From the IMG/VR virus record IMGVR_UViG_3300044724_000096, positions 1 through 29,406 of that record: 29,406 nucleotides of DNA. One strand, 5' to 3'. Under the pieces are notes generated by a model. It had not been told where the DNA came from, ran no database searches, and worked only from the letters and a program-made list of their open reading frames with translations. Shown in pieces: positions 1-29,406 of the stretch. Within the stretch, counting starts at the first letter, position 1. The number at the start of each line of letters is the position of its first letter. Both the position numbers and the translations under genes were made by a program. The stretch is from a virus (taxonomy: Duplodnaviria; Caudoviricetes).

Positions 1-1
1 C

Positions 2-61
2 AGTTACAATTCCGCCAATGGCGCGATTGTTGCTGGTACTCCGTCAACTACTGGCGTATAG
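2..61 (+). CDS. 3' end of upstream gene (partial), probable capsid-associated protein
   Basis: Open frame from the window edge reading SYNSANGAIVAGTPSTTGV-stop (TAG 59-61), ending 12 nt before the capsid gene. Product is inferred from position only. Confidence 0.55.
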   Translation, partial: SYNSANGAIVAGTPSTTGV

Positions 62-73
62 GGGGTCTAAAGA

Positions 74-985
74 ATGGCTATTTCTCGCGCACAACTAGCG
101 AAAGAGCTAGAACCGGGCCTCAATGCGTTGTTTGGTATGGAGTACAGCAGGTACGAAAACCAACACGCAGAGATCTACACAACAGAATCTTCTGATCGAG
201 CATTCGAAGAGGAAGTGATGTTGAGTGGGTTCGGAGCGGCACCAACCAAATCGGAAGGTTCTGCGGTCAACTTTGACGACGCTAACGAAGCATACACTGC
301 TCGTTACAACCACGAAACTATCGCGTTGGCCTTCTCTATAACAGAGGAAGCTATCGAAGACAATCTGTATGATCGTCTTGGCTCGCGTTACACTCGTGCG
401 TTGGCTCGCTCAATGGCACACACAAAGCAGGTTAAAGCTGCTGCGGTTCTCAACAACGCCTTTACAGGTGGTGCGAACGCAGGCGGTGACGGCGTTGCAT
501 TGTGTGCAACTAACCACCCTCTTACTAACGGTGGTACGTTTGCCAACACTCCAGCAACAGCAGCAGATTTGAACGAGACATCTCTGGAAGATGCCCTTAT
601 CAATATCGCTGGTTTTGTTGATGAGCGCGGTTTGAAAGTTGCTCTACGCGGCACGAAACTTCTTATCCCACGTCAACTGCAATTCGTTGCAGAGCGTTTG
701 ATGGTTTCAAACTTACGCGTAGGTACAGCGGACAACGACACAAACGCAATCCGGTCTATGGGAATGTTGCCTGAAGGCTATGCCGTCAACGACTTCTTCA
801 CTGACCCGGATCACTTCTTTGTTATGACTGACGCACCTCGTGGTATGATCCACTTTGAGCGTTCTGCTTTGTCAACAAACATGGAAGCCGACTTTGATAC
901 CGGAAACATGCGGTTCAAAGCTCGTGAGCGCTACAGCTTTGGGTTCTCAGACCCACGTTGTGTTTACGGTTCCCCCGGAGCCTAA
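74..985 (+). CDS. Major capsid protein (HK97 fold, Mu gpT-like family)
   Basis: 303 aa. N-terminus MAISRAQLAKELEPGLNALFG and C-terminal DFDTGNMRFKARERYSFGFSDPR are characteristic of this widespread marine phage capsid family. It is followed by an intrinsic terminator. Confidence 0.92.
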   Translation: MAISRAQLAKELEPGLNALFGMEYSRYENQHAEIYTTESSDRAFEEEVMLSGFGAAPTKSEGSAVNFDDANEAYTARYNHETIALAFSITEEAIEDNLYDRLGSRYTRALARSMAHTKQVKAAAVLNNAFTGGANAGGDGVALCATNHPLTNGGTFANTPATAADLNETSLEDALINIAGFVDERGLKVALRGTKLLIPRQLQFVAERLMVSNLRVGTADNDTNAIRSMGMLPEGYAVNDFFTDPDHFFVMTDAPRGMIHFERSALSTNMEADFDTGNMRFKARERYSFGFSDPRCVYGSPGA

Positions 986-989
986 ACTG

Positions 990-998
990 TGCTATGTT
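990..998 (+). promoter_or_regulatory. Possible extended -10 promoter element (TGcTATGTT)
   Basis: TG-n-TATGTT lies 5 nt after the capsid stop codon and keeps the key T, A and final T of TATAAT. There is no convincing -35 box. Confidence 0.25.
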
Positions 999-1001
999 AC
1001 T

Positions 1002-1067
1002 GAGGTAGGTACTTTTCATACCTCCTCCCGGTTAGACTGGGGCTACTTCGGTAGCCCCTTTCTTTTT
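1002..1067 (+). ncRNA. Candidate small RNA carrying an anti-Shine-Dalgarno CCUCCUCCC motif
   Basis: CATACCTCCTCCC at 1017-1029. A 5' arm GAGG(T)AGGTA at 1002-1011 can pair with TACCTCCTC at 1019-1027. The element ends in the terminator at 1039-1067. Confidence 0.4.
1039..1067 (+). terminator. Rho-independent terminator after the major capsid gene
   Basis: Perfect 8-bp stem GGGGCTAC / GTAGCCCC with a cUUCGg tetraloop, followed by TTTCTTTTT. Confidence 0.92.
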
Positions 1068-1087
1068 GTTCAAATGTCATGTATTGT

Positions 1088-1140
1088 TCTGGTATCCCTG
1101 ACAGTCGCATGGTGCGGCTGACATTTGCCAAGACAGGAGA
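1088..1140 (+). ncRNA. Candidate structured 5' leader (pseudoknot covering the RBS); possible Mu-gpT-DE-like motif
   Basis: Three pairings: hairpin CAGTCGCA (1102-1109) / TGCGGCTG (1113-1120); outer stem TGGTA (1090-1094) / TGCCA (1126-1130); and CCTG (1097-1100) with CAGG (1134-1137), which overlaps the SD AGGAGA. Confidence 0.5.
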
Positions 1141-1145
1141 TCTTC

Positions 1146-1616
1146 ATGGCTAACTCAACTTTTTCAGGCCCAATCCGGGCAGGGAACATTCGAAATACAA
1201 CAGGAACCACTGTAGGCGAGAACATCGCTAACGTAGGCTACGTTGTAATGATGCAAACACACACAATGGATCTTTCCGGTGGAGCGATTGCAGCAGGCGC
1301 AACCGACATGGTTATTCCAGCGAACTCCAAGATTATTGATTGTATCGTGGACTTGTCTACGGCTGCGAATGCCACCACTAACTTGAGCGTTGGTGATACC
1401 GTTGGCGGGGCGACTACAATTCTTAACGCGCTTGCCACAGGTACAAGTGCGGGTCTCAAGACGGTAACCACACAAGGCGGTGGTACAGGGGAGTGGGCAA
1501 ACACAGGAACGGCGGATCTAAAGCTGACCGTTACTAACAGCGTAGCGACCACGGCGGGTGTAGCTGTGATTACTATTCTGTATGCGCAGGCTTACAACAC
1601 TGTAATCCGTCCATAA
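1146..1616 (+). CDS. Putative capsid decoration / minor virion protein
   Basis: ATG at 1146 follows AGGAGA and is preferred over TTG 1125. The 156-aa protein (MANSTFSGPIR...) is Thr/Gly/Ala-rich, beta-type, and directly follows the capsid gene. Confidence 0.7.
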   Translation: MANSTFSGPIRAGNIRNTTGTTVGENIANVGYVVMMQTHTMDLSGGAIAAGATDMVIPANSKIIDCIVDLSTAANATTNLSVGDTVGGATTILNALATGTSAGLKTVTTQGGGTGEWANTGTADLKLTVTNSVATTAGVAVITILYAQAYNTVIRP

Positions 1617-1628
1617 GGGGGTTCACAC

Positions 1629-1910
1629 ATGGCTGGCTCAGACATTACAGCGTATAATTATGCGCAAGGTTCAGCGGCGGCTCTTATAGGGCCGTCGAGA
1701 TCCAGACTTCAGGCCGTAAACATATACGCCGAAGCAGCAGGCTCTTTTACTCTTACTAATGGTAATGGTGGCGCTACGTTGTTGGTTCAGAAGTTTCCCG
1801 TTGGAATGAACGAAGTGTATATTCCGGAGAACGGTATGCTGTTTACGTCGGGAGTGTATGTCTCTGCGTTTACGGGGTCGAATAACGAACTGACAATTCT
1901 TTTAGCATAG
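1629..1910 (+). CDS. Small virion structural protein (beta-rich)
   Basis: 93 aa, G-rich SD-like run upstream, C-terminal YIPENGMLFTSGVY motif, located in the head gene cluster. Confidence 0.65.
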   Translation: MAGSDITAYNYAQGSAAALIGPSRSRLQAVNIYAEAAGSFTLTNGNGGATLLVQKFPVGMNEVYIPENGMLFTSGVYVSAFTGSNNELTILLA

Positions 1911-1919
1911 GACGGACTC

Positions 1920-2165
1920 ATGGCTAAAATTGATAAAGCCAAGATGAAGTGCAACAAGCCTAAACGTCAGATATCTGGCGGTAAAAAGTCTGTTGTTAAA
2001 GCATGTGCCAAAGGCAAAGAAAAGATCATTCGTTTTGGCGATGCCAAGATGTCCATTAAAAAATCTAATCCTAAACGGCGCAAGTCGTTTAGGGACCGTC
2101 ATGGTTGTGATAAGGGTACATTAGATAAACTAAAGGCCAAGTATTGGTCATGTAAGGCTTGGTAA
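1920..2165 (+). CDS. Small Lys/Arg-rich Cys-containing protein (putative DNA-binding core protein)
   Basis: 81 aa, very basic, with motif IRFGD...RRKSFRDRHGC...AKYWSCKAW. SD GGAcGGA upstream. Confidence 0.75.
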   Translation: MAKIDKAKMKCNKPKRQISGGKKSVVKACAKGKEKIIRFGDAKMSIKKSNPKRRKSFRDRHGCDKGTLDKLKAKYWSCKAW

Positions 2166-2404
2166 TGAAAGTTGATTTTAATAACTTAGCGTCTGTAATT
2201 ACCATTGGTCTGTTATGCTGGGGCGCGTTGCAACTGTATCAACTTAAAGCGGACACCGCGGTAATTACCTACAGGGTCGGTGAAAACTATGACATGATCA
2301 AACCAATGTGGCAGGATTTTTTAGTACGGAGTGCACGGTACAATGAGCATAAGCAGAACATCAATGCCGTTCCAGATATCCAAGCCTCCAGAGGGTCAAA
2401 CTAA
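2165..2404 (+). CDS. Small single-transmembrane protein
   Basis: TAATG overlap with the previous stop codon. Hydrophobic stretch LASVITIGLLCWGALQLY. Confidence 0.6.
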   Translation: MKVDFNNLASVITIGLLCWGALQLYQLKADTAVITYRVGENYDMIKPMWQDFLVRSARYNEHKQNINAVPDIQASRGSN

Positions 2405-2682
2405 TGGCAAAGAAAAAGTCAAAAAAAGACGCGTGTTATCGAAAGGTAAAGGCTCGGTACAAGGTTTGGCCCAGCGCTTACGCCTCGGGGGCCCTGTCCA
2501 AGTGCCGAAAAGTAGGAGCCGCAAACTGGGGAAACTCTACTAAAAAAGCGGAAGGCGGTTTAATCGCAGCCGTGGACAACCCTAAACGCCCTGCTCGTAA
2601 TAGATATCGTAACGGGGGGATGATTGCTTCCGGTTGCGGTTGCGTTGAAGAAAGCAGACGGAAAAGTACGAGGACGTTCTAG
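2404..2682 (+). CDS. Small basic protein (KDACY...VWPSAYASG family) with two GG motifs
   Basis: 92 aa, TAATG coupling, sequence KKDACYRKVKARYKVWPSAYASGALSKCRK. Confidence 0.75.
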   Translation: MAKKKSKKDACYRKVKARYKVWPSAYASGALSKCRKVGAANWGNSTKKAEGGLIAAVDNPKRPARNRYRNGGMIASGCGCVEESRRKSTRTF

Positions 2683-2915
2683 TGGCAGAAAAGAACTCTT
2701 TGCGTAAATGGTTTTCTCAAAACAACGGAAAAGGTTGGATTGATTGTAAAACTGGTAAACCTTGTGGTCGTCAAAAGGGGGAGAAACGAAAAGGTTATCC
2801 TGCTTGTCGTCCCACGAAAGCGCAATGTACGTCTGCTGCAAAAAAGAAGAAGTCTTCCAAACGTATTAGTTGGAAGAATAAGAAGGCCAATGGTGGCTTG
2901 GTAAGAGTGTTTTGA
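2682..2915 (+). CDS. Small basic Cys-rich protein (LRKWF...CGR...YPACRP family)
   Basis: 77 aa, GTG start overlapping the previous TAG, four Cys, C-terminal KANGGLV. Confidence 0.72.
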   Translation: MAEKNSLRKWFSQNNGKGWIDCKTGKPCGRQKGEKRKGYPACRPTKAQCTSAAKKKKSSKRISWKNKKANGGLVRVF

Positions 2916-2934
2916 TAACCGAAAGGAGTATGCT

Positions 2935-3123
2935 ATGAAAGATCTTAGCGGAGACGGAAAAGTTACTAAAAAAGATGTGTTGATTGGTCGTGGCGTGATT
3001 GAAAAAAAGAACGGCGGCATGGTTAAGAAAGGCTACATGGGCGGCGGCATGGTCAAGAAAGGCTACAAAAACGGCGGCTGTGTAATGGCGGGTCGCGGTG
3101 TTCGTGACACAAAGATGGTGTAG
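2935..3123 (+). CDS. Small basic protein with EF-hand-like DxSGDGK loop and GG repeats
   Basis: Strong SD AAAGGAG. Begins MKDLSGDGKVTKKD and carries a repeated GGMVKKGY. Confidence 0.75.
   Translation: MKDLSGDGKVTKKDVLIGRGVIEKKNGGMVKKGYMGGGMVKKGYKNGGCVMAGRGVRDTKMV
3012..3078 (+). repeat. 30-nt period tandem repeat encoding GGMVKKGYxx
   Basis: CGGCGGCATGGT(T/C)AAGAAAGGCTACA at 3012-3037 and 3042-3067, with a partial third copy at 3072-3078. Confidence 0.85.
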
Positions 3124-3126
3124 ATA

Positions 3127-3792
3127 ATGACAACTTCAGGATCAAGAGATTTTAACCTCGATGTCGGTGAGATAATTGAGGAGGCGTATGAGCGGTGCGG
3201 ACTGGAAGTTCGCACTGGGTATGATGCTCGGACAGCGCGTCGGTCTCTAAACCTGATGTTTGCGGACTGGGCGAACAGAGGTTTAAACCTCTGGACCGTG
3301 GCGCAAGGTACGACTGACTTGGTGCAAGGCACATCCACCTATACGTTGACGGCGGATGTCGTTGGTATGTTGGAGATGGTTTTGCGCAGGGACGGGACGG
3401 ATTACGAAGTCGAGCGTATTAGTCGCGGCGATTATCTGACGTTTCCGAACAAGACTGATCAAGGCCGTCCGTCACAGTTTTATTTCAACAGGCAGATCGA
3501 TCCTGTAATAACGTTGTGGCAAACACCTGAAAATTCTACGGACCAGTTAATTTACTATTATGTTCAAAGGATCGAGGATGCCGATGCGTTGGTCAACACT
3601 ACTGATATGCCTTTCCGTTTTTATCCTTGTATGGTTGCTGGTTTATCCTACTACCTTTCTATGAAACGTGCTCCGGAACGGATACAGATATTAAAAGCGG
3701 TGTATGAAGAAGAGTTTCAACGTGCCGCGGAAGAAGACGAGGACCGAGTTCCGTTGAAGTTACAGCCAAGTGCTAGGTATTTGAGGGTCTAA
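3127..3792 (+). CDS. Putative head-tail adaptor / connector protein
   Basis: 221 aa. MTTSGSRDFNLDVGEIIEEAYERCG, TARRSLNLMFADWANRGLNLWT and GRPSQFY fit podovirus-type adaptor proteins, as does the position after the head genes. Confidence 0.7.
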   Translation: MTTSGSRDFNLDVGEIIEEAYERCGLEVRTGYDARTARRSLNLMFADWANRGLNLWTVAQGTTDLVQGTSTYTLTADVVGMLEMVLRRDGTDYEVERISRGDYLTFPNKTDQGRPSQFYFNRQIDPVITLWQTPENSTDQLIYYYVQRIEDADALVNTTDMPFRFYPCMVAGLSYYLSMKRAPERIQILKAVYEEEFQRAAEEDEDRVPLKLQPSARYLRV

Positions 3793-4115
3793 TGTCGTTT
3801 GCTTCTAACAAAAACGCTTGGGGTATTTCGGACAGGTCCGGGTTTCGTTATCGTTTGCGGGACATGAAGCAGGAGTGGACAGGTGCGTTGGTGGGGCCAG
3901 ATGAGTTTGAGCCGAAGCACCCGCAGCTATATCCTCCGAGAGTTGGCCCTGATCCACAAGCCTTGCGCAACCCTAGACCGGAAAGTGGTCTGGCTGAACA
4001 ACGCGCTCTACAGTGGGGATGGAATCCGGTGGGCTTTAACTACCAAGAAGGCTTGTCTCCGCCCAACAATTTAGTAGCTGTGGGTTCGGTTGGCACAGTG
4101 GAGATCAACACATGA
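3792..4115 (+). CDS. Conserved phage protein (SDRSGFRY...EPKHPQL...ALRNPRP)
   Basis: 107 aa, translationally coupled on both sides (TAATG, ATGA). Confidence 0.7.
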   Translation: MSFASNKNAWGISDRSGFRYRLRDMKQEWTGALVGPDEFEPKHPQLYPPRVGPDPQALRNPRPESGLAEQRALQWGWNPVGFNYQEGLSPPNNLVAVGSVGTVEINT

Positions 4116-4771
4116 CGATGACATATGGGCAGCTAAAGCAGGCTATTAAGGATTACACTGAGTATGAAGAAACAGGGTATGTAACGAACATACCGTTGTT
4201 TATTCGTCTGTCTGAGGAGCGAATACTTAAAAGTGTGCAGTTAAGTTTGTTTCGAAAAAACGCTACTGCTACGACTAACTCGGGCAGTGCCGCCGCTCAA
4301 TACATTAAAGTGCCAGCGGACTTCCTTGCTCCGTTTTCGTTAAGTATGACCGGGTCAAACGGCGACAAGTTTTTTGTGGAGTTTAAAGACCCGAGTTTTG
4401 TGCAGACGTACACCCCGGATCCCACGACTACGGGGGAGCCGAAGTATTATTGCCAGTTTGATGTTGATAACTTTTTGATGGCCCCGACGCCTAACGCGGC
4501 GTATACGGCGGAGCTTCATTATTTTTATCGTCCTCGGAGTATAACCGAAGGAGATGATAGTGGTACAACGTGGTTAAGTCAAAACGCTGAAATGGCTTTG
4601 CTGTATGGCGCATTGATTGAGGCTTACATCTATATGAAGGGCGAGCCCGACGTTATGCAGATGTATACGCAGAGGTTTCAGGAGTCGATACTGGGCATTA
4701 AACTTTTGGGTGAAGCCAAGGAAACTACGGACGAATATCGCACTGGTAAAGTTATAAGGGCGAAACAATGA
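4112..4771 (+). CDS. Putative second adaptor / tail tubular A-like protein
   Basis: 219 aa with MTYGQLKQAIKDY, GEPKYY, APTPNAAY and LLYGALIEAYIYMKGE motifs. Confidence 0.68.
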   Translation: MTMTYGQLKQAIKDYTEYEETGYVTNIPLFIRLSEERILKSVQLSLFRKNATATTNSGSAAAQYIKVPADFLAPFSLSMTGSNGDKFFVEFKDPSFVQTYTPDPTTTGEPKYYCQFDVDNFLMAPTPNAAYTAELHYFYRPRSITEGDDSGTTWLSQNAEMALLYGALIEAYIYMKGEPDVMQMYTQRFQESILGIKLLGEAKETTDEYRTGKVIRAKQ

Positions 4772-5064
4772 CACTAGCAGCATTTGACTTACCCCGCAAA
4801 GACGCGGTAGTATCGGTACGAACAACAAGTAATCGCGGGTTTAACCCAGACGAGCTTGCAGAGCAATGTGTAGAAAAGATTATTTCGATATCTGATTCTG
4901 CCCATCCAGCGATCCAAGAACAAGCAAAGGCTTTTTCCCGTCATGTGGAAACAGTCATTGCGTACTACCTGAGACAAGCTATTCACAGCGATAGGACAAC
5001 TGTGTATAATGCGATTAAAGATGCTGGCAACCCTGAACTGGCAGAATTGATAAGGAGACTTTAA
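4768..5064 (+). CDS. Hypothetical phage protein
   Basis: 98 aa, ATGA-coupled, fills the gap in the operon. Confidence 0.65.
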   Translation: MTLAAFDLPRKDAVVSVRTTSNRGFNPDELAEQCVEKIISISDSAHPAIQEQAKAFSRHVETVIAYYLRQAIHSDRTTVYNAIKDAGNPELAELIRRL

Positions 5065-5514
5065 ATGGCCTTTAGTGGAAACTACATGTGTACGTCTTTC
5101 AAGAAAGAATTGATGACCGCTACGCACAACTTTACGAACGGAACTGGCGACACATTTAAGCTCGCCTTGTACGACAATAACGCGTCATTCAACGCAGCTA
5201 CAACTGACTACACAAGCTCAAACGAGGTTGGTAACTCAGGCACATATAGCGCGGGTGGCGGAACGTTGGTGAACGTAACGCCTACATCGTCGGGCACTAC
5301 GGCGTTGACAGACTTCTCGGACCTTACGTTTACGTCAGCTACGATTACAGCGCGTGGTGCTTTGATCTACAATACTACTGCGGGAGCAGCATCTGGAACG
5401 ACTAACTCCGTCGTGATTTTGGATTTTGGTTCAGATAAATCTTCTTCGGCTGGAGACTTTCAGATTGTTTTTCCAACGGCGGACGCGAGTAACGCAATTA
5501 TCCGCATAGCATAA
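5065..5514 (+). CDS. Tail-associated structural protein
   Basis: SD AAGGAG. Motifs MCTSFKKELM, TFKLALY, TITARGALIYN and VILDFGSDK. Lies directly before the tail fibre gene. Confidence 0.72.
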   Translation: MAFSGNYMCTSFKKELMTATHNFTNGTGDTFKLALYDNNASFNAATTDYTSSNEVGNSGTYSAGGGTLVNVTPTSSGTTALTDFSDLTFTSATITARGALIYNTTAGAASGTTNSVVILDFGSDKSSSAGDFQIVFPTADASNAIIRIA

Positions 5515-5526
5515 GCGAGTGCGACT

Positions 5527-8500
5527 ATGGCTGTTTTAAAGAACAGGGCAAAAATGTCCACCAGTACCACGGGTACTGGTACAATAACTCTGGGTTCTGC
5601 TCTTTCAGGCTACCAAAGTTTCGCTGCGGCAGGAGTTAGTAACGGCGATCAAGTCCGGTACACGATTCAAGATGGTACAAGCTGGGAACTGGGTCTTGGG
5701 ACTTACACGGCTAGTGGGACCACTCTTTCTCGAACTCCTAGCGAAAGCTCAAGTGGAGGCTCGGCAATTTCTTTAAGCGGAAATGCGGAAGTCTTTATTA
5801 CCGCCGCTGCCGAAGATATATTACAACCATCCAATAACCTGTCTGATCTAGCCAATGCGTCCACCTCCCGCACGAACCTTGGCGTAGCTATTGGTTCCGA
5901 CGTACAAGCGTATTCCAGCGTTTTGGACGCCACCACCGCATCCTACACCACCGCGTTAAACACTAAACTTGGTGGTATTGAGACAGGGGCGGACGTAACA
6001 GACGCGGGGAACGTAAATCCGCTTGTAGATGCTCACATAAATGTAAGCGGTGCGAGCAGTGGGCAATACCTTAACTGGAATGGTTCGGATTACGCTTGGG
6101 GCAGCATAGACACCTCCACCTTAATGCCTAAGACAGGCGGTACGTTTACTGGTGATGTTATTTATCAAGGGTCTAACGCCAATATTGAGTTTGATGTTTC
6201 AAACGATGCGATGGAGGTAAAAGACAACGCCAGAATTATTGTCGGTAACGGCGATGATATGATGTTGTATCACAACGGAACCAACTACATTGATTTGTAT
6301 GGGAATACCTATATCAGAAACACCAAGGCAGACAGCTATACGTTTCTGGAAGCGGATAATGGTAGTGGTAGCCCAACTCCATATGTTACTCTTAATGGCG
6401 TTACTGGTGAAGTACAATTATCACACTATGGCAGTCAGAAATTAGCCACAAAAAGTACAGGGGTTCAAACGACAGGCACAGTAAACGTCAACGGCGCTTA
6501 TACCCTACCAACGTCGGACGGTGCGGCGGGAACCGCGCTTGTCACAAATGGTTCGGGCGCTTTGTCTTTTTCTGCGGTTGGCGCAGCACTTTACGATGCA
6601 AACGAAAGCTCCCCTGCTGCCCAGCCAAGTGCTACGGGTGCAAACGCTATAGCCATTGGCGACAGTGCTACAGCTACTTCAGACGATGACGTTGCTATTG
6701 GTATAAACGCCAATGCTACAGCTAATGGTAGTTCTCCTTCTCTCGCGTTAGGTCGTGATGCTAATGCTACTTCCGGCGGTATAGCTATTGGTAACTTTAC
6801 TGATGCCACTGGTACTTATGGTACAGCTATTGGCACTTCCGCAGATGCCACTTCAATAAACGCAAGTGCATTAGGCAACGATGCCAAAGGTGCAGGAAGT
6901 GATGCTGTAGCATTAGGCAAATCACGGGCATCAGGCAGTTATAGTCTAGCAGGAGCTATTGCAAACAACACGTCTAGCTACGGCGCTACTGGTGCATACA
7001 GTGTGGCCTTGGGTTACTTAGCTAAATCCACAGGCTTAAATGCTATGAGCTTTGGCGAAGGTGCTATTGCCTCTGGTAATGACAGCTTGGCTTTGAGTGA
7101 TGCAACGGCGTCAGCAAATAATTCGATTGCTATTGGCGTAGGAGCTTCGGCAAGTCAGTCATCAGCTATAGCTATCGGAAAGAGCGCAAACTCTGCGCAC
7201 GAAAACTCAGTAGCTATCGGCAAAAATGCTGTAACAACTGCATCAAATCAAATTACGCTTGGCGATGCGACTGCAACTGTACGTATTTCAGAAACTTATA
7301 CCCTACCAACATCCGACGGAAGTGCCAATCAGGTGCTTACTACAAACGGCTCAGGTGTAGTTAGCTTCGCAGATGCTGCTGGTGCTGATCTTTATGCTGA
7401 AAACTACGATGGGTCTTCCACCAAACCAACTGCCACTGGCACTAATTCTGTTAGCATTGGGCGGCTCGCAACAGCCTCGGGAGCCACTTCTTTTGCGGCG
7501 GGAAACGGGGCAGAGGCTTCTGGGTTGCAAAGTGTAAGCATAGGTTACCAGCACAGTAGTAATCCAACAGGAGAGGGCGCAGCAAGTTATGGAAGAAACT
7601 CTAATGCGGCAGCGCCATACAGCACAGCGATAGGCGCAGATAGTGTTGCGGCGGGATCAAACAGCTTTGCCACTGCCTTAACTAAATCTTACGCCTCTGG
7701 TGCTTCCAGCTTTGCCGCAGCTATCGCAAGCAACTCATCCAGCTATGGTGCTAGAGGTGCTAATAGCGTAGCTATGGGCTATTTATCCGATACAGGTTCT
7801 TCTGCCAACGGTTCTATTTCGATAGGGTATCAGTCCTCCACAAGTGGTAGCTACAGTATTGCGATGGGGTATCAGAGTGACGCCACGCAAATAGGCGCAA
7901 TTGCCGCAGGTTATTCGGCTACGTCATCAAATGCGTACACTACCGCGATAGGTTATTTTTCCACCGCAAGTGGTAGCTACAGTATAGCCCTTGGTAAATC
8001 AACAACAGCAAGCGGTAATTATAGTACAGCGTTAGGTGCAAGCAGTAGTAGTCAGTCAGCTAATGCAACAGGCAGTGGTTCTGTTGCTATTGGTGGTGCT
8101 TTAGCGTCAGGTAGTAACTCTACAGCTATTAACATAGGCTCCAGTAGCTCTAATGGTGCCACAGGTGCTTCTAGTGTTGCGATAGGTACGTCGGCTAACG
8201 CAAGCCACGCTGGTGCTGCTGCTTTGGGTTATCAAGCAAAAGCACAAAACAATTATGCTCTGGCTCTTGGCGATCAAGCGTTAGCAAACGGCACAAATGC
8301 TACCGCTATACAAGAATCGTATGCAGGTGGAACTGATGCTTTTGCTGCTAACATAACTACTAACTCTTCTGTTTATGGTGCTAACGGCACACAGGGTATT
8401 GCAATAGGAGCGCTTGCGAGAGCGTCAAGCACAGAAGTAATTGCTATTGGGCCTAGTACAAGAACAAATGCTAACGCAGCGGTTGCTATTGGTTCTTACT

Positions 8501-8988
8501 CAGAGGCAATGGCGCAAAGGAGTTTTGCTTTTGGCAGTTACGCTAAATCTGACAGCATAGGTAAATTTGCATTTAGTAACCAACGTCTAAGTTCTGCTGG
8601 GGACTCACAAGCTGGTTTGTTTGTTCTTAGAGCATCAACAACCAATGCAACTGCAACTGTTTTAGCAACTGATAGTGGGGGGACACCTACTACCGAACAA
8701 ATTATTGTCCCTACAGACGCAGCATACGCATTTCACGGCACAATCGTTGCCAAGCAGTCTGGTTCTGCCAATGCAGCGGCATGGAAGGTAGAGGGCTTGA
8801 TCGTAAACAACGGTGGCACGACAACGCTTATTAACTCTGCGACGACAGTGCTAGACAACACCCCATCTTGGGGCATGGCGTTAAGTGCAGACAACACAAA
8901 TAATGCACTAGCAATCACGGTCACTGGTGCAGCCGTTAACATTCGCTGGGTCGCTACGATCCATACATCTGAAGTAACTTACGCCTAA
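5527..8988 (+). CDS. Long tail fibre / adhesin with YadA-like head repeats
   Basis: 1153 aa, Ala/Ser/Gly/Thr-rich. Many approximately 14-aa repeats of type (A/S)xAIGxxAxAxG. N-terminal anchor [11 protein letters not shown] and a distinct C-terminal domain. Confidence 0.85.
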
Positions 8989-8999
8989 AGGAGAAACTA

Positions 9000-9305
9000 A
9001 TGGCTATTCAACATAATATCGCAGAAGGTGCCTCTCAATACGGCATCGCATTCAACAACGCTTACTACCGCATCGTGACAGCGGCTGTGTCACGCCAACG
9101 TGGAACTGATCCAAAGTTCTCAGTAATGATTGACTTGAGTGCATATGCTACAAGCTCACCTAACGATGACACTCGTGAGGTAGACTTTAAACGCTACAGT
9201 GCAAACCTCACAGATGTAGAAGCAAAATCTGGTTCTACTTTTCTCGATAAGTGTTATGCTTGGGTCATGGACCAAGACGATATGGACGGATCAACGGCGG
9301 TATAA
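9000..9305 (+). CDS. Putative tail fibre assembly chaperone / tip protein
   Basis: SD AAAGGAG. 101 aa directly downstream of the fibre gene. Function is inferred from synteny. Confidence 0.55.
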   Translation: MAIQHNIAEGASQYGIAFNNAYYRIVTAAVSRQRGTDPKFSVMIDLSAYATSSPNDDTREVDFKRYSANLTDVEAKSGSTFLDKCYAWVMDQDDMDGSTAV

Positions 9306-9308
9306 ACT

Positions 9309-9545
9309 ATGTCATTAACCATCAATCACCAGACTAACGACATCTCTGCAACTAGCGGGTCCATGACGATTGATGGGAACGCTTTAGGTGCTAGTAGTGG
9401 TGTGTTTTACGAAAACAACACGAACGTAACGGCAGATTACACTATTACGTCTGGCAAAAACGCTATGTCTGCGGGACCAATTACGATAGACAATGGTGTA
9501 ACTGTAACGGTTCCTTCGGGGTCAGCTTGGACGGTGGTAACATGA
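9309..9545 (+). CDS. Small fibre adaptor protein
   Basis: 78 aa made mostly of FYENNTNVTADYTITSGKNAMSAGPITIDNGVTVTVPSGSAWT, a segment I recognise from C-termini of marine phage fibre proteins. Confidence 0.65.
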   Translation: MSLTINHQTNDISATSGSMTIDGNALGASSGVFYENNTNVTADYTITSGKNAMSAGPITIDNGVTVTVPSGSAWTVVT

Positions 9546-10699
9546 CGTTAAAAGTAGATACAATTATCAACGTGGCAGGCACAGGCGCACCGAACATTCC
9601 TGACGGGGTAACTATAGCAGGTACAGCGTTAGCCTCTGTTCCTCAGATGCAGTACGTGGCTTCTGGTTCAGAGCCGTCTTCTCCAGAAAATGGTGAGCTT
9701 TGGTTTAATACGTCAAGCAACGAGTTTAAAATGTACGTTAACGGAGCTTGGTATAAGATAGATGCAACGCCACCACCCCCTCCATTTTTAGGGGACCGAG
9801 GAGTATTTGCAGAGGGGGTTGATGCCTCTGGAAACAATCCCGGACTAATGGATTACGTTACAATATCAACCACAGGGAATGCTACTAATTTTGGGCAGCT
9901 AAGTCTTAGGAATGAGTTTTCTGAAATGGCTGGGTGCTTTGGACTTTCGGGTGATGGTTCGTCAAGAGGAGTGTTTGCAGGTGGTACATTAAACGACAGT
10001 GCTGGGACTAGCAACCAAACAAACGACATCGAATACATAACCTTTGCTACGACAGGTAATGGAACAACTTTTGGCGATTTGACGCAAGCAAGGTACGAGG
10101 GAGCTTCTGTGTCTAGTGGTACTCGTGGTTGTTTTATTGGCGGTGCGTCTATTAATACAGCACAAAACATTATCGACTACATTACTATTGCTACGACAGG
10201 AAACGCTACAGATTTTGGGGATACGTCTGTAGCAACAAGATTTAATGCTGGGGTGTCTTCGGAAACAAGGGGTGTTTACGGCGGTGTTAGCTCTAATGGG
10301 ACTGGCACTTCTTTAGAATATATTACTATTGCTACGACAGGAAATGCTACCAGTTTTGGGGCTCTTACCGTTGGAAGTAGAGCGCGTTTGGCTGCTTGTT
10401 CTGATGGCTCTAGGGGTGTGTTTGCAGGGGGCGATAGTAGCTCAACAGCTACTTCTAATGTAATAGATTACATTACCATCGACACTACAGGAAACGCTAC
10501 AGATTTCGGAGATTTAAACGTTGCTACAGACGAACACGCAGCTTGTGCAAACACAACTCGCGGACTGTTTGGTGGAGGGCATACATCTGTTTATACTAAC
10601 GCTATAAGTTACATAACAATTCAAACCACTGGAAACTCTGCGGATTTTGGCGACCTAACGGTAGCTAGGTTCAAATTAACTGCCGCGTCAGGAGCATAG
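9542..10699 (+). CDS. Beta-propeller-like repeat protein 1 (putative receptor-binding)
   Basis: ATG 9542 overlaps the previous stop (ATGA). Six repeats of about 47-55 aa with consensus IDYITIATTGNATDFGDL...RGVFxGG. Confidence 0.78.
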   Translation: MTLKVDTIINVAGTGAPNIPDGVTIAGTALASVPQMQYVASGSEPSSPENGELWFNTSSNEFKMYVNGAWYKIDATPPPPPFLGDRGVFAEGVDASGNNPGLMDYVTISTTGNATNFGQLSLRNEFSEMAGCFGLSGDGSSRGVFAGGTLNDSAGTSNQTNDIEYITFATTGNGTTFGDLTQARYEGASVSSGTRGCFIGGASINTAQNIIDYITIATTGNATDFGDTSVATRFNAGVSSETRGVYGGVSSNGTGTSLEYITIATTGNATSFGALTVGSRARLAACSDGSRGVFAGGDSSSTATSNVIDYITIDTTGNATDFGDLNVATDEHAACANTTRGLFGGGHTSVYTNAISYITIQTTGNSADFGDLTVARFKLTAASGA

Positions 10700-10701
10700 C
10701 A

Positions 10702-11787
10702 ATGAGTAAGTTTAACACGGCTAACATTGAAAACACTTCGGGTGGTGCTCCTGACTTTAGTCAAGGTCTAACTGTTGGCGGTACAGACATAAATACATTT
10801 GTCAATGCTACTGAGTATTATACAGGATCATCCACGCCTTCTTCTCCTGCAAACGGCGCTGTTTGGTATGACGGCACTAATACAAGGCAGTACGTTAATA
10901 ACGGCTGGTACATATTAACGGTGACGGCCCCACTTTTGTACCTTGGCGCTACGGCGGTGATTAATCTCGGGCAGTCTAAAAATCTTGACTATTACACAAT
11001 TCAAACCGCAGCAAATGCAGCGGATTTTGGAGATTTAACTGTAAGTAGGGGGTCAACAGGTTCTGCGTCAAACAGAATAATAGGTGTCTTTTACACGGGT
11101 GATATATCAGGAACGTCTCAAAACACGATTGACTACATTACATTTGCCACTCCGGGGAATGCCACGGATTTTGGAGACGCTATCGAGGCGTCTCAAAACA
11201 GTGCGGGCATGTCGGATGGGACGTATGGTGTTTTCGGGCCACTTGATGGCTTCTTTAGCTACCACATTGTGTATATTACATTTGCCACCCCGGGCAACTC
11301 TGTTGATTTTGGGAATCCAACTTCTAATCGTCGATATGCTGGTGCCTGTTCTGACGGGTCTAGGGGTGTCATGGCTGGCGGTCAATTCTTCACTCCAGAA
11401 AATACTATCGACTACATCACGATTGCGACTCCCGGTAACGCTACGGACTTTGGTGATCTGACTCAAACAACAGTGTATTTAGCCGCATGTAGTGATGCTA
11501 CTCGCGGAGTGTTTGGTGGGGGCCAACCCGGTAGTAGTGGTACTACCAATGTTATGTCTTACGTCACAATTCAAACTGCGGGAAATGCTACAGACTTTGG
11601 TGATTTAACGGTTGCTAGATCGGGGTTAGCTGCTGCGTCGGATGAAACTCGTGGTACTTTTGCCGGGGGGAATAGTAATTCAAGGGTCATAGACTACGTC
11701 ACGATTCAAACTACGGGCAATGCTACAGATTTTGGTGATTTAAGTCAAAGCCCTAGTTGGAAAATTAGTGGAACATCGGGAGGCTAA
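10702..11787 (+). CDS. Beta-propeller-like repeat protein 2
   Basis: 361 aa, six (I/L)DYxTxxTxGNATDFGD repeats, same N-terminal architecture as its neighbours. Confidence 0.78.
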   Translation: MSKFNTANIENTSGGAPDFSQGLTVGGTDINTFVNATEYYTGSSTPSSPANGAVWYDGTNTRQYVNNGWYILTVTAPLLYLGATAVINLGQSKNLDYYTIQTAANAADFGDLTVSRGSTGSASNRIIGVFYTGDISGTSQNTIDYITFATPGNATDFGDAIEASQNSAGMSDGTYGVFGPLDGFFSYHIVYITFATPGNSVDFGNPTSNRRYAGACSDGSRGVMAGGQFFTPENTIDYITIATPGNATDFGDLTQTTVYLAACSDATRGVFGGGQPGSSGTTNVMSYVTIQTAGNATDFGDLTVARSGLAAASDETRGTFAGGNSNSRVIDYVTIQTTGNATDFGDLSQSPSWKISGTSGG

Positions 11788-11789
11788 AA

Positions 11790-12884
11790 ATGAGCACTCT
11801 AAAAGTAGACTCTATTGAGAACGGCGGTAGCGCGGTAAATTTTACGACCAACGTACAGGCAGGGAATAGCTTTCCTAAACGCGAGTACTATGAGCAAGCG
11901 TATGAGCCTTCGGGGGCAAATAATGCGGCTGTTTGGTACGACACAACGAACAATGAGTTAAAGTTAAAAATAAATGGGTTTTGGTACGGTGTTACAGCCT
12001 CGGCTCCAATGGCTACAGGTAACAGAGCATTGGTTGGCGGGTCAAGCGGCACCCCCGGAAACAATGTTATTCAATACTATGACATTTCATCTACGGGTAA
12101 CGCTGTTGATTTTGGAGATTTATTAGGGAATTTAGAAAATGCACCGGCATGTTCTAGCGGGTCCATAGCTGTTTGGGGTGGTGGACGTTATGGCAGTGGC
12201 TCATTTCATAATGTTATACAGTTTGTAACCATTGGTACTTTAGGAAACGCAGCGGATTTTGGGGACTTAACGGTTGCTAGACAGGGGCTTGGAGCGGCAT
12301 CGAATATATCTAGGGGGCTTTTTGCAGGAGGTTACGACGGTAGTGCTACTGTAAATACGATTGATTTTATTACGTTTCCTACCGCAAATAATGCTACAGA
12401 TTTTGGAAATTTAGATGGCACTTACACATGGCTCACTGGTACGGCAAACCAAGTCCGAGCGCTTTTTAACAAAAGTGGTAGTGCTCCTGCCGAAATAGAT
12501 TATGTAACTATTGATACAGCAGGGAACGCGGCTGATTTTGGGAACTTGACTGTGGCAAGAACTACTACTGTGGGAGCCTTTTCTGACGACACAAGAGCGG
12601 TGTTCGGCGGCGGTTCAAACGCAGGCACTGGCGCAAAATTTAACACAATTGATTATTTTACTATAGCAACCACAGGGAACGCGACAGATTTTGGGGACTT
12701 AACCGCCGCCGCTTCTGGTATAGGAGGGTGCGCTAACGCGACTCGCGGGACATTTAATGGGGGAGTTGTGCCGCAATCGATAAATACAATACAATATGTG
12801 ACAATCCAAACACCGGGCAACGCTACGGATTTTGGAGATTTACTTGCGGGTAGGGGAGCACCTGCCGCGTGTTCGGGAGAATAA
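11790..12884 (+). CDS. Beta-propeller-like repeat protein 3
   Basis: SD GGAGG. 364 aa, starts MSTLKVDSIE, six GNAxDFG repeats. Confidence 0.78.
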   Translation: MSTLKVDSIENGGSAVNFTTNVQAGNSFPKREYYEQAYEPSGANNAAVWYDTTNNELKLKINGFWYGVTASAPMATGNRALVGGSSGTPGNNVIQYYDISSTGNAVDFGDLLGNLENAPACSSGSIAVWGGGRYGSGSFHNVIQFVTIGTLGNAADFGDLTVARQGLGAASNISRGLFAGGYDGSATVNTIDFITFPTANNATDFGNLDGTYTWLTGTANQVRALFNKSGSAPAEIDYVTIDTAGNAADFGNLTVARTTTVGAFSDDTRAVFGGGSNAGTGAKFNTIDYFTIATTGNATDFGDLTAAASGIGGCANATRGTFNGGVVPQSINTIQYVTIQTPGNATDFGDLLAGRGAPAACSGE

Positions 12885-12885
12885 T

Positions 12886-13704
12886 ATGAAAAGAGAACTA
12901 ACAACAACTGATGAAGTAACGTTTAGCTTACCAGCGGTATCTGCGGATAAAATTAACGCGGCGGCTGTAGCTAAAGTAAACCAGTATTTACCTGAGTTGG
13001 AACAAAAAACTCGGGCATTTGATCGTAATAATAGCCAACACACTTTGTCACTAATGACGTTGACTATGCTAAACGGGCAATCGCCTATGCGTATGATGCG
13101 TCAGGTGATGGCAGAAGTGGAAAAACGTAAAACAGCTTTGGCGGAGGCGCAGGTAAGCCACGCTAAGACCGTCCAAGAAATAGAAGAATTATCGACAAAA
13201 GATGATCCCGTGTCTATGGCAGAGCATCGGCAAAAACGTTTTAGTCTAGATATGCTAGAGTCAAAGATAAACGGCTCTTTTAAAGACATCGCTACGTTGA
13301 TTGACGCTTATGAAAACATCAAAGCTAAACATGGTATTGATGATTGGGACGAAGAGGCGTTTGAAAAAGAAGAAAAACGTCATCATGTTCGCCGTGGCTT
13401 TGAACTTATGTATCGTAATCTGCTTGATGGTGGTCGAGCCAGTACAGCTACAATTGAATACTTACAGCAGTATGGTGTCCACCCACAGGTATCATTGACT
13501 GAAGTAAGTGGGTACATTCAACATGTAACCACGCTTATTAAAGACGGCACAGTGCCTCACTCTAATGATCTGGAGAACTTTTTGGATCAAATGGCGGACA
13601 AATATTGCGCGAGCGTAGACATGACAGCAGAGCGTTTATTTGGTAAAACTGAGTTTACAAACACGGAGTACATGCTCCGACTGGAGGCAAAAGATGATTC
13701 TTGA
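12886..13704 (+). CDS. Alpha-helical / coiled-coil protein associated with the propeller cassette
   Basis: ATG 12886 follows GGGAGA and is preferred over 12832. The 272-aa protein is charged and helical (MRQVMAEVEKRKTALAEAQ; DWDEEAFEKEEKRHH). Confidence 0.72.
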   Translation: MKRELTTTDEVTFSLPAVSADKINAAAVAKVNQYLPELEQKTRAFDRNNSQHTLSLMTLTMLNGQSPMRMMRQVMAEVEKRKTALAEAQVSHAKTVQEIEELSTKDDPVSMAEHRQKRFSLDMLESKINGSFKDIATLIDAYENIKAKHGIDDWDEEAFEKEEKRHHVRRGFELMYRNLLDGGRASTATIEYLQQYGVHPQVSLTEVSGYIQHVTTLIKDGTVPHSNDLENFLDQMADKYCASVDMTAERLFGKTEFTNTEYMLRLEAKDDS

Positions 13705-13996
13705 ATATATGTTAATCCGTGAAGCTGGTGCCAAACGTGCACCGTCATGGGTAGAAGACGGTGGGTACTTTTCAAACCCCGACAACAACACGATAGTTGG
13801 GTGGTCCCCGGACCTTGCTGATCGAGACTACTATGTTCCTGACAGTGTCACGGAGCTTACTCGCGCTGAGTTGAAGACTAGAGTGCGTGGCATTGATGCT
13901 AACTACCCTATGTTAGACGATGAAGAAAATGAGTTGTCGGATTCTGCTATTGACGCGCTTGTAGACGCATGGTGTGACGACCACGGAGAGCCGTAA
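13694..13996 (+). CDS. Small acidic hypothetical protein
   Basis: ATG 13694 follows GGAGG. 100 aa, MILEYML...PSWVEDGGYF. Confidence 0.68.
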   Translation: MILEYMLIREAGAKRAPSWVEDGGYFSNPDNNTIVGWSPDLADRDYYVPDSVTELTRAELKTRVRGIDANYPMLDDEENELSDSAIDALVDAWCDDHGEP

Positions 13997-13999
13997 ACT

Positions 14000-14698
14000 A
14001 TGCTTGGATTCTCCCCACTAACGACGGCTCCGTTAGCGGCGGAGGATTCTACTACCTTTGTCCCTGTCTCAGGTTTAGTTGGAACAGGTGGCGTTGGCTC
14101 GGTTACGTTAGTTACAGACCAAAACATTTCTGTGACAGGGATTGCCGCGACAGGTGGCGTTGGCTCTGTTAGCATTACAGGGGAAGCGCAAGTTCCGGTC
14201 ACGGGTCTTGAGGCGACAACCGCCGTAAACGGTGTTACCGTTAAAACAGGGCACAGCATTCCTGTTTCCGGAGTGTCGGCAACAGGGCAAGTTGGCTCTG
14301 TTACTTTAGTTACGGACCAGAACATCTCCGTTGTCGGGATTGCCGCTACGGGCGGTGTCGGCTCAGTAACCATAGAAGGCGCAGCGTCTGTTCCTGTTAC
14401 GGGACTTGAAGCCACAGGTAACGTTGGCGGCGTCACAGTCAAAACAGACCAGATAGTTCCGGTCGTGGGCATAGCGGCAACAGGGGCGGTTGGTTCGCCT
14501 AGTATCCGAATCAACAGCGTTATTCCTATTGGCACTGTGGCCCCTGCACAGGGAGAGGTCGGGGATCCAACAATCACGGGTAACGCCGCGGTTTCCGTTA
14601 CTGGAGTTGCGGGTAGCGGTCGAACTGGAAACGTGCTAGTTTGGGGCAGAATTATACCAGACGACGATACGATCTGGACAGAAATCATAGCTGCATAG
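14000..14698 (+). CDS. 22-aa repeat structural protein (fibre/whisker-like)
   Basis: About nine 22-aa repeats of type VxVTGxxATGxVGSVT. N-terminus MLGFSPLTTAPLA, C-terminus VW...WTEI. Confidence 0.75.
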   Translation: MLGFSPLTTAPLAAEDSTTFVPVSGLVGTGGVGSVTLVTDQNISVTGIAATGGVGSVSITGEAQVPVTGLEATTAVNGVTVKTGHSIPVSGVSATGQVGSVTLVTDQNISVVGIAATGGVGSVTIEGAASVPVTGLEATGNVGGVTVKTDQIVPVVGIAATGAVGSPSIRINSVIPIGTVAPAQGEVGDPTITGNAAVSVTGVAGSGRTGNVLVWGRIIPDDDTIWTEIIAA

Positions 14699-14706
14699 GA
14701 AAGTAG

Positions 14707-15423
14707 ATGCCTAGTACATACGCAGATAACAGTGGTATAGAGCTTATTCGTAACGGCGAAAAGTCGGGTACATGGGGCACGATCACTAACACAAACTTGA
14801 ACATCATAGACCGTTTGACTAACGGCGTTGGTACTATTTCTCTTGCGGGTACTACGCATACGTTAAGCACGAACGATGGATCTCTGTCCCCGGGTCAATA
14901 CAAAGTGCTTGTTTTGTCGGGGTCACCTTCTGGAACTAACACCATTACTATCGATCCGAATGACGGTCAGCATGTTTACTTTGTTTACAATAACTCTGGG
15001 CAGTCTGCGGTGTTTTCGCAAGGCTCTGGTAGTAACGTCACCGTTCCAAATGGTCAGTCCAAAATTATCTATGCCGATGGAGCGGGTGCAGGGGCCGCGG
15101 TCAGTGACCTTACAACCAACTTTGCAATGGGCAATGTGTCCATAACCGGGGGCAGTGTAACTGGGATCACGGATCTTGCAATTGCAGACGGGGGCACTGG
15201 CGCAGGGACCGCCGCTGCGGCACGGACGAATCTTGGCGTGGTGATTGGCACAGATGTTCTGGCGTATGACGCAAACTTGCAAGCGTTTGTCGCGGCATTT
15301 ACCCTGCCGACCAGCGACGGTTCCGCAAATGAGACTTTGGTAACGAATGGGTCAGGCACCCTATCGTTTTCAGAAAGAGCAACAACAGGCAAGGCCGTAG
15401 CCTTCAGCCTTATTTTTGGTTAG
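14707..15423 (+). CDS. Tail fibre-type structural protein
   Basis: Starts MPSTY...GEKSGTWGTITNTNL, contains DLAIADGGTGA and TLPTSDG fibre motifs, ends GKAVAFSLIFG. Confidence 0.72.
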   Translation: MPSTYADNSGIELIRNGEKSGTWGTITNTNLNIIDRLTNGVGTISLAGTTHTLSTNDGSLSPGQYKVLVLSGSPSGTNTITIDPNDGQHVYFVYNNSGQSAVFSQGSGSNVTVPNGQSKIIYADGAGAGAAVSDLTTNFAMGNVSITGGSVTGITDLAIADGGTGAGTAAAARTNLGVVIGTDVLAYDANLQAFVAAFTLPTSDGSANETLVTNGSGTLSFSERATTGKAVAFSLIFG

Positions 15424-15433
15424 GAGATAGAAC

Positions 15434-15808
15434 ATGACCGCGCCGAACATTGTAAACATCACATCGATGCTGGGGAAGACGGACACTACCAGCCTTACCA
15501 CAACGAGTGCCACCTCGGTTTTAGAAAACGCTGTCGGCTCAAACAAAGTGCTGCGGATTACGTTAGTTCGGGTTGTCAACGTGGATGGGACCAACTCCGC
15601 TGACGCAACCATTTCGTACTACACACAAGACAATTTGGGCGGCACGGCAATGGAACTAGTGCAGGCTAAGAGTGTTGCAGCAAACACCTTCCTTGATGTT
15701 GTCACGAAAGATACGCCTATCTACTTAGAGGAAGACAAGTCTTTGGGTGCCACGGCTAGTGCGGCGAATGATCTAAAAATTATCGTAACTTACGAAGAGA
15801 TTACATGA
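15434..15808 (+). CDS. Small tail-associated protein
   Basis: SD AGGAG. 124 aa, MTAPNIVN...IYLEEDKSL...VTYEEIT. Confidence 0.7.
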   Translation: MTAPNIVNITSMLGKTDTTSLTTTSATSVLENAVGSNKVLRITLVRVVNVDGTNSADATISYYTQDNLGGTAMELVQAKSVAANTFLDVVTKDTPIYLEEDKSLGATASAANDLKIIVTYEEIT

Positions 15809-15811
15809 TAA

Positions 15812-17731
15812 ATGGCGCTCTCAAAACTACAGTTTCGACCCGGCGTAAACCGCGAGGTAACGTCGTACACTAATGAAGGAGGCTGGTTCGACATTGATCA
15901 TGTTCGATTCCAAAAAGGCTTTCCGGAAAAGATTGGTGGTTGGCAAAAGAGTTCCAGCAACTCTTTTCTCGGAACATGTCGTGCGCTTCATCCGTGGGTT
16001 TCATTAGACCGAGACAGATACATTGGCGTTGGTACGCACCTCAAGTATTACATAGACGAAGGCGGATTTTACAACGATATAACACCGATTAGGCTGACTA
16101 CAGCAGCAGGGGATGTCACGTTTGCAGCTACCAATGGGTCGTACACAATTACAGTAACGGACGCTTCGCATGGCGCAGTCGTAAACGACTTTGTCACGTT
16201 TTCTGGTGCGGCGTCTTTAGGCGGCAACATCACCGCCGCTGTGTTAAATCAAGAGTATCAGATTACAGAGGTCGTAGATAACAACTCGTATAAGATCGAT
16301 GCTCGCACTGCTGATACTCCCATCTATGACATTACAGTGGACGGGCAACTTGTCCCTTCATACGTTACTGCGAATGGTTCCGACTCAGGCAACGGAGGCG
16401 GCTCGGTAGTCGGCGCGTACCAGATTAACACGGGTCTGGACATCACCGTGGCTGGCGCGGGTTGGGGTGCAGGTACATGGAGCCGTGATACATGGGGCTC
16501 TGCCTCTACAGATCCAATCGTATCAAACACAATTCGTCTTTGGTCGCACGACAACTTTGGTGAAGACTTGTTAATCAACGTGCGCGACGGCGGCATATAC
16601 TATTGGGATCAAACAGGCACCGTGAACACACGAGCCGTGGACATTACTAGCTTGGCGGGAGGACAGAGCGTCCCGACAGTTGCAAAGCAGGTCATGGTTT
16701 CAGATCGAGATAGACACGTTCTTGCTTTTGGTTGTGACACAGAAGCCAACCCCGGAGTGCAGGATCCGTTGGCTATACGGTTCTCGGACCAAGAATCTTT
16801 GACCGACTGGCAGACAACAAGCACGAACACGGCTGGCGAACTGCGACTGGGCTCGGGTTCAGAGATTGTCACTGCCGTAGAAACACGTCAGCAAATCCTA
16901 GTGTTTACGGACACTACTCTGTACGCCATGCAGTTTCTTGGGCCACCGTTTACGTTTGGTGTAACTGCGTTGTCAGAGAACATCACAATTGCTGGTCCCA
17001 ATGCTGCGATTGCGGTGGACGATACTGTGTTTTGGATGGGTCGCTCTGAGTTTTACATTTACTCTGGTGCGGTTCAGCGCTTGCCTTGTACGGTTCGAGA
17101 CTTTGTGTTTAGCGACATTAACGAAGGCGAACTAGAAAAGATCACGGTGGGTTTGAACACCGAGCACTCTGAGCTTTGGTGGTTCTATCCAAGCCTGAAC
17201 AGCGGGGAAGTAGACCGCTATGTGGTGTACAACTACACCGAACAGGTTTGGTATTACGGCTCGTTTGCTCGCACAGCGTGGATAGACCGTGGAATCTTTG
17301 ACTTTCCGTTTGCCGCCAACACAGACGGCTACATCTACGAGCATGAAATTGGCTTTGACGATGGGACCACGGACCCCGTAACTCCTATCGTGGCATACAT
17401 ACAGTCCAGCCCCATGGATATTGGGGACGGAGAGCAGTTTATGCTGCTTCGCAAGATGATACCTGACGTAGACTTCAAGTCTTCGACAGCGATTATACCT
17501 GACGTAAACATAACGTTAGATGTAAAGAACGCCCCTGACGGGACGTACTTGGTTAGCCAGACAGATGCGTTTGTTAAAACCCAGTCCGTTCCTGTGGACT
17601 CTCGAACAGAGCAGCTTTACTTCCGCCTTCGTGGGCGGCAAATGCGGTTCAAGATTCAGTCCAACGATACAGGCGTTACATGGCGGCTAGGATCCCCCCG
17701 GTTGGATCTTAGACCAGATGGGAGGCGCTAA
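15812..17731 (+). CDS. Putative tail nozzle / stabilisation protein (P22 gp10 / tubular B-like)
   Basis: 639 aa, beta-rich. Starts MALSKLQFRPGVNRE, contains IRFSDQE and FWMG, ends RLRGRQ...PDGRR. Lies immediately before the internal protein genes. Confidence 0.72.
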   Translation: MALSKLQFRPGVNREVTSYTNEGGWFDIDHVRFQKGFPEKIGGWQKSSSNSFLGTCRALHPWVSLDRDRYIGVGTHLKYYIDEGGFYNDITPIRLTTAAGDVTFAATNGSYTITVTDASHGAVVNDFVTFSGAASLGGNITAAVLNQEYQITEVVDNNSYKIDARTADTPIYDITVDGQLVPSYVTANGSDSGNGGGSVVGAYQINTGLDITVAGAGWGAGTWSRDTWGSASTDPIVSNTIRLWSHDNFGEDLLINVRDGGIYYWDQTGTVNTRAVDITSLAGGQSVPTVAKQVMVSDRDRHVLAFGCDTEANPGVQDPLAIRFSDQESLTDWQTTSTNTAGELRLGSGSEIVTAVETRQQILVFTDTTLYAMQFLGPPFTFGVTALSENITIAGPNAAIAVDDTVFWMGRSEFYIYSGAVQRLPCTVRDFVFSDINEGELEKITVGLNTEHSELWWFYPSLNSGEVDRYVVYNYTEQVWYYGSFARTAWIDRGIFDFPFAANTDGYIYEHEIGFDDGTTDPVTPIVAYIQSSPMDIGDGEQFMLLRKMIPDVDFKSSTAIIPDVNITLDVKNAPDGTYLVSQTDAFVKTQSVPVDSRTEQLYFRLRGRQMRFKIQSNDTGVTWRLGSPRLDLRPDGRR

Positions 17732-18024
17732 TGTCTCGTCGTCTCTCCCGTCCTTACTTTCCTATTCCCCCCGCAGATTACGAGCAAAGGTATTTTTCAG
17801 AGGTGCTTCGTTCGTTTTCTGTGTTCTTGGAGCAGGTACAAAACCCCGGGGACATTCGAGCGACAGAGATAACAATTACCAATTTGCAAAGTGATGACAG
17901 CGGTCTCCCGCCGGGGGCATTGTTTCAACACGATGGAGTTGTTAGAGTACCACAACCCAACCAGCCATACGTTCGCGGTTCTTCAGGAACAGGTACAGTA
18001 GGCGCAGTAACGGTGACAACATGA
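17731..18024 (+). CDS. Small tail-associated protein
   Basis: TAATG-coupled, 97 aa, begins with a PxPPADY-plus-helix segment. Confidence 0.65.
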   Translation: MSRRLSRPYFPIPPADYEQRYFSEVLRSFSVFLEQVQNPGDIRATEITITNLQSDDSGLPPGALFQHDGVVRVPQPNQPYVRGSSGTGTVGAVTVTT

Positions 18025-18242
18025 CTGTAATTACAATGCCAGACGGCTCCCGCTGGAAACCTTCGACAAGTTCTGATACACTGCATTGTGTAAACTGCGA
18101 GAACATCGTTGACACGCCAGCAGAAATCGCAAGTTACCCAGACGGGAATTGCCCTGACTGCGGAGAAAACTGGACTGGATCGGAAAGACGTAATACAAGT
18201 ATTACAGTGACGGCCCCTGAACCTATATCGGGAGAAGCATAA
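18021..18242 (+). CDS. Small zinc-ribbon protein
   Basis: CVNC and CPDC pairs, coupled to both neighbours (ATGA, TAATG). Confidence 0.65.
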   Translation: MTVITMPDGSRWKPSTSSDTLHCVNCENIVDTPAEIASYPDGNCPDCGENWTGSERRNTSITVTAPEPISGEA

Positions 18243-19081
18243 TGAGTTTATTATCGACCCTTGGTGGACTGGTTGGTCTGGCAGTTGGTGGTCCCGGCGG
18301 GGCCGCTATTGGTGCGGGTATTGGTAGCCTTGCTGGGGGCGGGGATGCAGAGGACGCACTTAAAGCAGGTTTAATGGGCTTTGGTATTGGGTCTATTCCC
18401 GGGATCCAAAACTTTGCAGCGACCGCAGGTTCCGCTTTAGGTTTAGGTGGCGTGGGATCGAACGCGGCGTTGGCAGCAAATGCGCAAGCGCAAGGCGGCG
18501 TCGGCACTCAATTAGGGCAGATGCTTACGGGCGGTGGAGCAGGGGCGAATATGGCACAGACTGCTAAGATGGCAAAGGCCGCGCCCGGAGCCGAAGCAGT
18601 AGCCCAAGGTATAGGCACGGGTGGGATCACAGGTTTGATGAACAACCCGTATGTTATGGCGGCACTACTTACAAGCAGTGAGCAAGCCAACCCGAAGGTT
18701 GTTATGACTGACAAACAACGTGCCCAGATGGAAACAGGGGAGCGGAGCCCCGGCTACGGAGGGGCACGGATCGGCGCTCTGTATGTAGACAGTGCGACAG
18801 GTCAGTATTATAATTCTAAAATGGAAAGAGACGCTGCAATTCGTGCAAGGCAAGAAGGTGAATTTGCCATGGGCGGCATGATCGAGGGCCCCGGCACGGG
18901 AACCAGCGACTCTATCCCCGCTCAGATCTATCAAAACGGCGAGCCTGTGCAAGAAGCGGCGTTGTCGGACGGTGAGTTTGTAATGACCAACGCTGCGGTT
19001 GCGGGAGCAGGCGGCGGGGATCGAGCCAAAGGGGCCGCTAAAATGTATCAAATGATGAAGCAGTTTGAGGAGAGAGCATAA
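18242..19081 (+). CDS. Putative internal virion / DNA ejection protein (glycine-zipper N-terminus)
   Basis: Hydrophobic Gly/Ala zipper LGGLVGLAVGGPGGAAIGAGIG. C-terminal FAMGGMIEGPGTGTSDSIPA...LSDGEFV domain. Confidence 0.7.
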   Translation: MSLLSTLGGLVGLAVGGPGGAAIGAGIGSLAGGGDAEDALKAGLMGFGIGSIPGIQNFAATAGSALGLGGVGSNAALAANAQAQGGVGTQLGQMLTGGGAGANMAQTAKMAKAAPGAEAVAQGIGTGGITGLMNNPYVMAALLTSSEQANPKVVMTDKQRAQMETGERSPGYGGARIGALYVDSATGQYYNSKMERDAAIRARQEGEFAMGGMIEGPGTGTSDSIPAQIYQNGEPVQEAALSDGEFVMTNAAVAGAGGGDRAKGAAKMYQMMKQFEERA

Positions 19082-20232
19082 TGGCTGAAGAAACCTACCT
19101 CCAACAGACGCAGCAACTTCTTCCCGAATATCAAGAAGCGTTTCTCAAAAGTCTTTTGTTCTCGGCCTTCGATCCCTATGGCGGATACGTTACCGACGCG
19201 CAGGGCAACATCCTACGGGAAGCTCGGCAAGGGGACGCTCTGTCAGAGGGAGAATCGTTTGTATCCCAGCCCACAGGTCTCTACACAGATTCTCCTCTGT
19301 CCACGGTCCCCGAACAAACGCTTGCTAAGTTTGGTTATAGAGATCCGCAGACAGGAGAAGTTAGTTACTCTGGTTTCACACCATCACAAACTGCGGCATT
19401 GCAGTTGGGTGTGGGTCAGATCGGCGGCTACCAGCCTATGTTTGATGCGGCGTCTCTGACGTTTGCACAGGGGCTTGGAACCTACGGAGAAGCGGTAGAC
19501 ATGGCACGACTTGGTGGCACCGCGCTTTCTGGCACTGCTGCCGAGTACGACCCTCAGTCATATCAGACATACTACGATCCCTTTGTGGAAGAGGTGATTG
19601 ACGAAACACAACGAGACATCGGAGACCAACAGCGACGTGAGTTGGCTCGGATACGGGCTGGCGCGGTTGGCGCAGGGGCATTCGGTGGATCTCGTGGCGC
19701 GGTTGCTGAACAGGAACTGGCTCGGAACACTGCGCGAGAGCAGGCTCGGGTTGGTGCACAGCTACGGTCCCAAGCCTATGGACAAGCGCAAGCACAAGCA
19801 CAGGGTGCCTTTGAGTCTGCGCAGAAGCGTGGACAGAACGCTGCACAGCTATACGGCAACTTGGGTCAGGGTCTTGGATCCTTGGGTCAGGGCATGTTTG
19901 GCGCAGGTACTACACAGATGGCGGCTGGAGAAGCAGCACAGGCTGCGGGTTCTCGTGATGTAAACGCCCTGTTTAACTTAGGCACCTTGGAGCAGCAGCA
20001 AGCACAGGCGGAACTTGATACGCAACGTGCCGCTGCCTTGGAGAATGCGTATGAGCCGTTTCAAAGATTAAGTGGTTTGTCGGACTTGTTTCAAGGTGTT
20101 CCGTCGTTGTCGTCCACGATGGGTGTTTCTTCTACTCCGAGCAAGAATCCTACGCAGACATTCTTGGGTTACGGAATGGGGCTGTCAGGATTGCAGCAAG
20201 GTGGATATGGCGGAGTCTTAGGAGGTCAATAA
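19081..20232 (+). CDS. Putative DNA transfer / ejection protein
   Basis: Gln/Ala/Gly-rich helical protein of 383 aa with YYDPFVEEVI and AGAFGGSRGAV motifs, typical of podovirus pilot proteins. Confidence 0.7.
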   Translation: MAEETYLQQTQQLLPEYQEAFLKSLLFSAFDPYGGYVTDAQGNILREARQGDALSEGESFVSQPTGLYTDSPLSTVPEQTLAKFGYRDPQTGEVSYSGFTPSQTAALQLGVGQIGGYQPMFDAASLTFAQGLGTYGEAVDMARLGGTALSGTAAEYDPQSYQTYYDPFVEEVIDETQRDIGDQQRRELARIRAGAVGAGAFGGSRGAVAEQELARNTAREQARVGAQLRSQAYGQAQAQAQGAFESAQKRGQNAAQLYGNLGQGLGSLGQGMFGAGTTQMAAGEAAQAAGSRDVNALFNLGTLEQQQAQAELDTQRAAALENAYEPFQRLSGLSDLFQGVPSLSSTMGVSSTPSKNPTQTFLGYGMGLSGLQQGGYGGVLGGQ

Positions 20233-21389
20233 TGAACGTACTTAATCGTCCTTTGTTTCAGAGATATGCACGTCAGCCTATGATGCAGCAACCTATGATG
20301 CAGCAACCCGTAGGGATTATGGCTTCATCACCTGAGTTGATGCAGGCATCCATGGGGTACAATCAGGGTGGCTCTGTTTCAAGGGGGCGTAATAAACTAC
20401 GAGTGCGCCCAACCGTGGACATCACCCAAGATCCTGTTGAGTTTCAAGAGACTGTAACTGAGACCGTTGTTCCAGATGCCGTAGGCGGGTTTACTGAGGA
20501 GGGTTTGGCGCAGGAAGTTGAAAAATATTCTGATCCGTCCCTTAATCCCGATGTTCCGTCCGAGCCCAAGCCAGAAGCATCTGATGCTGATACACTTTCC
20601 CAAGCCGAGCAGCTTGGCGCACAAGCTGTAGACAACGGTGAGCTTAATCCAGACACGGCTCCAGCACCTCTTGCCGCCGCGGTGACTACTCTTAACGACC
20701 CAAACAAAACCCCGACTGAAGAGGCCGACGCTATACTTGCAGGGATGGGTAAAGACGCACCCAAAGGAACTAAGGGAAAGATCGGTGCCATGAAGGATCT
20801 GATCAGAGATACCTTTGGTGTAGACGCGTCGAGGTACGACAACCTAAAAGCCTTGAACCGTGCAGCCGTGGGCTTTGCCATTGCTAAAGGTGACGACATT
20901 GCTGCGGCACTAGAGCGTGGTGCGCGGGGCGCAGCGGCTATTGAAGAGAAGTCTTTGGCTCGTGATGACTCAATGTCCCAGATGGCTTTGCAACAAGTGT
21001 TTGCAGAGAAACTTGCAGGCATGAGGGCATCTCGTTCGGGCGCGACGGGTGGGTCTAACAAGTCTCGTAACCCTATCAATGCATATCAAGATGCTTTGGG
21101 GGATGCCCTACGACAGGCTCAAGATCCCGTAGTCTCAGCGCGTATTCGTAAATCCGGGCAAACTATTGAGGAGTGGGCCGACGGACAAGCTCGTAACGTT
21201 GTAGAACAATCCTATACTCCTGATCAGTTAGTAGGCACTAGGTTTGCACAAACAGGGCGTGTTGACATTACCACGCCGACTGCGACAGGCGGGGAACTCC
21301 CTGTTGTTACAACTCAAGAACAGTACGATGCACTTCCCCCTGACACTGAGTTTATGCAAAACGGTGAAAAACGACGAAAACCAAAGTAA
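20232..21389 (+). CDS. Putative internal virion protein
   Basis: SD GGAGG. Starts MNVLNRPLF, contains a YNQGGSV motif, and ends in a small domain VTTQEQYDALPPDTEF...KRRKP. Confidence 0.68.
   Translation: MNVLNRPLFQRYARQPMMQQPMMQQPVGIMASSPELMQASMGYNQGGSVSRGRNKLRVRPTVDITQDPVEFQETVTETVVPDAVGGFTEEGLAQEVEKYSDPSLNPDVPSEPKPEASDADTLSQAEQLGAQAVDNGELNPDTAPAPLAAAVTTLNDPNKTPTEEADAILAGMGKDAPKGTKGKIGAMKDLIRDTFGVDASRYDNLKALNRAAVGFAIAKGDDIAAALERGARGAAAIEEKSLARDDSMSQMALQQVFAEKLAGMRASRSGATGGSNKSRNPINAYQDALGDALRQAQDPVVSARIRKSGQTIEEWADGQARNVVEQSYTPDQLVGTRFAQTGRVDITTPTATGGELPVVTTQEQYDALPPDTEFMQNGEKRRKPK
20277..20308 (+). repeat. 15-nt tandem repeat (PMMQQ x2)
   Basis: CCTATGATGCAGCAA at 20277-20291 and 20292-20306. 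Confidence 0.85.
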
Positions 21390-21400
21390 CGGAGTCTTAG

Positions 21401-24400
21401 ATGGCGGATGAAAAGCTGTTTGGCGTTGCCGTAGATGAAACTCCAATGTTCGGGGAGCCTGTAGCTACTCCGGGCAATCGCGCTGGGGTAGTGCTTGGAG
21501 AATCTGATTACGACCCTACTGAATACGAAGGCGTAGCCCAAGAGTTTTTCGAGGGCATAGGATCTGGTGCAACGAAAGTTGTACAAGGAGTTGCGGAGCT
21601 TGGTGCTCTGGCCTCGGATGCTCTTGCAGGAACAGACTACCACGACGATGTGGTTCAGGGGTTTGAGAGTTTCAGAGACACCCTTGGACTTGACCCAACG
21701 GGAATTGCAGGGGCTATCGGTGAAGTAGGCGTACAGTTTGTTGTGCCCGGGGGCCTTGCTGCCAAGGGCATCCAAGGGTTAAACGCCGTAGCCAAGGCGG
21801 GGAAAGCGGGTAAGTTTATGGCGGGGCTTGGTGCTGCGGGGGCCGCAGATGCAGTCACTGCCACAAGCGACACTACCACCATCGGTGATTTCTTTGAGGG
21901 CGGACCCACAGAAACAACAGACTTGATTGGTCTGGAGGGCGAAGAGCGAGCACTAGAGGGCCTGATGAACAAGGCCAAGGTTGGACTGGAAGGGGCCGCG
22001 GGTATTGTTGCTGCCCCGTATATTGCTCGTGGTCTTAGCGCTACCGCAGGAGCCGCAGCCACCGCCGCTGGTCAGATACCTATCCTTACGCAAGCGGCTC
22101 GTGGGATTAAGGCTGGCGCAGAAAAGGTCGGGAGCAAAGCCGCGGAGATTGAAGAAGCACGGCGCTTGGGTGCAGACCAAGGTGCGTTTAAGAATGGCGT
22201 AGCAGAAGCGCTGGCTACGTTGCGGTATCGCGGTATCCTACCAGAGTCGGTTGCTGAGTCTCGGTCCTTGATCCCGGGACTGACTGAAGCAGAGGTGCAG
22301 GCTGCGGATAAGTTGACCAACAGGTTGGACAAGCAACTTGATACGTTGATGAAGAAAGCAAACAAAAAACTAGCGAAGGGCAGCAGGTTTGCTAAAGCAG
22401 ACGCATACAACGCCATCGACAAGTACCTGACAATGCCCGACAGAAAAGCCGCGAACGAAATGCTGAAGTTGTTTGATGACGATATCGGCGTTACGTTGAA
22501 GTCCATGCGCAGCCACATGGATGAGTTGAGCGCCAAGATTCTCGACAGTGACTTTCTAAAAAAGAATGACATGGTATCTAAAGATACACAGAAGCTGCTG
22601 TCCGAAACCATTCGAGGAAACCTTGGTTCGTACATGCGCAGGCGGTATCGTATCTTTGAGGACGCCAACTACAAACCCACCGACGAAGCGTTGGAGCAAG
22701 CCGCCGCGGGCTTTAAAGCTGACGCCGTTGCCGTGCAAGATGAACTGGCTAGGGTAGCTCAGAGCGCTCGGGATCCTAGAAGCGCACAAGACTTGGGACT
22801 TAGCGAAGACTTTAAACTACTTGGTCAGGTGACTGACGATCAAGCACGGATTGCCCGAGACAATTTCTTGGAACGCTATAAACGTCAGAGCAACAAGAAA
22901 CCTTTTAAAGGTACAGCCAAGGTAGCCGCCGACAAACTTAGAACAGATCTGTTTATCACACGGTCTAACCTGAAAGATTATCAAAAGGCGTTGCTCGGAG
23001 AAGTAAAGAACCCACTGGAAAACTACGTTGCCACTGTGTCTGACATGGCTGAGTTCAACGCCGTGGATAACTACTTCGGAACCATACGCGCTGCGGCTGA
23101 ATCTGCGCCAGATGGCATAGGTAAACTGTTCCGCAACACCGAAGGCATGTCCCCAGATCAAATTAAGATGATCGAAGAAGAAGGGTTCGTGGTCCTCGGT
23201 TCTGGAAGAGGCAGCAGTAAGGCGGACAAAAGCAAACCCGAAGACATCTTGGAGTCTGGGTGGGGTTCGCTGCATGGGTTTGCTGTTCCCGAACGGGTGT
23301 ATCAGGATCTGACACGCACGGTTGTGGGTGATGTGGGCTGGTTGGGCAACGCTCTTCGCTCCACCTACTCGGGGTTTCTACGGGTCAAAGGTGGGACACA
23401 GTACGGTAAGACCATCTTGTCTCCTATTACACAGATCCGAAATGTAACAACGGCCTCGGCATTTGCCGCAGCGCAAGGCAACGTCGGTAAAGGTGCGAAC
23501 CTATACGAGTCCGTGGGTCTGGTGTTTAACAACCTCAAACGTATGCCTCCTGAAAAAGCGGCGGAAGAGTTTAAGGAATTACAACGGCTTGGCATTGTAA
23601 ACAGTCAAGCGGAACTGCGCGAATTACAGGAACTGGTAGCCAAAGGGTTTGGTTACACTGACGAGAAAACCGTAGAGGGGATCGCTGCCACCCGCAAGTT
23701 TGGGTCCAACCTTACCGACAATCCCATACTTGGGTTCATAAAGAAAAAAGGTAAGGGCGCAGAAAACCTATACCAAGCTGGCGACGACATCTGGAAGGTG
23801 TACAACTACACGTTCGAAAGCAACAAGTTACGCAACGCCTTGGCTAAGATGACGCCAGATGAGCAAGCGCAGTACATTAAAAGAAAAACTGGGAAAAAGA
23901 TGGACACGGATGTGTTCTTGCGGGAAGAAGCCGCCCGTATTGTTCGCAACACAGTGCCGAACTATAACCTTGCACCCGAGGCTATCCGTGCATTGCGCCG
24001 TGCTCCAGTGGGTAACTTCATTGCCTTCCCCTACGAGATCATGCGGACAGGGGTTAACACGATTGCCCGTGGCATCGATGAGTTGGCAGACCCCAACGTA
24101 GAGATACAGAAGATTGGGCTACGTCGTTTAACTGGGGCAATAACCACGTTTGGTACACTTCCAGCAGGGGTATCGTCTCTGGCGTACAAGACATCTGGTG
24201 TGACCAAAGAAGAGATGGACGCGTATCAAGATTCTCTTGCTGCACCGTGGGAGAAGAACGCACGTCTTGTGCCGATTGGTCGGCACGAGGACGGCACACC
24301 AAAGTACATCAACTACAGCTACTCGAACCCATACGACATGCTTGAGCGCACTGCGATTGCAGCCATAAACACCTACGAACGAGGTATGCGGGACGGTAAG

Positions 24401-25456
24401 TCAAGTAGTCAGGTAGTATCGGAGGCGGCATTCTCTTCTTTGGGAGAGCTTATGGCTCCCTTTACACAGGAAGCAATCGCACTGGCAGCGTTTAGGGACG
24501 TGCTCGATCCTGATGCAGAGAACCCTGTGATGAGTGCGCTGGGTCAGTTTGGTCGGGGCGGTAAAACAATTACGGGTGCAAAGATCTACAACCCAGAAGA
24601 CAACGCTGGCGACAAAGTCGCCAAGTCGTTTGCCCATATCGCGGACACACTACTGCCTTCGATTATTCCATTGGATGAGAGTGGCGGGAAGATCGAGCCA
24701 AGTCGTTTTGCTCGTGGGTTTATCAACGGTATGGACTTGAACGAAACACTGGGCATCAGCGAGAAAGACCGCATGGGTCGGGAGCGGGATCTGTCTCAGG
24801 AACTTGCCCGTGCTTTCTCTGGCATCACGGAGTCAGACTCTCAAGCAACTGATTCATTGAAGTACAAAGGTTATGAGTTTGCTCGGGCTCGTCAAGACTC
24901 AGCTAACATATTTAACTCAGTGGCCCGTCGCCAAAACGTAACACGAGACGAGTTAATCAAAGCCTACGACGATGCCAACGAAGCACGGTTCCGGGCCTTC
25001 AGGGACTTCAATAGGGTTATCAAGGCCGTTGAGTCTTTTGGAATGGATGACGGCGACGTACAAAAGGCATTAAAGGAAGCTGGTATTAGCGGCATTAAGG
25101 AGTTGGTCTCAGACATCTACATGCCGTTTAAAGTAAGCAAAGATGTTTTGGGAGACATGGCTCGCAATGGTACACTCGACCAAGTTCCTTTTGACTACAT
25201 TGATGATGTAATGTTACGAGACATCGAACGTTCGTTTGATCAACCCTTACCCACGGTTGAAGAAACGCCAATGTTTGGAGACCCAGTTACGCCCGAGGCA
25301 CCAACAGAAACACCTTTGTTCGGAGTTCCAGTTGAAGAAGGTTCACTCCAAGTTCCAACGGGCCCTGTCCGCACGGCTGCGGTAAGTCCATCGTTGCTGG
25401 GCGACAACCCAATCGATGTCGCCCGGAACATGGAGATTGCTACAGCGTCTCGATAG
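21401..25456 (+). CDS. Large internal virion (ejection) protein
   Basis: 1351 aa, mostly helical, last gene of the structural block. No catalytic motif recognised. Confidence 0.72.
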   Translation: MADEKLFGVAVDETPMFGEPVATPGNRAGVVLGESDYDPTEYEGVAQEFFEGIGSGATKVVQGVAELGALASDALAGTDYHDDVVQGFESFRDTLGLDPTGIAGAIGEVGVQFVVPGGLAAKGIQGLNAVAKAGKAGKFMAGLGAAGAADAVTATSDTTTIGDFFEGGPTETTDLIGLEGEERALEGLMNKAKVGLEGAAGIVAAPYIARGLSATAGAAATAAGQIPILTQAARGIKAGAEKVGSKAAEIEEARRLGADQGAFKNGVAEALATLRYRGILPESVAESRSLIPGLTEAEVQAADKLTNRLDKQLDTLMKKANKKLAKGSRFAKADAYNAIDKYLTMPDRKAANEMLKLFDDDIGVTLKSMRSHMDELSAKILDSDFLKKNDMVSKDTQKLLSETIRGNLGSYMRRRYRIFEDANYKPTDEALEQAAAGFKADAVAVQDELARVAQSARDPRSAQDLGLSEDFKLLGQVTDDQARIARDNFLERYKRQSNKKPFKGTAKVAADKLRTDLFITRSNLKDYQKALLGEVKNPLENYVATVSDMAEFNAVDNYFGTIRAAAESAPDGIGKLFRNTEGMSPDQIKMIEEEGFVVLGSGRGSSKADKSKPEDILESGWGSLHGFAVPERVYQDLTRTVVGDVGWLGNALRSTYSGFLRVKGGTQYGKTILSPITQIRNVTTASAFAAAQGNVGKGANLYESVGLVFNNLKRMPPEKAAEEFKELQRLGIVNSQAELRELQELVAKGFGYTDEKTVEGIAATRKFGSNLTDNPILGFIKKKGKGAENLYQAGDDIWKVYNYTFESNKLRNALAKMTPDEQAQYIKRKTGKKMDTDVFLREEAARIVRNTVPNYNLAPEAIRALRRAPVGNFIAFPYEIMRTGVNTIARGIDELADPNVEIQKIGLRRLTGAITTFGTLPAGVSSLAYKTSGVTKEEMDAYQDSLAAPWEKNARLVPIGRHEDGTPKYINYSYSNPYDMLERTAIAAINTYERGMRDGKSSSQVVSEAAFSSLGELMAPFTQEAIALAAFRDVLDPDAENPVMSALGQFGRGGKTITGAKIYNPEDNAGDKVAKSFAHIADTLLPSIIPLDESGGKIEPSRFARGFINGMDLNETLGISEKDRMGRERDLSQELARAFSGITESDSQATDSLKYKGYEFARARQDSANIFNSVARRQNVTRDELIKAYDDANEARFRAFRDFNRVIKAVESFGMDDGDVQKALKEAGISGIKELVSDIYMPFKVSKDVLGDMARNGTLDQVPFDYIDDVMLRDIERSFDQPLPTVEETPMFGDPVTPEAPTETPLFGVPVEEGSLQVPTGPVRTAAVSPSLLGDNPIDVARNMEIATASR

Positions 25457-25646
25457 TTACCTTGACGCCATTGCCTCCGAACAACCGAACCAGTTCGTCG
25501 GCGCTTTCTTCGGTCTCGCGTAGTACATCTTCGTCATTGGTTAGCGCTGCTAAGTTAAGGGCTTCACCCACAAAATCCATAAGGGCTTGTACCTGCATAC
25601 GATGCATGTCTTTCAGTCCAAGTGTTGGTATGTCTGGATCGATCAT
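25440..25646 (-). CDS. Small acidic hypothetical protein
   Basis: ATG at 25646 overlaps the polymerase stop (ATGA). 68 aa, MIDPDIPTLG... Its 3' end overlaps the convergent gene by 17 nt. Confidence 0.6.
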   Translation of the reverse strand: MIDPDIPTLGLKDMHRMQVQALMDFVGEALNLAALTNDEDVLRETEESADELVRLFGGNGVKVTIETL

Positions 25647-27544
25647 TCTATTTCTCCCCAATCCGTTTTAATGTCTACGTCGATTTTAGATGGAACTTTG
25701 AGCGGTATGCCTGTCTCCATGATCTCCTTTATCCTAGCTGCCTGATCGTCACTTTCTATGTTAAAGCATAGCTCATCGTGTACCGTGAGCATAGGGGTAA
25801 GCCCCTCGTTGTAACAATCCAGCATGGCCTTCTTGGTTTGGTCGGCTGCTGATCCTTGGATCAAACGGTTGAGCGCCTTGTATGTAAAGGCTCGTTTGAT
25901 GTCCTTCCCATACTCCTTCTGTGCTTCGTCGTGAGATAGAGGTTTGCCTACTCCAAACTTGTTGGGCTCCCACAGTGGGAACCTGCACTTACGGCCCAGT
26001 AGAGTTCGTATCTGACCGTTCTTGTCAGCCTGCTTGGTTGCCATGTCCGCAAGTTGCTTAACAAACGGAACCTTGCTGCGGTGCTGAGAGATTAAATCCT
26101 TGGCGTCCTGTGCAGGGATGCCCAACTGGTCTGCCAGCTTGGCTACCCCCATGCCGTACATGATCCCAAGGTTCACGGTCTTTGCCTGCTTGCGTGTAAT
26201 GCCTGCCAGATCGGCAACCATCTGGTGTAGGTCAACGTCCCCTCGATTGAACTCATCGACCACATCGTCCACGACATGGCTCCGGATTGAAGACGGTACG
26301 CTTGCAGCAAAGTGAACCAAGAGCCTCGGTTCTTGGCTTGAATAGTCAAACGATCCCCACTGCATACCCTCTTCTGGTATAAACAATCCGCGGATCAACT
26401 TCTTGATGTCGGGATCTCGGGCAGGGATTTGCTGGAGGTTGGGGTTGGACGACGAAAATCGCCCAGTCACAGTCCCACCTTCGTCTCGTCGTGTCGAGTG
26501 CAGTTCCGTATGGATGCGTCCGTTGTGCTCGTGCCGCAGGATGCTGTCAATAAACGTGGCGTCAGCCTTATCAAACTCCCGCAGCTTAACTAGCTGTTGA
26601 CATATCTCGGCGGGGTGTTCGTTCAGGAATGACTTGGTGAAGGATGGCGCACCTTTCTCCGTGGTAAGGTATTCCATACCTAGCTTGTCGAACATCTTCT
26701 GGATCGATGCCGATGCCCAGATGTCCACCTCCATGCCAGCCTCTTTCTCGATCTTGCCACGCAATAGCTTCGACTGCTTACGGATCAGCTTCTTATTCTG
26801 CTCCGCCTTGTCCAAGTCTACGCGTACACCATTGGTTCGCATGTCGAGCATACAACGGATCAAACCGTTTTCGATATCCCAGATGTGCCAGAGTTCCTCC
26901 TCTTCCAGCTTGACCTTCAAGGCTTGCCATAGTTTGAGCGTAGCCACGGCATCCTGCTCGGCATAGGCCCCGACATATTTAGGGGGCAGCTTGTACATAC
27001 CAGACTTGGGATCCACGCCCCACTCTTTTGCCGCCGCCTGTAGCAGGCGCTCGTTCTTACGCAGAGACACATAGTCCCGAGCCATAGCATCAAGGCCAAA
27101 GGACCAGCGGTTCTCATTAACCAAGGCCCCTGTAATCATAGTGTCGATGATCCGACCCTTGATCTCTATGCCCTCGGCCCTCATCCAACCCGCATCGTAT
27201 GTTGCGTTGTGCATGATCACGTTCATATCGGGAACGGACATCTGCTTCTTGAGCCACCGCAAGGTGAACTTGGGGTCAAGGTTGTGGGAGTTTTCATGGC
27301 GGATCGGGAAGTACCCTTTGTATTCCCCTGCGGCTACCGCAATGCCAATGATGTGCCCATCCTTTCGCGCCCATCCCGGGCCCAAGGTTTTGATGTTGGG
27401 GTCAAAGGTTTCCAGATCCACAGCCACTTCACTGTACCCTGTAAGATCAGGATACTCGGGTGGGATGTTCCAGTCCGCGTCGATCAAGTCCAACTCGTTC
27501 TTAATCTGGTGGTGGAGATCACTCCCGAATAGATTTTTTTGCAT
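25643..27544 (-). CDS. polA: DNA polymerase family A with 3'-5' exonuclease domain
   Basis: ExoI VDLET, ExoII HNATYD, ExoIII YAEQD; TGRFSSSNPNLQQIP; motif A DYSSQEPR; motif B RKQAKTVNLGIMYG; IQGSAAD; motif C VHDE. Confidence 0.97.
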   Translation of the reverse strand: MQKNLFGSDLHHQIKNELDLIDADWNIPPEYPDLTGYSEVAVDLETFDPNIKTLGPGWARKDGHIIGIAVAAGEYKGYFPIRHENSHNLDPKFTLRWLKKQMSVPDMNVIMHNATYDAGWMRAEGIEIKGRIIDTMITGALVNENRWSFGLDAMARDYVSLRKNERLLQAAAKEWGVDPKSGMYKLPPKYVGAYAEQDAVATLKLWQALKVKLEEEELWHIWDIENGLIRCMLDMRTNGVRVDLDKAEQNKKLIRKQSKLLRGKIEKEAGMEVDIWASASIQKMFDKLGMEYLTTEKGAPSFTKSFLNEHPAEICQQLVKLREFDKADATFIDSILRHEHNGRIHTELHSTRRDEGGTVTGRFSSSNPNLQQIPARDPDIKKLIRGLFIPEEGMQWGSFDYSSQEPRLLVHFAASVPSSIRSHVVDDVVDEFNRGDVDLHQMVADLAGITRKQAKTVNLGIMYGMGVAKLADQLGIPAQDAKDLISQHRSKVPFVKQLADMATKQADKNGQIRTLLGRKCRFPLWEPNKFGVGKPLSHDEAQKEYGKDIKRAFTYKALNRLIQGSAADQTKKAMLDCYNEGLTPMLTVHDELCFNIESDDQAARIKEIMETGIPLKVPSKIDVDIKTDWGEIE

Positions 27545-27869
27545 CTTTATTTCCCATAAACAACTTCAATCGTTCTTGTATTTCGCTCTCACGATCCCCG
27601 CACTCCGCACCCAGTGCCGAATACCCAGCCTTGTCTACCCAAGAGTCTTCGTGGCTAAGATCATTCAGCAACCGAGCCGTCTTGACCCAGTCCATCATCA
27701 ACGCAACATGTTGCGGGGTGACGTAACCATTGGTGCACTGTGCCTCTTTGATTATGAGGTTCCACCCATCAGAAATGCGAGTGAAATTCTCGTATGCATC
27801 ACCGTAATCCTTGGCCCTCTGACCATTAATAGTTTTCTTAGCCTCGTCTAAAACCTTATCTCTCTTCAT
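27519..27869 (-). CDS. DUF6378-like phage protein
   Basis: ATG 27869 follows GAGGA and is preferred over 27962. Pattern RAKDYGD..ENF.RI...W...VALMM..VK.ARL....EDSWVDKAGY. Confidence 0.72.
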   Translation of the reverse strand: MKRDKVLDEAKKTINGQRAKDYGDAYENFTRISDGWNLIIKEAQCTNGYVTPQHVALMMDWVKTARLLNDLSHEDSWVDKAGYSALGAECGDRESEIQERLKLFMGNKDAKKSIRE

Positions 27870-27873
27870 ACCG

Positions 27874-28200
27874 TTATCCTCTAAACAAGTTGCTTTTCCA
27901 TTGACATACCTTGTCAATGTGTGTGTGGCGTGTAGTAGGACGTACCATTCCCACCTTCTCAACCCACCCTAACTTTCGCAGAGATGCCATCATAGCCCCC
28001 CAAACATTATGATGGTGAGGATCTTTCATCCCTTGCGACCTACAAAACGCACAAATCTTTCCGCCCTCAACAAACTCGTGCTCGGACAAATACTTGGCTG
28101 CGTTGTCGTAGTATTCCTGTTTCCATTCGTCGTTCGCATGGACGTAGGCTCGTTCGATTTCAGCTTCGATAAAATCAAAGCGCTCTTGCTCAATTGTCAT
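27874..28200 (-). CDS. Hypothetical protein (possible winged-helix / nucleic acid binding)
   Basis: 108 aa, ATGA-coupled to the helicase, contains PHHHNVWGAMMASLRKLGWVEKVG. Confidence 0.65.
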   Translation of the reverse strand: MTIEQERFDFIEAEIERAYVHANDEWKQEYYDNAAKYLSEHEFVEGGKICAFCRSQGMKDPHHHNVWGAMMASLRKLGWVEKVGMVRPTTRHTHIDKVCQWKSNLFRG

Positions 28201-29406
28201 ATCGTATACCTGTATCTATAGTCACTTTGTAAGACCCACAGGTTGTGTCGTGCTCGCGTGACGCCAACGTAAAACACCCTGTGCTCATCGTCTTGGTGCT
28301 CGCTCTGGGTCGCTGCTTTCGTAGAGGCAGTGTACACCACAACGTTATCGTCCTCTCCCCCCTTCATAGCATGGAAGGTGGACAATTTTATACGAGGCTC
28401 GGACATCAAATCGTCACCTCTTCTCTCCATCGCGTCGATGTAATCACGGTCCTCTGGGGACACACGCATAACATCATACGCACTCGTCTCTGCGCCAACC
28501 ACCAACCCGTATTGAAGCTGCAAAATCTCCATGTCTAACGTCGCGTCGGACGGTAACAGATCCAGCATCTGCCTACTGTTGCGCTTCACAACCTTGTTTT
28601 TCCCCTGCTTTGGAACGGCCTCGTATAGATCCTTGATCCTTTGTACGCCCACTTCCCTGTCGGCACACAGATCGTCCCATGTTTGCAGGTTAGCTACCAG
28701 TTCAAGAGATATGCTTGGCCTTCCTTTCACAGAATACTTGAAACCCGAGCGCCGTATATACTTAGCCATGTCACGCACCATGGAGTTCGTTCTTGCCATG
28801 AGCGTCCACGAACCCTCGTGCAACGGAATGTCCTGCATGTGGTGAACATACTCAACCGTCCCTTCTTCGTCTCGGGGCTTAAACATCTTGAGGTGACGGT
28901 CCTCGATCCTGTGTGCAATGGTTCTCGCCACTCGCCACACCGACTTTGGAATGCGGTAGCTTTGCTGCAAGACCGTGATGTTCTCGGAGCTATTGTTAAA
29001 CAGCTTAACATCTACGCCCGTCCACCTGTGAATGGCTTGGTCATCATCCCCTGCGATGTAAACTTTGTCCGAGCGTTCCGATATCTTAGCTGCCATGTGC
29101 CACTGCAATGGCGTGAAATCTTGGGCCTCATCAATGAACAGATAGTCTAGGTGGGGCGGCTCTCCGACCTCGATGTACTTCTCGATCATGTCCACAAAGT
29201 CAAACTTCTCCGTGGCAATCTTGTACTCAATCATCTGTTGGTTCAATTGCTCCAACTTTGGAAAGTACAAGTCCCTGTTCGCAGCCTCGTTAAACTCCAC
29301 GTCCAGACTAACCATGCGCAGCCGCGCTCGATTAACCATCTGAAGATAGTCTGCTCCCTCTCCAGCTTTAAAGTTAGGCATCAGTATACCCTCGTCCAAA
29401 CTGGCA
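28197..29406 (-). CDS. uvrD: UvrD/Rep-like superfamily 1 helicase (5' partial)
   Basis: Walker B FIDEAQD, GDDDQAI, LQQSYR, ARTN, STFHAMKGGE and RVFYVGVTRAR. The frame stays open to the window edge and Walker A is not in the window. Confidence 0.92.
   Translation of the reverse strand, partial: ASLDEGILMPNFKAGEGADYLQMVNRARLRMVSLDVEFNEAANRDLYFPKLEQLNQQMIEYKIATEKFDFVDMIEKYIEVGEPPHLDYLFIDEAQDFTPLQWHMAAKISERSDKVYIAGDDDQAIHRWTGVDVKLFNNSSENITVLQQSYRIPKSVWRVARTIAHRIEDRHLKMFKPRDEEGTVEYVHHMQDIPLHEGSWTLMARTNSMVRDMAKYIRRSGFKYSVKGRPSISLELVANLQTWDDLCADREVGVQRIKDLYEAVPKQGKNKVVKRNSRQMLDLLPSDATLDMEILQLQYGLVVGAETSAYDVMRVSPEDRDYIDAMERRGDDLMSEPRIKLSTFHAMKGGEDDNVVVYTASTKAATQSEHQDDEHRVFYVGVTRARHNLWVLQSDYRYRYTI

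Follow-up and report, generated by a model that had tools for sequence, protein, structure and literature searches.

The leader of the gene that follows the major capsid gene in this marine phage, a stretch of 60 bases, has a supported fold, drawn from comparison among relatives, in which three GAC strands meet in a three-way junction with one unpaired A each. The same comparison shows that the predicted fold overlaps both the Shine-Dalgarno (SD) sequence and the AUG of the downstream gene, and that the element goes with that gene rather than with the capsid gene. Because the junction and an associated pseudoknot cover the ribosome-binding site and start codon, the leader likely shuts off translation of a predicted capsid cement protein, and we consider it very probable that it acts as a translational off-switch, whichever ligand is assumed. 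A first-pass annotation of this DNA was right in proposing a cis-acting fold that hides the downstream gene's ribosome-binding site. The topology it gave to the masking pseudoknot was wrong: the loop is partnered by the start codon region and not by 1090-1094, and the core is the three-GAC junction.

The window (the whole 29.4-kb stretch of DNA analysed) is part of a podophage-like genome in which the capsid gene is followed by adaptor, fibre and ejection-type genes, with DNA polymerase A and helicase genes on the opposite strand. The capsid gene (74-985, + strand) encodes the Mu gpT-like major capsid protein of HTVC023P/CRP-901-type podophages, with matches to PF25209 (E 1.6e-11), phrog_371 and Pfam PF10124 Mu-like_gpT (24.8 bits, cut-off 20.1), and its product shares 71% identity with the capsid protein of pelagiphage HTVC023P and 57% with the one of roseophage CRP-901. 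Farther along, three adjacent genes of 361-390 aa (9527-12884) all match phrog_19111, which suggests a tandem paralog set, and 5527-8988 carries YadA-head repeats. Starting 110 nt past the capsid stop and on the same strand, 1096-1148 matches Mu-gpT-DE (Rfam RF03012) over model positions 1-53 of 53 with 73.1 bits (E 1.9e-15, gathering cut-off 49), the sole Rfam family at gathering level in the window. Both consensus helices, CCUG/CAGG and the inner hairpin, are present and the alignment flags no non-standard pair; the window's copy is an ordinary member of this catalogued orphan motif, a membership that the first-pass annotation had proposed.

Relatives were collected in four sets: two by motif pattern (120 loci each, from an estimated 2500 and 4400), one by capsid protein (the 80 best out of 599) and one by nothing but the opening ten codons of the downstream gene (120 loci from an estimated 12000). 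Neither of the latter two sets was chosen by the leader. Loci L001-L120 are left out of all counts, as the pattern spacing used for them excluded the window's own motif; among off-target pattern loci, L018, L040, L058 and L062 hold 2-5 matches spaced 60 or 75 bases apart, in tandem arrays. Capsid proteins are 87-96% identical in the capsid-collected loci (the best 80 of 599) and 56-71% identical in the named relatives. Short-form comparisons use 197 distinct leaders, in which the invariance of P1 and the GAC strands is partly built in by the search patterns, and the gapless alignment A2 holds 95 of the 122 short-form leaders of canonical length. The capsid-protein tree has 147 rows, 99 of them short-form, and includes one mis-picked long branch (L192).

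The junction (1100-1134, +) brings together strands 1100-1102, 1120-1122 and 1132-1134, the G of each GAC pairing with the C of another (G1100-C1134, C1102-G1120, C1122-G1132) and A1101, A1121 and A1133 staying unpaired. Two of these strands lie in the direct CTGACA repeats (1098-1103 and 1118-1123) that had been noticed before and are indeed present; the third GAC, at 1132-1134, had been overlooked. P1 (+) pairs CCTG 1097-1100 with CAGG 1134-1137, a complementarity correctly read from the sequence in the first-pass annotation, and extends across bulged A1138 by pairing 1094-1096 with 1139-1141, thereby covering the SD AGGAGA (1135-1140) of the ATG at 1146. P2 (1102-1120, +) is the 8-bp hairpin 1102-1109/1113-1120 reported earlier, with its one U-G pair at 1105/1117.

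Covariation among relatives, the check suggested alongside that annotation, was examined in A2. There the corrected full model is 92.9% paired, 12 of its 22 pairs vary at both positions, and it exceeds every slid control; its score is 0.226 against 0.101, with 0/500 shuffles as high. P1, whose basic helix is also in the Rfam consensus, is 94% paired in A2 and shows C-G to U-A changes in 10/197 leaders; its extension is 2.51 pairs long against 2.28 when permuted (0/1000), and covers the full SD when read from 1094. Six of the eight P2 pairs vary on both sides in A2, and the many G-U cells there make the + strand likelier to be the RNA.

The junction geometry recurs in leaders picked by the downstream gene alone: 98 of 115 distinct leaders have it, 93 of them with three exact GAC, whereas in ten dinucleotide shuffles 7-13 leaders showed the geometry and 0-1 had at least two GAC. 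In L335, L347, L417, L364 and L377, and also in L322 and L324, closing pairs are exchanged for A-U or U-A, which indicates that the G and C pair; the A is retained. The middle base is A in all three strands of 98/101 parsed leaders, the three exceptions resembling misparses. By eye, the 17 leaders without a fit comprise seven of a third arrangement described below, nine with an imperfect or short P1 and one that is degenerate. Nested folding from 1094 gives P1 and the P3 closing pair near-zero probability, so the case for the junction is entirely comparative.

The loop after the second GAC forms a predicted pseudoknot with the start codon and codon 2 (GCCA 1127-1130 with UGGC 1147-1150, within 1123-1152, +), with U1125-A1152 also possible past a U-U mismatch. 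Across the 197 leaders, complementarity between this loop and the first nine coding bases is 13.19 against 11.20 permuted (0/500), and in A2 the pseudoknot alone is 89.1% paired with 22 cells changed on both sides; nested folding from 1094 pairs the AUG region with probability 0.99. The second codon and the loop change together: Ala2 goes with loop GCC in 137/137 leaders and Gly2 with loop CCC in 57/60, the remaining three being two that pair in a shifted register by eye and one degenerate leader; the loop/codon-2 pair is G-C in 137 and C-G in 57 of the 195 scored leaders. This trait changes at least 25 times on the capsid-protein tree, where 11 independent pairs on well-supported branches agree (sign test p about 0.001), and on the tree of the cement proteins of the window's own family six pairs agree (p 0.03-0.06), although the changes may be cassette swaps rather than separate mutations, which would inflate both pair counts. 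The third base of Ala2 is GCT:GCA 119:5 in short forms, where it pairs, against 28:36 in long forms, where it does not; by these counts, which are uncorrected for kinship, constraint on the synonymous position of the second codon is confined to leaders in which that base is paired. Five short-form leaders (L455, L477, L511, L569, L230) start with UUG, in which the pairing U and G are kept and the first base differs.

The first-pass annotation had instead nested the hairpin in an outer stem. UGGUA 1090-1094 can indeed pair with UGCCA 1126-1130, but the pairing is not conserved among relatives: loop-to-upstream complementarity is 6.44 against 6.40 permuted in the 197 leaders (179/500 as high), and the three of its five pairs that fall inside A2 form in 35.1% of cells (496/500 shuffles as high). 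With both permutations and shuffles at chance, we regard it as a coincidence of the window's copy. There it prevails when folding starts at 1085, and a read-through transcript of this copy might therefore adopt another fold. The folding energy of 1085-1148 is not beyond chance (z -1.49, 14/200 shuffles folding as well).

Signals upstream of the leader suggest that transcription begins after most of that stem's 5' arm. An intrinsic terminator-like hairpin and U-run (1039-1068, +) separates the capsid gene from the leader, and a crude terminator-like pattern, counted without a control, lies upstream of 176/194 short-form leaders. A predicted -10 box, TATTGT (1082-1087, +), follows; a sigma-70 scan of the window did not pick it. 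In 156 of the 197 leaders a TAnnnT hexamer has its end 10-13 nt ahead of the first GAC, the six adjacent 4-nt windows giving 8-48, and 77% have A at the position equivalent to 1094. The start is accordingly placed, as a prediction from sequence, near A1094, which would leave most of the proposed 5' arm untranscribed. Two cultured phages of this group, CRP-901 and CRP-902, according to PMC10149686 have no RNA polymerase gene and rely on host transcription. Contigs from four marine RNA runs span parts of the capsid and cement genes; since contigs can reveal neither start, strand nor level, they carry no weight here.

Between the capsid stop and the terminator (990-1070, +), the window also has a TGn-TAnnnT box, after which come a hairpin bearing UUUCAU and CCUCC, the complements of AUG-AAA and of an SD, and then the terminator. 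The same unit occurs in 11/81 capsid-anchored loci (the window, L243, L244, L249, L253, L254, L256, L257, L258, L260 and L261), with weak SorX matches below gathering score in L258 and L261, and it may represent an optional small RNA, about 65 nt long, directed at ribosome-binding sites; a convincing target was not found within the window.

Leaders of this family come in three arrangements, all of which cover or abut the ribosome-binding site. The short form, which is Mu-gpT-DE itself, places the SD under P1 and the AUG under loop 3, and is carried by CRP-901 and by CRP-902. The long form, found in 77 distinct leaders including those of DSL-LC04 and of cultured pelagiphage HTVC023P, pairs loop 2 with a 5' segment (0/300 permutations) and loop 3 with a stretch whose end lies 9-14 nt ahead of the ATG (72/77; 0/300 permutations), with no pairing between loop and start codon (7.73 vs 8.14 permuted). 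The third, found in seven of the 115 gene-chosen leaders (L343, L346, L348, L368, L403, L416, L424), holds the SD within a true P3 stem-loop with swapped pairs and uses the AUG region as the 3' strand of P1; the helix that is a pseudoknot in the short form is thus P1 here, and the GAC core is kept without a pseudoknot. Rfam scans found no family on the leader in five long-form loci, in a further set of long-form records, or in 20 loci comprising 17 long forms, two third forms and one degenerate leader. The family thus extends beyond the catalogued Mu-gpT-DE, as only one of the three arrangements matches an Rfam family. A fourth GAC stands directly before the ATG in 29/197 short-form leaders, a possible route between arrangements. 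A hammerhead-type permutation was considered and set aside; the supplement to the 2023 permutation paper (PMC10085705) names neither gpT nor capsid.

By a loose pattern, a triple GAC precedes the gene in 73/74 capsid-anchored loci and is kept in all 12 in which over 250 nt separate the gene from the capsid stop, which indicates that the element belongs to the downstream gene and not to the capsid gene. The exception, L249 (2910-3090), has a cement-family gene whose leader lacks the triple GAC, a natural control. In seven loci (L290, L291, L299, L300, L302, L303, L314) an ORF that by eye resembles a GIY-YIG homing endonuclease sits right after the capsid gene and puts about 800-900 nt between it and the leader and cement gene; other small genes occupy this slot in L255, L259, L261, L262, L312, L313, L323 and L324, which makes it an insertion hotspot.

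The gene behind the leader (1146-1616, +; 156 aa) is predicted to encode a jelly-roll capsid cement or decoration protein. Neither Pfam nor PHROGs has a family for its product, no meaningful match to a solved structure came from sequence searches with it or with the capsid protein, and an atlas search returned unnamed viral clusters only. In an AlphaFold2 model (pLDDT 73, with residues 1-30 at only 56-59) the best fold match is Pam1 capsid chain 7eel_H (Foldseek E 8.4e-4; Z 10.2, rmsd 8.0, 128 aligned), followed by the KHP40 trimeric cement 7dou_4 (Z 9.7, rmsd 3.9, 116 aligned) and 8h89_J (Z 8.6). Only 5 of 48161 chains reach Z 8, so far as the model goes placing this single jelly-roll closest to solved cement proteins; the top matches lie within 1 Z of each other and only one is titled trimeric. 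The homolog in DSL-LC04 is annotated 'cement protein', a word absent from the main text of that genome paper. Behind the leaders stand 170 complete proteins of 55-303 aa in roughly 30 unrelated body families (a clustering script gave 43, of which 15 short singletons form two families by eye, so about 30 is nearer), and Pfam and PHROGs gave no function for 25 representative bodies. What these proteins share is only the first ten or so residues, an N-terminal arm MAxTTFSGP[VI] that is short and barely basic; since its codons vary freely, the arm is conserved as protein.

Of the two options raised in the first-pass annotation, autoregulation and a riboswitch, autoregulation is the likelier. A promoter just past the capsid terminator would yield an mRNA that starts at P1, and the P1/P3 part of its fold would be weak unaided, as in translational off-switches; the near-zero probabilities from nested folding fit a fold that needs a stabiliser, yet are also a caution. 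Surplus cement protein, not docked on capsids, would bind and stabilise the fold and so shut off its own translation. A cement trimer would recognise the three-fold junction with its conserved N-terminal anchor arm, present in three copies. As this arm would otherwise be engaged in docking to the capsid, the amount of cement made would follow from the supply of capsids. For lambda gpD and A4 gp25, PMC12002296 describes trimeric cements whose N-terminal arms dock at three-fold axes. The free gene product seems the likeliest stabiliser because a three-fold RNA suits a trimer and the arm is the only protein part shared; even so, we put this autoregulation at slightly under an even chance. More tentatively still, Mu-gpT-DE would be one arrangement of a widespread three-fold operator read by the capsid-docking arms of trimeric cements, and leader plus arm a transferable unit to which abundant ocean phages attach surface domains of unrelated kinds, with copy number matched to the capsid.

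The same translational switch might have another reader, such as the capsid protein or procapsid, a phage scaffold or late regulator, or an RNA-binding protein of the host. From phage to phage the cement bodies are unrelated and the capsid protein is conserved, and a conserved ligand would explain a conserved RNA. Against this, the capsid tree has at least 17 changes between short and long form, always beside a gene with the N-terminal arm, and no candidate regulator was found within the 29.4-kb window, so we think such a reader unlikely, though it fares best among the alternatives to the cement protein. Somewhat less likely again is a structure that needs no ligand and engages the mRNA's 5' end, blocking 5'-3' decay in the manner of an exoribonuclease-resistant RNA (xrRNA) and fixing the translation rate. 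Short and long forms both pair the predicted 5' end and share with flaviviral xrRNA the layout of a three-way junction with a pseudoknot from loop 3 to downstream sequence, and cement mRNA would presumably have to be abundant; however, the seven leaders of the third arrangement keep the GAC core without a pseudoknot, pairing with the start codon is under selection yet unneeded for stability, and no Rfam xrRNA family matches in the window.

A translational riboswitch that senses a small molecule or ion at the three-adenine junction would account for the near-constant central A in all three strands, and an invariant compact core, variable stems and SD sequestration are general riboswitch traits. 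Yet no riboswitch family matched the window or the relatives' leaders that were scanned, and the regulated gene is structural: the motif precedes one structural-gene family in 88 of 90 good junctions, the other two preceding close N-terminal variants. A pattern search of bacterial and archaeal genomes gave 51 matches, of which 41 look like chance and 10 are genuine; the genuine ones are confined to MAG contigs, and eight of them have an adjacent capsid homolog; no genuine copy stands before an unrelated host gene, and the small-molecule reading in the first-pass annotation now appears improbable. The name 'downstream element', the Rfam type 'sRNA', the usual site just after a gpT-like capsid gene and the direct CTGACA repeats 20 bp apart might suggest that the motif serves the capsid mRNA as a 3' element, acts in trans as a small RNA or is a repeat site at the DNA level. 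All of these are very improbable given the terminator and -10-like box that intervene, its movement with the downstream gene past insertions (12/12), its covariation with coding bases of that gene and the G-U cells that favour one RNA strand.

What is new here is a corrected structure, the predicted start-codon pseudoknot, two uncatalogued arrangements and a testable function, so that an orphan RNA motif gains a target gene and a direct test in cultured phage-host pairs, in a phage group described in PMC10149686 as among the most abundant in the ocean. If symmetry-matched autoregulation is true, it would be a new way for phages to balance decoration protein against capsid, and the element a compact natural three-fold RNA junction.

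Mu-gpT-DE is reportedly a motif of Weinberg et al. 2017. Its RF03012 model agrees with our fold in its full-length match, its two nested helices and its place downstream of a gpT-like capsid gene; the model has nine pairs, ends at the AUG and is typed sRNA, and it includes neither the junction's third pair nor the part of P1 that extends across the SD nor the pseudoknot with codons 1-2. The main article of PMC5737381 does not mention gpT; some of these pairs may already figure in its supplement or in the ZWD structure, which has 11 pairs. A full-text literature search for Mu-gpT-DE, over the text accessible to it, found only the CaCoFold work (PMC7657543), whose Table S1 part 1 gives for it only additions of the loop and non-Watson-Crick type; a search for phage xrRNA or autogenous control of a decoration gene found no paper. 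Flaviviral xrRNA, which PMC7603331 describes as resisting Xrn1, Dxo1 and RNase J1, has a three-way junction and a loop-3-to-downstream pseudoknot at an RNA 5' end, as do the short and long forms. Our element is unrelated to it in sequence, has a P3 of a single pair and includes an arrangement without the pseudoknot.

The jelly-roll cements of Pam1 (7eel_H), KHP40 (7dou), GP4 (8h89_J) and BPP-1 (3j4u_H) share the predicted fold and the position after the capsid gene, at 13-20% identity, whereas homologous leaders here precede many unrelated bodies. SAM-II, SAM-V and preQ1 riboswitches sequester the SD in pseudoknots, and resemble the present leader, as a works-like feature only, in being compact pseudoknots whose 3' strand carries the initiation signals; here there is no aptamer model match, the base is a three-way junction, and the gene belongs to the virion rather than to metabolism. 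Autogenous translational operators are represented by the pseudoknots of T4 gene 32 and of E. coli rpsO/S15, the MS2 coat hairpin and P22 scaffold autoregulation. Like them, the present leader sets a structure over its own gene's initiation region, here a conserved one that spans SD and start codon and is linked to that gene, and, if our proposal holds, feedback would in the same way match a structural protein to its assembly site; what would set the present leaders apart is a three-fold symmetric junction, realised in three arrangements, with a cement gene as its target.
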